Origin: Chloroflexota bacterium
GTDB taxonomy: Bacteria; Chloroflexota; UBA11872
Direction of reading: 5' to 3'
NCBI GenBank assembly: GCA_965198285.1
Contig: OZ240251.1
Coordinates: 821,752 to 885,751, forward strand
DNA length: 64,000 nucleotides
In this document: positions 1 through 64,000 of the stretch, piece by piece
Numbering within the stretch: the stretch's first letter is position 1
Layout of the letters: each line of letters opens with the position of its first letter
Position numbers and translations under genes: made by a program
Notes under the pieces: model-generated
The model's database searches: none
Told to the model about the DNA's origin: nothing
Seen by the model: the letters and a program-made list of their open reading frames with translations, nothing else

Positions 1-70
1 GGCCAGCGCGACCCGGCGGTGCGGGGTCAGCGCGTGCGTTGATTCAGTCCGGCCGAGCCGTGCGTCGTCC

Positions 71-1456
71 TCAGGCACGCTCCGACTGGTCCGTGGCTGG
101 AGTGGTGGCCGGGTCCGGCGCGCCGTCACCGTAGGCGTAGTCCCCGTAGTACTCGGTGGTGACCCGCCGCTGGGCGGCATTGATGACCACGCCCAGGAGC
201 ACGACGTTGGTGTTCAGCAGCGCTTCCCGTGCCCGCAGCAGCGGCTTGGGTCGCGTGACGCCGGCCTGCGCGACCAGCAGCGCGGCGCCGCCCGCCGCCG
301 CCAGGATGATCGGGTCCGACACGCCCAGCACTGGCGGGCTGTCGACGATCACGATGTCGGCCAGCCCGGAGAGCTCCTCCAGGACGTCGCGCATCCGAGC
401 GGAGGCCAAGAGTTCGGCGGCGTTCGGGGGCGACGCGCCCGCCGGAACGAGCGAAACGTTCTGGAAGGCCGTGGACCGCAGCGTTGCGCGCGCGTCCGCC
501 TCGCGGTTCACCAGCAGGCTGGTCAGGCCACGCGTGTTTCGCAGCTCGAACAGCCGGTGTAGATGCGGCCGCCGCAGGTCGGCATCCACGAGAATCACCC
601 GTCGGTCTGTCTGACCGAATACAACGGCTAGGTTGGCGGCCGTCGTCGACTTGCCTTCGGCCTGGCTGGCGCTCGTGACCAGCAGGCGGACCGGTTCCCG
701 CAGGCCCCACAGGTCGATGCTGGTGCGAATCTTGCGGTAGGCCTCAGCCGCGGGCGGCGGCAGATTGCCCGGAGCCGTCGGCGGGCGGCTCTCGCCAGCT
801 GGCAGCACGCCGACGACGCCCAGCGAGGCAAGCCCCAGCGGCTGCAGGTCGTCAGGCGACTTGACGGTGTCGTCTCGGTGTTCGAGCAACGCGGCGATGG
901 CCGCCGCGGCCAGCAGGCCGGCCAGCACTCCCACAATGGTGTTCAGGACCACTCGCGGCGCCACCGGCTTGGTGGGCAGCGCCGCCGGCTGTGCGATTCG
1001 CAGGGCCTGCGCTCCCCGTTCCGGCGGCAGGAACGGTTGCTGTTGTTCGATGAAGACGCGCGCCACGCTGTTGGCCAGGTCGCGCGAGAGCGCCGGGTCC
1101 GGCGTTTCGGCCCGGACTTCCAGAAGCTGTGTCTGGGCGATCGCCACGCCGTCGAGCAAGTCGTCCAGGTCGGCCGGCGTGATTGCCAGCTCGAGTTCCT
1201 CGGCAACCTGCTCCAACACCACCCGCTGTGTCGCCATGCGGGCATACGTCTTGACGAGTTGCTGGCTCAGCAGCGCGTCGCTGTAAGTCACCGTGCCCGG
1301 CGCGGCCGACTGGTTGACCACGATGGTGGCCGTGGCGCGGTACGTCGGACTAACCGCTCTCGAGACGCCCCAGGCGGCAGCACCGCCGGCCGCAAGGCCG
1401 ATCAGCAGCACCCACCACCAGCGCACGGCGACCGCCGTCAGCCAGCGAGGCTCCAC
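71..1456 (-). CDS. polysaccharide biosynthesis tyrosine autokinase (Wzz-like chain-length determinant fused to BY-kinase ATPase)
   Basis: 461-aa ORF with an N-terminal TM segment. C-terminal Walker A (SASQAEGKSTTAANLA) and VILVDADLRRP block are typical of CpsD/Wzc-type BY-kinases. Confidence 0.8.
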   Translation of the reverse strand: MEPRWLTAVAVRWWWVLLIGLAAGGAAAWGVSRAVSPTYRATATIVVNQSAAPGTVTYSDALLSQQLVKTYARMATQRVVLEQVAEELELAITPADLDDLLDGVAIAQTQLLEVRAETPDPALSRDLANSVARVFIEQQQPFLPPERGAQALRIAQPAALPTKPVAPRVVLNTIVGVLAGLLAAAAIAALLEHRDDTVKSPDDLQPLGLASLGVVGVLPAGESRPPTAPGNLPPPAAEAYRKIRTSIDLWGLREPVRLLVTSASQAEGKSTTAANLAVVFGQTDRRVILVDADLRRPHLHRLFELRNTRGLTSLLVNREADARATLRSTAFQNVSLVPAGASPPNAAELLASARMRDVLEELSGLADIVIVDSPPVLGVSDPIILAAAGGAALLVAQAGVTRPKPLLRAREALLNTNVVLLGVVINAAQRRVTTEYYGDYAYGDGAPDPATTPATDQSERA

Positions 1457-1715
1457 ACCACAACCTTTCGGGAAGAGCTGCGCCCCGCCCGTCAGCTGCG
1501 GCTCGTGCTGAACCTATACCGTAGCCGGACGCTAGGCATGGTCGCGTCCGACCGGTGGCCTGAATAGTAGCGGCGCGGCCTGGAGCGCGGCGGTGCCCTC
1601 ACTGGCCCGGCCCATCCGCGGTGCGCGAATGTCGGCGTAGCTTGACGCCAAGCGTTGGCGCCGATTACACCGTGACAGGCAGTGCGCGCCCGCACGCAAG
1701 GAAGGGCAATCCGAC

Positions 1716-2141
1716 ATGACGCTCTGGACCGGCGATCTGAATTACCTGGCTGTGGTTGTGGCGGCGGTCATCCCCATGGCGCTCGGCATGTGGTGGTACG
1801 CCCCGCGATTCGGTTTGGGCAACATCTGGCTGCGGCTGATCGTCATGACCGAGGAAGAAATTCGCGAGGGCGGTGGCGGGCAGGGACCCGTGATGGGCCT
1901 GATGCTGATCAGCGCCCTGGTGCAGTCCTACGTCCTGGCGCTGCTGGTCAAGATGACCGGCGCGGACGGCTTTGGCGAAGGCGTGGTTCTGGGTATCTGG
2001 CTCCTGGTCGGCGTGATCGCGACGACCAGTCTGGGCGTGTACATGTTTGCCGGCCGTGGGCTGCGTCTCTGGGCGTTCAACAATGCCTATCACCTCGTCA
2101 CGGTCGTGCTGATGGCGGGTCTGCTTGCCGCCTGGGCATAG
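1716..2141 (+). CDS. DUF1761-like small membrane protein
   Basis: 141-aa hydrophobic ORF. The N-terminus (LNYLAVVVAAVIPMALGMWWYAPRFG) resembles the DUF1761 family. Assignment is from memory of the family consensus. Confidence 0.5.
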   Translation: MTLWTGDLNYLAVVVAAVIPMALGMWWYAPRFGLGNIWLRLIVMTEEEIREGGGGQGPVMGLMLISALVQSYVLALLVKMTGADGFGEGVVLGIWLLVGVIATTSLGVYMFAGRGLRLWAFNNAYHLVTVVLMAGLLAAWA

Positions 2142-2234
2142 CCGCCGGCCGCTCGCGGATCCCACAGTTCTGACCGGCCTGGACACTGGCTGTAGGTACC
2201 GACTGACTGTCGCCGACTAGCCGGCCTGCTACCG

Positions 2235-3128
2235 ATGCTTGACCGCCTCCGCTCGTACCGCGACGTAACCCTCTACGGCCTGGCGCTGCTGGCGACCGGC
2301 CTGCTGGCGCTGGCGCCGGCGGGCCTTATCGACGCTGTCGCAGCGCGCGCTGGACGGCTGGTCTATCGGCGCGCGGGCCCCCGTGGCGCGCGGCTGCGCG
2401 CGAACCTGCGGGTGGTGGTGGGACCGGACGCATCGGACTCTGAGATCGAATCGCTGGCCGAAGGCGTGTACGCGGCCTATGGGCAGTACCTGGCGGAGTT
2501 CTTCACCTTGCACTGGCCTGACCTGTGGGGCCGCCGCCGCCGGCTCATCGTGGACGAACGCACGCTGCGGAAGGCCAAGCGTCAGGGGCGCGGCGTGGTG
2601 CTCTTCGGTATCCACGCGGGGAACTGGGATATGGCCGCTTCGGAGTGCGCCCGCCGCTACGGCGCGTTCCACAGCGCCGGGGAATCAGTGGAGCCGGCCT
2701 GGCTGGGAAGGTTGACCAACCGGGTCCGGCGCGGCGCGGGCACCCGGCTCTACGACCCAATGCGCGCGGCGCGTCCCTTGCTGCGCGCCCTGCGAGACGG
2801 CGACATCATCGGTCTCGTCGCCGACCGCCCGGTGGCGGGGCCCGGTGTGGACGTGGAGTTGTGCGGCCGTCCCGCGCGGCTGCCGGTTGGACCCGTCTGG
2901 CTGGCCCTGCGCAACGGCGCGCCGCTGCTGCCCACGGCCATCGAGCGCCAGCCCAACGGCACGGTCTTCGTCGAGTTTTTGGACCAAGTCAAGCTTTCTG
3001 ATCTCAAGCCCAACGCTGAGGGCATCGCCATCGGCGTGCAGCGCATGGCCGACGCGCTCACCCGGCTGATCCGGCGCGGTTACCCGAGTTGGTTCGCGCT
3101 CCAGGAAGTCTGGCCGGACGAAACCTAG
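2235..3128 (+). CDS. lysophospholipid acyltransferase (LpxL/HtrB / PatA-like)
   Basis: 297-aa ORF with the HX4D acyltransferase motif (FGIHAGNWD) and overall LPLAT architecture. Confidence 0.7.
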   Translation: MLDRLRSYRDVTLYGLALLATGLLALAPAGLIDAVAARAGRLVYRRAGPRGARLRANLRVVVGPDASDSEIESLAEGVYAAYGQYLAEFFTLHWPDLWGRRRRLIVDERTLRKAKRQGRGVVLFGIHAGNWDMAASECARRYGAFHSAGESVEPAWLGRLTNRVRRGAGTRLYDPMRAARPLLRALRDGDIIGLVADRPVAGPGVDVELCGRPARLPVGPVWLALRNGAPLLPTAIERQPNGTVFVEFLDQVKLSDLKPNAEGIAIGVQRMADALTRLIRRGYPSWFALQEVWPDET

Positions 3129-3442
3129 CGCCAAGCGATCCGTCGGCCGTCGCTTGCGCTACTCAACCAAGTCCAGCCCAAGCGCGTCGGCTTTAGGGTA
3201 TGGTTGAAACATAACCAGCCACCGCGCGCCGCAGAAAAACCAGTGCGCGCGAACATCGGAAACTGCGCGCCTATCGCCATGTCGAGCTTGCGTGCCTGAT
3301 CCAGGGAGCATTCCCCATCGCTAGTTTCATTGACCTCGGAGTTCGCCAAGACCTCGCCGACGACCTCGCAGATCAGTCCATAATCGATCCCACACCCATC
3401 CAAGCCACCTGCATCCCGCTCCTGGTTGACGGACGTGACGTC

Positions 3443-4693
3443 GTGGGCCAGGCCCGCACCGGATCCGGCAAGACGCTGGCCTACGTGCTTCCGTTGCTGG
3501 CATGCATCGACGCCAGCCGCCGGGAGCAGCAGGCCCTTGTCTTGGGACCAACGCGCGAACTGGTGGAGCAGATCGCGTCGGTTACCGAGCCACTGGCCGC
3601 CCGCCTTGGCGCGCGCGTCGTCCGAATCCTGGGCGGCGTGAGCTACGGCCCGCAACGCAAGGCGCTGGACGCGGGCGCGCAGATCGTGGTGGCCACGCCT
3701 GGCCGGGCACTGGACCTGATCGAAAGCGGCAGCATCCGCACCAAGGCCGTGCGCGTCGTGGTGCTGGACGAAGCCGACATGATGTTCGACATTGGCATGG
3801 CGCCGCAGGTGGAAGCCATCCTGCGGCACCTGCCGGCCGACCGGCAGACCTCGCTGTTCTCGGCCACGGTGCCCGCCTGGGTGCATCGCATTGCGCAGCG
3901 CCACCTCAGCGACCCGCAATGGACCGAACTCGACACCGAGCCTGACGACCTCCCCGACATCGACCATGAGGTCTGGATCGTGTCGGAGGTCGAGCGTCTG
4001 GCGGCCGTGCGGCACATTCTGGACGAATCACGGGGATCGCCGACGATTGTGTTCGGGCGAACCCGGCGTCAGGTGTCCCGCCTGGGCTCACGGCTGAAGG
4101 ATATGGGCCTGCGCGTGGACTCCATTCAGGGGGCGATGCCCCAGAACGCGCGCAGTCGCGTCATCCAACGCCTGCGCACCGCCCAGATCGACGTGCTGGT
4201 CGCCACCAACGTGGCCGCCCGCGGGCTCGACTTCGCCGGTCTGGCCCAGGTCATCAACTACGACGTGCCCGATGACCCAAATCTCTTCACGCACCGCACG
4301 GGCCGCACGGGCCGCATGGGCGGCCTGGGACGCTCGATCACGCTGGTCAGCGGCGCCGACCTGAATGCCCTGCACGCCATCGAGCGCATCCTGGGCAGCA
4401 AGCTGGTACGGCGTATGTGGCGCGATATGGCGGGCGCGAACGGCGCGGCCCATGGCTCGACCAACGGCGCGGCCCATGGCTCGGCCAACGGCCACACGCC
4501 CCGCGACCTGGCGGCCGCCGCAACCGTAGGCCCCGGCGGACACAAGATGCTGCCCGGTGAACGGCTCAGCGCCAACCGGCGTAGTAGCGAGCCGCCGCCG
4601 GCTGAGAGGCAGTCCCCAGCCGCCAACGGACAGTCGGAAAGTCCCCGCCGCCGCAGCCGGAGCAGACGCCGCCGCCCCGTCGGGGCCCGCTAG
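3443..4693 (+). CDS. DEAD-box ATP-dependent RNA helicase (N-terminus probably extends upstream to about 3263-3300 using a non-canonical start)
   Basis: Motifs GQARTGSGKT (I), VLDEADMM (II), SAT (III) and HRTGRTGR (VI), plus an RS-rich tail. The in-frame upstream sequence encodes the Q-motif (FIDLGV...DPTPIQ) but has no ATG/GTG/TTG between the stop at 3212 and 3443. Confidence 0.85.
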   Translation: MGQARTGSGKTLAYVLPLLACIDASRREQQALVLGPTRELVEQIASVTEPLAARLGARVVRILGGVSYGPQRKALDAGAQIVVATPGRALDLIESGSIRTKAVRVVVLDEADMMFDIGMAPQVEAILRHLPADRQTSLFSATVPAWVHRIAQRHLSDPQWTELDTEPDDLPDIDHEVWIVSEVERLAAVRHILDESRGSPTIVFGRTRRQVSRLGSRLKDMGLRVDSIQGAMPQNARSRVIQRLRTAQIDVLVATNVAARGLDFAGLAQVINYDVPDDPNLFTHRTGRTGRMGGLGRSITLVSGADLNALHAIERILGSKLVRRMWRDMAGANGAAHGSTNGAAHGSANGHTPRDLAAAATVGPGGHKMLPGERLSANRRSSEPPPAERQSPAANGQSESPRRRSRSRRRRPVGAR

Positions 4694-4843
4694 GAACCGG
4701 TAGGCGGTCGTCGGTCGCTGGCAGCCAGTCCTCAGTGGTCAGTCCACGCCTCCGCCATCTCTGCGCCGGCAACTGTCGGCTGACTGCCGGCCACGGTCGT
4801 CTGGCCTACAATCCGGCCCCACAGACAAACCCGAGACCCCGCC

Positions 4844-6013
4844 CTGTCTGACGCCCTGCGCGTCGGCCTGATTGCCGAACCGGCCGGCTGGCATCTCGAC
4901 GGCCTCATCGCCGTCTGCGCCCAGCATCCCGAAGTCGGCGAAGTCGCCGTCGCCGACCGCACCGGCCAGGTCGCCGGCGTCTTTCGTCCCATCACCGGGT
5001 CCTCGCCCGATCCCCACTGGCAGGGCCGTACGCACGAGCCTGGCTCCGGCCCGCCGCCCGGCTGGACCAAGTACGGACGCGAAGTCGACACGCCGTCCAT
5101 TCTTGGCGACAAGCTGGTCGCCAGCTTCACCGACCATCGCCGTCTGCTGGACGAATACAAGCCCGACGCGGTCTTGATCACGATGGAACCCCGCAAGATG
5201 CCGCCGGTGCTGATCGACTGCCTGGAAGCCGGCGTGCATGTGTTTCACGAAAAGCCCGCCTGCGGCCGCATCGAGGACTACCGTCGCGTAGTCGAGGCAG
5301 CGCACCGCTCATCCGCCCACCTCTGCGCCGCCTTCAACATGCGCGGCCTCGCCGCGGTCCGCGAAGCCCGCGACGTCGTGCAGAGCGGCGCGCTGGGTCG
5401 GCTGTTCGGCATGCAGGTGCACTACGTGGCTGAACACCCGCGCACCTGGCTCTGGGAAGAACTGGCCGACGGCTGGATGTACGACCGCGACCGCGGCGGC
5501 GGGCATCTCATCTTCCTGGGCTGCCACTACCTGGACCTGATGCGCTACATCACCGGCGCCAACGTGCGCCAGGTGGCCGGGTTCGCCGACAACGTGGGCG
5601 GCGAACCCATCAACGCCGAAGACGCCTACGCCATCAGCCTCAGGTTCGACAACGGCATGGTCGGCACCTTCTCGGGCGGATTCATGACACCGTCGTCACA
5701 GAAGCACGACGGCCTGCAAATCTGGGGCAGCCGCGGCTGGCTGCGCTTCAACCCCGAGGCCGACGACGGTTTCGAGTGGTTCACCCGCGAAGGTACCGGG
5801 GTCACCGCGCCCGAACGCCGGCTCAGCTTCACCGATACCGGCGTGAGCGGCGGGTTCGACCAGTTCAAACACGAGTTCTTCCAGGCCTGCCTGGGCAACG
5901 GCGAACCACCCATCAGCGCCGACGACGCCCTTTGGATGCACGAAACGGCGTGGGCCGCCCGCCGCGCCTCCGACACGGGTCAGACGCAGACGGTCAGCCT
6001 GGGAGGCAAGTAG
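4844..6013 (+). CDS. Gfo/Idh/MocA family oxidoreductase (start uncertain, probably CTG at 4844 or 4856)
   Basis: The track ORF starts at ATG 5174, but the same frame upstream (open from 4784) encodes the conserved N-terminal Rossmann part (LRVGLIAEPAGWH...DAVLITMEP...HVFHEKP). No ATG/GTG/TTG lies in 4784-5173. Confidence 0.7.
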   Translation: MSDALRVGLIAEPAGWHLDGLIAVCAQHPEVGEVAVADRTGQVAGVFRPITGSSPDPHWQGRTHEPGSGPPPGWTKYGREVDTPSILGDKLVASFTDHRRLLDEYKPDAVLITMEPRKMPPVLIDCLEAGVHVFHEKPACGRIEDYRRVVEAAHRSSAHLCAAFNMRGLAAVREARDVVQSGALGRLFGMQVHYVAEHPRTWLWEELADGWMYDRDRGGGHLIFLGCHYLDLMRYITGANVRQVAGFADNVGGEPINAEDAYAISLRFDNGMVGTFSGGFMTPSSQKHDGLQIWGSRGWLRFNPEADDGFEWFTREGTGVTAPERRLSFTDTGVSGGFDQFKHEFFQACLGNGEPPISADDALWMHETAWAARRASDTGQTQTVSLGGK

Positions 6014-6076
6014 CGCCCTCTCCGCACCGGTCACTGGTTTGGGCGGCTGGGCGGACCAACTCCCGAACCTTTGTCC

Positions 6077-6110
6077 TTGACGCTAATAGCGTAGCGCGCT
6101 AACATTCCAA
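6077..6110 (+). promoter_or_regulatory. sigma70-like promoter TTGACG-N17-TAACAT overlapping a perfect 10-bp palindrome TAGCGCGCTA (6092-6101), immediately upstream of higB
   Basis: Read directly: -35 at 6077-6082, -10 at 6100-6105, and the GTG start of higB at 6111 (5-6 nt after the -10, which implies a leaderless mRNA). Confidence 0.4.
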
Positions 6111-6398
6111 GTGATTAGGAGTTTCCGGGACAAGGACACCGAGGCGGTTGCCCAGCGGCGGCACGACCGCAAGTTCTCCCGGGAAATCCAACGTCGCGCT
6201 CAACGAAAGCTGATGATCTTGAACAACGCTGCGAGCCTGAACGACCTGCGCGTACCGCCAGGAAACCGTTTGGAAGCCCTTGCTGGTGACCGGACGGGGC
6301 AATACAGCATCCGCGTCAACGCTCAATGGCGCATCTGCTTTGATTGGGAAGACGGCGACGCCAATGCGGTCGAAATCGTGGACTATCACGGAGGGTGA
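6111..6398 (+). CDS. higB: HigB-family type II toxin (RelE/ParE superfamily mRNA interferase)
   Basis: 95 aa: MIRSFRDKDTE...LNDLRVPPGNRLEALAGDRTGQYSIRVNAQWRICFDWEDGDANAVEIVDYH, matching the HigB 'plasmid maintenance killer' consensus. Confidence 0.85.
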   Translation: MIRSFRDKDTEAVAQRRHDRKFSREIQRRAQRKLMILNNAASLNDLRVPPGNRLEALAGDRTGQYSIRVNAQWRICFDWEDGDANAVEIVDYHGG

Positions 6399-6399
6399 A

Positions 6400-6738
6400 A
6401 TGGCGGATGTAACGAGCTTGCGGATTTCAAGTGCTTCGCCACGTCCAGCCAAGCTTCCTCCCATCCACCCTGGCGAGATCCTGAACGAGGAGTTTCTGCG
6501 TCCGCTCAACCTCAGCCAGTACCGACTGGCGAAGGCCATTGGCGTCGATCCGCGCAGGATTCACGCGATCGTCCACGGCCAGCGGGCCATCACGGCCGAA
6601 ACGTCGTTGCTGCTCGCGCGCTTCTTCGGAAACTCGGCTGCATTTTGGCTGGGCTTGCAGAGTCAGTACGACTTGGAGACCGCCGAAGATCGACTGGCGG
6701 ACCGCCTGGAACAAGTGACGGCATACGCGAGCGGATAG
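6400..6738 (+). CDS. higA: HigA-family HTH antitoxin
   Basis: ATG 1 nt after the higB stop. Carries HPGEILNEEFL...LSQYRLAKAIGV...RIHAIVHGQRAITAETSLLLARFFGNS, an XRE-type HTH typical of HigA. Confidence 0.85.
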   Translation: MADVTSLRISSASPRPAKLPPIHPGEILNEEFLRPLNLSQYRLAKAIGVDPRRIHAIVHGQRAITAETSLLLARFFGNSAAFWLGLQSQYDLETAEDRLADRLEQVTAYASG

Positions 6739-7055
6739 GCTGCGCCGTCACATGGTTCTGGTTGATGGGTGAAGGCGTGAGCGGTCGAGCCCCGTGGCGC
6801 CTTTCCGAGTTGCGGGCCGACAATCCGAAGCGACCGGAGACGCTAGCGCTCCTCAGGATCTTGGCCCTGGGCAATCGTCAAGTCGCTGCCGGCCAGGTGC
6901 AGCCCGCCGCTGATGTCGTGGCCAAGCTGCGGGAGCGGCGACCGGACGGCTAATCGGTCTCGAGATTGCTTACTCGAGCTAGGCCTTCTCGATAGCGCAC
7001 TTGGGGACGCTGACTCCTTGCCGTCTCCCGATCAGTACGACCCTCGTTCAGATCC

Positions 7056-7391
7056 TCATTTCGCCAGGCGCGGCGAAACCGACGCTCCGGCGGGCTGGTA
7101 GCGCCGAACGCTGATTTCGCCGGCTCGGGCGCGCATCTGTGCGGCGTCGTACCAGGCTTGCATTTCCAGTAGCAGGTCCATTCGCACGTCAAAGGCCTTC
7201 TCGATGCGTAGCGCCATTTCGGGCGAGAGCGAGGCACGTCCGTTCAGCAGGTCAGAGAGCGTCGCCCGCCGCACGCCAAGAATCTCGGCCGTCTTCGTCA
7301 CGCTGAGTCCCAGCTCCTCGATGACCTCCGTACGGACGAAGTCGCCGGGATGCGCAGGGGTCATGCTCACGCCCCGGCGGCCGGCAGTCAT
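7056..7391 (-). CDS. orphan HigA/VapI-family HTH antitoxin (may start at internal M, 7364)
   Basis: HPGDFVRTEVIEELGLSVTKTAEILGVRRATLSDLLNGRASLSPEMALRIEKAF matches the HigA-family antidote. No HigB-like ORF lies on either side. Confidence 0.7.
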   Translation of the reverse strand: MTAGRRGVSMTPAHPGDFVRTEVIEELGLSVTKTAEILGVRRATLSDLLNGRASLSPEMALRIEKAFDVRMDLLLEMQAWYDAAQMRARAGEISVRRYQPAGASVSPRLAK

Positions 7392-7458
7392 TGGCGATAG
7401 TCCCCAACGTCCGAAGGTCGGGATCTAGGATTCTCCTCATGCTGCCGCGGACGAGACT

Positions 7459-8229
7459 TCAATTCGTCGCCCGCCGGTATTCGTACGTCGCCGCCCCCAC
7501 CAGCACCAGCGTCGTCGCCAGCAACACCCAAATGCCCGGCAGGATGCTGTCCCAAACCCAGCCTTCGATGATCACGGCGCGCACGGCCACCATGATGTAC
7601 TCGATGGGATTCAGGCCAACGGCCACCTGGAACCAGCCGGTCAGCAGGTCGCGCGGCATGAAGGCCGAGGTCAGAAACGCCAGCGGCATGAAGAGCAGCC
7701 AGCTATTCACCGTCACCTGCACGCTGCGGGTGCGCATGGCGACGATCAGGCCTACGCAGCCCATCGCCACGCCCAGCAATGTGGTGCCCACGATGACGCC
7801 CAGCACGCCGAGGATTCCGCCTTCGAAGCGCACGCCGATGGCCGTGGCCACCAGGATGATCGCCAGCACCTGCGCCATGGCCCGCGTGCCCCCAATCAGC
7901 AGCGTGCCCAGCAGGATCGAAAAGCGGTTCACGGGCGACAGCAGTAGCTTGTCCACGTAGCCCGACATCATGTCCGTCAGCAGCACCATGGCCATGTCGC
8001 TACCGCTGAAGACCACCGCCATCACGATCACCATGGCGGCCAGGAAGGCCTGGTAGTCGTCGGCCGGGAACCCCGGCAGCGCCGTGATCCCGCGCAGCGG
8101 CTCGCCAAAGAACAGGAACATGAACGCCGACGACAGCACCGCCGCCACGATCATCCACGGCTGCGCCAGCCACGTCTTCAGGTTCCGAACGTAAATGAAA
8201 TAGCTCTCTCGCAGTACAAGCATTGGCAT
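7459..8229 (-). CDS. ABC-2 type transporter permease
   Basis: Multi-TM 256-aa protein. Start taken at MPMLVL with an ATGA overlap to the upstream ATPase stop. Confidence 0.75.
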   Translation of the reverse strand: MPMLVLRESYFIYVRNLKTWLAQPWMIVAAVLSSAFMFLFFGEPLRGITALPGFPADDYQAFLAAMVIVMAVVFSGSDMAMVLLTDMMSGYVDKLLLSPVNRFSILLGTLLIGGTRAMAQVLAIILVATAIGVRFEGGILGVLGVIVGTTLLGVAMGCVGLIVAMRTRSVQVTVNSWLLFMPLAFLTSAFMPRDLLTGWFQVAVGLNPIEYIMVAVRAVIIEGWVWDSILPGIWVLLATTLVLVGAATYEYRRATN

Positions 8230-9254
8230 TACCTCCGGTTGACGCCCATCCACTGGCTCCACATGCGGTCTTCGGCGTCGCCATCGGCGTCTGAGTCGCG
8301 AATCTGGCGGCCGGTGTGCTGGAGGAAGACGTCGTCCAGCGATGGGCGGGTGATGGACAGGTTGGCGATGGACAGGTTGGCGCCGCGAAACGCGTCCATG
8401 ATTGCCGGGGCTGCGGCGCCGCCGTCGCTGACGGTGGCGGTTAGACCGCCGGCCGCGATGTCCGCCTGCTGGACTCCGGGCAGGGCGCGCACGGCCGTCA
8501 GGGCCGCGGCCACGCGGTCGTCCGCCGATTCGTTTGAGTCAAAGGCCACGTGCACGATGTCCCCGCCCACGCTCGCCTTCAGCTCGGCGGGGGAGCCTCC
8601 GGCCACCAGGCGTCCGTGGTCGATGATGGCCAGCCGCCGGCAGAGCCGGTCGGCCTCGTCCATGTGCTGCGTCGTCAGGAAGATCGTCACGCCCTGAGCA
8701 TTGAGATGTTCCAGGTGCTCCCAAACGGCAATCCGGCTTTGCGGATCCAGGCCCGTGGTCGGTTCGTCCAGAAACAGGACGCCCGGGTTGTGCATCAGCG
8801 CGCCGGCCAGGTCGATCCGCCGCCGCATCCCGCCCGAGTAGGACCCAACGCGGCGGTCGGCGACGGACGTCAGCCCCACCAGATCCAGCAGCTCCGCGGC
8901 CCGGGCGCGCGCCTGGGCGCGCGACAGCCCGTAGAGCAATCCTTGCAATTCCAGAAAGTCACGTCCCTTCGAGAGGTCGTCCAGTCCCACCTCTTGCAGC
9001 GCCACGCCAATGGCTTGCCGCACCGCTTTCGGATCGCGGGTTACGTCCAGGCCGGCCACCTCCACGCGACCGGAGCTCTTGGTCAGCAGCGTGGCCAGAA
9101 TCTTGATGGTGGTGGTCTTGCCCGCGCCGTTCGGTCCCAGGAAGCCGAAGAACTCGCCGCGCTCGACCTCAAAGCTGATCCCGTCCACGGCGCGCACGCC
9201 GCCCGGATAGGTCTTGGCCAGCCCTTCCACCAGGACCGCTGGACCGTTCGTCAT
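8229..9254 (-). CDS. ABC transporter ATP-binding protein (DrrA-like, with C-terminal DUF4162-type extension)
   Basis: Walker A GPNGAGKTT, signature YSGGMRRR, Walker B LFLDEPTTGLD. Start set at MTNGPAVLVEGL rather than the 63-codon upstream extension of the track ORF. Confidence 0.8.
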   Translation of the reverse strand: MTNGPAVLVEGLAKTYPGGVRAVDGISFEVERGEFFGFLGPNGAGKTTTIKILATLLTKSSGRVEVAGLDVTRDPKAVRQAIGVALQEVGLDDLSKGRDFLELQGLLYGLSRAQARARAAELLDLVGLTSVADRRVGSYSGGMRRRIDLAGALMHNPGVLFLDEPTTGLDPQSRIAVWEHLEHLNAQGVTIFLTTQHMDEADRLCRRLAIIDHGRLVAGGSPAELKASVGGDIVHVAFDSNESADDRVAAALTAVRALPGVQQADIAAGGLTATVSDGGAAAPAIMDAFRGANLSIANLSITRPSLDDVFLQHTGRQIRDSDADGDAEDRMWSQWMGVNRR

Positions 9255-9701
9255 CACGTGCTCCTGTCGTGTCTCCAGTCGGCGTCCGCCCTGGGCCGGC
9301 CTCCGCTCCCCGACCGGTAGTCCATCACGAAGTCGATCTGTTTGGGAGGGGATAGCGCTCTCCACGCCAATTGGCGACCCCTGAATCGAGGAAGTTGCGA
9401 TGGCTTGACCAAGTCGCGCTACCATTATTGGGCTAGGAACCAACTAATGGTCCTACCCTCTCATGATGTAACATGGCAGCCATAGAGTCGTGTTCTGGCC
9501 AACGCCGAACGAGCTCCAACACCGCAGCTAATCTACCTTGGATACGTAAATCCGGATTGTTGCGTCGGCGAACCAAACCGTCGGCCTTGATACCTTTGGC
9601 AACCCATCGACTCTCACTTTAAGTGCTTGTGACGATCAGAACTAACGTGTGCTTTTCGCGCCGACCGACATCTCATAATCTGGCCCATATTCCAGCCAAC
9701 C

Positions 9702-10301
9702 CTATCTGGGAATAGTCGACTGGCCGACCTGCTGCTCGCCCTCGTGTTCGGAGTTTAAAGACTGTAGAAATCTAGTGACCGGCAAGATACTTTCTTGGCC
9801 GACATCCCAGCCAAGTTTCTCGGCACGCGAACAGATTGTGTCTGCCGTTAGAGGTTGCGGATCAGCGTCAAGAACATAGGAAACCTTCGCAGCTAACGAA
9901 AGCTGATTGTAATCTAAATCTCCTGACGAAGTAATTCGGCTAGCGGCTTGCCCAATCTTCGTCGCCGAATTCGTGTTTTTCTCGTTAAGGGTACAAGCGA
10001 GAGAGGCACCCTCGTTCGTAAGACTGTAGTCATACCGAATGCGACCATCGTGAGACGACTTACCAGAGTCGAATCTGATTTCATCCTCTTTAACAAAACC
10101 GAGTTGGACAAGCAAGCTTATCGCAGAGTCTATCTCCGGAGCGAATGGTCCGTAAAAATGCGGTCTGAACGAACAGTAATTTTGGCCGACGATTTTCTGT
10201 ACAAAGTACGCTCGCTTTTGAAGAAGCGTGCGCCCTTCAATCTTCCGATTCCAATTTTCAAGGAGAAGCAGTAAAAACTCAGCGGTGCTCAACTCCATCA
10301 A
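9702..10301 (-). CDS. Panacea (DUF4065, SocA/GepA-like) domain protein - putative antitoxin-like partner
   Basis: 199 aa in low-GC DNA. TLLQKRAYFVQKIVGQ...FRPHFYGPFAPEI resembles the LQKLLYYAQ / W.YGPV.PEVY core of DUF4065 (recalled consensus). ATGA overlap with the upstream HD gene. Confidence 0.5.
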   Translation of the reverse strand: MMELSTAEFLLLLLENWNRKIEGRTLLQKRAYFVQKIVGQNYCSFRPHFYGPFAPEIDSAISLLVQLGFVKEDEIRFDSGKSSHDGRIRYDYSLTNEGASLACTLNEKNTNSATKIGQAASRITSSGDLDYNQLSLAAKVSYVLDADPQPLTADTICSRAEKLGWDVGQESILPVTRFLQSLNSEHEGEQQVGQSTIPR

Positions 10302-11696
10302 CTAGCCTCCTGAGTATCCTGCCTCGCACCGAGGACATCGTCCATTATACCCTCAATCTCCTCCTGCAGGCCAATTCTTCCTGCGTCCGAATCGTAGGCA
10401 GCGTCAAGATTGTCCGTTGGGGCGTAGATGGATACAAACTCGCGTGCAAGGGATCTACTGAGTGATTGAAATATCATTGATTCATCGCGAAACTCGGTGG
10501 GGGCAGAACCAGCGTGAATGACCAGGAGATTGCCCTCGTCATTCGATTCGGATTTCTTCAGTCCCCAATTGAGCGAGTGCTTTGAAAAGATTACATCATC
10601 CGGTTCAATTGAAATGGCCCTTGCCACAGCTTGCTCCACTCGACGCTTGAGCTGAGCATTGATTTGCGATGTTAGTGCAGTTCGTGACTTAGCGGGCATC
10701 GCATCAAGCTTTCGATGGAAGATTCGCTTAAATAGCCTTCTTTGCTTGAGTCTGGTCATCAGGCGAGAGAACTTTGTCGTGTCTTCTGCATCTTCAGCAT
10801 ACTGAAGCAGGCGAAGGTCATCCCACATAGATAGTTCAATTGCATAGTCCATGGAATCTCTGAAAGTGAACGCGTCTTGGATTGGTTTGAGTTCGTCGTG
10901 AGTTACAGCGAGAAGAAGGGCTCTGATTAACATATGATCCGTGCACAGCCGCACGGGATGAGAATATACCTGAGCGTGCATATAATACCGTGCCTGTACG
11001 AATTGCTCAGTAGCTTCAATCCCACCCGAGCTGATCCCCAAGTATGACTCTTGGCTCTCGGGATACCGGCGAATCGTGCGATGCAGGCGGTCGATATCAT
11101 ACTGCCCATACTTTACGCCGCAAAAGTGTGCATCGCGGAGGAGATAGTCTTGCTTGTCGGCGTCTATCGGTCCTGTAATTGCTTGCGAAAGAAGGTGGTT
11201 GGTCGTTCTCTTAGTGAGCACGTGAGATATCTCTTGGAGTTCATGGGGCGAAATATGATTGGATAGTGAGCTGTCTTCTTCAATGAGATCAGAGAGCAAT
11301 CTTCTCGTGCGCATCATCGGGAATCGAAGTTCCTGAGAGGGTTTCCGAGATCTCCAGCAAGGCTTGTTCCGCGAGATGCGAGAACGGGCCGTGGCCGATG
11401 TCGTGAAGTATGGCGACAAGACCGAGCAAGCGGCGTTCATCGTCGTTCATGTTTGTGGCGGCGGCAATACGTGACGCGATATGGGCGACTCCGAGTGTGT
11501 GATCGAAGCGAGTGTGAGTAGCGCCAGGGTAGACGAGGGACGTAAAGGCAAGCTGGCGAATACGGCGGAGTCGCTGCAAAAGGGGTGTATCGATGATGCG
11601 CCACTGCAAAGGTTCGAGGTGTATATAGCCGTGTACTGGATCGCGAACGTCGTTGGGTGGCAAGTTTGCCCATCGCTGTATTATTGTGATGCTCAT
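10298..11696 (-). pseudogene. SAMHD1/dGTPase-like HD-domain dNTP triphosphohydrolase, interrupted by a +1 frameshift near 11290-11330
   Basis: N-terminal ORF (11696..11289) has DPVHGYIHLEP...LLQRLRRIRQLA...THTRFDHTLGV...LHDIGHGPFSH. The downstream frame (..10298) has ITGPIDADKQDYLLRDAHFCGV. Both are SAMHD1 signature blocks, but they sit in two frames that overlap by about 40 nt. Confidence 0.75.
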
Positions 11697-12054
11697 GGTA
11701 ATGTAACACGTCGGTGTTTGGCTGGGGTTTCGCGTGATAGATTGACCTCGTGGGATGTTGATGCGGGTGCCTCTGGTAACGGGTGGAGACGCGATTGCAA
11801 CTTCGCCGACAGACTCAGCGCCTCCCTGAGCGGTGATCGTGAGATGAAATCTGAAGCAGCGAAGTGTCGTTCGTTACGTCTCGGGACGGCTCGAAACTCA
11901 TCTTTCCTAGGATGAAGTCGCTAGAGTTGGCTGCCACCATGCGGCTCCCAGCGTCCAATTGCTGCTTAAGGCACCACTCATCAATAGCCCACTCTGCTAC
12001 CGTGCCCCGCTAGAAAAACCTCGGCGCCGGGCTCACGACGCCGACGAACGGGAG

Positions 12055-13569
12055 ATGAGGTCCGCCGTGGCAAACGTGATTCATGAGCCGGCGCGTGAGG
12101 TGCCGGTGTTGCATGACACTGACGTGTTGGTGGCGGGGGCGGGGATTTCGGGGCTGTTCGCGGCGCTGGAGGCTGCCGCGGCAGGCGCGCGGACCACGCT
12201 GGTGGACGAGTATTCGGCCGTCGGCGGCAACTATGGCCCGGGTCTGGGCTCGCGCCATGACCTGTGGCAGGCCCCGCAGCAACACGACCGTGGGCTGGGC
12301 GGCCAGGTGGGCGACTTCCTGGATCGGCTGGATGCGCGCGGCGGCATCAAGACCTTCGACTTCATCAGCGGCGGCGACAACGTGCCGTGGCGTTGGGATG
12401 GCATGGCCCACATTCCCGTCATTGACCGCAATGAGTTTCAGCGGCTGGCCCTGCAGCGTCTGCGAGACCTGGACATCGCCCTGCTGCTTTCCACCACCGT
12501 GGCCGGAGCGATTGTGGAGGACGCCCAGGTCGGCGGCGTGGTTTTCGAAACCGGCGAAGGCCGGCGCGCAATTACGGCCAAGGTCGTCATTGACACCACC
12601 GGCGAAGCCGACGTGGCCGCCGCGGCCGGCGCCCAGACCGAGGATGCCCACGCCAGCGCCGAGGCTGGGTTCGGTCTGTTCTTCCGAGTAGAGGACGTGA
12701 ACTGGGAGGTCTACGAGGAGTTTCGCGCGGCCGAACGCGACAAGCCGCTGACCGCCGAGGAACAGCACTGGGTGGACGAGGTGCTATTCGTCGCCTTGGA
12801 GCGAGTCTGGGCCAACTACCCCCGCGAAATCCTGCCCTTCATCATGTCCGATTGGGAGTCCGGCCGCTTCAAGTACGTGGCCGCCATTCCAGGAGGCGCC
12901 CACGCCTACAAGATTCCGTTTGCCACGCACGACCAGGACGTGACCACCATTGAGACGCGTTGGCCGGCCCGCACCTTATCGGCGTTGAACGCCATGCAGC
13001 ACTCCACCATAGAGGCCGCGGCCCGGCTGCACGCCTACGACACCATCGACTTCTACAGCCGCCACGTGCCCGGGTTCCAGAACGCCCGCGTCAGCCAGCT
13101 GGCGCCCTACATGGGCACGCGCTGGAGCCGCACGATCGTGCCCGACTACACCCTCAGCCGCGATGACATCGTTGGCGAGCGAAAGTTCGACGATGTCGTC
13201 CACGTCCTGACCACGCTCTACCGCTACGACGACGAAGCGCAGAGCGGCGGCCGCACCCGCCAGCTCGTCAACCTGCGGGAGCGCGAAGAGGGCCACCACT
13301 TCGACATGCCGCTGGGCCAGTTCCTGCCGCAGGGCGTGGAGGGCATGCTGGCGGCGGGACGCTCCATTGGCCGGGACCGCACGGCCAGCCTGCGCTGGCG
13401 CTGGATCGCCAAGGTCACGGGCGGCGTTGCCGGAATGGCGGCGGCTCGGGCCGTGGCCGAAGACGTAGCGCCGCGCTACGTTGACATCCGCGCGTTGCAG
13501 CGCGCCCTGGTTGCGGCCGGCTACTACTTGGGCGAGCCGCGGCGCCTGGCGGACCTGGGCGTCGCTTAA
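12055..13569 (+). CDS. FAD-dependent oxidoreductase (FAD_oxidored/HI0933-like family)
   Basis: Dinucleotide-binding motif VLVAGAGISGLFAALEAAAAGARTTLVDE near the N-terminus. Start chosen at MRSAVAN (the track ORF begins 32 codons earlier in low-GC DNA). Confidence 0.7.
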   Translation: MRSAVANVIHEPAREVPVLHDTDVLVAGAGISGLFAALEAAAAGARTTLVDEYSAVGGNYGPGLGSRHDLWQAPQQHDRGLGGQVGDFLDRLDARGGIKTFDFISGGDNVPWRWDGMAHIPVIDRNEFQRLALQRLRDLDIALLLSTTVAGAIVEDAQVGGVVFETGEGRRAITAKVVIDTTGEADVAAAAGAQTEDAHASAEAGFGLFFRVEDVNWEVYEEFRAAERDKPLTAEEQHWVDEVLFVALERVWANYPREILPFIMSDWESGRFKYVAAIPGGAHAYKIPFATHDQDVTTIETRWPARTLSALNAMQHSTIEAAARLHAYDTIDFYSRHVPGFQNARVSQLAPYMGTRWSRTIVPDYTLSRDDIVGERKFDDVVHVLTTLYRYDDEAQSGGRTRQLVNLREREEGHHFDMPLGQFLPQGVEGMLAAGRSIGRDRTASLRWRWIAKVTGGVAGMAAARAVAEDVAPRYVDIRALQRALVAAGYYLGEPRRLADLGVA

Positions 13570-13572
13570 AGC

Positions 13573-13601
13573 CCGAAGCGCCGGTAAACCCGGCGCTTCG
13601 G
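13573..13601. terminator. bidirectional intrinsic-terminator-like hairpin between convergent genes (12-bp perfect stem CCGAAGCGCCGG / CCGGCGCTTCGG, 5-nt loop)
   Basis: Read directly. On the minus-strand transcript the stem is followed by GCUUUAAG. Confidence 0.45.
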
Positions 13602-13643
13602 ATCAGATGCAGGTCGGGTAATCAGCCCGACGGGCGTGGTCGT

Positions 13644-14003
13644 CTAGTAGCGTCCGCCGCCGCCGCCGCCGCCGTAGCCGCCGCCACCGCCGCCGTAGCC
13701 ACCGCCACCACCGCCGTAGCCACCGCCACCACCGCCGTAGCCGCCGCCACCGCCGCGGGGCGCCCGAGGGCGCGCCTTGTTCACCGTGAGCATGCGGCCG
13801 CCCATGTTGTTGCCGTTCATGCCCTCGATCAACGCCTCGGCCTCTTCATCGCTGGCCATCTCGATGAAGCCGAAGCCTCGCGACCGGCCAGTCTCGCGGT
13901 CGATGATGATCGTGCACGACGTGAGCTCGCCGTATTGCGAAGCCTGCTCACGTAGTTCGTCCTCGGTCGTCGTATACGGCAGGTTGCCGACATAGATGTT
14001 CAT
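13644..14003 (-). CDS. RRM-type RNA-binding protein with glycine-rich (GGYGGGG)n tail
   Basis: RNP2 IYVGNL and RNP1 RGFGFIEM motifs. The C-terminus is 5x GGGGYGG. Start at MNIYVGNLP (14003), not the track's upstream M. Confidence 0.85.
   Translation of the reverse strand: MNIYVGNLPYTTTEDELREQASQYGELTSCTIIIDRETGRSRGFGFIEMASDEEAEALIEGMNGNNMGGRMLTVNKARPRAPRGGGGGYGGGGGGYGGGGGGYGGGGGGYGGGGGGGRY
13650..13745. repeat. tandem about 21-nt repeats (GCCGCCACCGCCGCCGTAGCC-like) encoding the Gly/Tyr tail of the RRM protein
   Basis: Direct repetition visible in the sequence. Confidence 0.6.
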
Positions 14004-14463
14004 GCAAAAATCGTTCCTGGACGCCGCCGCCGTGGACGTGCGTCCGTCTACACCCGCCAACGTGCGGGAGGTCCAGACCATCCGTCATTCATCAGAACGC
14101 CGCAGTGAACCCAGTGTCGGAAAGGCCAGTTCAGGTATGCCGTTCGAGAGTCGAAAGGCTTGGCGTGAACGAGAAACCTCGCAGACGGCGGCAGACGGAA
14201 GATTCAATACCAGGGCACCGACAGGAGCTTATCACGTAGCGACCCCAGAAAACGTCGCTCCTCAAGAAGACCCGACGGCCTGAGAGATCACGCCAGTCGC
14301 CGGGGACTCGCATCGCCGTGCGGACGCCAACCGGAGTCCAGAGCTCCCGAGACGTTCCAACCCTCGGGCCCGAGCACGATCGCCCTCCACTGGCGACTGA
14401 CTACTGGCCACTGCCCCGTGCGGTAGGGTTCGCGTGCTCAGCAGCCAAAAGAGCGGATCCCCG

Positions 14464-15921
14464 ATGGCGCACCAGCGGCCCAACATCCTGTGGTACTGCA
14501 CCGACCAGCAGCGCTTCGACACCATCGGCGCGCTGGGCAACCCGCACATCCGCACACCGAACCTGGACCGCTTCGTGGCGGAGGGCACGGCCTTCACCCA
14601 CGCGTACTGTCAGAGCCCCATTTGTACGCCCAGCCGCGCCAGCTTTCTGACCGGCATGTATCCCAGCCGGGTGCATAACCCGCGCAACGGCAACGGCTGG
14701 GCGCATCGCGAAGTCGCCGCCAACCTGGTCACCCGCCAACTGGCCGAGGCCGGCTACGACGGCGGCCTGGTTGGCAAGCTGCACCTGGCCGGGGCGTTCA
14801 ACGGACGCGAGCCGCGCGTCAACGACGGTTACCGCTACTTCAAGTACAGCCACGCGCCGCGCAACGACTGGTCGCTCGATCAGCATGATTTCGCCGCGTG
14901 GGTTCAGGCCCAGGGCGTCGATCCCAACTCGGTGCTGCTTCACAACTCCGACCCCCGCCATATCACCGGCGCCCTGATGGAACCCACGCCGCAGCATGAC
15001 AACACGCCGCCCGAGGTACACCAGACGACCTGGGGCACCGAGGCGTCGATTGAGTTCATCAACCAGCCGCGACCGGCGGACCAGCCGTGGTTCCTCAGCG
15101 TGAACGTGTACGACCCGCATCCGCCGTTTAATCCGCCTTGGGAGTACTACCGCCGCTACGACCCGGACGCGCTGCCGGGGCCGCACTTTCGACCGTCGGA
15201 CCTGGAGCACCAGGGCCGACTAACCGCATCCGGCATTGACTTTCAGAGCGAGCCACAACCGCCCGAGGACTTTGAGGGCAACAAGGTTCAGGCCGCCTAC
15301 TACGCCATGATCGAGCAGATCGACGAGCAGTTCGGCCGTCTGCTCGACGCGCTGGAGGCGTCAGGCCAGGCCGACCGCACCATCGTCATCTTCACCAGCG
15401 ACCACGGCGAGTCGGCCGGCGACTACGGTCTCACCCAGAAGGGCTGCCGCTTCTTCGACGGCCTCAGCCGCGTGCCGCTGATCTGGCGCCTGCCTGGCCA
15501 GATTCTGGCCGGTCTGCGTACCGACGCGTTGGTCGAGTTGACCGATATCGCGCCGACGCTGCTGGAGTACGTTGGGTTGCCCGTGCCCGAGGCCATGCAG
15601 GGACGCACGCTGCGGCCCATCCTGTCCGGCGCGGCTCCGCCCGACACGCACCGCGACTTCGTGCGCTGCGAATACCTGGACGCCGTCGACAGGCCTGATC
15701 ACACCTTTGCCACCATGTACCGCGATCGTCGCTGGAAGCTGAACGTCTACCACGGCCACGGCATCGGCGAGCTGTTCGACATGGGAGCCGACCCACACGA
15801 GCACAACAGCCTGTGGGACAGCCCGGACCACCAGGACATCAAGCTGGACCTGATGCAACGCAGCTTCGACGCCACCGTTTTGGCCGCCGATCCCGGCCCT
15901 CCGCGCGTCTTCCCCTACTAG
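14464..15921 (+). CDS. sulfatase (arylsulfatase family, Cys-type)
   Basis: Sulfatase signature CTPSRASFLTGMYP, with NILWYCTDQQRFD and FTSDHGE blocks. Confidence 0.85.
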   Translation: MAHQRPNILWYCTDQQRFDTIGALGNPHIRTPNLDRFVAEGTAFTHAYCQSPICTPSRASFLTGMYPSRVHNPRNGNGWAHREVAANLVTRQLAEAGYDGGLVGKLHLAGAFNGREPRVNDGYRYFKYSHAPRNDWSLDQHDFAAWVQAQGVDPNSVLLHNSDPRHITGALMEPTPQHDNTPPEVHQTTWGTEASIEFINQPRPADQPWFLSVNVYDPHPPFNPPWEYYRRYDPDALPGPHFRPSDLEHQGRLTASGIDFQSEPQPPEDFEGNKVQAAYYAMIEQIDEQFGRLLDALEASGQADRTIVIFTSDHGESAGDYGLTQKGCRFFDGLSRVPLIWRLPGQILAGLRTDALVELTDIAPTLLEYVGLPVPEAMQGRTLRPILSGAAPPDTHRDFVRCEYLDAVDRPDHTFATMYRDRRWKLNVYHGHGIGELFDMGADPHEHNSLWDSPDHQDIKLDLMQRSFDATVLAADPGPPRVFPY

Positions 15922-15951
15922 CGCAACGCCGGCACCGTCGCCGCGGGTTGT

Positions 15952-17268
15952 TCAGCCGCTGGGCAGTTCAGGCCCGGCCGTCACCAGGGTGTAGGCCGGG
16001 TCCGCCATCACGGCGGCGGTGACGTTGCGCACGTCGTCCGCCGTTACAGCGTCGACCAGGTCTGGATACGCGCCCAGGTGATCCAGACCCAGGCCGTAGC
16101 GTTCCATGGTCAGCAGCATGTTGGCGATACCGTCGTTGCGCTCCAGGCGCAGCGGGAGCGAACCGATCAGGGCCTGCTTGCTCAAGCGCAGCTCTTCGTC
16201 GTCGGGCGGGGTCTCAGCCAGCTGCCGCGCTTCGTGCAGGCTGGCTTCGATCGCTCGGTCCACGTTCGCGGGGTTGATCCCGGCCCGCACCGTCCAGGGC
16301 TGACGCGTCAGGCCGGGCACGATGTAGCTCGACGCGTGATAGGCCAGCCCTTGGGTGTCGCGCACATTGGTTCCGATACGCCCGCCCAGCCCCATCTGAC
16401 CAAGGATGAAATTGGCCACGATGGTCGCGTAGTAGGTCGGGTCGGTTCGCCGGATGCCCAGCCAGCCCAGCAGGAACTCGGTCTGGGTCTTGCCCTCGAT
16501 AGTCAGGTCTTCGCGGCGAGGCTCGGCGGGCGCGACCTGAGGCGCGTCGGCCGCCGCCAGCGCTTGCCGCCAGTCGGCCGGCGTCACCGCGTCAGGCTGC
16601 GGCGCCCAGGCGCCGATGGTTTGCTCGGCCAGATCGCGAACGGCCGGCGGATCCACCGCGCCAACCACTGCCATCACCAGCGTGGCGGGCGCGAAGGCGC
16701 GCGCATGGAACGAGCTCAGGTCGTCCGCCTCGAACTGCCGCACGGTTTCCGCATAACCGTCTTCCGGCCAGCCGTTGGGGTTGGCCGGTCCGTAGAGCAG
16801 CTCCCGAAACCGGCGGGCCGCCCGCGAGCCCGGGCTGTCCTCGGCGTGCGCCAGCACGGTCAGCGTCTGATCGCGCACGCGTCCCACTTCGTCTTCGGGA
16901 AACACCGGGTTCGCGAGGACATCGGTCGCCAGCGTCAGCAACAACGCCAGGTCCTCGGCCAGCGCGCGGCCGCCCAGCGCCGCGTACTCGGTGTCGGCGT
17001 GGAACGACAGCGAGGCCCCGACCTGATCCAGCGCTTCGCTGAACTCATAGAACGTGCGGTTCGCGGTGCCGCGGTTCAGGGCGTCGGCCGTCAGGCTGGA
17101 CAGCCCGGCGCTTTCACGGGTCTCCAGCGCCGATCCGCCCGCGTGATACCCGCCGATCGCGACCGACGGCGACGCCGGATTCGGATAGACCAGCAGCGTC
17201 GCGCCGTTTTGCAGCCTATGCCGCGCGACGCTTTCCGCGTTGATCGAGTGGCGGGGGCCGGGCGTCAC
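15952..17268 (-). CDS. M16 family peptidase, non-catalytic (no HxxEH) subunit
   Basis: M16 fold sequence without the zinc motif. 4-nt overlap with the upstream active M16 gene. Confidence 0.8.
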   Translation of the reverse strand: MTPGPRHSINAESVARHRLQNGATLLVYPNPASPSVAIGGYHAGGSALETRESAGLSSLTADALNRGTANRTFYEFSEALDQVGASLSFHADTEYAALGGRALAEDLALLLTLATDVLANPVFPEDEVGRVRDQTLTVLAHAEDSPGSRAARRFRELLYGPANPNGWPEDGYAETVRQFEADDLSSFHARAFAPATLVMAVVGAVDPPAVRDLAEQTIGAWAPQPDAVTPADWRQALAAADAPQVAPAEPRREDLTIEGKTQTEFLLGWLGIRRTDPTYYATIVANFILGQMGLGGRIGTNVRDTQGLAYHASSYIVPGLTRQPWTVRAGINPANVDRAIEASLHEARQLAETPPDDEELRLSKQALIGSLPLRLERNDGIANMLLTMERYGLGLDHLGAYPDLVDAVTADDVRNVTAAVMADPAYTLVTAGPELPSG

Positions 17269-18551
17269 GCCGCCGCGCCGTTGGCCGCCGCCGGCAGGAA
17301 CCAGCCCGTCACCCGCGCCGGCTCACGCAGATAGGTTCGCGCCACACGCTGTACGTCCGCCGGCGTCACCCGGCGCAGATCGTCGGTCAGCGTCTGAGCC
17401 AGCCGCCAGCTTGCGGCCATTTCCAGCATCCCCAGCTGGACGGCCTGCGCCGTGACGCTCTCTAGCGTGATCGCCCGTTTAGCGCGCGTCTGCCGGACCA
17501 CCCGGTCCAGCTCCGCCTCGCTGGGGGCCTCGTCATGCAGCCGCTGGATCTCCTCCTCGACGGCCCGCTCGATCGACTCGGGCGCGCCGCCCGGATGTAG
17601 CACCACCAGAATTCGATGCAGCGAGGGATCGATGTTGACGCCCACGTCCGCGCCGACCGACGCCGCTATGCCGGAGGCGATGAAGCGCTGGTAGAGCCGC
17701 GACGTCCGCAGCGTCCCGCCGCCGCCAAACGGTCCGCTGGGCGGACCGGACAGCAGGGAGTTCAGCACCAGCAGCGGGGCGCAGTCGGCATGCGCGCGTT
17801 CCGGGATGTGGTGGCAGAGCATCAGCACCGGGAATGGACCGGGATGATGCACTTCCACGCGCCGCGCCTCGGCTTGCGGCGGTTCGCGCTCGGCCGGCGA
17901 GGCCGGCGGGCTGCTGGCCGGCAGACCGCCGAAGTGATCATCGATCCGGTTCAGCAGGTCGTCGGTCGCAAAATCGCCAATTGCCGAGATCACCGCGTTG
18001 CTCGGCCCGTAGTGCTGCTGGTAATGCCCGAAGAGGTCGTCCCGCGTCATCGAGCGCAGGTCGGCCTTGCTGCCGATCACCCCGTGGCCGTAGGGATGCA
18101 CGCGAAACGCCTCGGCTTCCACCGCCTCCATCAGCCGAAACATGGGCGAGGCTTCGTGCCCCTCGCGCTCTGAAATGATGACCGTCCGTTCCGCTTCCAC
18201 GTCTTCCGGATCAAACACGGCGTTGAGCATGCGGTCGGACTCAATCTCCATCGCCAGGTCCAAATGCTCGGCTGGCAGCGTTTCGTGGTAAGCCGTGGCG
18301 TCTTCGTACGTGAAGGCGTTGAACGTGCCGCCCACGCCCTCCACCATGCGACCGATGTCCCCAGGGGCCAGGCGCTGGGTACGCTTGAACATCATGTGCT
18401 CGACCCAGTGCGAAGCCCCGCTCATGCCGTGGGGTTCGTCCCGTGCGCCGACGCGGTACCAGACGAAGAAGGCTGCAATGGGGGCGGTGTGCACCTCGCG
18501 GGTTAGCACCGCCAGCCCGTTCGCGAGCGTGTGCTCGCGCACGTCATCCAT
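17265..18551 (-). CDS. M16 family zinc peptidase (pitrilysin-like, active subunit)
   Basis: Inverted zinc motif HWVEH (HxxEH) followed by the M16 downstream Glu region. Confidence 0.85.
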   Translation of the reverse strand: MDDVREHTLANGLAVLTREVHTAPIAAFFVWYRVGARDEPHGMSGASHWVEHMMFKRTQRLAPGDIGRMVEGVGGTFNAFTYEDATAYHETLPAEHLDLAMEIESDRMLNAVFDPEDVEAERTVIISEREGHEASPMFRLMEAVEAEAFRVHPYGHGVIGSKADLRSMTRDDLFGHYQQHYGPSNAVISAIGDFATDDLLNRIDDHFGGLPASSPPASPAEREPPQAEARRVEVHHPGPFPVLMLCHHIPERAHADCAPLLVLNSLLSGPPSGPFGGGGTLRTSRLYQRFIASGIAASVGADVGVNIDPSLHRILVVLHPGGAPESIERAVEEEIQRLHDEAPSEAELDRVVRQTRAKRAITLESVTAQAVQLGMLEMAASWRLAQTLTDDLRRVTPADVQRVARTYLREPARVTGWFLPAAANGAAA

Positions 18552-18605
18552 GCTGGCGCGCGGCTCCCGATCCGAGGGCGCGGGATGCTATCACAGGGGT
18601 TGCAA

Positions 18606-19007
18606 ATGCCCTCGAAGGGTGGTGCAACCGTGGCGAACCTGACGCCGGCCGCCTTTGAGGACGTCGTGATGGAGGCCGTGGCCTCGATTCCCGAGGCGCT
18701 ACGTGCCCGCTTGGCCAACGTGGACGTCCTGGTCGAGCATTGGCCCTCGGCCGCCGACCTGGCAGCCGCCGAAGTGCCCGAGGGCTACACCCTGTTCGGC
18801 CTCTACACCGGCGTACCGCTGACCGAGCGCACCTCCGGTTACAACATGGTGCTGCCCGACCGCATCACCATCTATCGCGGGCCCCTGCTGGCGGCTTTTG
18901 ACGATGTGGCGGAGTTGAAAGCGGAGATTCGGGCGACTGTCATCCACGAGTTCGCCCACTTCTTCGGCCTGTCGGACGCCGACCTCGAGCGGCTGGGAGT
19001 TGCCTAG
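18606..19007 (+). CDS. zincin-like metallopeptidase (DUF1025 family)
   Basis: HEFAHFFG (HExxH) near the C-terminus and a DUF1025-like N-terminus (LTPAAFEDVVMEAVASIPEALRARLANVDVLVE). Start could also be GTG 18630. Confidence 0.6.
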   Translation: MPSKGGATVANLTPAAFEDVVMEAVASIPEALRARLANVDVLVEHWPSAADLAAAEVPEGYTLFGLYTGVPLTERTSGYNMVLPDRITIYRGPLLAAFDDVAELKAEIRATVIHEFAHFFGLSDADLERLGVA

Positions 19008-20084
19008 ATGGACACACCGGCCCCGCTGAAGCTAACGCCGCTGCCCGATGCCGCGGGCGGCTGGGCGGCGTTGCGCGACCCGGCCCGATCCGGCGTCTGG
19101 CGTCACCGCCCGGCGCTGGGACTGCCCGTGGACATCCCGGAGATCAGCCTGGGCGAGGGCGACACGCCCTTGGTCCCGCTTCCGCGTTGGGGCGCGGCGC
19201 ACGGGCTGCCTGGGGTGCTGGCCAAGCTCGAATACCTTGCTCCCACCGGCTCGTTCAAGGACCGCGGCGCGGCGACAGTCATCGCCGTGCTGGCTGGCGC
19301 GGGCGTCACCTCAATCGTCGAGGACTCCTCGGGCAACGCCGGCGCCGCCATGGCCGCCTACGCGGCCCGCGCGGGCCTGCGCGCCCGGATTTTCGTGCCC
19401 GAATCCGCGCCTGCGGCCAAGCGCGATCAGATTGCGGGCTACGGCGCGAAGGTCGTGGCCATTGCCGGCACGCGCGAGGACGTGGCGGCGGCGGCCGAAC
19501 AAGCGGCCCACGCCGACGGCGTGGCCTACGCCTCCCACAGCCGGCACCCGGCCTTCGTGGAAGGAACCAAGACCTTTGGCCTGGAAGTGGCGGCCTCGCT
19601 GGCCGACGATCCGCCCCGCCACATCGTGCTGCCGGTTGGCAACGGTGGACTGTTGCTCGGCGCGTTCAAGGCCTACCGCGAACTGGCAGCTGCTGGCTAT
19701 CCGGCACCACTGCCCCGCCTGCACGCCGCGCAGGCCGGGGCCTGCGCACCGCTGGCCGCGGCGTTCGCCGCGGGCGCCGACGAGCCATTGACCATCCAGG
19801 CGCGGCCCACCGTGGCCGGCGGCGTGGCGGTGGGCCGACCGGCACGCGGCGGAGAGGTGCTAGCGGCAATTCGCGCCTCAGGCGGAAGCGTGGCGGAAGT
19901 CGACGATGACTCCGCGCGCGCGACACGCGCTGACCTGTCCCGGCTGGAGGGTCTGGACCTGGAGTACACGTCGGTGGTGGCCTTCGCGGCGGCGGCGCGG
20001 CTGCGCGCATCCGGACTGATCGGCTACGGCGACCGCGTAGTGATCGCCGCTACCGGCAGCGGCCTCAAGGACGCCGGCGTCTAA
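19008..20084 (+). CDS. threonine synthase-like PLP-dependent enzyme
   Basis: PLP-lysine block TGSFKDRG, GNAGAAMAAYAA. ATG directly follows the upstream stop. Confidence 0.75.
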   Translation: MDTPAPLKLTPLPDAAGGWAALRDPARSGVWRHRPALGLPVDIPEISLGEGDTPLVPLPRWGAAHGLPGVLAKLEYLAPTGSFKDRGAATVIAVLAGAGVTSIVEDSSGNAGAAMAAYAARAGLRARIFVPESAPAAKRDQIAGYGAKVVAIAGTREDVAAAAEQAAHADGVAYASHSRHPAFVEGTKTFGLEVAASLADDPPRHIVLPVGNGGLLLGAFKAYRELAAAGYPAPLPRLHAAQAGACAPLAAAFAAGADEPLTIQARPTVAGGVAVGRPARGGEVLAAIRASGGSVAEVDDDSARATRADLSRLEGLDLEYTSVVAFAAAARLRASGLIGYGDRVVIAATGSGLKDAGV

Positions 20085-20178
20085 GCGTCAGCCTGTTCTA
20101 AGTAGCCCTTCGACAAGCTCAATGCGAACGAGAGCCGAGACCCAGGGTGAGCGAGGTACCGCGCGGCAGCACGCAGGG

Positions 20179-20196
20179 ATGTTTCACGTGAAACAT
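20179..20196. repeat. 18-bp perfect AT-rich palindrome ATGTTTCACGTGAAACAT between convergent genes
   Basis: Read directly. The reverse complement is identical. Confidence 0.6.
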
Positions 20197-20260
20197 TCGA
20201 TTGGCAGCGGCGGCTGCGGATGGCCCTTGGATAAGCGCAGCCGACCGGTGCGCTTGCTGG

Positions 20261-20875
20261 CTAGGCGGGCCGCATCGGCGTGTCGGAATCGTCGGGCATC
20301 ACCCGGATCACCCGCGTCTGCACCGTCAGGTCGTGCAGGCTGCGCCGGTCTGGTCGGTGAATGACCACGTACACCAGCAGCACCTGCACCAGGGCCGGCA
20401 GGATGGCCCAACCGGTCGCCTGGGCGGCCCCCAGCATGGTGCCCAGGGCGACCTCGCGAACCAGAATTCGCAGGGCCCCGGCCGGACCGCCGTCCCCGCC
20501 AACGAGCCGCAGACCCAGCGCCAGCTTGCCCAGCGTGAAACCGAAGGCGGACTGCACGGACCATCGGTAAAGCACCTCGAACACCAGCACCCAGAGCGCG
20601 AAGGTCGGATCAATGCTCAGCGCGTCCGAATCCATTCCGACCGAACCCGTGCTGACGCCGAGGATCGTTGTCACGATGGCGACCAGCAGCGAGTCGATGA
20701 CATAGGCGCCCACGCGTCGATAGACCAGCCCGGAATCGGCGGCAAACCCGCCCAGCCCACCGGTCGCGGGCGGGCCGTCGTCCGAATCCGCCGGCTCGGG
20801 CCAGTCGCGGCCGGCAGGCGGGTCGTCCGGGGATCCCGGCGGCGGCTCGCGGTCGCGCTCTGTCGGATCCCTCAC
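20261..20875 (-). CDS. RDD family membrane protein
   Basis: YRRVGAYVIDSLLV plus TM segments, with a proline/aspartate-rich N-terminus. Confidence 0.7.
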   Translation of the reverse strand: MRDPTERDREPPPGSPDDPPAGRDWPEPADSDDGPPATGGLGGFAADSGLVYRRVGAYVIDSLLVAIVTTILGVSTGSVGMDSDALSIDPTFALWVLVFEVLYRWSVQSAFGFTLGKLALGLRLVGGDGGPAGALRILVREVALGTMLGAAQATGWAILPALVQVLLVYVVIHRPDRRSLHDLTVQTRVIRVMPDDSDTPMRPA

Positions 20876-21006
20876 GCCGCCTCCATACGCGCTTGCGCAA
20901 CGCCGCCCGGCGGCGCTGGCCGTGGTACCCCTCGCGGCAGTATCTCACCGGCACGGCCTCGGCGCGCGGCCAATGCGGCCCGGCACCGCGCGTACACTCG
21001 GCCACG

Positions 21007-21756
21007 ATGCCAATTCGCGGTGTGATCTTTGACGTCGGCGACACGCTCCTCACCCAGGAGCCGTTGATCGGGTCGCCGAGCAACCGGCGCGGCGCCGCCG
21101 AGATTGCGCCGCTGGTCCGGCCGTTCCTGACCACCGAACTCACCGACGACCAACTGGCCGAGTCGCTGGGCGAAGGCCTGCAGGAGGCGCTGGTGGAGGC
21201 CTATCGGAACGAGTGCGCCCTGCCGGACGCGCACCGAGTCTTTAGCGAGGTGTTTGACGCCCTGGACTGGGAGCCGTCGTCCGAGGTCGTCGACCTGCTG
21301 CTGCCGGCCTATTTCCAGCCCTGGTTCCAGGCCATGCAGCCGCTGCCGCAGGCTGCCCGCGTGCTGCAGCTACTCCGCGAAGCCGGCCTGCGCACCGCCG
21401 CCATCGCCAACCTGCTCTACGGCGAGGACCTGCTCATCGAGCGCCTGCGCGCGCTCGGCCTGGCCCCGCACCTCGACACCCTGGTGCTCAGCACGGAACT
21501 GGGCTGGCTCAAGCCGCATCCCGCCCCCTACCGCGCGGCCGCACAGCGCCTGGGACTGTCGCCGCAGACGCTGGTGATGGTGGGCGACGACTGGGAGGTG
21601 GACGTGCGAGCCGCACAGCGCCTGGGGATTCGGGCCATCTGGCGCCGCTCGGCCGACGTCAGACCCCGGGACGACTCGGCCGCGGCGGTCATTGACGACA
21701 TGGGCGACCTGATCCCGGCGATTGCGGCGCTGGACCAGGTCGAGCGCGCAGCATGA
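21007..21756 (+). CDS. HAD superfamily hydrolase
   Basis: Motif I FDVGDTL and motif IV VGDDWEVD. Start at MPIRGVIFD (the track ORF starts 38 codons upstream). Confidence 0.75.
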   Translation: MPIRGVIFDVGDTLLTQEPLIGSPSNRRGAAEIAPLVRPFLTTELTDDQLAESLGEGLQEALVEAYRNECALPDAHRVFSEVFDALDWEPSSEVVDLLLPAYFQPWFQAMQPLPQAARVLQLLREAGLRTAAIANLLYGEDLLIERLRALGLAPHLDTLVLSTELGWLKPHPAPYRAAAQRLGLSPQTLVMVGDDWEVDVRAAQRLGIRAIWRRSADVRPRDDSAAAVIDDMGDLIPAIAALDQVERAA

Positions 21757-22487
21757 ACGGTCGAAGGCGCGCCCAACTGCTCGGACTGGCGCGGCACATC
21801 TACCGCGTGCCCAGTCCCACCTATAACCACGCCTCGCACCGCAACCTGCAGCGCTTCGGCAGCGCCCTCTCGGCGTCTGCCCGCCGCGACGGCGCCCGCG
21901 TGCTCAACGTCGGCGGCGGCGGTCGCCAGTTCCCGCCCGGCACGCTGGATGGCTTCGTGCGCGAGGTCATTGTGAACATTGACGTCGAACGGCATCCCAG
22001 CGTGCACGTGCTGGCCGACGCCGCGCGCCTCCCCTTCGCCTCCAATGCCTTCGGCGGCGCGCTTTCGACCGCCGTGCTGGAGCACGTACGCCGCCCGGGC
22101 GCGGCCATGACCGAGATTGCACGAGTCTGCGCGCCCGGCGGATTGGTCTACATCGAAGTCCCCTTTCTGCAGGGCTTCCACGCCTCCCCCAACGACTACC
22201 AGCGCTATACCAGCAGCGGCGTGGCCGAACTGCTGCGTGACTTTCAGGACGTGGAAGTGGGGGTGTGCGTGGGCCCCAGTTCCGCCCTCAGCTGGGTGCT
22301 TCGCGGCTACGTCAAAGGTGTGCTCAGCGGATTCTCTCGCAACCGGATTCGCGAACGCGCCGCCGAGTTTGTGGCCGCCTGGCTCACCACGCCCGTCAAG
22401 TACCTGGACCGTCTGGTGGCCGACCGCCCCGCCGCCGAAGACCTCGCCTCCGGCTTCTACGCCTTCGCCCGCGCGCCCCGCGACTGA
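21753..22487 (+). CDS. class I SAM-dependent methyltransferase (Methyltransf_11-like)
   Basis: VLNVGGGGRQ glycine-rich motif plus the LPF...FGGALSTAVLEHV block. ATGA overlap with the HAD gene. Confidence 0.75.
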   Translation: MNGRRRAQLLGLARHIYRVPSPTYNHASHRNLQRFGSALSASARRDGARVLNVGGGGRQFPPGTLDGFVREVIVNIDVERHPSVHVLADAARLPFASNAFGGALSTAVLEHVRRPGAAMTEIARVCAPGGLVYIEVPFLQGFHASPNDYQRYTSSGVAELLRDFQDVEVGVCVGPSSALSWVLRGYVKGVLSGFSRNRIRERAAEFVAAWLTTPVKYLDRLVADRPAAEDLASGFYAFARAPRD

Positions 22488-22594
22488 AGCTCTTGCCCTA
22501 TCGACAGCGGGGTGTTAGCACCCGGCTTCGGCAGCACAGCCGTTCGCTAACGCCGGCGCGCCGGAATGGCAAGTAGGGCTGAAGGTCGCTCCGG

Positions 22595-23578
22595 CTAGAG
22601 CGTCACCACCCGGCCCTCGGCCGCTGAGGTGTAGGCGGCGTCGATGACGCGCTGGACTTCCAGGCCGCCTTTGCCGGTCAGTACGGGCGTGCCGCCGTTG
22701 ATGCCCTGCACGAAGTCGGCGATCAGCGGCAGGTCGTGCAGCTCGTGCTCGGGCAGCGTGAACGTATCCGAGCGGTCCGGCCGCTCGACGGTGAATTCCT
22801 CGCCGCGCGCGAAGGGCACGTTGATGTGACCGTCCGTGCACCACACCTCGTAGTCCCCGCGCGCCGGGTTGATGGACCAGAGCGCCGAGATGGTGGCTTG
22901 GACGCCGGAGTGGTACTGGACGATCACTGAGGTCGTGTCTTCCACGTCACCGGGGATCACGCGTTGGTCGCTGAAGGCGGCCACACGCGCGGCTGTACCG
23001 GCCAGGCTGTAGAAGATGTCCAACCGATGGCTGCCCAGGTCCATCAGCGGCCCACCGCCGCTCTGCGCGCGGTCGACGCGCCAGTACTTGGGGTCGTGGG
23101 GCGTCATGGTGAAGGGGCCTGACGTGTTGGCGTGCAACGCGATCAGTTCGCCAAGCTCGCCCGACTCCACAATCTCCCGCACCCGCAGGTTGATCGGATA
23201 GAAGCGGTGATAGAAGGCGATGCCCAACCGCAGTCCGGCGCCGTCGGCTGTCTCCACCATGCGCGCCGCCTCGGCCGCGTCCATGGCCATGGGCTTTTCC
23301 ACCAGGACGTGCATGCCGCGCTCCAGAGCCGCTAGCGTCTGCGGTCCATGCAGGTTCACCGGCGTCGCCACGTACACGGCGTCCAGTCCGCCAGCCGCCA
23401 GCATGTCGTCGTAGCTGGTGTAGGCGTTCGAGACCTCGAACTGTCGGGCGTATTGGTCCAGCAACTGTGGATCGCGGCGGCAAATCGCGACGAGTTCGCT
23501 GCCCTCGTGGGCCTGAATGGCGGGCGCGACGGCCCTGGCCGCAATATCTCCCAAGCCCACGATTCCCCAGCGCACCAT
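22595..23578 (-). CDS. Gfo/Idh/MocA family oxidoreductase
   Basis: MVRWGIVGLGDIAARA Rossmann N-terminus and the EKP motif. Confidence 0.85.
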   Translation of the reverse strand: MVRWGIVGLGDIAARAVAPAIQAHEGSELVAICRRDPQLLDQYARQFEVSNAYTSYDDMLAAGGLDAVYVATPVNLHGPQTLAALERGMHVLVEKPMAMDAAEAARMVETADGAGLRLGIAFYHRFYPINLRVREIVESGELGELIALHANTSGPFTMTPHDPKYWRVDRAQSGGGPLMDLGSHRLDIFYSLAGTAARVAAFSDQRVIPGDVEDTTSVIVQYHSGVQATISALWSINPARGDYEVWCTDGHINVPFARGEEFTVERPDRSDTFTLPEHELHDLPLIADFVQGINGGTPVLTGKGGLEVQRVIDAAYTSAAEGRVVTL

Positions 23579-23754
23579 CGGCTAGCCCTCGCACATGGTT
23601 ACAGCAGGCACGGTACCCGGCAGTGCGCCTGCGGGCAATCTGAACCGGCCACCCGGCGTGCGGTGTCGCTCTGGCCCAAGGCCCGATGCGTGCGTTGTAC
23701 GTCGTAACCCGGCCTGGGTCGGAGTCCGAACCTCCGCCCGCTGAGCGTTGTCGG

Positions 23755-24357
23755 CTAGCGGAGGTGCTGGAGGATTACGGTCAACTCGTCGGCTAAGATC
23801 CGCCCGCCAACGCGCAGCGCTGTCGTGCCGTCGGAGTTCACGAAGACCCAGTACGGGTAGCCGCGCAAGCCAAAGGCATCGGCTACTTCGTTCTTGGTGT
23901 CCACCACAACCGGCACGGTCCAGCCTTCGCGTTCCAGCCACGCATCCGGCGGATAGTTGGGTCGACTGGCGTCGATGCCCGTGGCAACGGCGTAGAGATC
24001 AATCTGTTCTGGAACGCCCCCGGCGTCCACCAAGGCCTGCACGACAGGTACCTCGGCCTGGCAGTGCGGTCACCAGTGCGCCAGAAAGATCAGCGCCTTC
24101 GTGCGTCCGTCGTTGGTAATCGAGACGGCCGTTCCGTCGAAGGATGTGCCGCGCACCTCCGGCGCCGGCTGGCCCGCCGCGCTGTCTGGGACGGGCTGTG
24201 CGTAGGCGGCCAGCTTGGCGCCGCTGATCTCCGGATCCCGGACGCTCGCGCCGCCGTCCTGCGATTCACCGCAGGCGGCCACGAGCGGCACGATCCCAAC
24301 GACCAGCGCGAAAGCCACGAGGCGCACGGCCAGCGCGACGCGATTCTTCAAACTCAC
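23755..24357 (-). CDS. TlpA/ResA-like thiol-disulfide oxidoreductase lipoprotein with in-frame TGA (24070-24072) at the first Cys of CxxC - selenocysteine candidate (W-U-P-H-C)
   Basis: Two track ORFs (24357..24070 and 24042..23755) are one frame separated only by TGA. Read-through gives ...ALIFLAHW[TGA]PHCQAEVPVVQALVDAG..., which aligns to ResA FLNFWGTWCEPCKKEFP. The N-terminal lipobox is LVAAC. Confidence 0.6.
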
Positions 24358-24455
24358 TGGTCGGCGCCTCCCCAGGCAAGCGGCTCACTCAGCATAGCCG
24401 CATGCCTGCCGGACAGGTTGCCAAGGACGCGATGGTCGGGATTCGCAGGCGGCGC

Positions 24456-24815
24456 TCATTCGGGTTCCCAAGTTAGGGCACGGCCGCAGCCCCACGCGGC
24501 GGCGTCCATTGCCGCTACCCGGTCAGCGTCGGTGTGGTCGGGGCTCGCCGTCGCGAGGACGCGTGCCGTCGCTGGAAGAACCTCCTGGGCGACCATCGCG
24601 CCCCACTCATAGGGAACCGGCTCGTTCCTATCGAACCACTCCGCCAGGGAAATAGCCACTGAGTGGATGACAAGAAATGCCGATGGATGCCTTGCGGTGT
24701 TTAGCAGTCGCAGGCTCTCGTGCGCGACTTCAACGAGCGTACGCTGGCTAGGTTGCTGCGACAGCAGCCGCCGCAGATGCTCGTCGTTCGGTTGACCGTT
24801 GACCGAAGTCATCAA
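24456..24815 (-). CDS. hypothetical protein
   Basis: 119-aa ORF with no recognisable motif. Overlaps the pyrE 3' end by 68 nt, so its start is uncertain. Confidence 0.3.
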   Translation of the reverse strand: MMTSVNGQPNDEHLRRLLSQQPSQRTLVEVAHESLRLLNTARHPSAFLVIHSVAISLAEWFDRNEPVPYEWGAMVAQEVLPATARVLATASPDHTDADRVAAMDAAAWGCGRALTWEPE

Positions 24816-25353
24816 TGGTGAGGATAGCGCGGGTCGGTACGCCTATCTCCCGCATGGTTTGTTCAAAGCCGGCCAAGCGGTCGATCAAGGCAATCGCAAG
24901 CACGACGGTCAGGCCGGACTCGCGCAGCTGCTCAACGGCCTGCTTCGCTGAGCCTCCCGAGGTCACCACGTCGTCAACGACGACGACCTCATTGACGCCG
25001 GCCGTTGGACCTTCAATCAAGCGCTCCGTACCGTGCGTCTTCTGTTCCTTGCGGACGATCAGCCCATTCAACGGCTGCCGGGTTGATTCGCTCAGCAGAA
25101 CGATGGAAGAAATGATCGGGTCAGCGCCGAGGGTGAGACCGCCAACCGCGTCGGCGTTCGGCGCGTGCTTCGAGATCGCGTCAATGAATGCCCGACCTAC
25201 CAAGCGCGCGCCCCTGGGGCTCAGCGTGACGGGCTTTGAGTCGAAGTAGAAGGAACTCTCCTGCCCAGAGGCGAGTTCAAAACCGCCGTGGAGGAGCGCA
25301 TCTCTCTCGACCAGAAAGCACAGCCGTTCCCGGTCCTCGTCAGAGAAACCCAC
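24748..25353 (-). CDS. pyrE: orotate phosphoribosyltransferase
   Basis: GGFELASGQESSFYFDSK and PRPP-binding VVVVDDVVTSGGS. GTG start. Confidence 0.8.
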   Translation of the reverse strand: MGFSDEDRERLCFLVERDALLHGGFELASGQESSFYFDSKPVTLSPRGARLVGRAFIDAISKHAPNADAVGGLTLGADPIISSIVLLSESTRQPLNGLIVRKEQKTHGTERLIEGPTAGVNEVVVVDDVVTSGGSAKQAVEQLRESGLTVVLAIALIDRLAGFEQTMREIGVPTRAILTIDDFGQRSTERRASAAAAVAAT

Positions 25354-25572
25354 GTTTTGGTTTACAGCCTATACACCTTGTCCTGCGCTCAGCGCACACA
25401 GTGCCACATCTTGCTTGCAGGTGCACAGGAAACGACGGTCTTCTGCCTCATCAGAGCACCTGGCCAATGACTACTGGCTGGTAGTCCTGTCCTAACTTGA
25501 AGCGGAGGTTGCACTCTCGGGAACTGAAGCTTCCTCCATCGAGCTACTAAACTAGTGTGTGCCGGCTCCGCA

Positions 25573-26433
25573 TCACTCGGCGTGCTTGGCCAGGCGGCTG
25601 ACAGCGTCGGCCAGATCGGAAAGGTCGGCATCGCGGCCGAACGTGGCATCCACTTCGCGAAACACCTGGGCCGCGCCGGTGTGGAAGTTCGGCGTGACGT
25701 CGACGTGCTCGAAGGTCTGCGCGATTTCCTCCATTTCCCCAATCCAGCGATAGGCGACGTTGGGCAGACGTCGCATGCCCTGCTTGGCGGCGCCAAGGGC
25801 GGCGGCCTGGCTGTGCTCCATTTCGGCAATCAGTTCGTCGTACACGTCCAGCCGCCGGGCGGCGACCAGCAGGGCCGTGCGCAGGGCGGTGGTTCCCTTG
25901 GTCATGGCCGCGTAGCACATCTTGACGGCCGAGGCCTTGCCGATCTCGGGGCCGACGTCCACCACATCAATCCCGCGGCCGTCGAGCTGGCCTAGGACGT
26001 GGGCTTCCACCCCTGAGGCGTAGACACGCGGCCCCTGGCCGTTGCGCGGCGGACCGCCGACGATGCCGCCGTCCACCAGGGTCACGCCGCTGCCGGCCAG
26101 ATCGGCCTCCATGGCCTGGACGGTCTGCGGGGCGATGGCGTTGCAGTCGGCTAGCACGGTGTTAGCGCCGGCGGACCGCGCCGCCGCGCCCACCTCGGCG
26201 GCCACGCCACGGGCACGCGCGGGCACCAGAATTGACAGGATCAGGTCGCAGCGCTTGACCAGCGTGGCCAGGTCGGGCACGGCCTCGATTCCGGCAGCCC
26301 GGGCCCGCTCGTGCGAGGCGGGGCTGCGCCCGGCCAGACAGGTGAGAACCGCGAGACCGCTTGCGCGCAGGGCGGCGCCGACGCCGGCGCCCATTTCGCC
26401 CGGACTCAGGATGCCAACGGTTTGCACAGCCAT
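25573..26433 (-). CDS. NAD(P)-binding oxidoreductase (6PGDH-type NAD-binding domain + DUF1932)
   Basis: VGILSPGEMGAGVGAAL Rossmann motif. Start at MAVQTVG, preceded by AAGGAGG. Confidence 0.75.
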   Translation of the reverse strand: MAVQTVGILSPGEMGAGVGAALRASGLAVLTCLAGRSPASHERARAAGIEAVPDLATLVKRCDLILSILVPARARGVAAEVGAAARSAGANTVLADCNAIAPQTVQAMEADLAGSGVTLVDGGIVGGPPRNGQGPRVYASGVEAHVLGQLDGRGIDVVDVGPEIGKASAVKMCYAAMTKGTTALRTALLVAARRLDVYDELIAEMEHSQAAALGAAKQGMRRLPNVAYRWIGEMEEIAQTFEHVDVTPNFHTGAAQVFREVDATFGRDADLSDLADAVSRLAKHAE

Positions 26434-26548
26434 GCTCGCCTCCTTGACCTCGACTATGTGTTCGCAGGTGCTCGGCTGCATGATGCCGGAGCGGAGCGTC
26501 AGAGCTGGGCGGGATGCGGAAATACGCAGCCTTCGAGCCAGCGCGGCG

Positions 26549-26623
26549 TGGTAGCCCCGCCCGGACTCGAACCGGGGCGCATGGTTTAGGAAACCACCGC
26601 TCTATCCACTGAGCTACGGGGCC
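26549..26623 (-). tRNA. tRNA-Arg (anticodon CCT)
   Basis: Hand-folded cloverleaf. Acceptor GGCCCCG/CGGGGCU with G1-U72, D-stem GCUC/GAGC, anticodon loop UUCCUAA, T-arm CCCGG-UUCGAGU-CCGGG, and encoded CCA. Confidence 0.85.
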
Positions 26624-26777
26624 ATCGGACGGCGCCGCCCCGCCAACGATACCGAGTGGCGCCAAACCGAGTCGCCGCCATATTTCAACGGCCGGCGGAA
26701 AACTGCGGTCTGCTTCTTGACGTCGTCCGTGAGAACGTCCGGCAGCAGGTGGCGCACCTGCCACCCGCCGAGTGTGT

Positions 26778-27863
26778 CTAGTCCAACGGCGCTCCCAGGC
26801 ACAGGCCCGTATCGCGCGCGGCCAGCATCCACGGGTGATCCAGCGGCACCGTCTTGCGCTGGCTGGCCACGGCCGCCACATCGACCAGCGCGGTGCCTTC
26901 GCCGCGAGCCGCCACCATCACGCCCCTGGCGCCTGCGGCCACCGCGTCGGCCCCGGCCGTCCCCAGCCGAGTCGCCAGCAAACGGTCAGCGGCCGTGGGC
27001 GTCCCACCGCGCTGCACGTACCCAAGAATGGTCAGGCGCGCTTCCAGGCGTGTCAGCACTTCCAGGCGGCGAGTCAGCGCCAAGGTGGATCCGGCGAACT
27101 CGAATGCAAGGCTGTAGTCGGAGGCCGCGTCGGGCAACCCCAGGTCCGCCGGATTCCGCGGCTGCGCGCGCTCCGCCACTGCCACAATGCTGAACCCGTG
27201 CCCACCCAGGCTGCGCTGGCGGATGGACTCCGCAACGTATTCCACGTCGTAGGGCACTTCCGGCAGCAACACCACGTCCGCGCCGCTGGCCAGCCCCGCG
27301 CCCAGGGTCAGCCAGCCCGTGTTATGCCCCATGATTTGCACCACGATGATGCGGTGGTGACTGTGGGCCGTGCTGTGCAGCCGGTCGATGGCCTCGGTCG
27401 CGATCGACAGCGCCGTGTCGAAGCCGATTGTCGTGTCGGTATGCGCAATGTCGTTGTCGATCGTCTTCGGCAAGGTGACGATGTTCAGCCCTGCGTCCAG
27501 CAGCCGATTGGCGCTGGAATGCGTGCCGCCGCCGCCCAGACACACCAGCGCGTCCAGGTGCAGGTCCGCGTAGTTCTCGCAGGCGCGGGCCGTCATGTCG
27601 ATCGTTTGATCGCCAACCCTCAGTTTGTGCGGCTTGTCGCGGCTGGTCCCCAGAATCGTGCCGCCGCGCGTCAGAATCCCGGCCAGGGACTCCGAGTCCA
27701 GTTCCACCACCCGGTTCTCCACCAGGCCACGAAACCCGTCGCGAATCCCCACCACGCGCATGCCGTAGCGCCCGATGGCGGACTTGCCGACCGCGCGGAT
27801 GGCCGCGTTCAACCCGGGACTGTCGCCCCCAGCGGTGAGAATGCCAATGCGACGGGGGGTCAT
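26778..27863 (-). CDS. pfkA: 6-phosphofructokinase
   Basis: [27 protein letters not shown] and MGHNTGWL blocks. Confidence 0.9.
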
Positions 27864-28036
27864 GGCCTGCTTTCGACTATTGGGTCGAACGGCGTTGGGG
27901 TGCTCCCCGTAAAGGCTGGGTCGAGCTGCTGATTACCATGGTAATGCCCTGGGGCCACGTACCGAGCCGTTACCCATCCTGAGATTCATTGCACGGGGAT
28001 CTCGGTCCCAGGCGCAATGTCGAATTGATATCTACA

Positions 28037-28055
28037 ACACGACTCGGAGTCGTGT
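28037..28055. promoter_or_regulatory. 19-bp palindrome ACACGACTC-G-GAGTCGTGT in the low-GC region upstream of fic, followed by TTCAATGC direct repeats
   Basis: Read directly. Perfect 9-bp arms about 85 nt upstream of the fic ATG. Confidence 0.35.
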
Positions 28056-28139
28056 TCAATGCGATGTGAAGTTACTTTCAATGCAGCTCTGAATCGTGTA
28101 ATATAGATCCGTGGGTCGTGGTGAATAGAACAATTCGAC

Positions 28140-29294
28140 ATGCTTTTCAGCACGCCCCTGCTTGATCCGCACGAAGAGGCCGTCTGCGCGCGGGTCGACG
28201 AGTTGCGCCACGCCCTGCGCGGGCAGGTTTCCGAGGATCGACGCTGGACCGGCCTGCTGCGACGGGTAGCGTCCGCGCGTGCAATTCAAGGGTCCAACAG
28301 CATCGAGGGCCTGGACGTCACGCTCGATGACGCCGTGGCGGCCGTGGCCGGCGGTGACCCGCTCGACGCCCCTGACGACGTTTGGGCGGCAATCAGGGGG
28401 TACCGCCAAGCCATGACCTATGTCTTGCAGCTCGCCGACGATCCGCACTTTGCGTATGACACGTCGCTGATCAAGAGCCTGCACTACATGGTGATGGAAT
28501 ACGACCTGACCAAAGGCCCGGGACGCTGGCGGCCAGGCGCCATCTATGTTCGCCGCGAGCGGACTCAGAAGGTCGTATACGAGGGGCCCGACGCCATCGA
28601 AGTTCCCGGGTTGATGCATGAACTGGTCGACCAACTCCAGGAGCAGGATCCTGCCGCTCCGGCGACTGTCCGGGGAGCGATGGCCCACCTCAACCTGGCC
28701 ATGATCCACCCGTTCCGTGACGGCAACGGCCGGATGGCGCGCATTCTCCAGGCGGTCGTCCTTGCCCGTGAGGGGGTGTTGGCGCCGGCCTTCGTGAGCA
28801 TCGAGGAGTATCTGGGCCGGAATACGGACGACTACCACGCGGTGCTGGCCGACGTTGGCGGAGACATGTGGCGGCCCGGACGCAATGCCCGCCCATGGGT
28901 CCGGTTTGTTTTGACCGCGCACTATCGCCAGGCTCACACCCTGCTGCGGAGGGCGAACGAGGCGGAACGCCGCTGGGACATGCTTGACCATGAGGTGTCG
29001 CAACGGCGGCTGCCCGAGCGCTGCGTCGGCGCTCTGTGGGATGCGGCGCTCGGGTTCCGGGTACGGAATTCGACGTACCGGGACTTCGCTGAACTGGGCA
29101 TCGTCGCCGCCGGTCGCGACCTGAAGGCCCTCAGCGATGCAGGGTTCCTGGTCGCGCAGGGCCAAGGTCGCGGCCGCTACTACGTGGCCTCCGACGCGCT
29201 GCGATCGCTTGAGGATTCGATTCGCCGCGATCGGTCGCCAATACTTGATCCGTTTGAGCAGGACCCACGACAGCGCGCGCTGCCGCTAATGTGA
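28140..29294 (+). CDS. fic: Fic family protein (class II, N-terminal inhibitory motif)
   Basis: Fic motif HPFRDGNGRMAR, N-terminal SNSIEG matching [ST]xxxE[GN], and a C-terminal wHTH-like GRGRYYV. Confidence 0.9.
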   Translation: MLFSTPLLDPHEEAVCARVDELRHALRGQVSEDRRWTGLLRRVASARAIQGSNSIEGLDVTLDDAVAAVAGGDPLDAPDDVWAAIRGYRQAMTYVLQLADDPHFAYDTSLIKSLHYMVMEYDLTKGPGRWRPGAIYVRRERTQKVVYEGPDAIEVPGLMHELVDQLQEQDPAAPATVRGAMAHLNLAMIHPFRDGNGRMARILQAVVLAREGVLAPAFVSIEEYLGRNTDDYHAVLADVGGDMWRPGRNARPWVRFVLTAHYRQAHTLLRRANEAERRWDMLDHEVSQRRLPERCVGALWDAALGFRVRNSTYRDFAELGIVAAGRDLKALSDAGFLVAQGQGRGRYYVASDALRSLEDSIRRDRSPILDPFEQDPRQRALPLM

Positions 29295-29370
29295 TGACAC
29301 TCTCGATGGCAACCAAAGCCGGACGTTGGTACCGGTCGCAGATCGGCTGCGAGGCGCGAATGGGACGTCG

Positions 29371-31746
29371 ATGGGCTACCGGCTAGAGACCCCCGCCGTC
29401 TTGCAGGGTGCCTACGCATGCGACTTGGCGCCGGATGTAGACGGGCGGGCCTTTGGCGCCTGGGCCGCGAGCGATTGGGCCGAGGAGGCGCTATTCGCCG
29501 CCCGTTCAAACACTGGGGGCGGGGGCTGGCGGTTCGCACCGGGTCGAGACGAGGGCGACTTCAGGGCGCGGCTGGGGGCTGCGCGCTATCGCGTCTACGC
29601 GGGAGCGGTGGGCGGAGACGAACTCGCGCCCGTCGAACTGACGGAGAGCCCCACCGTCATTCAGGACCCGGCGGTGGCCGCCTACGGGGATCAACGCCTC
29701 GTGGCCTGGGGCGAGCGCATCGACCGCCGTTTCGTCGTGCGGGCCTGGACCGGAGCCTATGCCGAAACCGTGGCGTCCACGCCGGCCTCGCTGACCCGGC
29801 CGGCCGCGGCCATCGATTCCGACGGGCAGCCGTGGGTGGCCTGGCAGGCCTTTGCCGGCGATGGCTGCGCGGTGGTTGTGAGCCGAAGGAATGCGAAGGG
29901 TTGGACACCGCCCGTGGTGGCCTCGCTGCCTGGCCAGTCGGCCTGGCGGCCGGCCTTGTGCGCGTCGGCCAGTCATGGGGTGTGGCTGGCCTGGGACGCC
30001 TGGACCGGTCACCACTTTCATGTATTTGCGCGGCGCATCGGACCGGACGGCACGCTTGGTCCGGCTGTCCAGGTCAGCGACCTGCCGCTGCTGGCCATGG
30101 ACGTGGACGTTGCCGTGGATGCCGATGACACGGCCTGGCTGACCTGGGAGCAGTCGCCGCCCTGGGGCTTGAACCACCGCTTCAACGAGACGCGGCAACT
30201 CGTGCTGGCGGCCGTCGACGCCGGCGGCCAGACCTTCCTGGCTCAAAGCCCCTGGCAAGCGGGGCAGGCCCCGATCCCGATTCAGACCTTCACGCACGTT
30301 CAATCGGCCGAGTACATCGTGCCGGTGTCGCCGCGTCTGATCGTGGGACCTCGCGGCATCGAACTGTTCTTCCAGCGCTTCCGGAGCTCGGACTACGTGG
30401 ACTTCGGCTGGCGGCTGGAGCGCATGGTCTATTCCGGCTCGACGTGGTCGGACCCGGAGACGGTGAGCCCCTTTCAGGGCACGCCGGACACGCGCTATGG
30501 CGTGGCGGCGTTGCCTGACGAGCGGCGCGTGGTGGCGCACAACGCCTCCGACTTTGCTCCCATGCAGACGCTTGAGCGTTGGCGGGCTGGGCTGCCGTTT
30601 CTGCGCGACGGCGGCGGGCCCGTGGATGGAGAGCGAATCGAGGTCTTGACGCTGGCGCCGCCGGCAACTGCCGTTGAGCCGCCGCTGCGCATTGAGTTCC
30701 CACGCTACGAGGGCGTGCGCGAGGACAGACCGCGAGTACGTCGCGACGGCCGCACGATCACCGTGGGCGACCAGACCTATCGCCTCTACTGGGGCGACAT
30801 GCACCGGCACTCGCACCTCTCCAAGTGCATCGCGGCCAACGACGGGTCGCCGGTGCATAACTTCCGCTGGGCGATCGACCACAACCGCATGGACTTCTGG
30901 GCGCTCACCGAGCATCTGGAATACCTGAGCTACAACGAGTGGCGCCGGGTTGAGGAGACGGTCGCCGCCTTCTCGAACGACGGCCGCTTCGAGCCGCTCT
31001 TCGGCTTCGAGTGGGGCCTGAATCCCGGCCACACCAACATCTTCTACCGCGACCAGGAGCTGGGCGAGGAGCTACGCGCCCTAGCCCTGACGTCGCCGAG
31101 CCTCGAGGATCTGATGGAGCGCTGGGACACCCGCATCCCGGCTGGTGCGGTGATGGCCGCGCGTCACTATCACGGCCACCGGCAGCCGGACGTCTTTGAG
31201 GGCTTCCGTCCCACCTGGGAACCCGCCATGGAAATCATGCAAGCCCGTGGCGACCAGCGGGAGTGGATCGAGACCTTCCTGGGTGAAGGCGCCCGCATCG
31301 GCTTCATCGGCGCCACCGACCACGCGCGCTACTGGCACTTCGCCTATTGCATGACGGGCGTCTGGGCCACCGAGCCAACCCGCGAGGCGATCTTCGAGGC
31401 CATTTGGAGTCGTCGAACCGTGGGTGCTTCGGCCAAGATCCTCGTGCATACGGAGGTTTCCGGGATCCCAATGGGCGCTGAGGGTGACGTTCAGGGCGAT
31501 CCCCAGCTGCGAGTGATCGCCGAATGCGCCCAGCCGCTCCGAGAGCTCGAGGTCTACCGCAACGGCGCGCTGGCGCACCGTGAGTCCATGGACACGTCCA
31601 ACCTGGATTGGACCTGGACCGATCGCGGCAACCCGCGCAGCCAGAACTACTACTACGTCAAGCTGACTGCCCAGACGGCCCACCCGCTCGCCACCCCGGC
31701 CGTGGCCTACGCATCCCCCGTGTGGGTGACGACCAACGACTCCTGA
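29371..31746 (+). CDS. large two-domain protein: W-rich beta-propeller-like N-half + PHP/DUF3604-like His-rich C-half
   Basis: Repeated AW..W blades (PWVAWQAF, VWLAWDAW, AWLTWEQS). The C-half has LYWGDMHRHSHLS, WALTEHLEY and GFIGATDHARYW. Start chosen at MGYRLE by alignment with the paralog. Confidence 0.7.
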   Translation: MGYRLETPAVLQGAYACDLAPDVDGRAFGAWAASDWAEEALFAARSNTGGGGWRFAPGRDEGDFRARLGAARYRVYAGAVGGDELAPVELTESPTVIQDPAVAAYGDQRLVAWGERIDRRFVVRAWTGAYAETVASTPASLTRPAAAIDSDGQPWVAWQAFAGDGCAVVVSRRNAKGWTPPVVASLPGQSAWRPALCASASHGVWLAWDAWTGHHFHVFARRIGPDGTLGPAVQVSDLPLLAMDVDVAVDADDTAWLTWEQSPPWGLNHRFNETRQLVLAAVDAGGQTFLAQSPWQAGQAPIPIQTFTHVQSAEYIVPVSPRLIVGPRGIELFFQRFRSSDYVDFGWRLERMVYSGSTWSDPETVSPFQGTPDTRYGVAALPDERRVVAHNASDFAPMQTLERWRAGLPFLRDGGGPVDGERIEVLTLAPPATAVEPPLRIEFPRYEGVREDRPRVRRDGRTITVGDQTYRLYWGDMHRHSHLSKCIAANDGSPVHNFRWAIDHNRMDFWALTEHLEYLSYNEWRRVEETVAAFSNDGRFEPLFGFEWGLNPGHTNIFYRDQELGEELRALALTSPSLEDLMERWDTRIPAGAVMAARHYHGHRQPDVFEGFRPTWEPAMEIMQARGDQREWIETFLGEGARIGFIGATDHARYWHFAYCMTGVWATEPTREAIFEAIWSRRTVGASAKILVHTEVSGIPMGAEGDVQGDPQLRVIAECAQPLRELEVYRNGALAHRESMDTSNLDWTWTDRGNPRSQNYYYVKLTAQTAHPLATPAVAYASPVWVTTNDS

Positions 31747-31758
31747 GCGGCCGCACCC

Positions 31759-32727
31759 TTACGGCAGGCCCAGGGCCTCCACAGCTTCATGTAAGTCGGG
31801 CGGCAGCGGTCCCGCTTGGACGGCCGCCACGCTTTCCTCGATCTCGGACGGCGTAGCCGCCCCGACCAGGATGGTGGCAATGCTTCGGTCGGCCACCAGG
31901 AATCGCAGGGTTAGCGTGACCAGTGACAACTGGCTTTCCCGTTGCAACTCAACCAGACGCAACACCCGCCGCTGTTCCTCGGGCGTCATCCCGCTCGGCC
32001 AGACTGGCGGTGTCCGAAGCCACTCCGGGCGGATCGTCACGAGCTGACCACGCCGGAACACGCCGCCCAGCGCAATCGCGGTACCGCGCTCTCCGGCAAC
32101 CGGCAGCAGCTGGCGACGGATACCGCGGTCGATCAGGCCGTAGCCGAGAGCGCTCAGACAGACGTCCACCTTCGCTTCGCCCGCCGCGCGCATGACGTGC
32201 GCCAGGTGGTCGGGGCTGTTGCCGCTGATGCCGACGTGGCGGCAACGACCCTCGGCCCGGGCTTCGCGAAGTACCTGCATCACCGGTGCGTTCGCCACGT
32301 CGGGCTCGGACTCCAAGTCAACGAACAGATCATCGCTCGGCTCGTCGGTCCACCAGTAGTGATGGTCGGCTTCATGGATCAGCAGCACGTCCACGCACTC
32401 GCGCCGCAGGACCCGCAGGTTTTCCTCGAGCTGCGTGTGCAGGGCGTCGGGCGAGCGAAAGCGACCGGGCTGCGCCAGGTGGCCGATCTTGGTCGACACC
32501 AGCTGTGGTTCCGGGCGTTCCTGCAGGGCGACACCGAGAATTGCCTGGGCGACGCCAGAACTGTAGAGCGGGGCGGTGTCGAAGTAGTTGACCCCGAGTT
32601 CCAACGCGCGGTGGACCGTTGCCATGCCGTCGGCGAACGACACGCGCGGCAGTCCGCAGCCACCCAGGCTGAGGGCGGTTACCCGCTCGCCGGTACGCCC
32701 GAAGGGCCGCTGCTCCAGCCTGTGCAT
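31759..32727 (-). CDS. aldo/keto reductase
   Basis: GVNYFDTAPLYSSG and IGISGNSPDHL blocks. Start at MHRLEQRPF, avoiding overlap with the paralog start. Confidence 0.85.
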   Translation of the reverse strand: MHRLEQRPFGRTGERVTALSLGGCGLPRVSFADGMATVHRALELGVNYFDTAPLYSSGVAQAILGVALQERPEPQLVSTKIGHLAQPGRFRSPDALHTQLEENLRVLRRECVDVLLIHEADHHYWWTDEPSDDLFVDLESEPDVANAPVMQVLREARAEGRCRHVGISGNSPDHLAHVMRAAGEAKVDVCLSALGYGLIDRGIRRQLLPVAGERGTAIALGGVFRRGQLVTIRPEWLRTPPVWPSGMTPEEQRRVLRLVELQRESQLSLVTLTLRFLVADRSIATILVGAATPSEIEESVAAVQAGPLPPDLHEAVEALGLP

Positions 32728-32884
32728 CGCAGAGCCTAACCCGTGTCTGTCTGGGCTGAACGCTCCGGAGAGACGGGCGCGGTATCGGGGGAGGGTCATC
32801 CTGCGGTTCGAGTCTCACGCAGCCACCGCGCTAGGCTGGCGGCGGCGAGTCTCCGGCGCCGGTCGGCAACAAGGAGAGGGCGCG

Positions 32885-35266
32885 ATGGCGATAGATCACT
32901 GGCCTGACACCCCCACGGTCCTCCAGGGCGCCTACGCCTGCGACGTGGCGCCGGACCCGGACGGCGGCGTCTTTGGCGCCTGGGCCGGGAGCGGCTGGGG
33001 CGAAGAGGCGCTCTTCGGACTGCGCATGTCTCACCCGGGTGGGCATTGGCAGTTCGCGCCAGGGCACGACGAACGCGACTTCATGGCGCGCCTGGGAAGA
33101 GGGCGCTTTCGGGTCTACGCGGGCCAGCTGGCCGGCGATGACCTCGATCCGGTCCAACTCACGGAGAGCCGTACCGCGATCCAGGATCCCGCAGTGGCCG
33201 CCTTTGGCGATCAACATCTCGTGGCCTGGGGCGAGCGCCTTGATAACCGCTTCGTGGTGCGGGCCTGGACCGGCGCGGAGGCCGAGACCGTAGCCGCAAC
33301 GCCCGCCTCACTCACCCGGCCGGCCGCGGCCATCGACACGGACGGACAGCCGTGGGTCGCCTGGCAGGCGTTCGCGGGCGACACCTGCGTCGTGGTGGTG
33401 AGCCGTCGCCTGGCGGGCGGCTGGACGGACCCGGTGGTGGCCTCCGTTGCGGGCCAGTCGGCCTGGCGGCCGGCGTTGCGCGCGGCAGCTGGCCAGGGCG
33501 TGTGGCTGGCCTGGGACGCCTGGACCGGGCACCACTTCCACGTATTCGCCCGGCGTATTGGGGCGGACGGAGCGCTTGGCCCAGTGATTCAGATCAGCGA
33601 CCTGCCCCTCCTGGCCATGGACGCGGACATTGCGGTGGATGCGGACGACACGGCCTGGGTGACCTGGGAGCAGTCGCCGGCCTGGGGTGACGATCACCGG
33701 TTCAACAGGTCCCGGCATCTCACGTTGGCCGCCGTCGACGCCAGCGGAGAGACCTTTCTGGCCGGGAGCCCATGGGGCGCCGGGCAGGCGCCGATCCCGA
33801 TCGAGAGCTTCATGCAGAGCATCTGCGCGGAGTACATCGTGCCGGTGTCGCCACGCTTGGTTGCGGGACGCGATGGAATCGAGCTGTTCTTTCAGCGCTT
33901 CCGCAGCCGGCACCAGAAGGACTTTGGCTGGGGGCTGGAGCGCATGGTCTACGCCGGCTCGTCCTGGTCCGACCCGGAGACGGTGAGCCCCTTTCAGGGC
34001 ATGCCGGACACGCGCTACGGCGTGGCGGCGCTGGCAGACGGGCGGCGGGTGGTGGCGCACAACGCCACCGAATACATCCCCATGCAGACCGTTGAGCGCG
34101 CGGCGGCCGGCCTGCCGAAACTGCGCGGCGGCAGCGCACCGGTGAACCGTGAGCGAATCGAAGTCCTGACGCTGGAGCCGTCGGCCGCCGCGGTTGAGCC
34201 GCCGCTACGGGTTGAGTTCGCGCGCTACGAAGGTTCCCGGATTGACAACCCGCAGGCCCGCAGGGATGGCCGCACGCTGACCGTGGGCGACCAGACCTAC
34301 CACCTGTACTGGGGCGACATGCACCGGCACTCGCATCTCTCGAAGTGCATGTCGCCGAACGATGGGACGCCGCTGCAGCACTTCCGCTGGGCCGTCGATC
34401 ACAACCGCATGGACTGGTGGGCGCTCACCGAGCACCTGGAATACCTGAGCTACAACGAGTGGCGCCGGGTTGAGGAAACCGTGGCGGCCTTTACCAGCGA
34501 CGGACGCTTCGAGCCGCTCTTCGGCTTCGAGTGGGGCAACAACCCCGGCCACACCAACATCTTTTACCGGGATCAGCAGTTGGGCGAGGAACTACGCGCC
34601 CTGACCCTGATGTCGCCCAGCCTCGAGGACCTGATGGAGCGCTGGGACTCGCGCCTGCCCGCCGGCGAGGTACTGGCGGCGCGCCACTACCAAGGTCACC
34701 GGCAACCGGACGTCTACGAGGGCTATCGCGCCACCTGGGAACCCTGCATGGAGATCATCCAGGCCCGCGGCGACCAGCGGGAGTGGATCGAGACCTTCCT
34801 GCGCGAGGGCGCCAGGATCGGCTTCATCGGCGCCACCGACCACGCCCGCCACTGGCACTTTGCTTACTGCATGACCGGGGTGTGGGCCACCGAGCCGACC
34901 CGCGAGGCGATCTTCGACGCCATCTGGCAGCGGCGGACCATCGCCGGCTCGTCCAAGATCCTGCTGCACACCGAGGTCTCGGGTGTTCCCATGGGCGCGG
35001 AGGGTGAGATCGAGGGCGACCCCGAACTGCGGGTGATCGCCGAATCCGCCCAGCCGCTGCGCGAGATTGACGTCTACCGCAACGGCACGCTGGCGCACAG
35101 GGAATCCGTCGATATGCCCAAGCTGGACTGGACCTGGACCGACCGCGGCAACCCCCGCAGCCACAACTACTATTACGTGCGCCTGACCGCCCAACCCGCG
35201 CTTCCTCACGCCACCCCGGCCGTGGCCTACGCCTCGCCTGTTTGGGTGCGCGTCAATAGGCCCTAG
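32885..35266 (+). CDS. paralog of 29371..31746 (beta-propeller-like + PHP/DUF3604-like protein)
   Basis: About 75-80% aa identity to the first copy over the full length. Start at ATG 32885 (MAIDHWPDTPTVLQGAY), preceded by AAGGAGAG. The track's 100-codon upstream extension overlaps the AKR gene and is rejected. Confidence 0.7.
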   Translation: MAIDHWPDTPTVLQGAYACDVAPDPDGGVFGAWAGSGWGEEALFGLRMSHPGGHWQFAPGHDERDFMARLGRGRFRVYAGQLAGDDLDPVQLTESRTAIQDPAVAAFGDQHLVAWGERLDNRFVVRAWTGAEAETVAATPASLTRPAAAIDTDGQPWVAWQAFAGDTCVVVVSRRLAGGWTDPVVASVAGQSAWRPALRAAAGQGVWLAWDAWTGHHFHVFARRIGADGALGPVIQISDLPLLAMDADIAVDADDTAWVTWEQSPAWGDDHRFNRSRHLTLAAVDASGETFLAGSPWGAGQAPIPIESFMQSICAEYIVPVSPRLVAGRDGIELFFQRFRSRHQKDFGWGLERMVYAGSSWSDPETVSPFQGMPDTRYGVAALADGRRVVAHNATEYIPMQTVERAAAGLPKLRGGSAPVNRERIEVLTLEPSAAAVEPPLRVEFARYEGSRIDNPQARRDGRTLTVGDQTYHLYWGDMHRHSHLSKCMSPNDGTPLQHFRWAVDHNRMDWWALTEHLEYLSYNEWRRVEETVAAFTSDGRFEPLFGFEWGNNPGHTNIFYRDQQLGEELRALTLMSPSLEDLMERWDSRLPAGEVLAARHYQGHRQPDVYEGYRATWEPCMEIIQARGDQREWIETFLREGARIGFIGATDHARHWHFAYCMTGVWATEPTREAIFDAIWQRRTIAGSSKILLHTEVSGVPMGAEGEIEGDPELRVIAESAQPLREIDVYRNGTLAHRESVDMPKLDWTWTDRGNPRSHNYYYVRLTAQPALPHATPAVAYASPVWVRVNRP

Positions 35267-35470
35267 CCATCATTCCGTCCGTCGCTCCGGGTCCCTCCTG
35301 GCGACCGACCATCGGAAACTGGCCACTTTCCTGCGCAGGCCAACGGGCACTGAGCCTCTCTCCGTCCGATGAAATATCCGTAGGCGGGCTACGGCACAGG
35401 AGGCCCACCGTGATATGATTCCCTGCGATATGTGGAGGGTCTGCGTTCCGCTTAAGGCGAGCCTGGATCA

Positions 35471-35992
35471 ATGTTAACGGAGCTTATTATGCGACGTATT
35501 ATCCCTCGGCTTCTTGAAATATTCAGCTTCCCTCATCCGGTCAATGAAGTCGCCGCCAGAGTCGTGGCCGGAATGGTAGTAGCTCTATCCCTTACGATAT
35601 TGCTAACAGGTCAGTGGTGGCTTGTTTTCCTGCTTGCCTATGGCTTTCTGGCCAGGGTAGCCACCGGACCTACGTTGAGCCCGATGGGACAGCTGTCCAC
35701 CAGGTTGATCGCGCCGCGAATCGCTAAGCCAAAGCTCGTGCCGGGGCCGCCCAAGCGCTTTGCGCAAACCGTCGGGCTAGTCTTCTCTACGACCGCGTTG
35801 GTATTGCACTTCGTGACAGGATTCTCAGTGGCGGCCGGCGCCGTTCTGGCCGTGCTGACCGTATTCGCCGCGCTCGAGTCATTTCTGGGCTTCTGCGCTG
35901 GCTGCTTTGTGTTCAACTATTTGATTCGCTGGGGATTGGTGCCACAGTCGGTCTGCGAAGAGTGCATCAACTTCGACCAGACACGAACTTAG
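35471..35992 (+). CDS. DUF4395-like small membrane protein with CxxC/CxxC
   Basis: 173 aa, about 55% GC. TM segments plus C-terminal CAGC...CEEC. Family assignment is from memory. Confidence 0.5.
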   Translation: MLTELIMRRIIPRLLEIFSFPHPVNEVAARVVAGMVVALSLTILLTGQWWLVFLLAYGFLARVATGPTLSPMGQLSTRLIAPRIAKPKLVPGPPKRFAQTVGLVFSTTALVLHFVTGFSVAAGAVLAVLTVFAALESFLGFCAGCFVFNYLIRWGLVPQSVCEECINFDQTRT

Positions 35993-36066
35993 GCGGCTGC
36001 TAGTGAGGCCTTCGAGAGGGTTTCACCGTCTAATATCCGCTGGATCCGCGTCGTACGGATGGCCAG

Positions 36067-37236
36067 GTGGCAAAGACAGCTCCGCTCTTTAACCACTGCC
36101 TCGAGCGTTCCACATCACACGAGCATTGGCGGGGTGCATCGCGGTTTGACAGCCTGAATCGATCCGCGATTCCCGCGATGCAGGCCGCCCGTGACGAGCT
36201 GGCGCGCTGGTACTCGCGATTTCCCGATCAGGACGGTGATCTGCGCTCTCGCTTTCGAGGACCTGACGACAACCACGACGGGGCGTTCTTTGAACTGTTC
36301 CTGCACGAGTTGCTTCCACGTCTCGGGCTATCTGTGAAGGCGCACCCCAGGCTGGAAGACGGAAGCAGTCCCGACTTCCTCGTCGCAGGCCCTGATGGAA
36401 AAGCCTTTGTTGAGGCGACGTATCTGAAGCAGCGATCCACGGTTCCTCCGCTCGAAGCCAATGTGCTCAATGCGATCGACGATCTGGATTGCCATGTTCC
36501 TACGGATGTTGGGCTGAGTGTGTGGGTCACTGGATCTTTGAAGCGAGAACCGAGGCTCAGACCAATCACGGATGATGTCTGCAGCTGGTTGAACCAGCTC
36601 GATTCACGGAGCGTGCGCTGGCGTGACGGGGCTGAGAAACACATTCGGGTCGATCCTAAGTGCAGCGATTTAATTCTCGCGCTACAGGCAGTCCCACGGA
36701 CAGTAGCCAGCCGTGTGATTCAGGCTTGGTCATCTAGTGGCTGGAGCGGGATCGTCGGCGAGGAGGTATACAACGCGGTCTCGAAGAAGGTCCGCAAGTA
36801 CAAGAGTCTCGACCATCCGCTGGTCGTCGCGGTGAACATCGCCAGCGCCGGTGCCGAACCGCACGAGGAGGCTGCGCTGTTCGGCCACCCGACGCTTCGC
36901 CTCCGACGTAGCGAGGATGGCGTCAATCTGACACCGGCCGGGATCATGCACACCGGGAAGGCGCTTTGGTTTGACAACACGAAGCGCCGCAATCACTACC
37001 CTAGGCTGAGCGCCGTGATGATGTTCCACGATCTCGCGCCATGGACCGTCGCGAACGTTTCTGCCTGCCTCTACCTGAATCCGTACGAAGACGACCGGGT
37101 GCCGCGGGAACTGCGGACCCTGGGCTACGCCGCGGAGTCGGCCGGGCAACTCCGGAGGTACAAGGGAAGTCGCTTAGTCAGGGATGTGCTTGGGCTGCCG
37201 GAAGACTGGCCTGGCAGCTTCGTCCTCGGCGACTAG
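36067..37236 (+). CDS. hypothetical protein (389 aa, no recognised domain)
   Basis: Long ORF with protein-like composition in the lower-GC segment next to tRNA-Glu. Confidence 0.45.
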   Translation: MAKTAPLFNHCLERSTSHEHWRGASRFDSLNRSAIPAMQAARDELARWYSRFPDQDGDLRSRFRGPDDNHDGAFFELFLHELLPRLGLSVKAHPRLEDGSSPDFLVAGPDGKAFVEATYLKQRSTVPPLEANVLNAIDDLDCHVPTDVGLSVWVTGSLKREPRLRPITDDVCSWLNQLDSRSVRWRDGAEKHIRVDPKCSDLILALQAVPRTVASRVIQAWSSSGWSGIVGEEVYNAVSKKVRKYKSLDHPLVVAVNIASAGAEPHEEAALFGHPTLRLRRSEDGVNLTPAGIMHTGKALWFDNTKRRNHYPRLSAVMMFHDLAPWTVANVSACLYLNPYEDDRVPRELRTLGYAAESAGQLRRYKGSRLVRDVLGLPEDWPGSFVLGD

Positions 37237-37435
37237 GATGCCCCGTCACCGAACTGACCGGCCTCCTGCCGGCGCGCCGAGACACCGGCACGGTGCTTGG
37301 ATTGGAAGTCCCGACCTTGGTGGTCACCACACGACGGAAGTCGGGCGCCGAGAGCCTCGAACGCCTCGACCCTGCTCGTCGGTGACGACTCTCCTGGCTC
37401 GGACGAGCACCAGGGCGGCTCGCTGCAGAGCGCTT

Positions 37436-37512
37436 TGGTAGGGCATGCGGGATTCGAACCCGCGATCTCCGCCTTGAGAGGGCGGTGTCCTGGGCCGCTA
37501 GACGAATGCCCC
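37436..37512 (-). tRNA. tRNA-Glu (anticodon CTC)
   Basis: Near-identical to the canonical bacterial tRNA-Glu scaffold (UCGUCUAGCGGCCCAGGACACCGCC-CUCUCAA-GGCGG...GGUUCGAAUCCCGC). Acceptor GGGGCAU/AUGCCCU, encoded CCA. Confidence 0.85.
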
Positions 37513-37621
37513 ATACGGACCGAAGTCCGACGCCGCCTATGCTACGAAACCTTGCGGCGTGCCGGGCTGCCGCGGGTGCTCCGTACAATCGACGCATACA
37601 TGTGCACCGTTCTGATGCCCC

Positions 37622-38959
37622 ATGTTTGAGAGTCTGACTGAGCGCCTCAACGGCGTATTCGGTCGCCTGGGTCGGCGCGGCCGCCTGAGCGAAGGGGACG
37701 TGGACGCGGCGCTGCGCGAAGTGCGCATGGCCCTGCTGGAGGCCGACGTCAATTTCCGGGTGGCGCGCGACTTCGTGGCCTCGGTGCGCGAGCGCGCGGT
37801 TGGCCGCGAGGTCACCCACAGCGTCACCCCGGCCCAGCAGGTCACCAAGATCGTGAATGACAACCTGGTGGAACTGCTGGGCGGCGAGACGGCACGTTTG
37901 GCCACGGCGCCGCGCCCCCCGTCAGTCGTTCTGATGGTCGGCTTGCAGGGGTCGGGCAAGACCACCGCCGCGGCCAAGCTGGCCCTGGCGTTCCGCAAAG
38001 ACGGCGGACGGCCGCTGCTGGTGGCGGCCGACACCTACCGTCCGGCGGCCATCGCCCAGCTGCAAACGCTCGGCAAGCAGATTGACGTGCCCGTGCACCA
38101 GCAGGGCACGGATCCCAGCCCGGTGGAGATTGCCAAGCGCGGTCTTGAACTGGGCATCAGCAACGCCCACTCGCACGTCATCGTCGATACCGCCGGCCGC
38201 TTGCAGCTGGATGACGCGATGATGGACGAAGTCGAACAGATTAGCCGCGCCGTTCAGCCGGTCGAAACGCTCTTCGTGGCCGACGCCACCACCGGCCAGG
38301 AAGCCGTGAACGTGGCCAAGGCCTTCAACGCCCGCACCCCGCTGACCGGCCTGATCCTCACCAAGATGGACGGCGACGCGCGGGGTGGTGCAGCCCTCTC
38401 GATTCGAGCCGTGACCGGGATACCGGTGAAGTTCGTCGGGACCGGCGAGCGCATCGAGCCGCTGGAGGTCTTCCATCCCGATCGCATCGCCTCCCGCATC
38501 CTGGGCATGGGCGACGTCGTCACGCTGGTGGAACGCGCCGAAGAGGTCGTCGATGTCGAGCGCGCCATGGAGCTGCAAACCAAGCTCCGCAAGGCCACCT
38601 TCGGGCTGGACGACTTCCTGGAACAACTCAATCAGGTACGCCAGATGGGACCGCTCAGCCAGGTGCTGGGCATGCTGCCCGGCATGGGCGCCATGGCCAA
38701 CCGCGCCGAGGTGCAGGCCGCGCTGGACGGCGATGTTGTGGGGCGCTTCGAGGCCATCATCCTCTCGATGACACCCGGCGAGCGCGCCAATCCCGACATC
38801 CTCAATGGCAGCCGCCGGCGCCGCGTGGCCCTCGGCAGCGGCACCTCCGTTCAGGAAGTCAACCTACTGCTCAAGCAATTCCGGCAGGCGCGCCAAGTCA
38901 TGCAAATGGTCAGTTCCGGCCGCACGCCCGCCGGTCTGGGCAACCTGCCGGGCTTCTAG
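37622..38959 (+). CDS. ffh: signal recognition particle protein
   Basis: MFESLTERL, GLQGSGKTT, DTAGR and the M-domain. Confidence 0.95.
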   Translation: MFESLTERLNGVFGRLGRRGRLSEGDVDAALREVRMALLEADVNFRVARDFVASVRERAVGREVTHSVTPAQQVTKIVNDNLVELLGGETARLATAPRPPSVVLMVGLQGSGKTTAAAKLALAFRKDGGRPLLVAADTYRPAAIAQLQTLGKQIDVPVHQQGTDPSPVEIAKRGLELGISNAHSHVIVDTAGRLQLDDAMMDEVEQISRAVQPVETLFVADATTGQEAVNVAKAFNARTPLTGLILTKMDGDARGGAALSIRAVTGIPVKFVGTGERIEPLEVFHPDRIASRILGMGDVVTLVERAEEVVDVERAMELQTKLRKATFGLDDFLEQLNQVRQMGPLSQVLGMLPGMGAMANRAEVQAALDGDVVGRFEAIILSMTPGERANPDILNGSRRRRVALGSGTSVQEVNLLLKQFRQARQVMQMVSSGRTPAGLGNLPGF

Positions 38960-39392
38960 AGTCGGCGGTCAGCGAAGCGCCGGATGGCCGGTATCTGGAT
39001 TCATCGCGAATCAAACCGCGTAGTTTCTGCGTCTTTGCTGTCGAGCGGTCATACGGCTGGCCGGTTACCGGAGCAGGCGGTGGTTCGGGTGCTCCGGCGG
39101 CGACCCTGGCTCGTTGTCATCGAGCGGGTTTGGGCCATCAGTGCCCAATTCGCAACAGTGCGGTGCCTTCGTCGGGGAAGAAGCCTGGGCTATCGCTTCC
39201 GAAGGCGGGCCGGAATAACGGCCCACATCATAAAGAGACCGGCAAAAGCAACGATTCCCAGAAGCGCTTCAAGCGGCAACGGCAAACCTCCAAAGCCCCG
39301 CCGGGTAAGCGGCGAGGCAGCTATTGCCGCCGTCACACCTCCGAACCACCGCCTGAGTCCACGCCTAGTCTAGCCCGTCGCCCAGGCCGCCG

Positions 39393-39683
39393 TTACAGGT
39401 ACAGGATCTCGATCTGGTCGTCGGTCACTTCCAAATCTAGGTGCACCCGCTCGATGAACTCCAGGATCGCGCGCAACTGCGCGTCCAGCCGGCGCGGATC
39501 GTTGGCCACACAGGCCACCCCAACCCGTGCCCGACCCGGGATCGGGTCGGCATCCAGGTCGGCCACGGCGGCGTTGAAGGTGTTGCGGATACGCCGCTTC
39601 AGCGACTCCACCGTCCGCCGCCGGTCCTTCAGCGAGCGGGCAGCGTGAACCGCCAGTCCGACCTCAAGGGTTCCTACGTGCAC
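39393..39683 (-). CDS. DUF503 (YlxP-like) family protein
   Basis: 96-aa protein starting MHVGTLEVGLAVHAARSLKDRRR, typical of DUF503. Confidence 0.6.
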   Translation of the reverse strand: MHVGTLEVGLAVHAARSLKDRRRTVESLKRRIRNTFNAAVADLDADPIPGRARVGVACVANDPRRLDAQLRAILEFIERVHLDLEVTDDQIEILYL

Positions 39684-39775
39684 GGTGCAAGTCTACGGAC
39701 AGGTTGCCGCGCGGCCGCGGCTGTTCCAGTCTGACAGGCGAGCGCCGTCCGGTCCGCACCCTGAGGAGCCCACTC

Positions 39776-40870
39776 ATGTCCGCCACCCCCCGCACGCTTG
39801 CCGACATCGATACGCCCGCGGCGGTGATCGACCTTGACCTGGTGCGGCGCAACATCCACACCATGCAGCGCCATCTGGCCGGCACGCCCGTCCACGTGCG
39901 GCCTCACGTCAAGCACCACAAGACACCGGGCATCGCCCTCATGCAGATCGAGGCCGGCGCGCCCGGCGTCACCTGTGCCAAGGTCGGCGAGGCCGAGGCC
40001 ATGGTGGCCGGTGGCGTCGGCGACGTGCTAATCGCCAACCAGGTCGTCGGCCCAATCAAAATCGCGCGGCTCTGCGCCCTCGCCCGCCAGGCTCGCGTCA
40101 CAGTCGCGGTGGACGACGAGCGCAACGTGAAGGAACTGTCCGCGGCTGCCGTCGCCAACGACGTCACCATTGGCATCGTCATTGAGATCGAAGTCGGCAT
40201 GAACCGCTGCGGGGTCCTGCCGGGCGCCCCGGCCGTGGCGTTGGCGCAGGTGGTGGACGTCGCCCCCGGTCTGGACCTGGTGGGTTTGATGGGCTACGAG
40301 GGCCACGCCGTCGGCATCGTCGACCGCGCCGAGCGCGAAGCCGTCGCCCGCAACTCGCTGGCCGCCGTGATCGATACCAAGGCCGCCTGCGAAGCCGCCG
40401 GTCTCGAAATCCGCGAGGTCACCGGCGGCGGCACCAACACCTTTGACATCACCAGTGCCATCGACGGCTGGACCGAGTTGCAGTGCGGCACCTACGTCAC
40501 CATGGACGTGAGCTTCCGCCAGCACGCCGGCCACGCGTTCGAGCAGGCCATGTGGATCCTGTCCACCGTCGTCAGCACGCCGGCGCCCGGTCGGGCCGTG
40601 CTGGACATCGGCCGCAAGTCCATGGCCTTTGAGCCCGGCGGCCTGCCCCTCGTGGAAGACCCGCCCGGCGTGGAACTGCTCAGCCTGTCCGAGGAACACG
40701 GCAGCCTGGCCCTGCACGACCAGGCCCCCGACCTCCAGCCCGGCGACCGCCTCAAGGTCACCCCCTGGCACGGCTGCACCACGTTCAACCTGCACGACAC
40801 CCTCTACGTCATCCAGGACGACGAAGTCGTGGACGTCTGGCCCATCTCCGCCCGCGGCAAATTCACCTGA
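39776..40870 (+). CDS. alanine racemase-fold PLP enzyme (DSD1 / D-threonine aldolase / D-serine dehydratase-like)
   Basis: VRPHVKHHKTPG PLP-lysine block. Start at MSATPR, preceded by GAGGAG. Confidence 0.75.
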   Translation: MSATPRTLADIDTPAAVIDLDLVRRNIHTMQRHLAGTPVHVRPHVKHHKTPGIALMQIEAGAPGVTCAKVGEAEAMVAGGVGDVLIANQVVGPIKIARLCALARQARVTVAVDDERNVKELSAAAVANDVTIGIVIEIEVGMNRCGVLPGAPAVALAQVVDVAPGLDLVGLMGYEGHAVGIVDRAEREAVARNSLAAVIDTKAACEAAGLEIREVTGGGTNTFDITSAIDGWTELQCGTYVTMDVSFRQHAGHAFEQAMWILSTVVSTPAPGRAVLDIGRKSMAFEPGGLPLVEDPPGVELLSLSEEHGSLALHDQAPDLQPGDRLKVTPWHGCTTFNLHDTLYVIQDDEVVDVWPISARGKFT

Positions 40871-41131
40871 GTGTCACCGGATCGACCGGCTACTAGAGAA
40901 AGTGTTGGTCGTCCGCCCAAGGGCGGGATTGCCACAGCAGGCGCGGCCTTGCAGAGCTGGTCATTCACCGGGCTTGCCTCGCTGGCCCGAACGGAGCTTG
41001 ACAGGCTGAGCACGATCGTCAATGGTTGAATACACCTCCCCGGTTCGGTTCGCTGGCCGGGTGCGCCGCGCCCTCAACGGCGCGGTGCTTTTCTGTGGCG
41101 CGACTGCTGCTACACCCCGAACGATCCTGTC

Positions 41132-41752
41132 GTGAGCACTATGCGGACCAATGTGTACGTGGACGGGTTCAACCTGTACTACGGTGCGCTGCGCGGTCGG
41201 CAGTACAAATGGCTGGACCTGCTCGCCTTCAGTCGCCGCCTACTTATGCCGTGGAACACGGTCGTGAGGATCCGCTACTTCACAGCGGAGATATTCCCGT
41301 CGGCGCGTGATCCTGCCGCCCCGGAGCGCCAACAAGCGTATCTGCGCGCAATCGAGACAATCCCGAACCTCTCGATTCACTACGGGTCATTTCTCCGAAC
41401 CCCTGGCCAGCCGCCAAGAGAAAAAGGGTCGGACGTCAATCTCGCCTCGTATCTGCTCCTCGACGCGTTCGACCACGAGTACCAGGTGGCGCTCATCATT
41501 TCCAACGACTCGGACCTGACCCACCCGATCGAGCTTGTGCGGGAGCGCTTCGGGGTTCGCGTGGGCGTAGCGGCACCCGTGCTCAATCGTCATCCGGACG
41601 GGAATCGACGGTACCCGAGTCGTGACCTCCGGCAAGCCGCCGACTTTCTGGTGCCGATCAGCAGGCGAAGACGTCATGTCCTTCGTGACTCCCAGCTGCC
41701 AAACACCGTCCTTCACGGCGGTCGGACGATCACGAAGCCATCCGACTGGTAA
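41132..41752 (+). CDS. NYN domain (LabA-like, PIN-related) protein
   Basis: VYVDGFNLYYG, EKGSDVNLASYLLLDA and LIISNDSDLTHPIE blocks. Confidence 0.8.
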   Translation: MSTMRTNVYVDGFNLYYGALRGRQYKWLDLLAFSRRLLMPWNTVVRIRYFTAEIFPSARDPAAPERQQAYLRAIETIPNLSIHYGSFLRTPGQPPREKGSDVNLASYLLLDAFDHEYQVALIISNDSDLTHPIELVRERFGVRVGVAAPVLNRHPDGNRRYPSRDLRQAADFLVPISRRRRHVLRDSQLPNTVLHGGRTITKPSDW

Positions 41753-42063
41753 GCGCGACGCGGTCTCTTCAAAGTTCTGGCACGGCACCCGTGCCAAACA
41801 CGCCGACTTGCCCAGCCTCACTTGACACTGAAAATCCCCCGGTGCTAGCGTGCCCTCTGTAGGCATATTGGCTGCTCGGCCATGAGTTGAGCGGCCGGTC
41901 CACCAGCCCTGCCCACCAGAACTGTCAACTTTTCGTGTGGGTTCTGTATGCCGCGTGGCAGGGCCTCGATACCAGAAACAGCCCGTGACTTCGCACACAC
42001 TGCGGTCCCGACCGCGACCTCCAGCCGAGCTTCAGCGCCCGGCGCGACGCGCAGGAGGATCGA

Positions 42064-43440
42064 ATGACTGACGCCAGTGGACGCTCGGGCGGCTATCGCC
42101 GTCCGCGGCGCTCCAACCGTGGCCGTCGCACCCCGCGCCGCCCGCGCCAGTTGCAGCCGGACCCCGACCGCGAGTTGACCGAGCTCGAAGCCAAGCCCAT
42201 GGAGGTCTTGCGCACCCTGGCCAGCGAGCTTGAGATCGACGTCAACGGCGCCGCCGACCTGACCAAAGACGCCCTCGTCAACATGGTCCTCCAGGCCCGG
42301 TCCGAGAAGGACGGGTCCATGTTCCTTGAGGGCAACCTCGAGCTTATGGACGAGGGCTTCGGCTTTCTGCGCCGCAACCCAGGCTGGGTGGCCGGGCCGG
42401 ACGACGTCTACGTTTCCCAATCGCAGATCCGGCGCTTCGAGCTGCGCACCGGCGACTTCGTCAGTGGTCACGTGCGACCGGCGCACGAGAGCGACCGCTA
42501 TCACGGCCTCGTGCGGGTGATGGCCGTCAATGGTCTGGCCCCGGACAAGGCCCGCGCCCGACCGCAGTTCGAGCGCATGATTCCCATCTTTCCCAACGAA
42601 CAGCTCGTGCTCGAATACTCGGCGGCCGAACTCACGTCGCGCATCGTGGACATCATCGCGCCAATCGGGCGCGGGCAGCGCGGCTTGGTGCTCTCGCCGC
42701 CGAAAGCCGGCAAGACCGAGTTGATGAAGCGCCTGGCGCGTTCTGTCCTGAATAACTACAGCGACGTGCGCGTCATCGTGGCGCTGATCGGGGAGCGGCC
42801 GGAGGAAGTCACCGACTGGGAGCGTGGCGTCGACGGCGCCGAAGTCATTAGCTCGACCTTCGACGAGCAACCCCACAGCCACACGCGCGTCGCCGAACTC
42901 ACCTCCGCCCGCGCCAAGCGCATGGTCGAAGGTGGCGAGGACGTGATGATCCTGCTCGATAGCGTCACCCGCCTCGTCCGCGCCTACAACCTCGTCCAGC
43001 CCTCCAGCGGCCGCACCCTCTCCGGCGGAATCGACCCGCAGGCCCTGTATCCGCCCAAGGGATTCTTCGGCGCCGCGCGCAACATCGACGGCGGCGGCAG
43101 CCTCACCATCATCGCCTCCTGCCTCATCGAGACCGGCAGCCGAATGGATGAAGTCATCTACGAAGAGTTCAAGGGCACCGGTAACTGGGAACTGATGCTT
43201 GACCGGCGGCTCGCCGAGCGCGGTACCTTCCCCGCTGTCAACGTGCTCAGTTCCGGCACCCGGCGCGTGGAGCTGATGCTGGACGCCCAGGAGCTAAAGT
43301 ACTTCTGGACCCTTCGCCGCATGCTCAACGCCCTTGATCCCCACGACTCCAATGACTCGACGGAACTCATGTTCGACCGCATGAAGCGGACGGCAACCAA
43401 CAAGGAATTCTTCGCTTCGCTCAGCGATGCGGCCCGATAA
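42064..43440 (+). CDS. rho: transcription termination factor Rho
   Basis: Arg-rich N-terminal insertion, OB domain and P-loop [15 protein letters not shown]. Confidence 0.95.
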
Positions 43441-43479
43441 ACTTGCTGAGTGACTGTGTGGAAGGGGAGCGCGTGACTC

Positions 43480-44013
43480 ATGGCTGACGTTCAGGTGGTA
43501 TTGCTCGAGGCCGTGCCCGACCTGGGGGATATCGGGGACGTAAAGTCGGTCGCCGCCGGCTTTGCGCGTAACTTTCTGCTGCCGCGGCGCTTGGCCGTCC
43601 CGGCCAGCAGGCAGCGTCTGGACGACTCCCAATTCCAGGCTGAATTACAAGAACGTCGCGACGAGAACGAGCGTCGTGAAGCGCAGCATGTGGCGGACAT
43701 GATTCAGGGCGTCATGCTGAGTCTCCACGTGCAGGTTGGCGGTCAGGGACGCATGCACGGTCAGATCACCAACCGCGACGTGGCGGCCGCCCTGCTGGAA
43801 CAGCGCGGCGTCGAGGTCGATCGGCACCTCATTCAGATCGACAGCCCGATCCGCTCGCTTGGGCGCTACCTCGTCCCGATTCGCCTGGCCGCCGGCTTGG
43901 AAGCCTCGGTCATGCTGGATGTCCTGGAACAGGAAGAGGAGCCCGAACCGGCCGCTGAAGACGAAGAGGATGCGGCGCCGGAGGAGTTCGGCGTTTCTCA
44001 CCTCGGGCACTAG
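43480..44013 (+). CDS. rplI: 50S ribosomal protein L9 with acidic C-terminal extension
   Basis: MADVQVVLLEAVPDLGDIGDVKSVAAGFARNFLLP. Confidence 0.9.
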   Translation: MADVQVVLLEAVPDLGDIGDVKSVAAGFARNFLLPRRLAVPASRQRLDDSQFQAELQERRDENERREAQHVADMIQGVMLSLHVQVGGQGRMHGQITNRDVAAALLEQRGVEVDRHLIQIDSPIRSLGRYLVPIRLAAGLEASVMLDVLEQEEEPEPAAEDEEDAAPEEFGVSHLGH

Positions 44014-44385
44014 GGACAGCGCCAGCCCCCCACCCCCACCCGCCCAAGAATTCCGAAATCGCCAGCGGTAACGATTGGCGCCCAGCGGTAACTGGGGATA
44101 ACTTCCTGACCAACGGGCACGCCGTGCCCGATTAGCAACGGCTGTCTCCCGGCCGCAAGTCGCTGTAACCGGCAGGCGTAAGCTGGAGTTACGAACAACT
44201 CGTGTGGATGCCCGTCGCTGTGGATTACGGGGATAGATTGAGCCCGGTGGTCGGCCTGCCGAATGCATCCGCCGCCGTTCCCAGCGTCCGTGGTTCACTG
44301 CCCCGTGGCTGCGTAACCATGCCCATCCGCCCGACAGAACTCTCCGAGTTGCAATCCTGATACCCCCGCCAAGCGGTCGCCCGGC

Positions 44386-45738
44386 ATGACCATGGCCACC
44401 ACGGCGTCGGCGACCGACCGCCTGCCGCCGCAGAACATCGACGCCGAGCGCTCGCTGCTCGGCAGCCTGCTCATTGACCCCGAGGCCATCACCCGGATCG
44501 CCGGACAGATCAGCGCTGACGACTTCTACCGCGAAGCTCACCGGGCGATCTTTGCCGCCGTCACCACATTGGCCTCGCGCAACGAGAAGACCGACTACGT
44601 CACCCTCTGCGACCAACTGGCCCGCGACGGCACGCTGGCCGACGTGGGCGGTGAGGATCGCGTCGTCGAACTGGCCTCCGCTGTCCCTACGCCATTCCAC
44701 GTCGAGCACTACGCCGGCATCGTGCGCCGGACCTCCATCCTGCGGCAGATCATTCAGAGCGCCACCCGCATGGTGGCCTCGGCCTACGCTCCCGAGGCCG
44801 CGCCCGAGGAGGTGCTGGACGAGGCCGAGAGCCTGATCTTCAGCATCGCCAACGAGGTGCATACCCGCGACATCCTTCCGATTCGCGAGATCCTCCACGA
44901 GGTCAGCGACCAGTTGATGTTCCGGGTCGAGCACCGCGGCACGCCCACCGGAGTCTCAACCGGCTTCCGCAGCCTCGACGTGCTCACCGGCGGCTTGCAG
45001 AGGTCCGACCTCGTGATCCTGGCCGCCCGCCCTGGTATAGGGAAGACCGCCTTCTCACTCAACATCGGCCTGCACGCCGCCAAGCAGAACGACGTTCCCG
45101 TGGCGTTCTTTGCCTTGGAAATGCCGGCCGAGCAGATCGTCCAGCGCCTGATTGGGACCGAGGCGCGCATGGATGCAATGCGAATCCGCGACGGCAACCT
45201 GGACGACGACCAGCTCCAGCGCGTGGTCCGCACCATGGGCAACGTGGCCGAGTACCCCATCTTCATCGACGACTCGCCGTCGCTCAGTGTCCTCGAACTG
45301 CGCGGCAAGGCCCGCCGCATGCATCTGGAGCACAACATCGGACTGCTCGTCCTGGACTATCTGCAGCTGATGACCGCGTCAGGCCACCGCGAGAACCGCG
45401 TGCAGGAAATCACAGAGATCACGCGCTCGCTCAAGGCGCTGGCGCGTGAATTGAATATCCCCATCATCGCCTGCGCCCAGCTCTCCCGCGCCGTTGAACA
45501 GCGCCCGGACTCCAAGCCCCGGCTGTCCGACCTGCGTGAGAGCGGGTCGATCGAACAGGACGCCGATGTCGTAGCGTTTCTGCACGAACCCGACAGCGGC
45601 GACGACGAGGCAATCGGCCGTCCCGTGGATCTCAAGCTCGACATCGCCAAACATCGCAACGGGCCGGTGGGTACCGTGGCCCTACGCTTTGTTCGCCCAC
45701 AGGGCCGATTCGAGGAAGCGGTACGGCGTGAGTACTAG
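44386..45738 (+). CDS. dnaB: replicative DNA helicase
   Basis: N-terminal ERSLLGSLLID, Walker A GARPGIGKT and the RecA-like core. Confidence 0.95.
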   Translation: MTMATTASATDRLPPQNIDAERSLLGSLLIDPEAITRIAGQISADDFYREAHRAIFAAVTTLASRNEKTDYVTLCDQLARDGTLADVGGEDRVVELASAVPTPFHVEHYAGIVRRTSILRQIIQSATRMVASAYAPEAAPEEVLDEAESLIFSIANEVHTRDILPIREILHEVSDQLMFRVEHRGTPTGVSTGFRSLDVLTGGLQRSDLVILAARPGIGKTAFSLNIGLHAAKQNDVPVAFFALEMPAEQIVQRLIGTEARMDAMRIRDGNLDDDQLQRVVRTMGNVAEYPIFIDDSPSLSVLELRGKARRMHLEHNIGLLVLDYLQLMTASGHRENRVQEITEITRSLKALARELNIPIIACAQLSRAVEQRPDSKPRLSDLRESGSIEQDADVVAFLHEPDSGDDEAIGRPVDLKLDIAKHRNGPVGTVALRFVRPQGRFEEAVRREY

Positions 45739-45752
45739 CGGCCGCGGACGAG

Positions 45753-46931
45753 GTGCCGACCATGACTGAACCGCTGGGCCGGGACTTCCGCGCGCCGCCG
45801 GTGATCCACGTCGGACGTGGCGCGCTCAACCAGCTACCGGCCGCGTTGCGCGAATTGGGCGCCGAGCGTGCGGCGATCATCACCGACAGCGTTATGGGCG
45901 GTTCCCCGTGGGCGCCCCGGCTCGAAGTCTTGGCCGCCGACGCCGACGTGTCCACCCAGATCCTGGCCGACCTGGTCGGCGAACCCACGACCCACGACGT
46001 TGACGCTGCCCTGGCCGCTATCCGGGCCGCCGACGCCGACGTCGTGATCGGCTTCGGCGGCGGTAGCGCTCTCGACACCGCCAAGCTGGCGGCTGTGCTG
46101 CATACGAATCCCGGGCGCGGACCGGACTACGAAGGCTATGAGCGCATTCCCGATCCCGGGCTGCCCGTCATCGCCATTCCCACCACCGCCGGTACGGGCA
46201 GCGAAGTCACCCGCGGCGTCGCGATTACCGATCCGGATCGCGACGTCAAGATGCTGCTCATGAGCGCCCATCTGGTGCCCGCCGTCGCGATTGTCGATCC
46301 CGACCCCACCTTCACCATGCCGGCGTCCGTAACCGCTTCAACCGGGCTGGACGCCCTTACGCACGGCATCGAGGCGTACGTCTCGCGCCGCCGCTTCCCG
46401 ATCACCGACGCGCTCGCGATCGACGCGATTGACCGCATCGGCCGGTTCATGGCCCGCGCCTACCACCACCCCGACGACGCCGAAGCCCGTGAGGAGATGC
46501 TGGTCGCCTCGCTGCATGCCGGCCTGGCCTTCAACAACGCCTCGGTGGCCCTGGTCCACGGGATGTCGCGCCCCATCGGCGCCTACTTCCACGTGCCCCA
46601 CGGCCTCTCCAACGCCATGCTCCTGCCCACCGTCATGGAATTCAGCCTCGACGGCGACATCCCCCGCTTCGCCCACATCGCCCGCGTCCTCGGCGCCACC
46701 GAGCGCGACGACGATGCGGCAGCCGCGGCTGGCGTCGCCATCGTGCGCGACCTGGCGGCTGATCTCGAGGTCCCAACCCTCCGCGCCTGGGGCGTCGGCG
46801 CAGGCCGCTTCCGCCAAGTCATACCCGCCATGGCCCGCGACGCTCTAGCCAGCGGCAGCCCCGCCAACAACCCCCGCCTCGCCACCCACGACGAAGTCGT
46901 CACCCTCTACGAAGCCGTTATCAGCCTCTGA
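45753..46931 (+). CDS. iron-containing alcohol dehydrogenase
   Basis: GFGGGSALDTAK plus His-rich metal-site blocks. Confidence 0.85.
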   Translation: MPTMTEPLGRDFRAPPVIHVGRGALNQLPAALRELGAERAAIITDSVMGGSPWAPRLEVLAADADVSTQILADLVGEPTTHDVDAALAAIRAADADVVIGFGGGSALDTAKLAAVLHTNPGRGPDYEGYERIPDPGLPVIAIPTTAGTGSEVTRGVAITDPDRDVKMLLMSAHLVPAVAIVDPDPTFTMPASVTASTGLDALTHGIEAYVSRRRFPITDALAIDAIDRIGRFMARAYHHPDDAEAREEMLVASLHAGLAFNNASVALVHGMSRPIGAYFHVPHGLSNAMLLPTVMEFSLDGDIPRFAHIARVLGATERDDDAAAAAGVAIVRDLAADLEVPTLRAWGVGAGRFRQVIPAMARDALASGSPANNPRLATHDEVVTLYEAVISL

Positions 46932-47051
46932 TCCCGGCGTGGCGTATCGATCGCTACACGTCACCCTTATCCCAGAATCCGTAGCCTCTCTCGATATACT
47001 CAAATGACGCTCCGCGCCCGCCGCGGGTGCTACGGCACTTAATCGACGGAC

Positions 47052-49700
47052 ATGCCGCTGGGACTGCTGAAGCGAATAGTTGGCGACGATGCCGGCCGCA
47101 CCGCGCGCCGCTTCGCGCCGCTGGTCAAACGCATCAACGCGCTGGAGTCCGACGTGCGGGCCTGCTCGGACCAGGAATTGCTCGGCAAGACGCCTGAATT
47201 CCGGCAGCGCCTCGACGCAGGCGAGAAACTGGACGACTTGCTGCCAGAAGCCTTCGCCACCGTGCGCGAAGCCGTGCGACGTCACACCGGCGAGCGGCAG
47301 TTCGACGTGCAACTCATCGGCGGCGCGGTGCTGCATGGCGGCGACATTGCCGAGATGCGCACCGGCGAAGGCAAGACTTCGGTGGCCACGCTGGCCGCCT
47401 ATCTCAACGCCTTGCCCGACGAGGGCGTGCACATCGTCACCGTCAACGATTACCTGGCCAACCGCGACGCCAACTGGTATGGCCGGGCGTTGGTGGAGCG
47501 GCTTGGGCTGCGCGTCGGCGTCATCCAGCACGGCATGGCCGTCGACGAGCGGCGCGCCGCCTATGCCGCCGACCTGACCTTCGGCACCAACAACGAGTTC
47601 GGGTTCGACTACCTGCGCGACAACATGGTCCACGCGCTGGACGAGCGTGTGCAGCGCGGCTTGCACTACGGGATCGTTGACGAAGTCGACAACATCCTCG
47701 TCGACGAGGCGCGCACGCCGCTCATCATCTCCGGCGCGGCCGAGCAGTCCACCCAGCACTACTACCAAATGGCGCAGGTGGTGCGGCGGCTTGCGGAAGA
47801 GGCCCACTACACGCTCGATCTGAAGCTGCGCACGGCCAGCCTCACCGAGACCGGCATCGCCGCCCTGGAGCGAATGCTCAACGTCGACAACCTCTACGAC
47901 GAAGCGTCGTTCCAGCTCGTCCACTACGTCGAGCAGGCCCTGCGCGCCCACGCCATCTACAGCCGCGGACGCGACTACGTGCTGTTCCGAGACGGTCGCG
48001 TGGTTGAGGGACGTGACCGGCGTGCCGAGGTCGTCATCGTGGACGAATTCACCGGCCGCCTGATGCACGGCCGCCGCTATAGCGAAGGTCTGCATCAGGC
48101 GATTGAGGCCAAGGAAGGCGTCGAGGTCCAGCGCGAGAGCCAGACGCTGGCCACCGTCACCTTTCAGAACTACTTCCGCATGTACGACAAGCTCGCGGGC
48201 ATGACGGGTACCGCCAAGACCGAAGAGCAGGAATTCCGATCCATCTACGACCTGAACGTCACGGTCGTGCCCACCAACCTGGAAATGGTCCGCGACGATC
48301 GGCCGGATCTGGTCTACCGCACGGCCAAGGCGCGTGATGAAGCCCTGATTGACGCTTTGGCGGAGATTCACGCCGTCGGCCAGCCGATTCTCGTCGGTAC
48401 CACCTCGATTGAGAAGTCCGAGGCGCTCAGTCAGCTCATCCAGCGGCGCGGCATTCCGCACAACGTCCTGAACGCCAAGTACCACGCCCACGAAGCCGTG
48501 ATCGTGGCCGACGCAGGTCGCGAAGGCGCTGTGACGATTGCCACCAACATGGCCGGGCGCGGCACCGACATCATCCTGGGTGGCAAGCCTGAGGGACTTG
48601 CTGCCGCCGACTGGCAGGCCGGGCATGACCGTGTGGTGGAGCTTGGCGGCCTCTACGTGCTGGGCACGGAACGCCACGAGGCCCGCCGCATCGACAACCA
48701 GCTCCGTGGCCGCTCCGGTCGCCAGGGCGACCCTGGCGGCTCGCAGTTTTACCTGTCGCTCGAAGACGACCTCATGCGTCGCTTCAGTTCCGACAAGATC
48801 AAGGGCGTCATGCAGCACTTGGGCGTCGAGGAGCACGTGCCTATCGAGAGCGGCATGGTTTCGCGGGCCCTGGAGTCCGCCCAGACCAAGGTCGAGGCCC
48901 ACAACTACGAGATGCGCAAATACGTGCTGGAGTTCGACAACGTCATCAACCAGCAGCGCGGCGTGATCTACGACCAACGCGAGCGCGTGCTCAACGCCGA
49001 CGACCTGGAAGCGCTGTTCCTGGAAATGCTGGGTCAGGAAGTCGAGCGGCTCGTGGAAGCCCACGGCATTGAGCCGCATTCCGACATTTCCGAACTCGAG
49101 CCGCTCACGCAGGCCTACGCGGTGGCCATCGGCATTGACGGCCAGCAACTAGTCCCCGCCGGCGACCTGGAGGGGTTGAAGAGCGACGACGTGGCCGAGC
49201 TGCTCAGCGCGGACGGCGAGGCTCGCTACAAACAGCGCCTGGCCGACATCCCGCCGGACCTGGCGCCGCGGCTCCTGCGCTGGATGATGCTGCAGACCAT
49301 CGACTACCTCTGGGTCAGTCACCTGACAGCTATCGAGGACGTGCGCCAGGGGATCGGCCTGCGGGCCTACGGGCAGCAGGATCCGCTGGTGGCGTTCAAG
49401 CGCGAAGCCTTCGGGATGTTCAGCGAGCTGATTGCCTCGATCCGCGCGGACATCGTTCGGCGCTTCTTCCGAGTTCAGCTTCAGGCCCCGGTCGAGGAAG
49501 AGACCGTGCTGACCCGCCACCGCGACAGCCTGACCGACACGCCGGCGGCCACGGAGGACCGTCCAGCGGCGATCGCGCAGTCGGCCGCCAATCGCAACGG
49601 CGACGGCCAGGCGCCCCGCCTCAGCCGACGCCAGCGACGCGCCCAGGAACGCGCCCGCAAGAAGCGCGAACGTCGGCGTAAGCGCCAGCGCGTCCACTAG
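47052..49700 (+). CDS. secA: preprotein translocase subunit SecA
   Basis: MPLGLLKRIVGD..., EMRTGEGKT, DEVDNILVDEARTPLIISG. Confidence 0.95.
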   Translation: MPLGLLKRIVGDDAGRTARRFAPLVKRINALESDVRACSDQELLGKTPEFRQRLDAGEKLDDLLPEAFATVREAVRRHTGERQFDVQLIGGAVLHGGDIAEMRTGEGKTSVATLAAYLNALPDEGVHIVTVNDYLANRDANWYGRALVERLGLRVGVIQHGMAVDERRAAYAADLTFGTNNEFGFDYLRDNMVHALDERVQRGLHYGIVDEVDNILVDEARTPLIISGAAEQSTQHYYQMAQVVRRLAEEAHYTLDLKLRTASLTETGIAALERMLNVDNLYDEASFQLVHYVEQALRAHAIYSRGRDYVLFRDGRVVEGRDRRAEVVIVDEFTGRLMHGRRYSEGLHQAIEAKEGVEVQRESQTLATVTFQNYFRMYDKLAGMTGTAKTEEQEFRSIYDLNVTVVPTNLEMVRDDRPDLVYRTAKARDEALIDALAEIHAVGQPILVGTTSIEKSEALSQLIQRRGIPHNVLNAKYHAHEAVIVADAGREGAVTIATNMAGRGTDIILGGKPEGLAAADWQAGHDRVVELGGLYVLGTERHEARRIDNQLRGRSGRQGDPGGSQFYLSLEDDLMRRFSSDKIKGVMQHLGVEEHVPIESGMVSRALESAQTKVEAHNYEMRKYVLEFDNVINQQRGVIYDQRERVLNADDLEALFLEMLGQEVERLVEAHGIEPHSDISELEPLTQAYAVAIGIDGQQLVPAGDLEGLKSDDVAELLSADGEARYKQRLADIPPDLAPRLLRWMMLQTIDYLWVSHLTAIEDVRQGIGLRAYGQQDPLVAFKREAFGMFSELIASIRADIVRRFFRVQLQAPVEEETVLTRHRDSLTDTPAATEDRPAAIAQSAANRNGDGQAPRLSRRQRRAQERARKKRERRRKRQRVH

Positions 49701-49717
49701 CCGGGAGTTCTTCGCTT

Positions 49718-50849
49718 ATGACCGACGCCGTCGACACCACCGATCTTGAGGGCCGCGCGCGCCGCGCCCGGCAGCGCGTGACCGAGATTCGGAGGCATCT
49801 TTGACTTGGCGGCCAAGCGAGACGCGCTAGCCGAACTCGACCGTCAGGTAGCCGCTCCCAACCTCTGGGACGATCCTTCCCGCGCCCGCGACGTCATGCG
49901 CCGCTACCGGCAAGTCCAGGACGAAGTCGACCTGTGGGACCAGTTGGACGCCGAAGCGGACGACGTGGTCGGCCTTGTGGAGTTCCTGGATCCGGGTGAC
50001 GCCGAGCTCCAGCAGGAAATCGCGGGCGAAGTCGCCGCCCTGGAGACCCGCCTGGCTTCGTTGGAGTTTCAACTCCTGTTGGGTGACGAGTACGACGAGT
50101 ACGACGCCTTCCTGACCGTCCAGTCAGGCGCGGGCGGCACCGAGTCGCAGGACTGGGCCGAGATGCTGCTGCGCATGTACTCCCGCTGGGCCGATGCGCG
50201 CGCGTTCACGCCTGAGGTTGTGGATATCTCGCACGGCGAAGAGGCGGGCATCAAGAGCGCGACGCTGCGCGCTTCGGGCCGTTACGCCTACGGCTATCTC
50301 AAGGCCGAGCGCGGGGTTCATCGGCTCGTCCGGCTCTCGCCGTTCGACGCCAGCAATCGCCGCCACACCTCCTTCGCGCGCGTGGACGTCGTGCCGGTAC
50401 TGGAGGATCTGAACGAGGTGGCGATCAGCCCGGATGAGCTTCGCGTTGAGACGTTCCGGGCCAGTGGCGCCGGCGGCCAGTACGTCAACAAGACCGACTC
50501 GGCGGTACGCATCCGTCACGAGCCCACCGGCATCGTGGTCTCGTGCCAAAACCAGCGCTCGCAGCACCAGAACCGCGAGGTCGCCATGGAAATGCTCGGC
50601 GCGCGCCTGCTGGAACGGCAGATCGCCGAGCGCGAGGCTAAGCAGGCCCGGCTGCGCGGCGACCAGGCCGCCGTCGACTTCGGCAGCCAGATTCGCTCCT
50701 ACGTCCTGCATCCCTATCGCCAGGTGAAGGACCTGCGCACCGGGCTCGAGGTCGGCAACGCGGACGCAGTGCTTGATGGACGCATCGATCCCTTTATCGA
50801 GGCGTGGCTCCGCGCGTCGATTTCGGCCGGAAGCGACGCCCGCGCGTGA
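49718..50849 (+). CDS. prfB: peptide chain release factor 2, expressed via programmed +1 frameshift at CTT TGA C (49799-49805)
   Basis: Frame-0 ORF MTDAVDTTDLEGRARRARQRVTEIRRHL ends at in-frame TGA 49802. The +1 frame continues DLAAKRDALAELD...SGAGGQYVNKTDSAVR (GGQ motif). Confidence 0.9.
49791..49805 (+). promoter_or_regulatory. prfB autoregulatory frameshift cassette: internal SD-like GGAGG, 3-nt spacer, CTT TGA C
   Basis: Read directly. Identical architecture to the E. coli prfB recoding site. Confidence 0.85.
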
Positions 50850-52048
50850 TCGCCGGGCTGCCAGATCGGGCGCCCGGGCGTCTCGTGGCGGCCATCGTCG
50901 CGCTTGGCGTGGTCGGCCTCGCCTGGCTCAGCTTCGGTGCGTCCCCGGTCGGCGCGGCCCCATCGCTTCAGGCCGATCTCGGCGCTGACGTCGAGATACG
51001 TTCCGCTATCACCTTCCGTCTCGATGCGCCGTGGATTGGTCCGCCGCCGTCCAGCGTGTCCATCCTGTTCGGGCTACCGCACGGCACGGTCACTCGGCGC
51101 GGCCGCGCGCCGTTCGAAGTTGCCGACGGCCGCCTGACCGCCTCGCACCGCTGGCGTCCCCGTGGGACGCTCCTTCCGGGCGCCGAGATCGAATACCGGT
51201 TCGCGGTTCGTGGCTCGGAGGGTACGGCGCACACCGCAACTAGCACCGTGACCTACATCGACCGCGAACTCACCTGGCAGAACCAGTCCGAAGGCCTGGT
51301 GGACATCTGGTGGTATGCGGGCGGGGAGGGTCTGGCCACTGACGCCGTGAATGGTGTGCGCCGCGGGCTGGCGGCGCTCGAGGCCGACTTCGGGTTGCAA
51401 CTCCAGCGCCGGACGCGGCTGGTCCTCTATGCCGACGATGCCCGCATGCGCGCCGACATGGGCCGCGGCACGCGCCCGTGGGTGGGCGGCGTCGCCGCCG
51501 CCCGGTTTAATCTGATCGTGCTCTATGCCTCCGAGTTCGAATGGGGTCGAACCACGCTCCCCTCCACCATTGCCCACGAGTTGACGCACATTGCCATCGA
51601 ACACGCCATCGGCGAGCCACCGCGGAACCTACCGAGCTGGCTACACGAAGGCGTTGCCACCGTCGTCGAAGGCGCCGTGGCTGAGCGCTTCTCCTACGAC
51701 GACATCCTGGCAGCATCCGTGGAAGCGAATCGGCTCGTCTCGTTGCGCGGTCTGACTGGGTCGTTCCCTGTGCAGGGAAGCCGCGCCGTGTTGGCGTACG
51801 CCCAGAGCAACTCCTTCGTCAAGTTCGTCATCGACCGCTGGGGACGTTCCGCTATCACGCAGATCCTGGAGGCCTACCGCGAGGGCTCATCCCAGGACGC
51901 GGCGCTTCGGCAAGCCGTGGGTCTTGGGCTTAATGCGCTCGAACAACAGTGGCTCGCTACCCTTGGCTTGACTGCGACGAGATCCGCGGCGAGTTCGAGC
52001 GTTCCGTCCACCGCTTGGGCATTCGCGCTGCCCCGTGCCCCCACATGA
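50846..52048 (+). CDS. putative peptidase MA-like zinc metalloprotease (HExxH), N-terminal TM
   Basis: TIAHELTHIAIEH zinc-binding motif. Start set at GTG 50846, overlapping the prfB stop (GTGA). The track ORF starts earlier inside prfB. Confidence 0.55.
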   Translation: MIAGLPDRAPGRLVAAIVALGVVGLAWLSFGASPVGAAPSLQADLGADVEIRSAITFRLDAPWIGPPPSSVSILFGLPHGTVTRRGRAPFEVADGRLTASHRWRPRGTLLPGAEIEYRFAVRGSEGTAHTATSTVTYIDRELTWQNQSEGLVDIWWYAGGEGLATDAVNGVRRGLAALEADFGLQLQRRTRLVLYADDARMRADMGRGTRPWVGGVAAARFNLIVLYASEFEWGRTTLPSTIAHELTHIAIEHAIGEPPRNLPSWLHEGVATVVEGAVAERFSYDDILAASVEANRLVSLRGLTGSFPVQGSRAVLAYAQSNSFVKFVIDRWGRSAITQILEAYREGSSQDAALRQAVGLGLNALEQQWLATLGLTATRSAASSSVPSTAWAFALPRAPT

Positions 52049-52725
52049 TCGTTCTGCAAAACGTCACCAAGGTCTACCCCAGCGGGACGGTGGCCCTCGA
52101 CGACGTCAGCCTCCAGATCGACGAGCGCGAGTTCGTGTTCCTCGTGGGCCCCAGCGGCGCCGGCAAGACCACGCTCATCCGGCTCATCAACCGGGACACG
52201 ACGCCTGACAGCGGCAGCGTCTTCGTCGAGAACGTCGACGTCACGCGCATTCCGCGCCGCGCAGTGCCAAAGCTCCGACGTCGCGTCGGCATGATCTACC
52301 AGGACTACAAGCTGCTCCCTGCCTTCTCGGTGCGTCAGAACGTGGAGTTCGTGCTCAAGTCCACCGGCGAGTTCAACGGGCGCACCGCGAAATGGGTAGA
52401 CGAAGCGCTTGACCTGGTGCAGCTAAGCGATCGCGCCGACCATCACCCACACGAACTTTCGGGCGGCGAGCAGCAGCGCGCCGCCATCGCCCGCGCCATC
52501 GTCCGGCGCTGTCCGATCCTCGTCGCCGACGAGCCGACCGGCAACCTGGATCACGCCACCAGCTGGGACACGATTCAACTATTGGTGCGGATCAACGCGC
52601 TCGGCGCAACGGTGCTCATGGCCACCCACAATCGGGAAATCGTGAACACCATGCGGCGCCGCGTCATCGAAATCGCGGATGGCAAGGTCGTGCGCGACGA
52701 ACTCGGCGGCGGTTATGACGGCTAA
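52045..52725 (+). CDS. ftsE: cell division ATP-binding protein FtsE
   Basis: MIVLQNVTKVY, GPSGAGKTT, LSGGEQQR. ATGA overlap with the upstream stop. Confidence 0.9.
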   Translation: MIVLQNVTKVYPSGTVALDDVSLQIDEREFVFLVGPSGAGKTTLIRLINRDTTPDSGSVFVENVDVTRIPRRAVPKLRRRVGMIYQDYKLLPAFSVRQNVEFVLKSTGEFNGRTAKWVDEALDLVQLSDRADHHPHELSGGEQQRAAIARAIVRRCPILVADEPTGNLDHATSWDTIQLLVRINALGATVLMATHNREIVNTMRRRVIEIADGKVVRDELGGGYDG

Positions 52726-53608
52726 GCTCAACGTCCTGCGCTACGTGTTGGGCGCCGCCATGCTCGGCCTCTGGCGCAACCGCACCATGACTCTGGGCGC
52801 CGTGGTGACCACGGCCGTCATGCTGGTCACCCTGGCCGCCTTCCTCGCGATCAACGACACGCTGAACGAGATGGTCACGGCGCTCGGCCGCAAGAGCAAC
52901 CTGATCGCCTATGTCCGCGACGACGCGCGCCCCTCCCGGATCACCGCGATCATGCGGGACCTGGAGCAACGGCCCGGTGTTGGTGAGGTCCTCTTCGTCA
53001 CCAAGGACGATGCCCTCCGCATCTTCCAGGAGCGTTTCTTCGACCAGCGCGACGTGATCGACATCCTGCAGGCCAACCCTCTACCGGCCAGCGTCGAGCT
53101 CCGGATGGACGACCCGGCGGTCCTGCCGGCGCTGGCCGAAGAGTTGCGCGGGTTGACGGATGTGTTCGAGAGCGTGGCGGTGCCGCTCGACGTGGTCGAG
53201 CGCCTGATCTCCATCAGCAACGTCTCGCGCGCCGCCGGCACGGCCATGATCGTGGCGCTCACCGCCGTCGCCTTGTTCGTGATCGCCAACACCATCCGCA
53301 TCGCGGTCTACGCGCGCCGGCAGGAGATCGAAATCATGAAGCTGGTCGGCGCGACCGACTGGTTCGTGCGCGGCCCGTTCATCATCGAGGGCGCCGTGAT
53401 CGGCCTGGTGGGCGCCACGCTGGCCGCGATCGCGCTCATAGTGCTCTACCTGCAGGCCGCGCCAACTGTTACCCGGATCATCTCGTTCTTGCCCATCGCC
53501 ACCGATGTGTCGTTCGTCCGCAACCTCGCCGTCTTCATCGTGCTGGTCGGATTCGTGGTTGGCAGCGTCGGGAGCTACGTCTCTGTGCGCCGCTACCTCG
53601 CGGTATAG
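52715..53608 (+). CDS. ftsX: cell division permease FtsX
   Basis: 4-TM FtsX topology with a large extracytoplasmic loop. Start at MTAKLNVLRYV, overlapping the ftsE 3' end. Confidence 0.85.
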   Translation: MTAKLNVLRYVLGAAMLGLWRNRTMTLGAVVTTAVMLVTLAAFLAINDTLNEMVTALGRKSNLIAYVRDDARPSRITAIMRDLEQRPGVGEVLFVTKDDALRIFQERFFDQRDVIDILQANPLPASVELRMDDPAVLPALAEELRGLTDVFESVAVPLDVVERLISISNVSRAAGTAMIVALTAVALFVIANTIRIAVYARRQEIEIMKLVGATDWFVRGPFIIEGAVIGLVGATLAAIALIVLYLQAAPTVTRIISFLPIATDVSFVRNLAVFIVLVGFVVGSVGSYVSVRRYLAV

Positions 53609-53618
53609 GAGTGCGCCT

Positions 53619-54299
53619 CTGATCGTTGTGCAGGGAGTTAGCAAGCGCTACGACGGAGAGGTGGCGCTCGCGGACGTTTCAATCGCGATCGCCCGCGGCG
53701 AGTTCGCCTTTCTGATAGGCGCCAACGGCGCGGGCAAGACCACCCTGCTCCGGATTCTCCTGCGCGAGGAACCGTTCGACACCGGCGTCGTGCTGGTCAA
53801 CGGCGTCGACGTGTCCAAGATTCGCGGCGCCGCGCTCACTAAATTTCGCCGGCGTATTGGCGTGGTGTTTCAGGACACCCGCCTGCTGCCCAACGCCACC
53901 GTCCGCGAAAACGTCGGCTTGCCCTTGCAGGTCCGCGGCCACGCCAGCCGGGACATCGACGCCGCCGTGGCGGCCGTGCTCGATCGCGTAGCCCTGTCCG
54001 ACAAGGCCGAGCGCTTTCCCCGACAGCTTTCCGGCGGCGAACAGCGCAAGGTCGCGCTGGCGCGCGCCGTCGTTGCCAAGCCCGACATCCTGCTCTGCGA
54101 CGAACCCACCGACAGCATCAACCCCGCCCACGCGCGCGAGATCATCGGCTTGCTGTTTGAAATCAACGGCGAGGGCGTCACCACCCTGGTCGCCACGCAC
54201 GACAGCGAAATCGTGAACGATCTTCGCCGCCGCGTTATCCGCATGGACGCCGGCGCCGTCCTAGCCGACGAACCCGTGGGCGTATTCAACTCAAGCTAA
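53619..54299 (+). CDS. second FtsE-like ABC ATPase (no cognate permease); probable CTG start
   Basis: (L)IVVQGVSKRYDGEV parallels FtsE MIVLQNVTKVY. Carries GANGAGKTT, LSGGEQRK, LLCDEPT. No ATG/GTG/TTG exists in frame outside ftsX. AGGAG at 53607-53611 lies 7 nt before CTG 53619. Confidence 0.7.
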   Translation: MIVVQGVSKRYDGEVALADVSIAIARGEFAFLIGANGAGKTTLLRILLREEPFDTGVVLVNGVDVSKIRGAALTKFRRRIGVVFQDTRLLPNATVRENVGLPLQVRGHASRDIDAAVAAVLDRVALSDKAERFPRQLSGGEQRKVALARAVVAKPDILLCDEPTDSINPAHAREIIGLLFEINGEGVTTLVATHDSEIVNDLRRRVIRMDAGAVLADEPVGVFNSS

Positions 54300-54392
54300 C
54301 GCTACCCGCACCGCCGCCCAACGGCAGCGTTCTCACCGCCCGCTCACCCCGCTGCGATACCGTGGAATCAGCCGCCTCCGGTCGTACGTCCC

Positions 54393-55637
54393 ATGCAACG
54401 CCCCATACGCACTGCCCTGATGCTGGCGGGCTCCGTCATCGCGCTCTGCCTCGTGTTCTCCATCGGCTTCGTCGCCGGCGCCACGGCGCTGGGACCTGGC
54501 ACCCCACCCCCGCAGGTCGTCGCCGGTGATCCGCCGCCGGAACTCAAGGACGACGTCGACGACGTTGACTTCGGACTGTTCTGGGAAGCCTGGCGCGTCC
54601 TTCAGGACAACTTCTACGACGGCCCGCTCGCCGCGGAGACCCTGCGCGAAGGCGCCATTCGTGGGCTGGCTGAGGCAACCGAAGATCCATACACCCTGTA
54701 TCAGGACCCCGAGCAGGCCCGGCGGTCCAGCGCGCGTCTGTCCGGCTCCTTCGTAGGCGTCGGTATCCGCATTGAACTGCGCGACGGGCTGCCTTTCATT
54801 ACCCAGCCGTTGCCGCAATCGCCGGCCGAGGCGGCAGGCATAGGAGTAAACGAGTTCGTGTTGGCGGTTGACGGCGTTTCGACTGAAGGACTGTCGCTGT
54901 CGGAATTCGGTCAGCTCGTGCGCGGCGAGCGTGGTGTGCCGGTCACCCTCACACTGCGTCGCGAAAGCGAGACGACGGAACGCGACGTCACCATCGTGCG
55001 CGACCGGATCGTCGTGCAGTCGGTCACGACCAAAGTCTTCGACGACGTCGGCTACCTGCGAATCGCCAACTTCTCGTCCCGCACGTCCGGCGAAGTCCGC
55101 CGCGCCCTCAACGGATTCCAGACCGTCGGTGTCGAGCGGCTCGTGCTGGATCTGCGCAACAACCCGGGCGGGCTGCTTGATGCCAGCGTCTCAGTGACCA
55201 GCCGCTTCCTCCCGGAAGGCGAACAAATCCTTCGCCGGGAAAGCCGCAACGAGCCGCCGCACGTCTACAACGCCATTAGCGGCTTCCGCGACCTGCGAAC
55301 CCCGCTGGTCGTCCTGGTAAACGCCGGCTCGGCCAGCGGCTCGGAGGTGTTCGCGGGCGCCCTGCAGGCACATGGTCGCGCCACACTGATCGGCGAACAA
55401 ACGCACGGCAAGGGCTCCGTGCAGGAACTGCACAAGCTCTCTGACGGCTCCATCATGCGCGTCACCACCGGCATCTGGATCACTCCAGCCGGCGTCGCCC
55501 TGGCCGGCAGCGGCAGTGGCCTCACCCCGGACGTCGAGGTCGAGATGTCGGACGGCCCGGTCGGCGGCGACGACGATCCGGTGGTTGCGGCCGGTCTGGA
55601 CGCGGTTCGCGCCCTGCCGCTGGACGTTAGCCGCTAG
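54393..55637 (+). CDS. ctpA: S41 family C-terminal processing peptidase with PDZ domain
   Basis: N-terminal TM, a PDZ region and the S41 catalytic region. Confidence 0.85.
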   Translation: MQRPIRTALMLAGSVIALCLVFSIGFVAGATALGPGTPPPQVVAGDPPPELKDDVDDVDFGLFWEAWRVLQDNFYDGPLAAETLREGAIRGLAEATEDPYTLYQDPEQARRSSARLSGSFVGVGIRIELRDGLPFITQPLPQSPAEAAGIGVNEFVLAVDGVSTEGLSLSEFGQLVRGERGVPVTLTLRRESETTERDVTIVRDRIVVQSVTTKVFDDVGYLRIANFSSRTSGEVRRALNGFQTVGVERLVLDLRNNPGGLLDASVSVTSRFLPEGEQILRRESRNEPPHVYNAISGFRDLRTPLVVLVNAGSASGSEVFAGALQAHGRATLIGEQTHGKGSVQELHKLSDGSIMRVTTGIWITPAGVALAGSGSGLTPDVEVEMSDGPVGGDDDPVVAAGLDAVRALPLDVSR

Positions 55638-56778
55638 CCGTCGGCGCCGGCGTTGGACTCGGGGCCGCGCCTGGGATCGCCACGATCAGACGCACGCCGA
55701 ATCCCCGTGCAACCTTGGCCCCCGGACCCGGTTCCTGCCCGACCACAATGTCGCCGGCCGCGCCCTCGGTCGGAATGCGGCGCATCGAGCCGATCAAAAG
55801 ACCGTTGTCGAAAAGCGTCCGCTCGGCCGCGTCCACGGCATGTCCTACCAGCTCGGGAACCACCACCTCCCCAATGCGCACGACTGTGAGCTGCATCTCC
55901 GACCCGCTTGGCGCGGCCGCGCCGCTGGCGGGGACCTGCGCGGCCACCACCCCGTTCGGTACCGAGTCGTCCTCAACATACGTGGTCTCGCCAACCGCAA
56001 GCCCCACCAACTCGATGGCTCGTCGCGCGTCGTCTTCCGCGCGTCCCACGACAAGCGGAACCGACACGATCTCGACCCCGCGGCTGATCTGCAAGACGAC
56101 CACGGAGCGCCGGTCCACCGTGGCGCCCGCCAGCGGCTCCTGGCCCAGCACGGTTCCCGCGGGCACGTCCTCGTTGAAGGCGGCGACTTCGATCACCTGG
56201 AAACCCCGCTGGTCCAGACCGGCGCGCGCGTCCTCTGCCGGCAGCCCGACGACATTAGGGAGCGGTGCCAGCGACGGTCCCCGGCTGACCGTCACGATCA
56301 CCGGCTCCAGTCGCTGAGTCGACGTGCCGGCCGCGGGTTGCTGGCGGATCACCAGCCCCACGGCCACCGTGTCGTCAAACGCCTCCTCAACCTGCGGCCG
56401 GAAGCCTGCGTCTTCCAGCAGTTTGCTCGCCGCCGCCGCGTCCAGGTTCACGACCGACGGCACCTCCGCCACGTCGGCGTTTGGATCTTCACGGCGCGGG
56501 ACCAGTTGCTCGTCGCTGCTCGGGACCGGCGCGCCCGGCTGGAGCAGCGCGCCGGCGTCGTCGGCCAGGTACTGCAGTCCGGCCAGCGGATCGGCCACGG
56601 CGGCCAGCACAATCATGAACACGGTCGCCGCGGCCCCCAGCGCCAGCGCCAGACCCCACACCGGTACGGTGGTCCGCCGAGTGTGCTGCCGGCCGGGGCG
56701 TCGCACCCTCCGCCGAGGACCACGCGCTGCGCGGACACGCGAAACAGGCCTCCGGCGCCGGCTAGCGACGCGGCTCAT
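55627..56778 (-). CDS. PASTA domain-containing membrane protein (no kinase domain)
   Basis: Arg-rich cytoplasmic N-terminus, one TM, then about four PASTA-like repeats. Confidence 0.75.
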   Translation of the reverse strand: MSRVASRRRRPVSRVRAARGPRRRVRRPGRQHTRRTTVPVWGLALALGAAATVFMIVLAAVADPLAGLQYLADDAGALLQPGAPVPSSDEQLVPRREDPNADVAEVPSVVNLDAAAASKLLEDAGFRPQVEEAFDDTVAVGLVIRQQPAAGTSTQRLEPVIVTVSRGPSLAPLPNVVGLPAEDARAGLDQRGFQVIEVAAFNEDVPAGTVLGQEPLAGATVDRRSVVVLQISRGVEIVSVPLVVGRAEDDARRAIELVGLAVGETTYVEDDSVPNGVVAAQVPASGAAAPSGSEMQLTVVRIGEVVVPELVGHAVDAAERTLFDNGLLIGSMRRIPTEGAAGDIVVGQEPGPGAKVARGFGVRLIVAIPGAAPSPTPAPTASG

Positions 56779-56817
56779 GCAACTGGATCGTTGAGCCGAA
56801 GGTCGCGGGCCGTCGGC

Positions 56818-59800
56818 TCACGCCGCGCTGGCGGCATTTCGACGCTCCGCTGCGGCCGCGGTCGACGCGTGGACGTGGCCGTTGGTCCGCTGACCGTCGG
56901 TCGGACTACCGTCCAGGCTCAGCGACAGCAGTTCGGAGACGCCGTCTTCGCGCATCGTCACCCCGTAGACCGTGGAGGCCGCCTCAACCGTCAAGGCGTT
57001 GTGGGTGATGAGCAGAATCTGCGTCCGCTGGCTCAGGTCGTGAACCTGGCGGCAAAACCGCAGCACGTTCTGATCGTCCAGTGCGGCGTCCACTTCGTCC
57101 AGGACGCAGAACGGCGGCGGGCGGATTTTCAGCAGCGCCAGGATCAGCGCCGCCGCAACCAGCGCCCGCTCCCCGCCCGACAGCGCGGCCAGTTGCTGCG
57201 GCCGTTTGCCGGGCGTGCGCACCGAGAACTCCACCCCGGTCTGTTCGATGTCGTTGGGCGACGTCAACGTCATGTGCGCCTCGCCGCCGCCAAACAGGTC
57301 CGTGAATGTCGTGCTGAACGCCGCGTTCATGGTCTCAAACGTCTCCATGAATTCAGCATGCAACTGATGTTGCAGGTCGCGCGCCAGCGTCTGCAGGTTG
57401 GTTTCGGCGCCCTCCAGGTCCGCGATTTGCTGCCGGGCGTCCTCGGCCCGGCCGCGTTCGCGCTCGTACTCCGCCGGCGCCAGCGGGTTGATCGGCCCTA
57501 GCCTGTCCAGCATCCGCCGCAGGTCGGCCGTCCGCCGTTCGATCTGACCGATGGGAGTCGCCGTCTTTTCCGCCTGCAGACGGTCGATACCCAGATCGTC
57601 GCGCGCCTGGGCCCGAATTTCAGCCCGTCGTTCCACCAGCCGCTCGGTCTCGCGCTGCGCCGCCGCCACGTCCGCCGTAGCCCGTGCCTGCTCCTCCGCT
57701 CGCCGTTCGGTCTGCATCTGGAGCCGCTGCAGGTCCAGGCGGGCTTCCAGCGCCTCGGTTTCCAGCCGGCGCACGCGCACGTCGTCAGGCTGCTGGTCGC
57801 TGTCGGAATCGCCGTCCATCTCGGCCAGGGCGGCGGTCGCGGCGTCGCGCGAACGCTCGGTTTCCAGGCGTTCGTGCTCAAGGGTGTCCGCCTCGGTCCG
57901 CGCCTCGGCCTCTGCCGTCGTTCGCTGGGCCGCCTGCGCTCGCAGTTCAGCGGCGCGGCGCTGGTTCACGCCCAGCGCGGCCTCCAGGGCTGCCAGCCGT
58001 GCCTCGGCCTGGGCCGTGCCGGCCGCGGCGCCGCCTGCCTGATCGAGGTCCTCGCTCAGACGCGCGACCTCGCGCTCGGATTCGTCAATCCGTGGCGCCA
58101 GCGCCTGCAGGCGCTGCTCGACCTCGACCAGGCGCTCGTGCGTGTCTCGCTGTTGTCCGCCGGTGGCCCGAGCTTCGCCGTCGAGCCGCTGGTGCCGTCG
58201 CGCGGCCTCGCTAGCCGCCGTGTGGGCGCGGTGGTGTGCGCGCGTCGCGTCGGCGCTGCCCGCTTGGGCGTCGAGCAGAGCCGCGTCCGCGGCACGCAAG
58301 GCCGTGGCTGCGGCCGCCGCGGTCGCTTCCATCTGCGGCTGCCGCTGTCGTGCCTCGCGCAGCGCCCGCTCCACGGCGCTGAGTCGCCTGCCGACATTCC
58401 GGTCCGCCGAATCGTGGACGCTCAGCCGAACGGTTCCGTCGACGTCGATGGCGGCGCCGTCCAAGGTGACGATCTGATAGGTGGCAAGGTCGGAATGGTG
58501 CTGGCGCACACGTAGCGCGGCGCCCAGATTCGCGGCCACCAGCACGCGGTTCAGCAACCGTCGCACCAGATCCGCATCGGGGCCGGCGGCGTCCACCATG
58601 TCGGCCAGCGTGCCGCGCAGGCCCTCCGTCCGCTGTTCGACCAGGTCGCCTTCGTACGGCCATCCCCGGAACCCGACGGCTGGGCGCCAGCGCAGTCGCG
58701 TCAGACGTAGGTCATGCGCGGCGTCGCGCAGCCCGGACCCGTCCTCCGGCGTCGCCACCAGCAGCGTGTCGAGGCCGCCTGGAAATGCGGCTTCAAATAA
58801 CCGAGCGGCGTCTGGGCTGCGTGGACGTATTCGATCTCGCAACCGACCAATAACCGTGGCAGGCACGGCGGCTTGCAACGCTCGCAACGCCTCGTCCGTT
58901 CCGCCGGTCTGCGTGTGCGCGTCCTGCAGCGCGTCCAGTTCGCGCTCGAGCGAGGCGCTGGCTTCGGTGGCGGCGCGCAGGTCCGCTCGCGCCCTGGCCT
59001 CGGCGTGTTGCGCGGCTCGCGCCGCGTCCATCGCGGCTCGCTGCGTTCCGGCCGCCTCATCCAGCGTTGCCGTGGCCGCGTGGGCGTCACACTCCGCCGC
59101 GTGCGCGGACGCTCGCGTAGCCTCGGCCTGCTGGCGCGCATCGTCCGCCTGGCCCGCCAACCGCGCCAGCCTGGTCTCCAACGTCTCGCGTTCGCCGGAC
59201 AGGTTCCGTCGCCGCTCGCGTAGCGATGCGCGCCGGTCGCGCGCGCTGGCGAGCTGGCTGGCCATTGTTTGCATCCGCTGCCGGCGTTCACGTTCCGGCG
59301 CCAGGGTTTCCAGCAGCCGCTGCCGCTCGCCTTGCACCTGCGCCATGTGCGCGTCCAATTCCGCCAGCGACTGCCGGGCGACCTGCGCTTCCTGCGCCAG
59401 CGCGTCGGCGCGCGCCGCCTGGCTCGCACTCCTCGCGCTCAGGTCGGCGTGTCGGCTCTCCAGGTGACCATGCCGTTCCACCAGCCTTGCGCGTTGCGTC
59501 GCACGCCGCGCGGCCGCTTGCCGAGCTTCCTCAAGCTGCCGCCGCGCGCCCGCGAGTTCCCGCTCCAGTTCACCGCTGTGCAGCGAAGCCTGGGCGGCCT
59601 GCCGGCGCAGTTCTTCCGCCGGTTCCGCCAGCAGCGCCGCCAGCTGGTCGCTGGCCTGTTGCTCGCGCGTTTCCGCGGTCTCGAGCTGTCGGTTCACCGT
59701 GAAGAGCCGGTGCTGTGCAAGCCTTGTTTGACCGTCGCGCAGTTCGCGTTGCAGGTCCGATCCGCGCTCGGCGACCTGGGCCTGCTGGTGCAAGGTGTCC

Positions 59801-60405
59801 AGCCGGGACGCGACCTCCGCCGCCAGGTCGCGCAGACGCTGGAGATTGCGCCGCGTCTCCGTCAGGCGGCGCCATGCCTGATCCCGTCGCGCATAGAACC
59901 GGGCCACCCCCGCCGCTTCTTCCAGAAACGCCCGCCGATCCTCAGGACGCTGCTGCAACATCTGATCGACCTGGCCCTGATTGATCACCGAGTGCCCGCC
60001 GTGGCTTGCGGCCCCTGCGCTCATCAGGTCCAGCACGTCCCGCAGGCGGACCCGCGCCCCGTTGATCGTGTACTCCGACGCGCCCGACCTGAACAAACGC
60101 CGCCCGATTACGACCTCGCTGAACTCCGTGGGCAGCCAGTCGGCGGCGTTGTCAAAGGTCAGTCGCACGTCGGCCATGCCGGTCCGCGACCGCGACTCCG
60201 AGCCCCCGAAAATGACGTCCTCCGCCCGGCGGATGCGTAGCAGGCGCGGAGTCTGTTCGCCCATTGCCCAGCGGATGGCGTCCGAGAGGTTGCTCTTGCC
60301 CGCACCGTTCGGCCCCACGATGGCCGTCACGCCGGGCCGAAACTCCAGCGTCGTGCGCCGCGGGAACGTCTTGAACCCCTGAAGTTCAATCCGCTGCAGG
60401 TACAT
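56818..60405 (-). CDS. smc: chromosome segregation protein SMC
   Basis: N-terminal Walker A GPNGAGKSN, long coiled coils with a hinge, and a C-terminal signature region. Confidence 0.95.
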   Translation of the reverse strand: MYLQRIELQGFKTFPRRTTLEFRPGVTAIVGPNGAGKSNLSDAIRWAMGEQTPRLLRIRRAEDVIFGGSESRSRTGMADVRLTFDNAADWLPTEFSEVVIGRRLFRSGASEYTINGARVRLRDVLDLMSAGAASHGGHSVINQGQVDQMLQQRPEDRRAFLEEAAGVARFYARRDQAWRRLTETRRNLQRLRDLAAEVASRLDTLHQQAQVAERGSDLQRELRDGQTRLAQHRLFTVNRQLETAETREQQASDQLAALLAEPAEELRRQAAQASLHSGELERELAGARRQLEEARQAAARRATQRARLVERHGHLESRHADLSARSASQAARADALAQEAQVARQSLAELDAHMAQVQGERQRLLETLAPERERRQRMQTMASQLASARDRRASLRERRRNLSGERETLETRLARLAGQADDARQQAEATRASAHAAECDAHAATATLDEAAGTQRAAMDAARAAQHAEARARADLRAATEASASLERELDALQDAHTQTGGTDEALRALQAAVPATVIGRLRDRIRPRSPDAARLFEAAFPGGLDTLLVATPEDGSGLRDAAHDLRLTRLRWRPAVGFRGWPYEGDLVEQRTEGLRGTLADMVDAAGPDADLVRRLLNRVLVAANLGAALRVRQHHSDLATYQIVTLDGAAIDVDGTVRLSVHDSADRNVGRRLSAVERALREARQRQPQMEATAAAAATALRAADAALLDAQAGSADATRAHHRAHTAASEAARRHQRLDGEARATGGQQRDTHERLVEVEQRLQALAPRIDESEREVARLSEDLDQAGGAAAGTAQAEARLAALEAALGVNQRRAAELRAQAAQRTTAEAEARTEADTLEHERLETERSRDAATAALAEMDGDSDSDQQPDDVRVRRLETEALEARLDLQRLQMQTERRAEEQARATADVAAAQRETERLVERRAEIRAQARDDLGIDRLQAEKTATPIGQIERRTADLRRMLDRLGPINPLAPAEYERERGRAEDARQQIADLEGAETNLQTLARDLQHQLHAEFMETFETMNAAFSTTFTDLFGGGEAHMTLTSPNDIEQTGVEFSVRTPGKRPQQLAALSGGERALVAAALILALLKIRPPPFCVLDEVDAALDDQNVLRFCRQVHDLSQRTQILLITHNALTVEAASTVYGVTMREDGVSELLSLSLDGSPTDGQRTNGHVHASTAAAAERRNAASAA

Positions 60406-61129
60406 CCGTCACACCTTCGGCGTCATCTATCGCCGTCAGGGCCGCGCACGCGGCCGCCTGTTCCGCACGCTGCTTACTTGAGCCTTGGCCCGAGGCCAGC
60501 ACCGCGTCGCCGGCTCGAACCGCCATCGTGAACAGTCGGTGGTGGTCAGGACCCTGCACGGATACCAGCTCGTATGCGGGCGTTGCGCTCTGCTGGGACT
60601 GCAGGAGTTCCTGCAGTTGCGATTTGAAGTCCTTGGCCGGGCCTTCCCAACCGTAGCGGTCGAGCTCGCGGATCAGGATGGGGCTCAGCAGCTCGCGCAG
60701 CACGTCGAGCCCCTGATCCAGGTAGACCGCGCCCAGCACCGCTTCCAACGTCCGCCCAAGCACGCTTGCGCGCGTGCGGCCTCCGCTAAGGTCCTCGCCG
60801 CGTCCCAGCTGAACGAACTCGCCCAGTCCCAATTCCTCGCCAATTTCGCCCAACGACGCCAGGTTCACCAGGGACGCCCGCGCGTGCGTTAGCCGGCCTT
60901 CCGCGCGGTCCGGGTAGCGCCGGTACAACAGTTCCGCGGTCACCAGGCCCAGCGCCGCGTCGCCCAGAAACTCCAGGCGCTCATTGCAGTCCGCGTCCGC
61001 CAGGTCGGCTTCGTTGACGAGCGATCGGTGCACCAGGGCCTGCGCCAGCAATGACTGTTCCTTGAACTGAATGCCCAGGCGCGCCTGCAAACGCTCCAGC
61101 GTCGCGTCGTCGAGTTCCAGATTCGCCAT
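60386..61129 (-). CDS. rnc: ribonuclease III
   Basis: ERLEFLGDAALGL RNase III signature plus a C-terminal dsRBD. Confidence 0.9.
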   Translation of the reverse strand: MANLELDDATLERLQARLGIQFKEQSLLAQALVHRSLVNEADLADADCNERLEFLGDAALGLVTAELLYRRYPDRAEGRLTHARASLVNLASLGEIGEELGLGEFVQLGRGEDLSGGRTRASVLGRTLEAVLGAVYLDQGLDVLRELLSPILIRELDRYGWEGPAKDFKSQLQELLQSQQSATPAYELVSVQGPDHHRLFTMAVRAGDAVLASGQGSSKQRAEQAAACAALTAIDDAEGVTDVPAAD

Positions 61130-61262
61130 GACTCAGGCGCGCGCTGATCGGCAGTGCCGGAAGAGTCGGTGAGCTACGGAACTGGCGTCGGAACGGCCCG
61201 CGGGAGTGGGCTGGAGGAGGCGTGTCGCGTTCAGCGCGGCCGTGCCTCCTCTCGCCTCCCGA

Positions 61263-62219
61263 TCATGCGCTCTGCGCGGCGGCCTGTTCCTGCACGCTCA
61301 GACACCACCCACGATACTTCGCCGAGCGGCCGCGCACGATGTCGAAATAGATGTCCTGCAAGGCACCGGTCACCGGACCGATCTCCCCGTCGCCAATGAT
61401 GCGTCCGTCGACTTCCCGCACCGGCGAGATCTGCGCGCCCGTCCCCACCAGGAACAGCTCGTCCGCGATATACAGCTCCGTACGGTCGATCGGCCGCTCG
61501 ATGGTCTCGATCCCCAGGTCGTCAAGCGCAATCTGCATCACCGTGGCGCGCGTCACGCCTTCCAGGATGTCCTCGCTCAGCGACGGCGTCAGCAGCTTGC
61601 CGTGTCGCACGATGAACAGGTTCTCGCCCGAACCCTCGCTCACGTGGCCGTCGTGCGTCAGCATGATCGCCTCGTCGAACCCGGCTTCCAGCGCTTCCGT
61701 CTTGGCCAGCGACGAGTTGACGTAAATCCCGGTCACCTTGCCCCGCGCCGGGATCATGTTGTCGTTGACCCGCCGCCAGGCTGAGATCGTGCAGCGGATC
61801 GGCTTCTCGATGTCCAGGTAGTTGCCGAACGGCAGCGCGAACAGCGTGAACCCGTTCTCGATCGGCCGCAGGCCGTCCGGCCCCATCGCCACCATGTTCA
61901 GCCCGACCTGCAGCGCGCTCTTGAACGCCAGCGGCCGCACGTAGACATCCTCGCGGAACTTGCCGGCCCTGAGCACGTTGACGCAGATCTCCACCAGCTC
62001 GTCGACCGAATAGTCGATGCCGATCCGCAGGATTCGGCCCGACTGGTGCATGCGCTCGAAATGCTCGCGTACGCGGAACAGCAGCAACTGCTCCTCGTCG
62101 TCGTCCCAGTAGGCGCGGATCCCCTCGAACACGCCGGTCCCATAGTTCAGCGCGTGCGTCATCACGCTGACCTTGGCGTCCGCCAGATCCATGTATTCGC
62201 CGTTAAGAAACGCTTGCAT
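61263..62219 (-). CDS. ilvE: branched-chain amino acid aminotransferase
   Basis: Fold-type IV PLP enzyme blocks (EGIRAY, GTGAQISPV...). Confidence 0.9.
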   Translation of the reverse strand: MQAFLNGEYMDLADAKVSVMTHALNYGTGVFEGIRAYWDDDEEQLLLFRVREHFERMHQSGRILRIGIDYSVDELVEICVNVLRAGKFREDVYVRPLAFKSALQVGLNMVAMGPDGLRPIENGFTLFALPFGNYLDIEKPIRCTISAWRRVNDNMIPARGKVTGIYVNSSLAKTEALEAGFDEAIMLTHDGHVSEGSGENLFIVRHGKLLTPSLSEDILEGVTRATVMQIALDDLGIETIERPIDRTELYIADELFLVGTGAQISPVREVDGRIIGDGEIGPVTGALQDIYFDIVRGRSAKYRGWCLSVQEQAAAQSA

Positions 62220-62433
62220 GAGAACCCCCGCCGAGGGGCTGACGCCCGCGGAACATGCCCGGCCGCGCGACGGTTACCTCACCGTCGCGGACGGGCCGAA
62301 TGGTATCACCGAGCCTGCGCCGGGCCGCAGTCTGAGGCGGCCCGTGTCGAGCCACTCCGTTGCACCACCCCTGCTCCAGCAGCTCCCGCGCCGGGTACTC
62401 GACATGATGGAACTCGATGAGTTTTCCGCGTGG

Positions 62434-62805
62434 TCAGGGGCTCTCCCTGCGCGAGTCTTCCAGCATCTTTCGCAGCTGCGGCAGCATGTTTGGGATCGCA
62501 TCTTGAATTATCGACCAGACAATGACGTCACTAATGTGCAAGTAGGAGTGTGCGAGGCGGTTTCGGACCCCTACGACTGCGCGCCAGGGAATCATCGGAT
62601 ACGACTCACGAACCTCGGCTGGGATGTTTGTCGCCGCCTCACCAATCAGTTGGATGTTGCGCAACGTGGCGTCATAGGTGAGACCGTCGGCCACAAAGGC
62701 GTCCTGATCCAATCCATCGGTATACGACATGACTTTCTCGGCGAACTCAATCATGTCCTGAACGTATAGATCCCAGCCGCGCCCGTCGTCGCGGGTCTCA
62801 GACAT
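62434..62805 (-). CDS. hepT: HepT-family (DUF86) toxin
   Basis: Rx4HxY motif RNRLAHSY. 8-nt overlap with the upstream mntA. Confidence 0.8.
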   Translation of the reverse strand: MSETRDDGRGWDLYVQDMIEFAEKVMSYTDGLDQDAFVADGLTYDATLRNIQLIGEAATNIPAEVRESYPMIPWRAVVGVRNRLAHSYLHISDVIVWSIIQDAIPNMLPQLRKMLEDSRRESP

Positions 62806-63088
62806 CCATGGCTTCCCGTTCCACGCGCGGGCGCATCTCGGCCCGCACGTCCTCCCGGGTCACCATCTCCACCGGTCGCTGTAGCAGGTCTTCCAGGTAG
62901 AACTGGGCGCCGAAGTAGGTTCGCCAGTTCGGGGCAGCGTCGAACCGGACCAGGATGTCCACGTCGCTTCCGTCCGTCGCCTGATCCCGCGCGAACGAGC
63001 CGAACAAGGCAAGCTCCACCACGCCGAACCGCTCCGCCAGCGTCGGCCGGTGGGCGCGCAGCGCGTCCAACACCTCCGCTCGGGTCAT
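62798..63088 (-). CDS. mntA: MntA-family nucleotidyltransferase antitoxin
   Basis: NTase motif GSFARDQATDGSDVDILV. Confidence 0.8.
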   Translation of the reverse strand: MTRAEVLDALRAHRPTLAERFGVVELALFGSFARDQATDGSDVDILVRFDAAPNWRTYFGAQFYLEDLLQRPVEMVTREDVRAEMRPRVEREAMDV

Positions 63089-63240
63089 GCAGTCACCCCG
63101 TCTCCATCATCACCTTCGACGAGACTGGCAGAAGCGGCCAACCTCAGCCTCATCTACCCGTCGCCAACGCCATCTGACACCCACACAGCCCCATGCGCCA
63201 GCACACACCAGCCAGCCTAGCCCAGGCCGTCAGCTAGCCT

Positions 63241-63780
63241 TCATTCGTAGCCAGCCGGAACCGCTGCCTCGAAGACCTGCCGCCGCATGAACACCAGGTC
63301 GCCCCGCAGATCAAAGCTCTCGTAATACCGCTCGAATCCCCACTTCGCGTACAGCCGTCGTGCGTTCTCGTTCGGCCGATCCACCCCGATCGAAACGTGC
63401 GTGCATCCGCGCTCCGAGGCCAGCGCCGACGCGCTGCGCACCAGCCCCTCCGCCACGCCCAGCCGCCGGAACTCCGGCATCACCACCAGCGTATGCACAT
63501 AGACCACCGCCAGCCCGGCCTCGATTTCAGGGTCGATGTGCCGCAGCCGCACCCAGAGTTGCCCGATGGCATGACCGTTGAAATTCGCCACCAGCCCCCG
63601 CTGCACCCCATCCGCCTGCTCGCGGAAATAGCGCCGCAGATGCCGCAACCGCGCGGTGGTGCCCTTGGGCCCCCACAGGTCGCTCAGCCGGCGCAGCTCG
63701 TCCACCCGCGCCGTCCGCAGGGTGACAGGCACATCGATCGTGACCAGATGCCGACCGTCCGCCGCCCGTTCCACGCTCAT
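63241..63780 (-). CDS. GNAT family N-acetyltransferase
   Basis: Acetyl-CoA binding block LVVMPEFRRLGVAEGLV. Confidence 0.8.
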   Translation of the reverse strand: MSVERAADGRHLVTIDVPVTLRTARVDELRRLSDLWGPKGTTARLRHLRRYFREQADGVQRGLVANFNGHAIGQLWVRLRHIDPEIEAGLAVVYVHTLVVMPEFRRLGVAEGLVRSASALASERGCTHVSIGVDRPNENARRLYAKWGFERYYESFDLRGDLVFMRRQVFEAAVPAGYE

Positions 63781-63983
63781 CGCCTCTCCCGCGCCTGGAA
63801 GCCGTAGGAGCGTACTTCGTTCCGACTTCGCCTGACCGCCAAGTTCAAGAGGCGGAACCCGGCGTAAGGCGCGCCGGTCGGAACACCGCTTCGAACGGCG
63901 CGCAAGCTATCCATCACCGTGCGAGCCTTACCGGCCACCTGAAACCCTGAGACTGAAACGCTGATGCGCATCGGCATGGTCAC
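63777..63983 (-). CDS. small hypothetical protein (68 aa), 4-nt overlap with the GNAT gene
   Basis: ORF only, no motif. Near the window edge. Confidence 0.25.
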   Translation of the reverse strand: MTMPMRISVSVSGFQVAGKARTVMDSLRAVRSGVPTGAPYAGFRLLNLAVRRSRNEVRSYGFQARERR

Positions 63984-64000
63984 CCTCTGCTCCCTGCGCG

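Follow-up and report, generated by a model that had tools for sequence, protein, structure and literature searches.

A strain-variable, low-GC cassette in an uncultured Chloroflexota genome carries a frameshifted gene for a putative SAMHD1-like dNTPase and an intact YwgA-family partner gene

The window analysed here, a stretch of 64,000 nucleotides of Chloroflexota DNA, contains a low-GC islet with just two genes, which are both encoded on the minus strand (Table 1). The islet is bordered at one end by the conserved promoter side of a DrrA-type ABC gene and at the other by the beginning of an FAD oxidoreductase gene. Its GC content in 300-nt windows is 0.47-0.55 across about 9350-11900, against 0.63-0.73 (about 0.66) on both sides. 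A preliminary description had proposed a two-gene islet at this position, and the GC windows, open reading frames and Pfam labels of the flanking genes bear it out; the toxin-antitoxin genes that it saw nearby, higB, higA and a lone HigA-like gene, are all present. The islet is slightly wider than the 9445-11958 first given, as blastn against two sister genomes (L181 and L182) showed homology ending at 9317 (95.9% identity) and restarting at 12057 (98.8%).

Table 1. Positions of the cassette, its parts and the neighbouring genes in the window.
Feature	Position	Strand	Basis or remark
Low-GC cassette (islet)	9318..12056 (2,739 bp)	.	Alignment to sister genomes L181/L182, and GC
Leader and presumed promoter region of cassette	11697..12056	-	Upstream of HD gene
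Putative SAMHD1/EF1143-type HD (d)NTP triphosphohydrolase gene, frameshifted	10298..11696	-	Pfam HD and HD_assoc_2; 465 aa when repaired
1-bp insertion, coding-strand G in CTCTCT[G]ATCTC	11290..11290	-	Absent in sister contig L001
Stop/start overlap TTGATG	10296..10301	-	HD stop TGA overlaps partner ATG (or TTG) start
YwgA-family partner, intact ORF	9702..10298	-	198 aa from ATG; 199 aa from TTG at 10301
Cassette 3' non-coding spacer	9318..9701	-	No ORF >=50 aa wholly inside
DrrA-type ABC ATPase	8232-9254	-	Pfam label; ABC-2 permease next
FAD oxidoreductase	from about 12055	+	Pfam label
higB	6111-6398		Pfam label
higA	6400-6738		Pfam label
Lone HigA-like HTH_3 gene	7056-7391		Pfam label

At the same site in the two sister genomes, the islet is replaced by 3,022 bp of unrelated cargo with GmrSD_N, HEPN and MerR/DUF433 genes. 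Because these sisters carry other genes there between flanks that are 96-99% identical, the site is a variable accessory-gene hotspot. The evidence supports a foreign origin of the cassette and a hotspot whose cargo in sister strains is of defence type, and we consider the islet a horizontally acquired two-gene cassette. The islet contains no integrase, transposase or Rfam element. No convincing terminal repeats were found, the best inverted pair being 26 nt with 73% complementarity, and promoter and terminator motifs occur at chance level. The same holds for its non-coding parts, neither of which gave an Rfam match: the leader has no recognised element and promoter-like sites at chance level, and the spacer lacks convincing terminal repeats. 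Neither the drop in GC nor the gene pair is a product of chance; more than 250 species genomes carry this pair.

The first gene of the pair matches the Pfam families HD (PF01966; 2e-10, 40.6-41.2 bits, cut-off 22) and HD_assoc_2 (PF19276; 1e-17, 63.6-64.6 bits, cut-off 23.1). Among known structures its product matches 2hek (4e-43) and EF1143 (2o6i, 1e-41), as well as SAMHD1 chains (about 1e-28) and a fungal SAMHD1 (9mr6, 4e-30). The metal-binding H...HD...D residues and the catalytic H-E dyad are present (H66, H98-D99, H130-E131 and D178) and, together with D183 and R187-D188, are invariant in 69-70 of the 70 partner-linked homologs. Domains, structural matches and catalytic residues place this gene in the SAMHD1/EF1143 class, in agreement with the SAMHD1-like identity first suggested, and all four HD motifs quoted at the time are found. 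Sequence comparison supports its product being an HD (d)NTP triphosphohydrolase of that type, in the YdhJ/COG1078 class. The enzyme gave no full-length match to models of anti-phage dGTPases, which it matches in the HD motif region only: the PADLOC dGTPase profile was matched at positions 47-128 of 395, and the NCBIfam anti-phage dGTPase model NF041026 (the type of Tal et al. 2022) scored 28.3 bits against a cut-off of 400.

The HD gene has no intact open reading frame in this genome. A single inserted base just past H130-E131 is followed at once by a TGA stop in the shifted frame, and the gene falls into an ORF of 135 amino acids with the HD motif (11696..11289) and a frame with HD_assoc_2 (11440..10298). 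A 99.6% identical sister contig (L001) does not have the extra base and reads through as ...HEKIALYLIEED... in this region. Programmed frameshifting was rejected as an explanation, there being no slippery heptamer at the site, no extra base in L001 and a single frame in the HD homologs. Contig L001 has lesions of its own, independent of that in the window: at 11042 TAC has become the stop codon TAA, and at 10729 there is an additional A. Because the enzyme gene is frameshifted, the module is probably dead in this strain and an orphan antitoxin-like gene is left behind. We think it somewhat doubtful, yet well within reach, that the insertion is an assembly or sequencing error and that the module of the window is really intact and functional. 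Just one base is involved, L001 does not share it, the contigs come from long-read metagenome assemblies, and the extra G creates a GATC site. However, the insertion lies outside any homopolymer run, the disruptive changes in L001 are separate ones, and at other loci the HD gene is often disrupted by large deletions.

The partner consists of an N-terminal part of about 125 amino acids, homologous to the Panacea domain, and a helical C-terminal part, and as a whole it resembles the C-terminal domain of DarG. The preliminary description had compared it with Panacea (DUF4065), quoting the stretches LLQKRAYFVQ and FYGPFAPEI, which are present. Kinship at the level of the superfamily holds, through profile-profile comparison and an intermediate sequence, but a match to the Pfam model does not: the 199-aa protein fails PF13274 even at E <= 1, a result that had been named in advance as speaking against the comparison, and so do 20/20 diverse family members sampled. 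A distant HD-linked relative (L154) reaches 21.8 bits, under the cut-off of 25.7. The intermediate is QIO25564.1, a PF13274 member (29.8 bits, above cut-off) that matches the window partner in tblastn (1e-5, 38% identity), the partner-family profile in hhalign (98.5%, E 3e-15, 112 columns), the partner-family HMM (53.6 bits) and, by BLASTP, 60/82 members of the family.

Searches of Pfam, PHROGs and NCBIfam with the partner gave no DUF4065 match and, as the sole lead, weak matches to DarG. The DarG equivalog model scored 23 bits (cut-off 250), with matches beginning at about model position 170, and 19/20 partner-family members match its C-terminal part. The 198-aa partner has the features of the C-terminal, DarT-binding domain of DarG; the N-terminal macrodomain (ADP-ribosyl glycohydrolase) is absent, and the adjacent gene encodes an HD phosphohydrolase rather than DarT (DUF4433). 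The family also aligns with the Bacillaceae YwgA family (hhalign of A2 against A4, 99.15%, E 4e-19, 149 columns), and many of its members bear the JGI label 'uncharacterized protein YwgA'. Its most conserved motif, QK..YF...H.YGP.S, is common to the protein-binding Panacea and DarG domains. No nucleotidyltransferase match was obtained for the partner, the fold being winged-helix plus helical, and a search of viral folds in BFVD returned partial winged-helix matches only, with no named Panacea protein. Since the pI of the family is near neutral (median 6.75), a DNA-mimic role like that of the DarG C-terminal domain fits poorly. Taken together, these comparisons support placing the partner in a superfamily with Panacea, the DarG C-terminal domain and YwgA.

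The HD gene and the partner gene overlap, as first described, and the junction reads TTGATG rather than ATGA, giving an overlap of 1 nt with the ATG start and of 4 nt with the TTG start. Overlaps of 4, 10, 11 or 14 nt prevail in 80 homologous loci. Because stop and start overlap, we suggest that the two genes are translationally coupled. The expectation that the pair would be conserved as neighbours in other genomes proved correct in bacteria and archaea alike: an HD gene is adjacent on the same strand in 75/80 partner-family loci, a full-length partner is found in 24/25 loci reached through an HD gene of this clade, and in one case (L024) the two are fused in frame. The distribution across phyla is patchy. 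Compared with its flanks, the pair has the higher AT content in 53/78 loci, and in none is it GC-richer by more than 0.05. Its immediate neighbours are highly variable and include just a few defence genes. A conserved third gene was considered and rejected, as 129 Pfam families occur among 133 immediate neighbours and the islet keeps no trace of the HigA-like HTH_3 gene located after the pair in its closest relatives. The pair is nearly absent from phages and plasmids, and tblastn of the partner and of L154 against phage genomes gave no match.

At about 12 loci, isolate genomes included, an intact partner stands next to an HD gene that is either disrupted or deleted, in some cases through large deletions. 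The reverse, a broken partner next to an intact HD gene, was not seen in the loci reached through the HD gene. This asymmetry is suggestive only and not significant (Fisher p about 0.1), and the genome set is biased because it was found through the partner.

The pairing itself is already known from computational cataloguing and is very widespread. It had been thought undescribed, which is not the case: Kurata et al. 2022 (PNAS, PMC8832971) list in their Dataset S1 five PanAT pairs predicted to have an HD (YdhJ) protein as toxin (cluster T34), and the pair is also an operon of the ywfO-ywgA type, as found in Bacillaceae. A 2026 survey of dGTPases makes no mention of partners of this kind, and the literature searched contained no functional study on YwgA, YwfO or DarG with HD.

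We suggest that the partner most likely binds and restrains the dNTPase. The partner shares homology with the Panacea antitoxin domain and, along its entire length, with the domain of DarG that binds DarT. By translational coupling it would be made in step with the enzyme, and it may bind the enzyme directly and check its nucleotide-depleting activity in the style of type II neutralisation. If phage infection or stress led to loss or displacement of the partner, the freed enzyme could collapse the dNTP pool, and replication of both cell and phage DNA would stop. We count in favour of this account the identities of the two proteins, their linkage with overlapping stop and start, the gene order, the L024 fusion, the hotspot setting, the AT-richness, the variable neighbours and the pattern of HD decay, together with the precedent of CloA and CloB (PMC12265719) and the catalogued HD(YdhJ)+PanA pairs (PMC8832971). 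Against it we count the Bacillaceae pair, with its 60-nt gap and conserved, housekeeping-looking context, as well as the few defence neighbours, the near absence from phages and plasmids, the weak statistics of the decay asymmetry and the near-neutral pI. To our knowledge, moreover, ywgA is not essential in B. subtilis. The account as a whole, in which an acquired cassette carries a coupled partner that restrains an HD dNTPase and the module is broken here, stands in our judgement at an even balance.

Enzymes of the SAMHD1 class, such as SAMHD1 and EF1143, are self-limited by allosteric activation, and because of this limit they need not be toxic. The pair could instead be a housekeeping enzyme of the nucleotide pool with a dedicated non-inhibitory subunit (regulatory, activating or targeting), such as an allosteric modulator or nucleic-acid adaptor, that has no part in toxin-antitoxin function or defence, in which case the HD enzyme would trim or sanitise dNTP/NTP pools; we think this unlikely. 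The Bacillaceae context is that of a conserved core region, with pta, lipoate ligase, tautomerase, M50 peptidase and YwhD, and Bacillaceae and their relatives have more than 2,200 YwgA-family proteins. The minimal genome Syn3.0 keeps a YwfO-like HD gene (PMC4993169). The scarcity of defence neighbours agrees with such a role, and the invariant catalytic residues indicate that selection keeps the enzyme active. However, the sole full-length structural relative of the partner is a toxin-binding antitoxin domain, and the window pair belongs to cargo that differs from strain to strain, defence genes taking its place in sisters. Consistent AT-richness, patchy occurrence across phyla and repeated HD decay beside an intact partner likewise argue against a housekeeping function.

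The winged-helix matches of the partner could also point to a DNA-binding transcription factor that autoregulates the operon and does not act on the enzyme directly, which we regard as very improbable. These matches span about 80-95 residues, whereas that to the DarG C-terminal domain spans 165 with a far higher score; the most conserved motif is the one common to protein-binding domains; a gene that lies downstream of the enzyme gene and overlaps its end is better placed for stoichiometric co-production than for a regulatory role; and the known in-frame fusion to the enzyme fits poorly with such a role. Membership of the pair among canonical PanAT type II systems, with a PF13274 (PanA) partner and a growth-arresting HD toxin, is suggested by the five listed pairs and by homology of the partner family to a PF13274-positive protein, but it is scarcely credible given that the window protein and all sampled members fail that model, that the partner is about 70 residues longer than a Panacea domain with the two-part DarG C-terminal architecture, and that the catalogued HD-type pairs are all marked 'notest'.

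Depleting dNTPs is well established as a means of antiviral defence. For the way in which bacteria render SAMHD1-like dNTPases harmless until they are called for, the sole worked example is Clover, which uses a small-molecule signal. If a YwgA-type partner is a protein neutraliser related to the DarG and Panacea antitoxins, two well-studied fields, immunity by dNTP depletion and promiscuous antitoxin domains, would be linked, and hundreds of species, the model organism B. subtilis among them, would have a function for this gene pair; the question would be open to direct test by simple genetics. We put forward, tentatively and with the balance somewhat against it, that YwgA-family proteins may act on SAMHD1-like dNTPases as dedicated protein inhibitors or as infection sensors and so make up a third branch of the Panacea/DarG C-terminal domain superfamily, and that HD-YwgA pairs, B. 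subtilis ywfO-ywgA included, may form a very widespread toxin-antitoxin-like or abortive-infection module of bacteria and archaea that depletes dNTPs. The window itself matters less, with its enzyme gene seemingly broken and the pairing already in a published dataset.

The window pair resembles the T34 pairs in having a SAMHD1-like HD gene upstream of a Panacea-type gene, with stop and start overlapping or nearly so. The T34 pairs, from Ammonifex, Desulfofundulus and Caldicellulosiruptor, have the predicted toxin gene before the antitoxin gene, with a cited gap of -4 and a range of -17 to +23 nt, and are listed without discussion, 'notest' being the entry under LabReport (PMC8832971). Their partners were picked out by passing PF13274, unlike that of the window and its family. 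Desulfofundulus is shared between that list and one of our loci (L027, Desulfofundulus australicus). The T34 pairs may be orthologous to the window pair. In the Bacillus-type ywfO-ywgA arrangement, the gene for a 433-aa protein with HD and HD_assoc_2 precedes that for a small homolog of the window partner (hhalign 99.2%), which NCBI names 'YwgA family protein', and the Bacillaceae YwgA and window partner families both match the C-terminal part of the DarG model. In Siminovitchia (L179 and L180), the YwgA gene lies directly downstream of a YwfO-like HD gene. The Bacillaceae partners differ from that of the window in being about 169 aa long, in following a gap of about 60 nt and in lying in a conserved core neighbourhood instead of a variable islet.

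Like darT and darG, the window genes are ordered enzyme first and partner second, and the partner matches the DarT-binding inhibitory domain of DarG (PDB 7YK3) over its whole length in profile and predicted fold. In contrast to DarG, the partner has no macrodomain and is not consistently acidic, so that DNA mimicry is doubtful, and the enzyme is a putative HD phosphohydrolase in place of the DNA ADP-ribosyltransferase DarT (DUF4433). With the single-gene anti-phage dGTPases and human SAMHD1, the window enzyme has in common the HD triphosphohydrolase fold and its catalytic motifs; unlike those dGTPases, it falls in the SAMHD1/EF1143 branch, which carries HD_assoc_2, and comes with an obligatory partner gene. 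A parallel in organisation to what we propose is Clover, an anti-phage system made up of a two-gene operon in which the toxic dNTPase effector CloA, highly toxic without its operon partner, is restrained by CloB (PMC12265719). CloB is a Pol-beta-type nucleotidyltransferase that makes the inhibitory nucleotide p3diT, whereas the window partner has neither that character nor an enzyme fold and would act by binding the enzyme itself.

The segment between the ABC genes and the oxidoreductase is as poor in GC as the preliminary description had stated (0.47-0.55 over ~9350-11900, versus 0.63-0.73 on both sides, by sliding-window GC), and it carries just two genes, both on the minus strand. The flanking genes, and a higBA pair with an orphan higA just past the ABC operon, were likewise correctly described, and the latter three genes are kept in sister genomes. 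The SAMHD1/dGTPase motifs reported for the first gene (the HD gene) are all present, split over two of its frames. Homologs and gene callers start the partner at the ATG at 10298, making it a 198-aa protein. The two genes do overlap, but not by ATGA, a small misreading: the junction reads TTGATG, and the HD stop TGA therefore overlaps the partner start.

Coordinates of features in the window and in loci fetched for comparison
Feature	Sequence	Coordinates	Strand	Description
HD gene, first ORF	window	11696..11289	minus	135 aa; DPVHGYIHLEP, RFDHTLGV, LHDIGHGPFSH
HD gene, second frame	window	11440..10298	minus	IDADKQDYLLRDAHFCGV and remainder of protein
Partner ORF	window	10301..9702	minus	199 aa from 10301
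DrrA-type ABC ATPase with ABC-2 permease	window			one flank of islet
FAD oxidoreductase	window			other flank of islet
higB	window	6111-6398		HigB-like toxin, 95 aa
higA	window	6400-6738		HigA partner, 112 aa
Lone HigA-like HTH_3 gene	window	7056-7391		separate from higBA
RRM-type RNA-binding protein	window	13644-14081	minus	long glycine-rich (GGGGY repeat) tail; conserved in Chloroflexota MAGs
Extra sequence, ~2.2 kb	L001, sister contig	4770-7134		three small ORFs between ABC ATPase and permease genes
Alternative cargo	L181 and L182, sister genomes	10948-13969 in both		GmrSD_N (DUF262), HEPN_RiboL-PSP, MerR/DUF433 genes
HD-partner fusion	L024, Acidobacteriaceae MAG	2612-4567		in frame, 651 aa
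DUF7680 gene	L090, metagenome contig	7066-7509		overlaps HD gene start
DUF7680 gene	L091, metagenome contig	1316-1759		overlaps HD gene start
Bridging Panacea gene	L183, Haloarcula plasmid CP050019.1	3205-4390		overlaps end of TrmB-family regulator gene, not an HD gene

The locus is also present, at 99.6% identity, in another metagenome contig (L001), from which a single base is missing: the G of CTCTCT[G]ATCTC at window 11290. Removing this G fuses both frames into a 465-aa protein reading ...DDAHEKIALYLIEED..., which can be aligned to homologs of ~461 aa without any change of frame. The insertion lies outside any homopolymer, which favours a real lesion over an assembly error, and programmed frameshifting is unlikely because there is no slippery site. 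The HD gene of L001 appears damaged at other places (TAC changed to the stop TAA at window 11042, one additional A at 10729), and the partner protein is identical in the two contigs. Judged from gene coordinates, L001 has its extra sequence where the ATPase and permease genes of the window adjoin (~8223-8232); it may be an insertion splitting the ABC operon.

Once repaired, the HD protein matches Pfam HD and HD_assoc_2, both above threshold, and its best solved relatives are an Aquifex hypothetical protein (2hek, E 4e-43), the E. faecalis dNTPase EF1143, an HD domain protein (2o6i, 1e-41), a phosphohydrolase (2q14, 2.6e-34), fungal SAMHD1 (9mr6, 4e-30) and many entries of human SAMHD1 (about 1e-28). 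Membership of the Dgt-type anti-phage dGTPase families was rejected, those models matching the HD motif only. Across 70 partner-linked homologs, H66, H98, D99, H102, H107, H130, E131, D178, D180, D183, Y184, R187 and D188 vary little or not at all, a conservation that argues for an active enzyme under purifying selection.

The proposed resemblance of the partner to Panacea stands at the level of the superfamily, and strict PF13274 membership, the test put forward with it, does not. Pfam returned no match to the partner at all, with no PF13274 even at E <= 1, and PF13274 was found in 0/20 diverse relatives. The C-terminal, non-macrodomain part of DarG models does match the partner (PADLOC, 6e-6; NCBIfam, 3e-5) and 19/20 of those relatives (best 4.5e-8). 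A confident AlphaFold2 model (pLDDT 84.8, pTM 0.80, 17-sequence alignment) predicts a winged helix in the N-terminal half and helices in the C-terminal half. The bridge to Panacea is one of three haloarchaeal genes found by tblastn in PLSDB plasmids with the window partner: QIO25564.1 (E 1e-5, 38% identity to residues 20-97), annotated as a 'DUF4065 domain-containing protein', passes PF13274 (29.8 bits, cut-off 25.7) and aligns with the partner-family profile at 98.5% probability (E 3e-15, 112 columns, partner residues 8-125). Its pairwise BLASTP E-value with the window partner is 2e-13, BLASTP also links it to 60/82 family members, and it scores 53.6 bits with the family HMM. L154, HD-linked and distantly related, scores 21.8 bits with PF13274, below the same cut-off. 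Homology of DUF4065 proteins to the DarG C-terminal domain has been stated independently (PMC13621843, 2026). On its plasmid the bridging gene adjoins a TrmB-family gene, and the same domain is therefore used with a different neighbour.

Many partner-family members are labelled 'uncharacterized protein YwgA' at JGI, and a shorter relative downstream of another HD clade leads to >2,200 'YwgA family protein' entries at NCBI, mostly from Bacillaceae. Alignment of the two families has a probability of 99.15%, and Bacillaceae YwgA also matches the DarG model over its C-terminal part. YwgA is a member of the Panacea / DarG C-terminal domain superfamily. In Siminovitchia, the YwgA gene follows a 433-aa HD + HD_assoc_2 gene at a distance of 60 nt, with pta, lipoate ligase, tautomerase, M50 peptidase and YwhD as neighbours. 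A literature search for functional studies of YwgA or YwfO found none.

An exhaustive HMM search for the partner yielded 1,989 clusters at 50% identity (242 below 1e-30), nearly all stand-alone proteins of ~185 aa. In a single scan of species-representative genomes, 253 loci were confirmed, distributed over Acidobacteriota, Nitrospirota, Bacillota, Verrucomicrobiota, Planctomycetota, Chloroflexota, Desulfobacterota and methanogenic or Methanoperedens archaea. The expectation that the pair would be conserved as neighbours was borne out: a SAMHD1-like gene is adjacent on the same strand in 75/80 fetched loci, upstream in 70 and downstream in 5, all archaeal; the genes most often meet in a 4-nt overlap (32 loci). 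The five loci scored as lacking it in a first pass include four with <= ~600 nt of upstream sequence; a later, more sensitive search found contig-truncated HD fragments in L018 and L060, and only one locus of the 80 (L052) has upstream room yet truly lacks the gene. Reciprocally, metagenomes were scanned with the HD alignment: wherever downstream sequence was available, HD genes of the partner-linked clade always had a full-length partner behind them (24 loci), L125 being the one possible exception. In SAMHD1-like clades further away the partner is mostly missing. The partner comes first in L041, L065, L068, L081 and L082 (Methanoperedens, Methanomicrobiales and uncultured archaea) and in L131, an unassigned metagenome contig. 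The DUF7680 gene, seen in one sub-clade, might belong to the module as a third component. The single in-frame fusion, if not an assembly artefact, would be a 'Rosetta stone' hint of physical interaction.

The pair has an accessory character. Flanking proteins of the window cluster with Chloroflexota MAG proteins at 90% identity, and two sister genomes, the 3.97-Mb circular contig L181 and L182, in each of which the flanks on the two sides match at 95.9% and 98.8% identity, hold a different, likewise low-GC cargo of 3,022 bp between the equivalents of window 9317 and 12057, in place of the HD-partner pair at 9318-12056. The site, between two divergently transcribed core genes, is therefore a strain-variable hotspot that swaps accessory genes of defence- or toxin-antitoxin-like look. 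Relative to the sequence on either side, the pair is AT-rich in nearly all genomes, irrespective of phylum and host GC: the mean difference is -0.079 over 78 loci from many phyla (L002-L087), below -0.05 in 53/78 and above +0.05 in 0/78, and the closest relatives of the window pair have ~49% GC in hosts of 65-68%. Immediate neighbours are highly diverse (129 Pfam families among 133 ORFs), only a few being R-M, DrmD/SNF2, STAND or IS genes. The pair is nearly absent from phage genomes and plasmids, and viral contigs yielded 5 loci in 2.9 million.

Decay of the HD gene recurs beside a partner ORF that is intact every time. Besides the 1-bp insertion in the window, we found frameshifts in metagenome contigs (L006, L090/L091), two frameshifts in the isolate Desulfofundulus australicus DSM 11792 (L027), in-frame stops in a Bryobacteraceae MAG (L063) and metagenome contigs L088/L089, an internal deletion in a MAG (L031), loss of the N-terminal half in the isolate Syntrophomonas zehnderi OL-4 (L040) and a Verrucomicrobiae MAG (L053), loss of the C-terminal part in metagenome contigs L092/L093, only the N-terminal ~107 aa in a Clostridiaceae MAG (L028), a small remnant in the isolate S. 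wolfei subsp. methylbutyratica (L046), and complete absence in L052, a Bryobacteraceae MAG. Among HD-ascertained loci, 0 had an intact HD gene with a broken partner. This is the order expected if prior loss of the partner were harmful. The asymmetry is not statistically significant, however (Fisher p of ~0.1), and the genome set was partner-ascertained.

The copy of the widespread HD-dNTPase + YwgA module in the window is probably inactivated. We suggest that the partner would directly bind and neutralise the dNTPase, the likeliest mechanism and one to which we give an even chance of being right. The main rival, in which the partner would regulate a housekeeping enzyme as a non-inhibitory subunit, we consider possible but rather doubtful. 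The window copy itself is an ordinary, apparently broken instance; the HD/YwgA family is an attractive lead that is directly testable.

The pairing had been called undescribed, and this does not hold. Among the 'Predicted PanAT pairs (1268)' in Dataset S1 of Kurata et al. 2022 are five whose predicted toxin is an 'HD domain-containing protein' (toxin cluster T34, CDD YdhJ), in Ammonifex thiophilus, Desulfofundulus thermocisternus and three Caldicellulosiruptor species, in toxin to antitoxin order with gaps of -4, 0, -17, -17 and +23; their LabReport field reads 'notest' and the main text does not discuss them (PMC8832971). In the Clover system, described in a preprint, a dNTPase effector that is highly toxic alone is restrained by its operon partner (PMC12265719). 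Therefore, neither the concept nor the pairing is new, and what we add is how widespread and how tight the linkage is, the partner's full-length DarG C-terminal domain architecture, its identification as the YwgA family, largely missed by PF13274-based searches, and the evidence for a hotspot. Clover differs in that the restraint by its operon partner runs through a nucleotide signal (PMC12265719).

Follow-up and report, generated by a model that had tools for sequence, protein, structure and literature searches.

A predicted selenoprotein of the TlpA/ResA fold, annotated as two open reading frames, in Chloroflexota and Acidimicrobiia

Results

We propose that a gene on the minus strand of a Chloroflexota contig, at positions 23755–24357 of the 64-kb stretch of DNA analysed here (the window), encodes a selenoprotein, namely a lipobox-anchored, extracytoplasmic thioredoxin-fold oxidoreductase whose nucleophile would be the selenocysteine (Sec) of a U-P-H-C motif, specified by the UGA at 24072–24070. 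We put the probability of this reading at roughly 0.85. No other reading of the codon comes close to Sec, given that at least 22 species from two phyla keep the TGA and that purifying selection acts on either side of it, and the same evidence strengthens the Sec candidate that was proposed in an initial annotation made from the letters alone. Recurrent exchange between Cys and UGA at a nucleophilic redox residue is the classical signature of a selenoprotein, and the gene almost certainly adds an unannotated member to the known class of UxxC thioredoxin-fold selenoproteins.

A single 200-codon frame with one internal TGA

The gene is a single frame of 200 codons that runs from a GTG at 24357 to a TAG at 23757–23755, and the TGA (...LIFLAHW-TGA-PHCQAEVP...) is its sole internal stop. 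The proposed Sec codon (24070–24072) is that of residue 96, has C as its next base (UGA-C) and is identified by the frame, by alignment and by the conservation of the UGA. A Shine–Dalgarno-like GGGGAGG, read from the sequence and presumed to be functional, lies 9 nt 5′ of the GTG start (24367–24373, minus strand). In every genome examined, the public annotation of this gene consists of two unnamed 95-aa ORFs, which in the window occupy 24070–24357 and 23755–24042 and are the halves of the 200-codon frame. The initial annotation had joined them into one gene, and rightly so, as the frame is open except for the TGA and both halves are under purifying selection.

In the initial annotation, the TGA had also been placed on the first, redox-active Cys of the CxxC in a thioredoxin fold, and alignment with Cys- and Sec-containing TlpA orthologs had been proposed as a check. 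This placing is borne out: when the product was aligned with 16 full-length homologs, all the other sequences had Cys in the TGA column, which lies within an invariant H-W-C-x-H-C, and syntenic orthologs have TGC there. The correspondence between the TGA and the catalytic Cys column is far more than chance would produce. The redox motif (24061–24072, minus strand) reads U-P-H-C, or C-P-H-C in Cys forms, and is placed at the N-terminus of helix α1 by the alignment and by an AF2 model of the Cys ortholog P0001. Towards the C-terminus, a G-Y-P-Y segment (23851–23862, minus strand) carries a Pro, P168, that is invariant in the alignments and sits at the position of the cis-Pro loop of the thioredoxin fold, with a structural role presumed from the family.

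Conservation of the TGA and Sec/Cys pairs

The TGA at the catalytic Cys position is real, and is neither an error nor the mark of a pseudogene. Exact protein look-up, by which the neighbouring 327-aa protein was also recovered, found the TGA kept in 13 of 13 close relatives, at independently assembled loci that share 90–99% nucleotide identity with zero indels and include both long-read and Illumina assemblies. The half-ORFs cluster into 6 and 13 distinct sequences, spread over many contigs. The motif F-x-A-H-W-TGA-x-H-C-Q gave 4 matches in JGI metagenomes and matches in 22 GTDB species-representative genomes (19 Chloroflexota and 3 Acidimicrobiia/Actinomycetota), all of them true homologs, and in 25 of these 26 the frame 3′ of the TGA runs open and conserved up to a stop of its own; the exception, L026, is a fetched locus that stops short of the gene's stop codon. 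Altogether, more than 35 independent sequences, drawn from two phyla, keep the UGA, with no indel and no second stop among them.

These data bear on the more trivial explanations. That the true codon is TGC or TGT, hidden by a sequencing or assembly artefact, is a prior possibility with nothing further in its favour; long-read metagenome assemblies make up many of the relatives. The initial annotation had looked to resequencing for such a result, but long-read and Illumina assemblies agree, and the identical TGA is found in independent samples and technologies, including the Illumina scaffolds L007 and L013 and 22 public MAGs of different studies, so that the chance of an artefact is negligible. 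Likewise, a recent nonsense mutation is rejected because the same TGA recurs across species in genes with both halves under purifying selection; the earlier judgement that an accidental mutation was much the less likely account is thus upheld by at least 22 species in two phyla. Orthologs with the same disruption as obvious pseudogenes, which had been named as grounds against Sec, are contradicted by what was found: the TGA is present, but the genes are intact and selected. Finally, this genome otherwise uses UGA as a stop, as the initial annotation had held, because prfB carries the frameshift site GGAGG-CAU-CUU-UGA-C (49791–49805) and TGA terminates 18 of the 41 crude gene calls; a reassigned genetic code is rejected on the same grounds.

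The nearest syntenic orthologs, P0002 and P0014, have TGC at the TGA position. Their gene order is a 492/507-aa gene, the tlpA-like gene and GFO_IDH_MocA, and the P0014 locus also has Fic further upstream.

Selection on the protein and on synonymous sites

In 25 unique sequences, dN/dS is 0.21 on the 5′ side of the UGA and 0.16 on the 3′ side, and in 13 close relatives the variable sites are distributed over the first, second and third codon positions as 7/6/23 in the mature N-terminal part and 5/4/23 in the C half. One rival explanation that has to be set against these values is that the gene is truly split, giving a 95-residue lipoprotein that stands alone or is accompanied by a C fragment started at the GTG at 24042, either as an old pseudogene or as a protein in two pieces. 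Gene callers do annotate two ORFs in every genome, and a GAGG lies 8 nt 5′ of the internal GTG; however, this GAGG is also present in the Cys forms, where it falls within A-E-V codons, and the 27 nt from the UGA to the GTG encode the conserved, in-frame PHCQAEVPV. Furthermore, a C fragment could not meet the exported N fragment, since it would be without a signal peptide, and it would also be without the active site. With purifying selection on both halves, and neither indel nor second stop in the more than 35 sequences, a split gene is scarcely credible.

Synonymous sites are constrained as well. In codons +1 to +20, dS is 0.28, compared with 0.58–0.60 elsewhere in the gene, and the 19-codon segment with the gene's lowest third-position diversity begins at the UGA codon (Mann–Whitney p = 0.0013). 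A zone of suppressed synonymous variation (gene nt 274–369; 23989–24084, minus strand) contains 1 variable site in 11 unique close relatives, against approximately 18% for the whole gene. This extra constraint suggests that the RNA 3′ of the UGA carries a dedicated signal.

Such a signal would not be expected under leaky termination, in which UGA-C would be read at a low level by a near-cognate tRNA (Trp or Cys) and no dedicated machinery would be involved. Termination in E. coli is weakest at UGA-C, C follows the UGA in all U forms, and no sel genes were seen in the window and related loci, all of which fit this explanation. Selection on the C half (dN/dS 0.16) is, however, hard to explain if Trp is inserted, because a Trp in place of the catalytic residue would destroy the redox site, and it is implausible that at least 22 species, spread over two phyla, would keep such a handicap when one TGA-to-TGC change restores Cys. 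We therefore consider leaky termination highly improbable.

Candidate SECIS hairpins downstream of the UGA

Two hairpins follow the UGA, and positions in them are counted from its U as nt 1. Hairpin 1 (24029–24057, minus strand; nt 16–44), a SECIS candidate, has a lower stem of nt 16–22 paired with 38–44, a bulge of U23 and A24, an upper stem of nt 25–29 paired with 33–37 and a loop of C30, G31 and U32; alternative registers occur in sub-clades, and its energy z-score against synonymous recodings is −0.9. Hairpin 2, ACGCC-GGG-GGCGU (24014–24026, minus strand; nt 47–59), spans codons +14 to +18, of which all five third positions are invariant in 25 unique relatives. It is the most conserved hairpin, yet it lies beyond the usual UGA-to-loop distance of bacterial SECIS elements.

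In the Chloroflexota clade, the stability of the hairpins did not exceed that of dinucleotide shuffles (z = −0.19 and +0.38) and was only marginally above that of 1000 synonymous recodings (z from 0 to −2); folding stability is unusable as evidence for this clade because it is not significant in sequence of 67% GC. Under two explicit hairpin models, the pairs were nearly all invariant, with 0–1 double changes, and covariation was no better than in shuffles. Some substitutions break hairpin pairs, and a register shift or alternative hairpins, invoked post hoc, would offer a suggestive explanation of those in sub-clades. Rfam returned no SECIS family, either from the whole window at the gathering threshold or from the gene region at E ≤ 10. 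In Acidimicrobiia-type U forms, a hairpin AGUCCGA-GGUC-UCGGACU with its loop at nt 21–24 is stabler than synonymous recodings (z from −1.1 to −3.5), whereas the Cys forms give z ≥ 0, and the SECIS case is clearer in these homologs than in the Chloroflexota clade. The search for a SECIS-like structure, on which the initial annotation had let its Sec reading depend, thus has a divided outcome, with hairpins at the canonical distance but weak support from energy and covariation in the Chloroflexota clade.

Selenium machinery and possible recoding of UGA as Cys

ARAGORN found no tRNA-Sec in the 64-kb window and 26 related loci, NCBIfam models found no selA, selB or selD among 20 window ORFs, and tblastn with E. 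coli SelA, SelB and SelD gave no match in the window or the fetched loci; the sel-gene search covered the 64-kb window of a 3.83-Mb genome and about 300 kb of related loci. SelD had no Chloroflexota match in PLSDB, and when the window was scanned by GC3 for further frames interrupted by TGA, only antisense-frame artefacts came up and the known TGA gene was itself missed. In published work, COGs for SelA, SelB and SelD are present in all nine listed sponge-symbiont Chloroflexi bins (Slaby et al., 2017, PMC5649159), and an unusual 8/4 tRNA-Sec has been described in Actinobacteria and Chloroflexi (Mukai et al., PMC5389517).

The latter authors also described selC*-type tRNAs and proposed them for some Deltaproteobacteria (PMC5389517). 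Were the UGA recoded as Cys by a tRNA-Sec-like opal-suppressor tRNA-Cys(UCA) of this type, possibly with a SelB paralog, this would account equally well for the conserved UGA on the Cys column, for the two halves both being under selection and for the constraint on the local RNA. However, reports of the selC* system are confined to Deltaproteobacteria (PMC5389517), and no selC*-type tRNA was seen in the window or the fetched loci. It is hard to see what a detour through UGA would gain over TGC, the codon of the sister clade, and the recurrence of Cys/UGA exchange at the nucleophilic redox residue is what is classically seen with selenoproteins; recoding as Cys is, in our view, very unlikely.

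Fold and predicted export

Domain searches were made with the read-through product, with C at the TGA. It passed the Pfam thresholds for Redoxin (PF08534; 42.6 bits, cut-off 26.6), AhpC-TSA (PF00578; 39.2, cut-off 26) and Thioredoxin_2 (PF13098; 30.9, cut-off 27), and it matched the NCBIfam StoA/ResA/DsbE models below their cut-offs (36 bits against 170 for ResA NF002854, 44 against 210 for StoA and 21 against 230 for TlpA). The AF2 model of P0001, which is 62% identical to the window protein and stands for it here, has a pLDDT of 88.6, and its helix 97–111 begins directly after W95-C96. With this model, Foldseek retrieved ResA, StoA, Etrx2 and 4nmu at E values of about 1e-10 (TMt 0.8–0.85), and target-normalised TM values against ResA, StoA, Etrx2, SdbA and M. 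tuberculosis DsbE/DsbF were 0.75–0.85. The window protein is accordingly modelled as a ResA/TlpA-like thioredoxin fold with the CxxC at the N-terminus of helix α1.

The hydrophobic N-terminus and the LVAAC sequence predict that this domain is placed outside the cytoplasm. A predicted signal peptide with its lipobox (24271–24357, minus strand; L-V-A-A-C at 24285–24271) has Cys29 as the lipidation site, judged by sequence pattern. The AACGE lipobox is kept in the closest Cys orthologs, and one TM helix is present in the actinobacterial U forms. Export had been thought unusual for a Sec protein in the initial annotation; it is less so than was supposed, because UxxC thioredoxin-fold selenoproteins with export signals are a described class.

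Genomic context and function

The protein is not ResA proper, as its equivalog score is below the cut-off and there is no resBC/ccdA context. The description "ResA-like" given earlier therefore holds for the fold and not necessarily for the function; the CPHC-type active site (U-P-H-C in the window protein, C-P-H-C in most Cys forms) and the dsbB genes of relatives suggest a DsbA-like oxidase. In lineages other than that of the window, dsbB adjoins the gene in L043 (a Cys form, with a 4-nt overlap) and in the U forms L027, L018 and L021; two cases of such adjacency in all have a 4-nt overlap. There is no dsbB next to the window gene or in the loci of its clade, and none of the best 120 matches in a DsbB search came from that clade's contigs. 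The neighbours of the window gene are a phosphoribosyltransferase-like gene, a 119-aa ORF and the GFO_IDH_MocA oxidoreductase, with no ccdA or resBC among them. Judged by the xPHC motif, which is of the DsbA type, and by the dsbB genes that adjoin family members in other lineages, the role is most likely disulfide formation or isomerisation in exported proteins; a reducing function like that of ResA, in cytochrome c maturation, is less likely.

Discussion

If the gene is decoded as we propose, SelB would bring Sec-tRNA(Sec) to the UGA, and an mRNA stem-loop just 3′ of it, for which the nt 16–44 hairpin with its G-U-containing apical loop is the candidate, would direct insertion. The protein would then be exported unfolded via SecYEG and lipidated at Cys29, after which a U96-C99 selenylsulfide (Se-S) might cycle with the thiols or disulfides of substrates and regain its oxidised state through a quinone reductase of the DsbB type. 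Of these steps, the direction in which electrons flow is the least certain. More speculatively, and with somewhat more doubt than confidence, we suggest a Sec-containing disulfide-forming oxidase with a TlpA fold and an extracytoplasmic DsbB partner, used by aerobic, apparently sponge-associated Chloroflexota and Acidimicrobiia, in which Cys and Sec may have been switched at least two independent times. The switches are suggested by identities of about 45% between the two U clades and about 62% between the Chloroflexota U clade and its Cys sister clade. Were this so, a selenylsulfide catalyst would be placed in an oxidising, oxygen-exposed cell compartment, in a selenoprotein subfamily that current pipelines cut into two anonymous ORFs.

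Three predicted families of selenoproteins are already established, the UxxC "thiol:disulfide interchange protein", the Prx-like and the DsbA-like (Zhang et al., 2006, PMC1794560; reviewed in PMC9312934 and PMC13188914). The first of these has UxxC and PF13098 (for example, WP_011366075.1 of Geobacter), and the "Prx-like thiol:disulfide oxidoreductase" family combines PF00578 with UxxC. Like the window gene, both have a thioredoxin/TlpA-type fold, Sec in place of the first Cys of CxxC and a predominance of Cys homologs, and both were predicted from Sec/Cys pairs and a downstream hairpin. They come mainly from anaerobic Deltaproteobacteria, whereas the subfamily described here comes from MAGs of Chloroflexota and Acidimicrobiia and differs in its DsbA-type xPHC and in the dsbB linkage of relatives, WP_011366075.1 being compared by description. 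The ResA-like WAxxUGC selenoproteins (NF041054) are also catalogued TlpA-fold proteins and resemble the window protein in fold and Sec; membership of this family was rejected (25.7 bits against a cut-off of 300; HWUPHC, not WAxxUGC; a different motif register).

Among Cys-based systems, ResA and StoA of B. subtilis and TlpA of Bradyrhizobium are extracytoplasmic reductants for the maturation of cytochrome c, spore cortex and CuA. The fold (TM 0.8–0.85), the N-terminal membrane or lipid anchor and the W-C-x-x-C are shared with them, but their motifs are CEPC, CPPC or CVPC, whereas the window family has CPHC/UPHC, with Sec for Cys. CPHC is the active-site tetrapeptide of E. coli DsbA, as in the Cys forms of the window family, and PDB entry 3c71 is entitled "ResA variant with a DsbA-like active site motif (CPHC)". 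In contrast to DsbA and BdbD, the window protein is without the helical insertion of the DSBA fold, and its oxidase role is putative. TlpA-fold oxidases of Gram-positives, namely M. tuberculosis DsbE/DsbF and S. gordonii SdbA, are structural matches to the P0001 model, and the DsbA-like selenoprotein family can be grouped with these oxidases. No solved structure matches the sequence better than Etrx1 and Etrx2 of S. pneumoniae (4hqz and 2yp6; E about 2e-9), which are likewise lipoprotein-anchored extracellular thioredoxin folds; they are reductants fed by CcdA that serve MsrAB2, with the motif WCGPC and no Sec.

Reading the UGA as Sec would repair the annotation of the gene in at least 22 species and extend the use of selenoproteins to poorly studied lineages of Chloroflexota and Acidimicrobiia; it suggests that selenium may serve extracytoplasmic disulfide-bond formation, and leaves the known principles of Sec decoding unchanged. 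Natural Sec/Cys ortholog pairs with kept synteny lend themselves to the study of why Sec replaces Cys. As a DNA signature, F-x-A-H-W-TGA-x-H-C-Q gave zero false positives in two very large collections, the JGI metagenomes and the GTDB representatives.

A single frame interrupted by TGA

The window gene is one 200-codon frame on the minus strand, running from GTG at 24357 to TAG at 23757-23755, and its sole internal stop is the TGA at 24072-24070. The ORF list of the window shows it as two 95-aa ORFs, and in public records the protein is unannotated, as two nameless ORFs; reading the frame confirms the proposal of the initial annotation that these are the halves of one TGA-interrupted gene. Read with Cys at the TGA, the protein scored above the Pfam thresholds of Redoxin, AhpC-TSA and Thioredoxin_2, and it matched the NCBIfam StoA, ResA, DsbE and TlpA models, well under their equivalog cut-offs. 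In a collection of 5.8 billion proteins, full-length matches were all at 63% identity or less and were labelled Chloroflexota or Limnocylindrales. All 16 aligned full-length homologs have Cys in the TGA column, within an invariant H-W-C-x-H-C, so the TGA does fall on the first Cys of the CxxC motif, as had been claimed.

UGA is otherwise a genuine stop in this organism, as was also argued at the outset. A canonical, autoregulatory RF2 programmed +1 frameshift site (GGAGG-CAU-CUU-UGA-C; 49791-49805, plus strand) lies upstream of the prfB main frame (49806-50849, plus strand; NCBIfam prfB, 475 bits), and TGA ends 18 of 41 crude gene calls. These two observations exclude a reassigned genetic code.

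Conservation of the TGA and selection on both halves

Exact look-up found both half-ORFs in a public protein collection. Their clusters hold 6 and 13 distinct sequences and are spread over many contigs, several of which are chromosomes of 3.4-4.0 Mb. The close relatives comprise 13 loci from six ENA samples, on metaMDBG-style long-read contigs and two Illumina scaffolds. They share 90-99% nucleotide identity with the window across the 603-nt gene, with zero indels, and all 13 carry TGA at the identical codon and have no further internal stop. We also scanned JGI metagenomes and one genome per GTDB species with a degenerate DNA pattern for F-x-A-H-W-TGA-x-H-C-Q, which yielded 4 and 22 loci, respectively. 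Each of the 26 is a true homolog, and in 25 the conserved frame runs on to a stop of its own (the fetched locus L026 ends before the stop). The 22 TGA-carrying genomes are 19 Chloroflexota MAGs and 3 Acidimicrobiia/Actinomycetota MAGs. The TGA in the window gene is no accident: a chance nonsense mutation had been judged the less likely origin, and its presence in the 13 relatives and 26 scan loci bears out that judgement.

Counted by codon position over the 14 closest sequences, the variable sites are 7/6/23 for the mature N-terminal part and 5/4/23 for the C-terminal half. Across 25 unique Chloroflexota sequences, dN/dS (Nei-Gojobori) comes to 0.21 upstream of the UGA (66 codons) and 0.16 downstream of it (104 codons). 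Selection acts on both halves of the gene; a genuinely split gene, as the two listed ORFs would have it, has a low probability.

The nearest Cys-containing proteins, P0002 and P0014 (~60% identity), have a TGC codon at this position. Their loci share the order of an upstream 492/507-aa gene, the tlpA-like gene and GFO_IDH_MocA, with a Fic gene farther upstream at the P0014 locus. With the window gene they form a classical Sec/Cys ortholog pair. In a neighbour-joining tree, the Chloroflexota clade of TGA-carrying forms is sister to this Cys clade, and the Acidimicrobiia-type TGA clade is distant (~45% identity). Because the TGA-carrying clades are so far apart, either Cys and UGA have been exchanged more than once in the subfamily or an old Sec has repeatedly been lost.

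Retention of the UGA, selection on both halves and the Sec/Cys ortholog pair support the original selenocysteine interpretation, and we put the probability of Sec insertion at the UGA at about 0.85. Recoding as Cys by a SelB-like route is improbable. The remaining doubt about Sec rests on the Sec machinery beyond the window and on a weakly supported SECIS.

A proposed RNA signal 3' of the UGA

Two hairpins form in the window RNA 3' of the codon (minus strand; nt 1 is the U of UGA). Hairpin 1 (nt 16-44) has a lower stem of 16-22/38-44, a bulge of U23 and A24, an upper stem of 25-29/33-37 and a loop of C30, G31 and U32; hairpin 2 (nt 47-59) is ACGCC-GGG-GGCGU. In the E. coli fdhF SECIS, which begins some 11 nt past the UGA, the loop contains G23 and U24 and U17 is bulged; bSECISearch uses a UGA-to-loop distance of 16-37 nt. 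We take the spacing and apical-loop G-U of hairpin 1 to resemble the fdhF element.

The dS of codons +1 to +20 is 0.28, compared with 0.58-0.60 in the rest of the gene, and the 19-codon stretch of lowest third-position diversity in the whole gene has the UGA as its first codon (Mann-Whitney p=0.0013). Close relatives have one variable site in gene nt 274-369 against ~18% gene-wide, and this sole substitution turns a U.G pair into U-A. Third positions of codons +14 to +18, in hairpin 2, are invariant in 25/25 unique sequences. An RNA-level constraint beginning at the UGA is thereby demonstrated; beside it, unassisted read-through, which would also give the full-length protein, appears unlikely.

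A bSECIS hairpin had been suggested as a check on the Sec reading, and here the outcome is mixed: hairpins are present, but explicit pair counts gave no covariation above shuffles, an Rfam search gave no match, and the folding energy was ordinary against dinucleotide shuffles. Its advantage over 1000 synonymous recodings was only slight (z 0 to -2), and sub-clade RNAs adopt three different folding registers. Hairpin evidence is clearer in the Acidimicrobiia-type TGA forms than in the Chloroflexota clade: four of five form a perfect 7-bp hairpin, AGUCCGA-GGUC-UCGGACU (loop nt 21-24), which is more stable than its synonymous recodings (z -1.1 to -3.5), and four Cys-form genes gave z of at least 0 in the same test. 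The constraint 3' of the UGA would mark a candidate SelB-binding SECIS.

Sec machinery and known selenoprotein families

We found no tRNA-Sec in the window or in 26 related loci, no SelA, SelB or SelD among 20 window ORFs (NCBIfam), and none by tblastn with the E. coli proteins in the window or any fetched locus. This carries little weight because only ~2% of the genome is visible. Several isolate names of the clade's MAGs (COS2, RHO1-3, SB0662, Langseth) look like those of sponge-microbiome studies. In most sponge-symbiont bins the SelA and SelB COGs are reported to co-occur (Slaby et al., 2017); for all nine Chloroflexi bins that the table in that paper lists, its Table S4 gives SelA, SelB and SelD counts of 1 or more. 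Sec use is documented in Chloroflexi and Actinobacteria generally (PMC1794560, PMC5389517).

Established, computationally predicted UxxC thioredoxin-fold families include the 'thiol:disulfide interchange protein' (PF13098), which the window protein fits by domain and motif, and the 'Prx-like thiol:disulfide oxidoreductase' (PF00578); DsbA-like, DsbG-like and UGC-containing TlpA proteins are further predicted families. The window protein lies outside the curated WAxxUGC family, and the selenoprotein reviews consulted do not highlight the xPHC, dsbB-linked sub-family or its lineages.

Predicted location and function

By sequence pattern, the N-terminus is a signal peptide whose lipobox is LVAAC (Cys29), and actinobacterial TGA forms have a single TM anchor in its place, from which the domain is predicted to be extracytoplasmic. 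In the AF2 model of the Cys ortholog P0001 (pLDDT 88.6), the fold is that of ResA/StoA/Etrx2 and the CxxC sits where helix 97-111 begins. Among proteins of solved structure, those that match best in sequence are pneumococcal Etrx2/Etrx1, StoA, a Geobacter thioredoxin-family protein and ResA. The TlpA/ResA-like assignment thus holds for the fold, but failing equivalog scores and the lack of ccdA or resBC neighbours speak against ResA proper.

The active-site tetrapeptide, C/U-P-H-C, is the DsbA motif, and the structural match PDB 3c71 is titled 'ResA variant with a DsbA-like active site motif (CPHC)'. A DsbB-family gene (PF02600) has a 4-nt overlap with the start of the family gene in L027 (4157-4876, minus; TGA form) and L043 (2447-3004, plus; Cys form), and adjoins it in L018 (3754-4311, plus) and L021 (868-1419, minus), both TGA forms. 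A luciferase-like monooxygenase gene comes next in L027 and L043. SdbA and Mtb DsbE/DsbF, TlpA-fold oxidases of Gram-positives, are among the structural matches of the P0001 model. Motif, dsbB linkage in relatives and oxidase precedent therefore favour a predicted role in forming or isomerising disulfides, with a Se-S redox centre; confidence is moderate because no dsbB adjoins the window gene or its clade's genes and a DsbB search retrieved none for the clade among its top 120 hits. On the Sec reading, the gene is a well-conserved, currently mis-annotated selenoprotein with a possible oxidase role, and no new principle is involved.

Other features of the loci

Directly upstream of the selenoprotein gene, a 119-aa ORF (24456-24815, minus) has no Pfam match; its counterpart is an 82-aa gene call in L008 and L010 and is uncalled in other relatives, and these inconsistent calls leave its coding status uncertain. 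A 447-aa minus-strand gene with no Pfam match sits between the tlpA-like and GFO_IDH_MocA genes in L003 (9395-10738) and in L008, L010 and L011 (3362-4705), and is missing from the window, L001, L002, L004, L005 and others; in these close relatives it may be a mobile insertion. Window region 8001-12000, with a GC of 0.566 against ~0.67 elsewhere, may have been horizontally acquired; it holds a drrA-like ABC-transporter ATPase (8229-9443) and a 380-aa ORF with no NCBIfam match (10298-11440). ORFs of 892 aa (32588-35266, plus) and 389 aa (36067-37236, plus) have coding-like GC3 and no NCBIfam match at E<=1e-8. Finally, the window (26549-26623, minus) and most of loci L016-L039 have a tRNA-Arg(CCT) gene 0.1-2.5 kb upstream of the family gene, in the Chloroflexota loci as well as in the Acidimicrobiia locus L018 (3578-3651, plus), a landmark common to two phyla.

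Follow-up and report, generated by a model that had tools for sequence, protein, structure and literature searches.

The window analyzed here, a 64,000-nucleotide stretch of a Chloroflexota genome, carries two related genes on its forward strand, copy A (29371..31746, 791 amino acids) and copy B (32885..35266, 793 amino acids), both encoding predicted propeller-PHP-sandwich metallohydrolases. Copy A was identified by its reading frame from an ATG, a DUF3604 match and its A-type orthologues, and copy B by its reading frame, a AAGGAGAG ribosome-binding site, a DUF3604 match, an AF2 model and its B-type orthologues. The reading frame of copy A opens upstream of the ATG, at a TTG at 29326; that of copy B opens at 32588, and its ATG at 32885 is preceded by AAGGAGAG. 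The two proteins are 78.6% identical over 784 amino acids in a gap-free BLASTP alignment, in agreement with a preliminary description of two proteins of about 790 residues with 75-80% identity, and the genes are 80.1% identical over 2357 nt (blastn). The motifs reported in that description for each protein, WGDMHRHSHLSKC, TEHLEY and GATDHARYWH, were found in both copies, the last one as GATDHAR(Y/H)WH. Its statement that 30750-30960 and 34265-34475 are nearly identical DNA was too strong, as these stretches are ~86-90% identical and the two copies share no identical run of more than 41 nt anywhere. The upstream regions of A and B share no k-mer of at least 8 nt, and scans for promoters and terminators gave no signal above chance level.

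ORF coordinates and Pfam matches confirm the arrangement described previously, a head-to-tail pair with an antisense aldo/keto reductase gene between the copies and a fic gene upstream. The aldo/keto reductase gene (31759..32799, reverse strand; Pfam PF00248, Aldo_ket_red, 1.5e-32 over 43-343) is intact, convergent with copy A with 12 nt between the stop codons, and divergent from copy B. Residues consistent with the AKR tetrad of Asp, Tyr, Lys and His can be read by eye in FDTA, PLY, STKIG and LIHEAD. The Fic-family gene (28140..29294, forward strand; Pfam Fic, 9e-14) contains the HPFRDGNGRMAR motif and lies 76 nt upstream of copy A. In a synteny comparison, the A/B order was kept in ~18 genomes, while the reductase and Fic genes were each missing from some. 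No match to the reductase was found in L008, L009, L011 and L021, and L014 has a 105-aa remnant with 51% identity. With tblastn, the Fic gene was not matched in L020 or at the single-copy loci of L004/L023, and at related loci it falls into two sequence classes, with ~90% and ~67% identity. Since each of these genes is absent from some syntenic genomes, they are not fixed parts of the A/B unit and are best regarded as accessory, dispensable neighbors. The stablest neighbor of the locus is a divergently transcribed phosphofructokinase gene (26778..27863, reverse strand; Pfam PFK, 4e-95), which also adjoins the single-copy homologue in L004/L023. Downstream of copy B, a gene for a DUF4395 membrane protein (35471..35992, forward strand; Pfam, 5e-37) is a conserved neighbor in the two-copy clade, following B in nearly all two-copy loci.

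The AF2 model of copy B, built from a 58-sequence alignment (pLDDT 90.3, pTM 0.92), superseded an earlier model from 21 close sequences in which the PHP domain was poor (pLDDT 71). It begins with a beta-propeller that resembles sialidases and TolB, continues with a PHP-fold domain and ends in a beta-sandwich. The propeller, with 27 beta strands in the model, spans residues 1-440 of copy B (32885..34204, forward strand) and is followed by a low-confidence linker at residues 437-459; the corresponding propeller of copy A (~residues 1-440; 29371..30690, forward strand) is placed by the gap-free alignment to copy B together with the copy B model. The N-terminal half had been described as propeller-like, and the best Foldseek matches, with E values of 2e-9 to 1e-7, were indeed to pseudaminidase, TolB, neuraminidases, sialidases and GH145. 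The AWxxW blades noted earlier hold literally for two blades (AWDAW and AW[LV]TW), while other blades have AWQAF, AWGER or AWAxS. Hallmarks of sialidases or GH33 enzymes (Arg triad, Tyr/Glu pair, Asp-box) were not apparent in the propeller in the 58-sequence alignment, and a Pfam search of the window proteins gave no sialidase or BNR match. The likeness of this domain to sialidases and related proteins is one of fold only.

The PHP-fold catalytic domain is predicted at residues 465-690 of copy B (34277..34954, forward strand) by a profile match to PDB entry 3E38 and ligand conservation, and at 30757..31434 (forward strand) in copy A by motif positions, profile alignment to 3E38 and family conservation. 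The nine-ligand PHP pattern HxH, D, H, E, H, H, D(x)H is complete in both copies. The predicted metal ligands are H480, H482, D493, H517, E549, H556, H601, D652 and H653 in copy B and, with the numbering two lower, H478, H480, D491, H515, E547, H554, H599, D650 and H651 in copy A. The copy B ligands align with the nine ligands of the trinuclear zinc site of 3E38/No-PDE (the ligand list of the 3E38 family is from PMC11656708). These nine positions are 85-100% conserved in ~140 representatives that differ by >50%, and among homologues conservation peaks at the His/Asp/Glu motifs. The similarity to 3E38 required the family profile, which matched it by hmmsearch against the PDB with E=1e-7 over residues 439-672; a PDB sequence search with copy B alone gave chance-level matches only. 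The Pfam PHP model matched one relative, at 0.006, and otherwise none. In the model, residues 465-690 form alternating strands and helices, and indirect support for the expected distorted (beta/alpha)7 barrel comes from the profile match to 3E38. Because the whole-model Foldseek matches listed were all propellers, Foldseek gives no independent evidence for the PHP fold. The C-terminal beta-sandwich of copy B (residues 691-793; 34955..35263, forward strand) is defined by the model and by a BLASTP alignment to a haloarchaeal DUF3604 protein that reaches residue 787. In copy A the sandwich (31435..31743, forward strand) corresponds to the all-beta segment of the copy B model and aligns with the C-terminal ends of the DUF3604 protein and of the NF038032 domain in relatives.

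Both copies match Pfam DUF3604 (PF12228) in their C-terminal third above the gathering threshold of 20.4 bits (26.6 bits for A, 35.7 bits for B), which together with the conservation of the His motifs supports the PHP/DUF3604 reading of the preliminary description. The match is short, covering ~130 of the 591 model positions, or about a quarter (positions 130-264 for B, 376-406 for A). A PGAP-annotated haloarchaeal DUF3604 protein of 645 amino acids aligns with residues 474-787 at 29% identity (BLASTP, E=2e-27). A 456-aa gene upstream of this haloarchaeal gene was considered as a detached propeller and rejected, with an hhalign probability of 0.1%. Our literature search on DUF3604 found nothing beyond a single incidental mention, and a keyword search for propeller/PHP fusions surfaced nothing relevant. 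A second model, NCBIfam NF038032 (315 positions, 80-bit cutoff), is named after two carbaryl/carbamate hydrolases, CehA from Rhizobium sp. AC100 (AB069723) and McbA from Pseudomonas. Neither window protein matched NF038032 at E up to 10. End-to-end matches were obtained in 49 of 58 full-length relatives at E<=0.01; six relatives scored individually gave 39-80 bits with full domain coverage, below the 80-bit cutoff. The window clade aligns with the NF038032-carrying relatives over 754 columns with an hhalign probability of 100% and E=8e-122. By these profile comparisons, full-length intermediates link the window proteins to what is annotated as the CehA/McbA metallohydrolase domain. A tblastn search of plasmids, aimed at genes annotated as CehA or McbA, recovered DUF3604 proteins only. 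The family comprises 582 clusters at E<=1e-30 and 4520 at E<=1e-10, with members in Chloroflexota, Poribacteria, Planctomycetota, Lentisphaerota, Actinomycetota and archaea. Repeating the word-index search for homologues with the diverse alignment added no new full-length relatives. In ten family representatives, the source names were all "hypothetical protein" or absent. This is a family already catalogued though functionally obscure, to which the window pair adds a member.

Both copies occur in the same order in ~18 Chloroflexota genomes, with A-type orthologues at 84-91% identity in ~20 genomes and B-type orthologues at 83-94% identity. In a phylogeny of both copies from these ~18 genomes, the A orthologues and the B orthologues fall into separate, reciprocally monophyletic clades, and single-copy homologues serve as outgroups to both, which indicates an old duplication. 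Values of dS are 0.72 between A and B versus 0.51-0.55 within clades, and the within-genome minus between-genome A-B identity has a mean of <=0.013 in every 40-codon window. These results refute, for the locus as a whole, the recent segmental duplication or gene-conversion homogenization of A and B that had been suggested in the preliminary description, and we regard it as extremely unlikely. Two observations could be taken in its favor. The first is a stretch at ~30790-31015 with 89-90% DNA identity between the copies; it is equally conserved between genomes, as expected of a catalytic core on which purifying selection acts. The other is columns 340-380 of the paralog alignment, where in this genome only the A-B identity is 0.858 versus a between-genome mean of 0.79. 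The two copies are separately conserved under purifying selection, with dN/dS of 0.145 and 0.137 overall and 0.06-0.07 in the PHP domain. Of 19 clade-fixed A/B differences, mostly conservative and scattered, 13 are derived in A; copy A is thus the more derived paralog, and copy B is closer to the single-copy outgroups. Side-by-side retention would also be explained if A and B were two subunits of one obligate heteromeric enzyme. The ordered co-occurrence and equal constraint of the copies agree with this, and the few, conservative differences would fit a shared function. We nevertheless consider a heteromer unlikely. The complete ligand set in both copies means that neither is a scaffold subunit, and related lineages (L004/L023, L005, L001 and L025) manage with a single copy. 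The genes are also separate transcription units with an antisense gene between them, in several genomes ~3 kb with MFS and LppX-like genes separates A from B, and McbA has been reported as a ~80 kDa monomer.

It is also conceivable that catalysis resides in the propeller, acting as a glycosidase or lyase of the sialidase/GH145 kind, with the PHP domain in an accessory role. The best structural matches include sialidases, pseudaminidase, GH145 and PL42 enzymes, and some relatives have faint GH43 Pfam matches or glycan-related neighbors. However, such enzymes are only 8-15% identical in sequence, TM scores lie between 0.4 and 0.6, and matches to the non-enzymatic TolB and lectins are just as good. 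Of the propeller positions, only W115 and W349 are near-invariant among 58 diverse members, which leaves no sign of a conserved Arg triad or nucleophile pair, and the strongest conservation and lowest dN/dS are in the PHP domain. Catalysis by the propeller is therefore quite improbable. Inactive PHP domains characteristically lose ligands. In the proteins studied here the nine ligands are kept in both copies and family-wide, in the domain where dN/dS is lowest, and there is very little chance that A and B are catalytically inactive binding proteins in which the PHP-like fold is merely retained, even though some PHP domains are purely structural, as PMC3666897 describes for E. coli Pol III alpha.

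The reading that we favor, with some reservation, is that A and B are ancient, independently maintained, cytoplasmic single-chain metal-dependent hydrolases built from a propeller, a PHP domain and a sandwich. A cytoplasmic location is proposed from the N-termini, neither of which is hydrophobic. The PHP-fold domain would hold a three-metal center. By analogy with characterized PHP enzymes, a bridging water activated by two of the metals would cleave an ester bond, with the third metal stabilizing the leaving group. This bond may belong to a phosphoester, the usual case for PHP enzymes, or to a carbamate or carboxyl ester, as for CehA and McbA. The propeller would most likely form or gate the substrate pocket, because of its family-conserved motifs, such as WGxxHRFN at 267-274, FGW at 347-349 and PDT at 374-376, and its predicted fixed position against the catalytic domain; its contact with the active site is suggested by pTM and conservation only. 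The substrate may be small and carbohydrate-derived, and A and B may have slightly different specificities, although the differences fixed between their clades number only 19 and are mostly conservative, which speaks against this. A hint of carbohydrate metabolism comes from the neighbors of distant relatives, which include GFO_IDH_MocA, AP_endonuc_2, UxuA, MR_MLE, sulfatase and SBP_bac_1 proteins as well as AXE1-like esterase, beta-helix and Laminin_G_3 proteins. This link is weak, as Pfam counts for 123 neighboring proteins of distant homologues showed no family in more than 5 of them and no dominant partner. More speculatively, and with considerable doubt on our part, the natural job of the propeller-PHP-sandwich class could be to strip an ester-linked group, whether phosphate, carbamoyl or acyl, from glycans or from metabolites derived from carbohydrates; CehA and McbA would then be recent recruits, and A and B would represent two specificities or a heteromer acting in one step.

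Proteins so far named hypothetical can be relabeled as propeller-fused PHP-type (CehA/McbA- and DUF3604-related) metallohydrolases with a complete predicted three-metal site, and their tandem arrangement as an old duplication that has been stably kept, not a recent event. Members of this large family are widespread in the environment; several of the related genomes may come from sponges, judging by sample names. The findings for A and B do not challenge current understanding. The only enzymes assayed in the CehA/McbA family, to which the window proteins are linked through intermediates, degrade man-made carbamates. A natural substrate, if found, would explain the origin of these pesticide hydrolases and extend the metabolism of uncultured Chloroflexota by one reaction.

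Compared with known systems, the N-terminal 440 residues have their fold in common with six- and seven-bladed propellers such as sialidases/neuraminidases, TolB, GH145 BT3686 and PLL lectins (E ~1e-9 to 1e-7), yet at 8-15% identity no shared catalytic residues were detected and there is no Asp-box pattern. The haloarchaeal DUF3604 protein covers the PHP domain and sandwich of the window proteins, has no similarity to the propeller half and differs in its first motif, which is H-V-Q instead of H-x-H. In classical PHP enzymes, the metal cluster activates water. Members of this group (histidinol-phosphate phosphatase, YcdX/TrpH, the PolX/DnaE1 exonucleases and CpsB-type tyrosine phosphatases) share the pattern HxH...D...H...E...H...H...D(x)H with the window proteins, but lack the propeller and sandwich and give no significant direct sequence match. 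The two-domain PHP protein of Bacteroides vulgatus (PDB 3E38) is similar in its layout of PHP and C-terminal beta domains and in its conserved nine-ligand site. It is, however, only 343 amino acids long and lacks a propeller, whereas the window proteins have a 6-residue insert (KCMSPN) ahead of the Asp ligand and D-H instead of D-x-H as the last ligand motif. The characterized relatives of 3E38 are the phosphodiesterases Sb-PDE and No-PDE; the substrate-pocket residues of No-PDE are unconserved even between No-PDE and 3E38 (PMC11656708). CehA and McbA, for which alone carbamate ester hydrolase activity has been reported, are close in size to the window proteins (794 and 769 amino acids versus 791 and 793), and the PHP-like catalytic region of the latter begins near residue 465, comparable to the essential His residues of McbA at 467-504. 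McbA is a periplasmic protein. The substrates of CehA and McbA are man-made carbamates, and both enzymes are encoded on mobile catabolic elements; the window genes, by contrast, are chromosomal, encode proteins without a signal peptide and lie amid housekeeping genes.

Two paralogous open reading frames lie on the plus strand. Copy A (29371..31746) encodes 791 aa counted from its ATG, and copy B (32885..35266) encodes 793 aa, its ATG being preceded by AAGGAGAG. An aldo/keto reductase gene (31759..32799, minus strand, Pfam 1.5e-32) with residues consistent with the catalytic tetrad lies between them. Copy A begins 76 nt after the end of a Fic gene (28140..29294), and the outer neighbors are a divergent phosphofructokinase (PFK) gene and a downstream DUF4395 gene. 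The preliminary description had recognized the paralogs, the antisense reductase and the upstream Fic gene correctly while overstating two details: the DNA stretch taken as nearly identical shows 86-90% identity, the longest unbroken run of matching bases being 41 nt, and the AWxxW motif attributed to repeated blades occurs literally in two blades only. Protein identity between the copies is 78.6% in a gap-free alignment of 784 residues, and DNA identity is 80.1%; no third copy was found in the window.

The Fic protein carries the canonical HPFRDGNGRMAR active-site motif, and its N-terminal SNSIEG fits the (S/T)xxxE(G/N) auto-inhibitory helix motif. The Fic slot in related genomes is occupied by one of two classes (~90% and ~67% identical) or lacks Fic altogether. 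Downstream of DUF4395, a 389-aa ORF (36067-37236) had no Pfam or NCBIfam match and was found in some related genomes at 66-85% identity; in locus L003, a CMAS-type methyltransferase was called on the opposite strand of the corresponding DUF4395-ffh interval. Minus-strand tRNA-Arg(CCT) (26549-26623) and tRNA-Glu(CTC) (37436-37512) genes bracket the block from PFK to this ORF, within which several gene-content differences among related genomes were observed. Elsewhere in the window, a low-GC island at 9700-11920 (GC 0.51 in 10001-12000 versus 0.62-0.72 elsewhere) is a possible horizontal acquisition. Its minus-strand HD domain ORF (11292-11696) and HD-associated region (10301-11440) overlap in different frames and may therefore represent one frameshifted or mis-started dGTPase/SAMHD1-like HD phosphohydrolase.

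Pfam DUF3604 matched short C-terminal stretches of both proteins above the gathering threshold of 20.4 bits (26.6 for A and 35.7 for B). An NCBIfam search with the window proteins gave no match, and a direct PDB sequence search returned nothing credible. Only 24 relatives came out of a word-index search, almost all of them 793 aa long, 59-88% identical and derived from Chloroflexota metagenome bins. The family proved much larger in an exhaustive profile search: 12,453 clusters reached E<=1e-3, 4,520 reached E<=1e-10 and 582 reached E<=1e-30, and these include many full-length proteins of 750-1000 aa. The two copies are new members of an already catalogued, functionally obscure family. Its members occur as ~750-800 aa forms without a signal peptide and as ~900-1000 aa forms that have an additional N-terminal region and begin like a signal peptide. 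A signal-peptide-like N-terminus was detected in 56 of 137 full-length members, mostly the 900-1000-aa forms, and is absent from both A and B. One member (P0025-P0173 set) reaches 3809 aa with 18 matched stretches.

We found no solved structure for any full-length relative. An AlphaFold model built from 58 diverse full-length members was confident (pLDDT 90.3, pTM 0.92) and comprises an all-beta N-terminal domain (residues 1-440; copy B numbering throughout), a low-confidence linker (437-459), an alpha/beta domain (~465-690) and a C-terminal beta-sandwich (691-793). In Foldseek, the N-terminal domain resembled propellers with six or seven blades (pseudaminidase, neuraminidases, TolB, GH145 and PLL lectins) at E values of 1e-9 to 1e-7 and only 8-15% identity.

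A 58-sequence profile matched PDB 3E38 at E=1e-7 over residues 439-672. [quoted passage not shown] In the profile alignment, the 3E38-family ligands correspond to copy B H480, H482, D493, H517, E549, H556, H601, D652 and H653; copy A has the same predicted ligands two positions lower. Relative to 3E38, the window proteins have six extra residues ahead of the Asp, and D-H replaces D-x-H. The predicted ligand positions are 85-100% conserved among ~140 representatives of clusters built at 50% identity, and family-specific conservation also extends to S486, C488, N558, E623, Q626, R628 and R683. The earlier structural guess of a propeller joined to a PHP/DUF3604-like domain, which would have fallen had PHP/DUF3604 matches been missing and the His motifs unconserved in homologs, is supported by the Foldseek propellers, the 3E38 match, DUF3604 scores above threshold and this conservation. 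Two conserved cysteines were also observed: Cys19 (32939-32941), part of a G(F/Y)xC motif near the N-terminus that distant members share, and C488 (34346-34348), in an SKC motif beside the predicted metal site, where 98 of 138 representatives have Cys and 36 have Asp.

Scanning species-representative genomes yielded 69 loci. Both copies are present in ~18 Chloroflexota genomes in the order PFK(-), Fic, A, reductase(-), B, DUF4395; the reductase had no match in four of these (L008, L009, L011 and L021), nor Fic in L020 or the single-copy loci. Several genomes (e.g. L007, L010, L016, L020 and L026) have ~3 kb between reductase and B, an insert that is missing from the window genome. The genes seen there in L007 and L008 encode an MFS transporter and an LppX/LprAFG-like lipoprotein on the minus strand. 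The insert between A (or reductase) and B was noted at 5137-7547 in L007, 5215-7595 in L008 and 5138-7545 in L011, where the ORFs match those of L007 and L008 by size and position only.

In a neighbor-joining tree, A-types and B-types form two reciprocally monophyletic clades, with the single-copy homologues L004/L023, L025, L005 and L001 outside both. In every 40-codon window, A and B of one genome are as identical to each other as A and B from different genomes (mean difference <=0.013), so concerted evolution is absent; the paralog alignment shows one marginal within-genome excess, at columns 340-380, in the window genome only. The dS is 0.72 between clades versus 0.51-0.55 within them. For the locus as a whole, these results refute the recent duplication or gene conversion raised in the preliminary description. 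Together with dN/dS values of 0.145 (copy A), 0.137 (copy B) and 0.06-0.07 (PHP domain) and only 19 fixed differences between the clades, mostly conservative and 13 of them derived in A, they show that the duplication is old and that both genes have stayed functional.

Genomic neighbors of relatives are heterogeneous, yet sugar-metabolism families recur. P0023 is surrounded by a sugar-binding protein, GFO_IDH_MocA, glyoxalase and semialdehyde dehydrogenase; AP_endonuc_2 is immediately upstream in L005, a UxuA-like gene downstream in L004, and GFO_IDH_MocA on both sides in L034. MR_MLE dehydratases neighbor a clade 35% identical to the window proteins, other relatives neighbor AXE1-like esterase, beta-helix and Laminin_G_3 proteins or sulfatases, and a sugar-phosphate isomerase is near a haloarchaeal DUF3604 gene. 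This link to sugar metabolism is suggestive only.

We infer that each protein would be a cytoplasmic, three-metal ester hydrolase whose propeller may shape or gate the substrate pocket. The substrate could be a small, probably carbohydrate-derived ester, and A and B may differ subtly in specificity. The analyses above establish the ligand set, family links and evolutionary history and support the fold, while reaction chemistry and substrate are inferences. An obligate A:B heteromer is disfavored because the full site is present in A as well as in B, related lineages carry a single copy, A and B are separate transcription units, and McbA is a monomer (769 aa, ~80 kDa; PMC5141477). Catalysis by a sialidase-like propeller is likewise disfavored by the lack of conserved catalytic residues in the 58-sequence alignment, and a non-catalytic role by the retained ligands.

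The 645-aa haloarchaeal DUF3604 protein aligns with residues 474-787 (29% identity, E=2e-27), which confirms kinship with DUF3604 only in the C-terminal third. A tblastn search of plasmids returned only DUF3604-annotated genes and no CehA/McbA-annotated gene. NF038032, the NCBIfam CehA/McbA family metallohydrolase domain, was matched by 49 of 58 aligned relatives (best E 3e-26) over the whole 315-position model, on their C-terminal 330 residues; the six relatives with individual scores fell short of the 80-bit cutoff, at 39-80 bits. When profiles of the window clade and of twelve relatives were compared, four of the twelve having been confirmed one by one as NF038032-positive, the probability was 100% and E=8e-122 over 754 columns, propeller included. 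CehA, encoded by a 2385-bp gene, has 794 aa (PMC4850150), and the PHP-like region of McbA contains essential histidines 467, 477 and 504 (PMC8292978). Both thus resemble the window proteins in size and layout, the propeller being a candidate shared feature.
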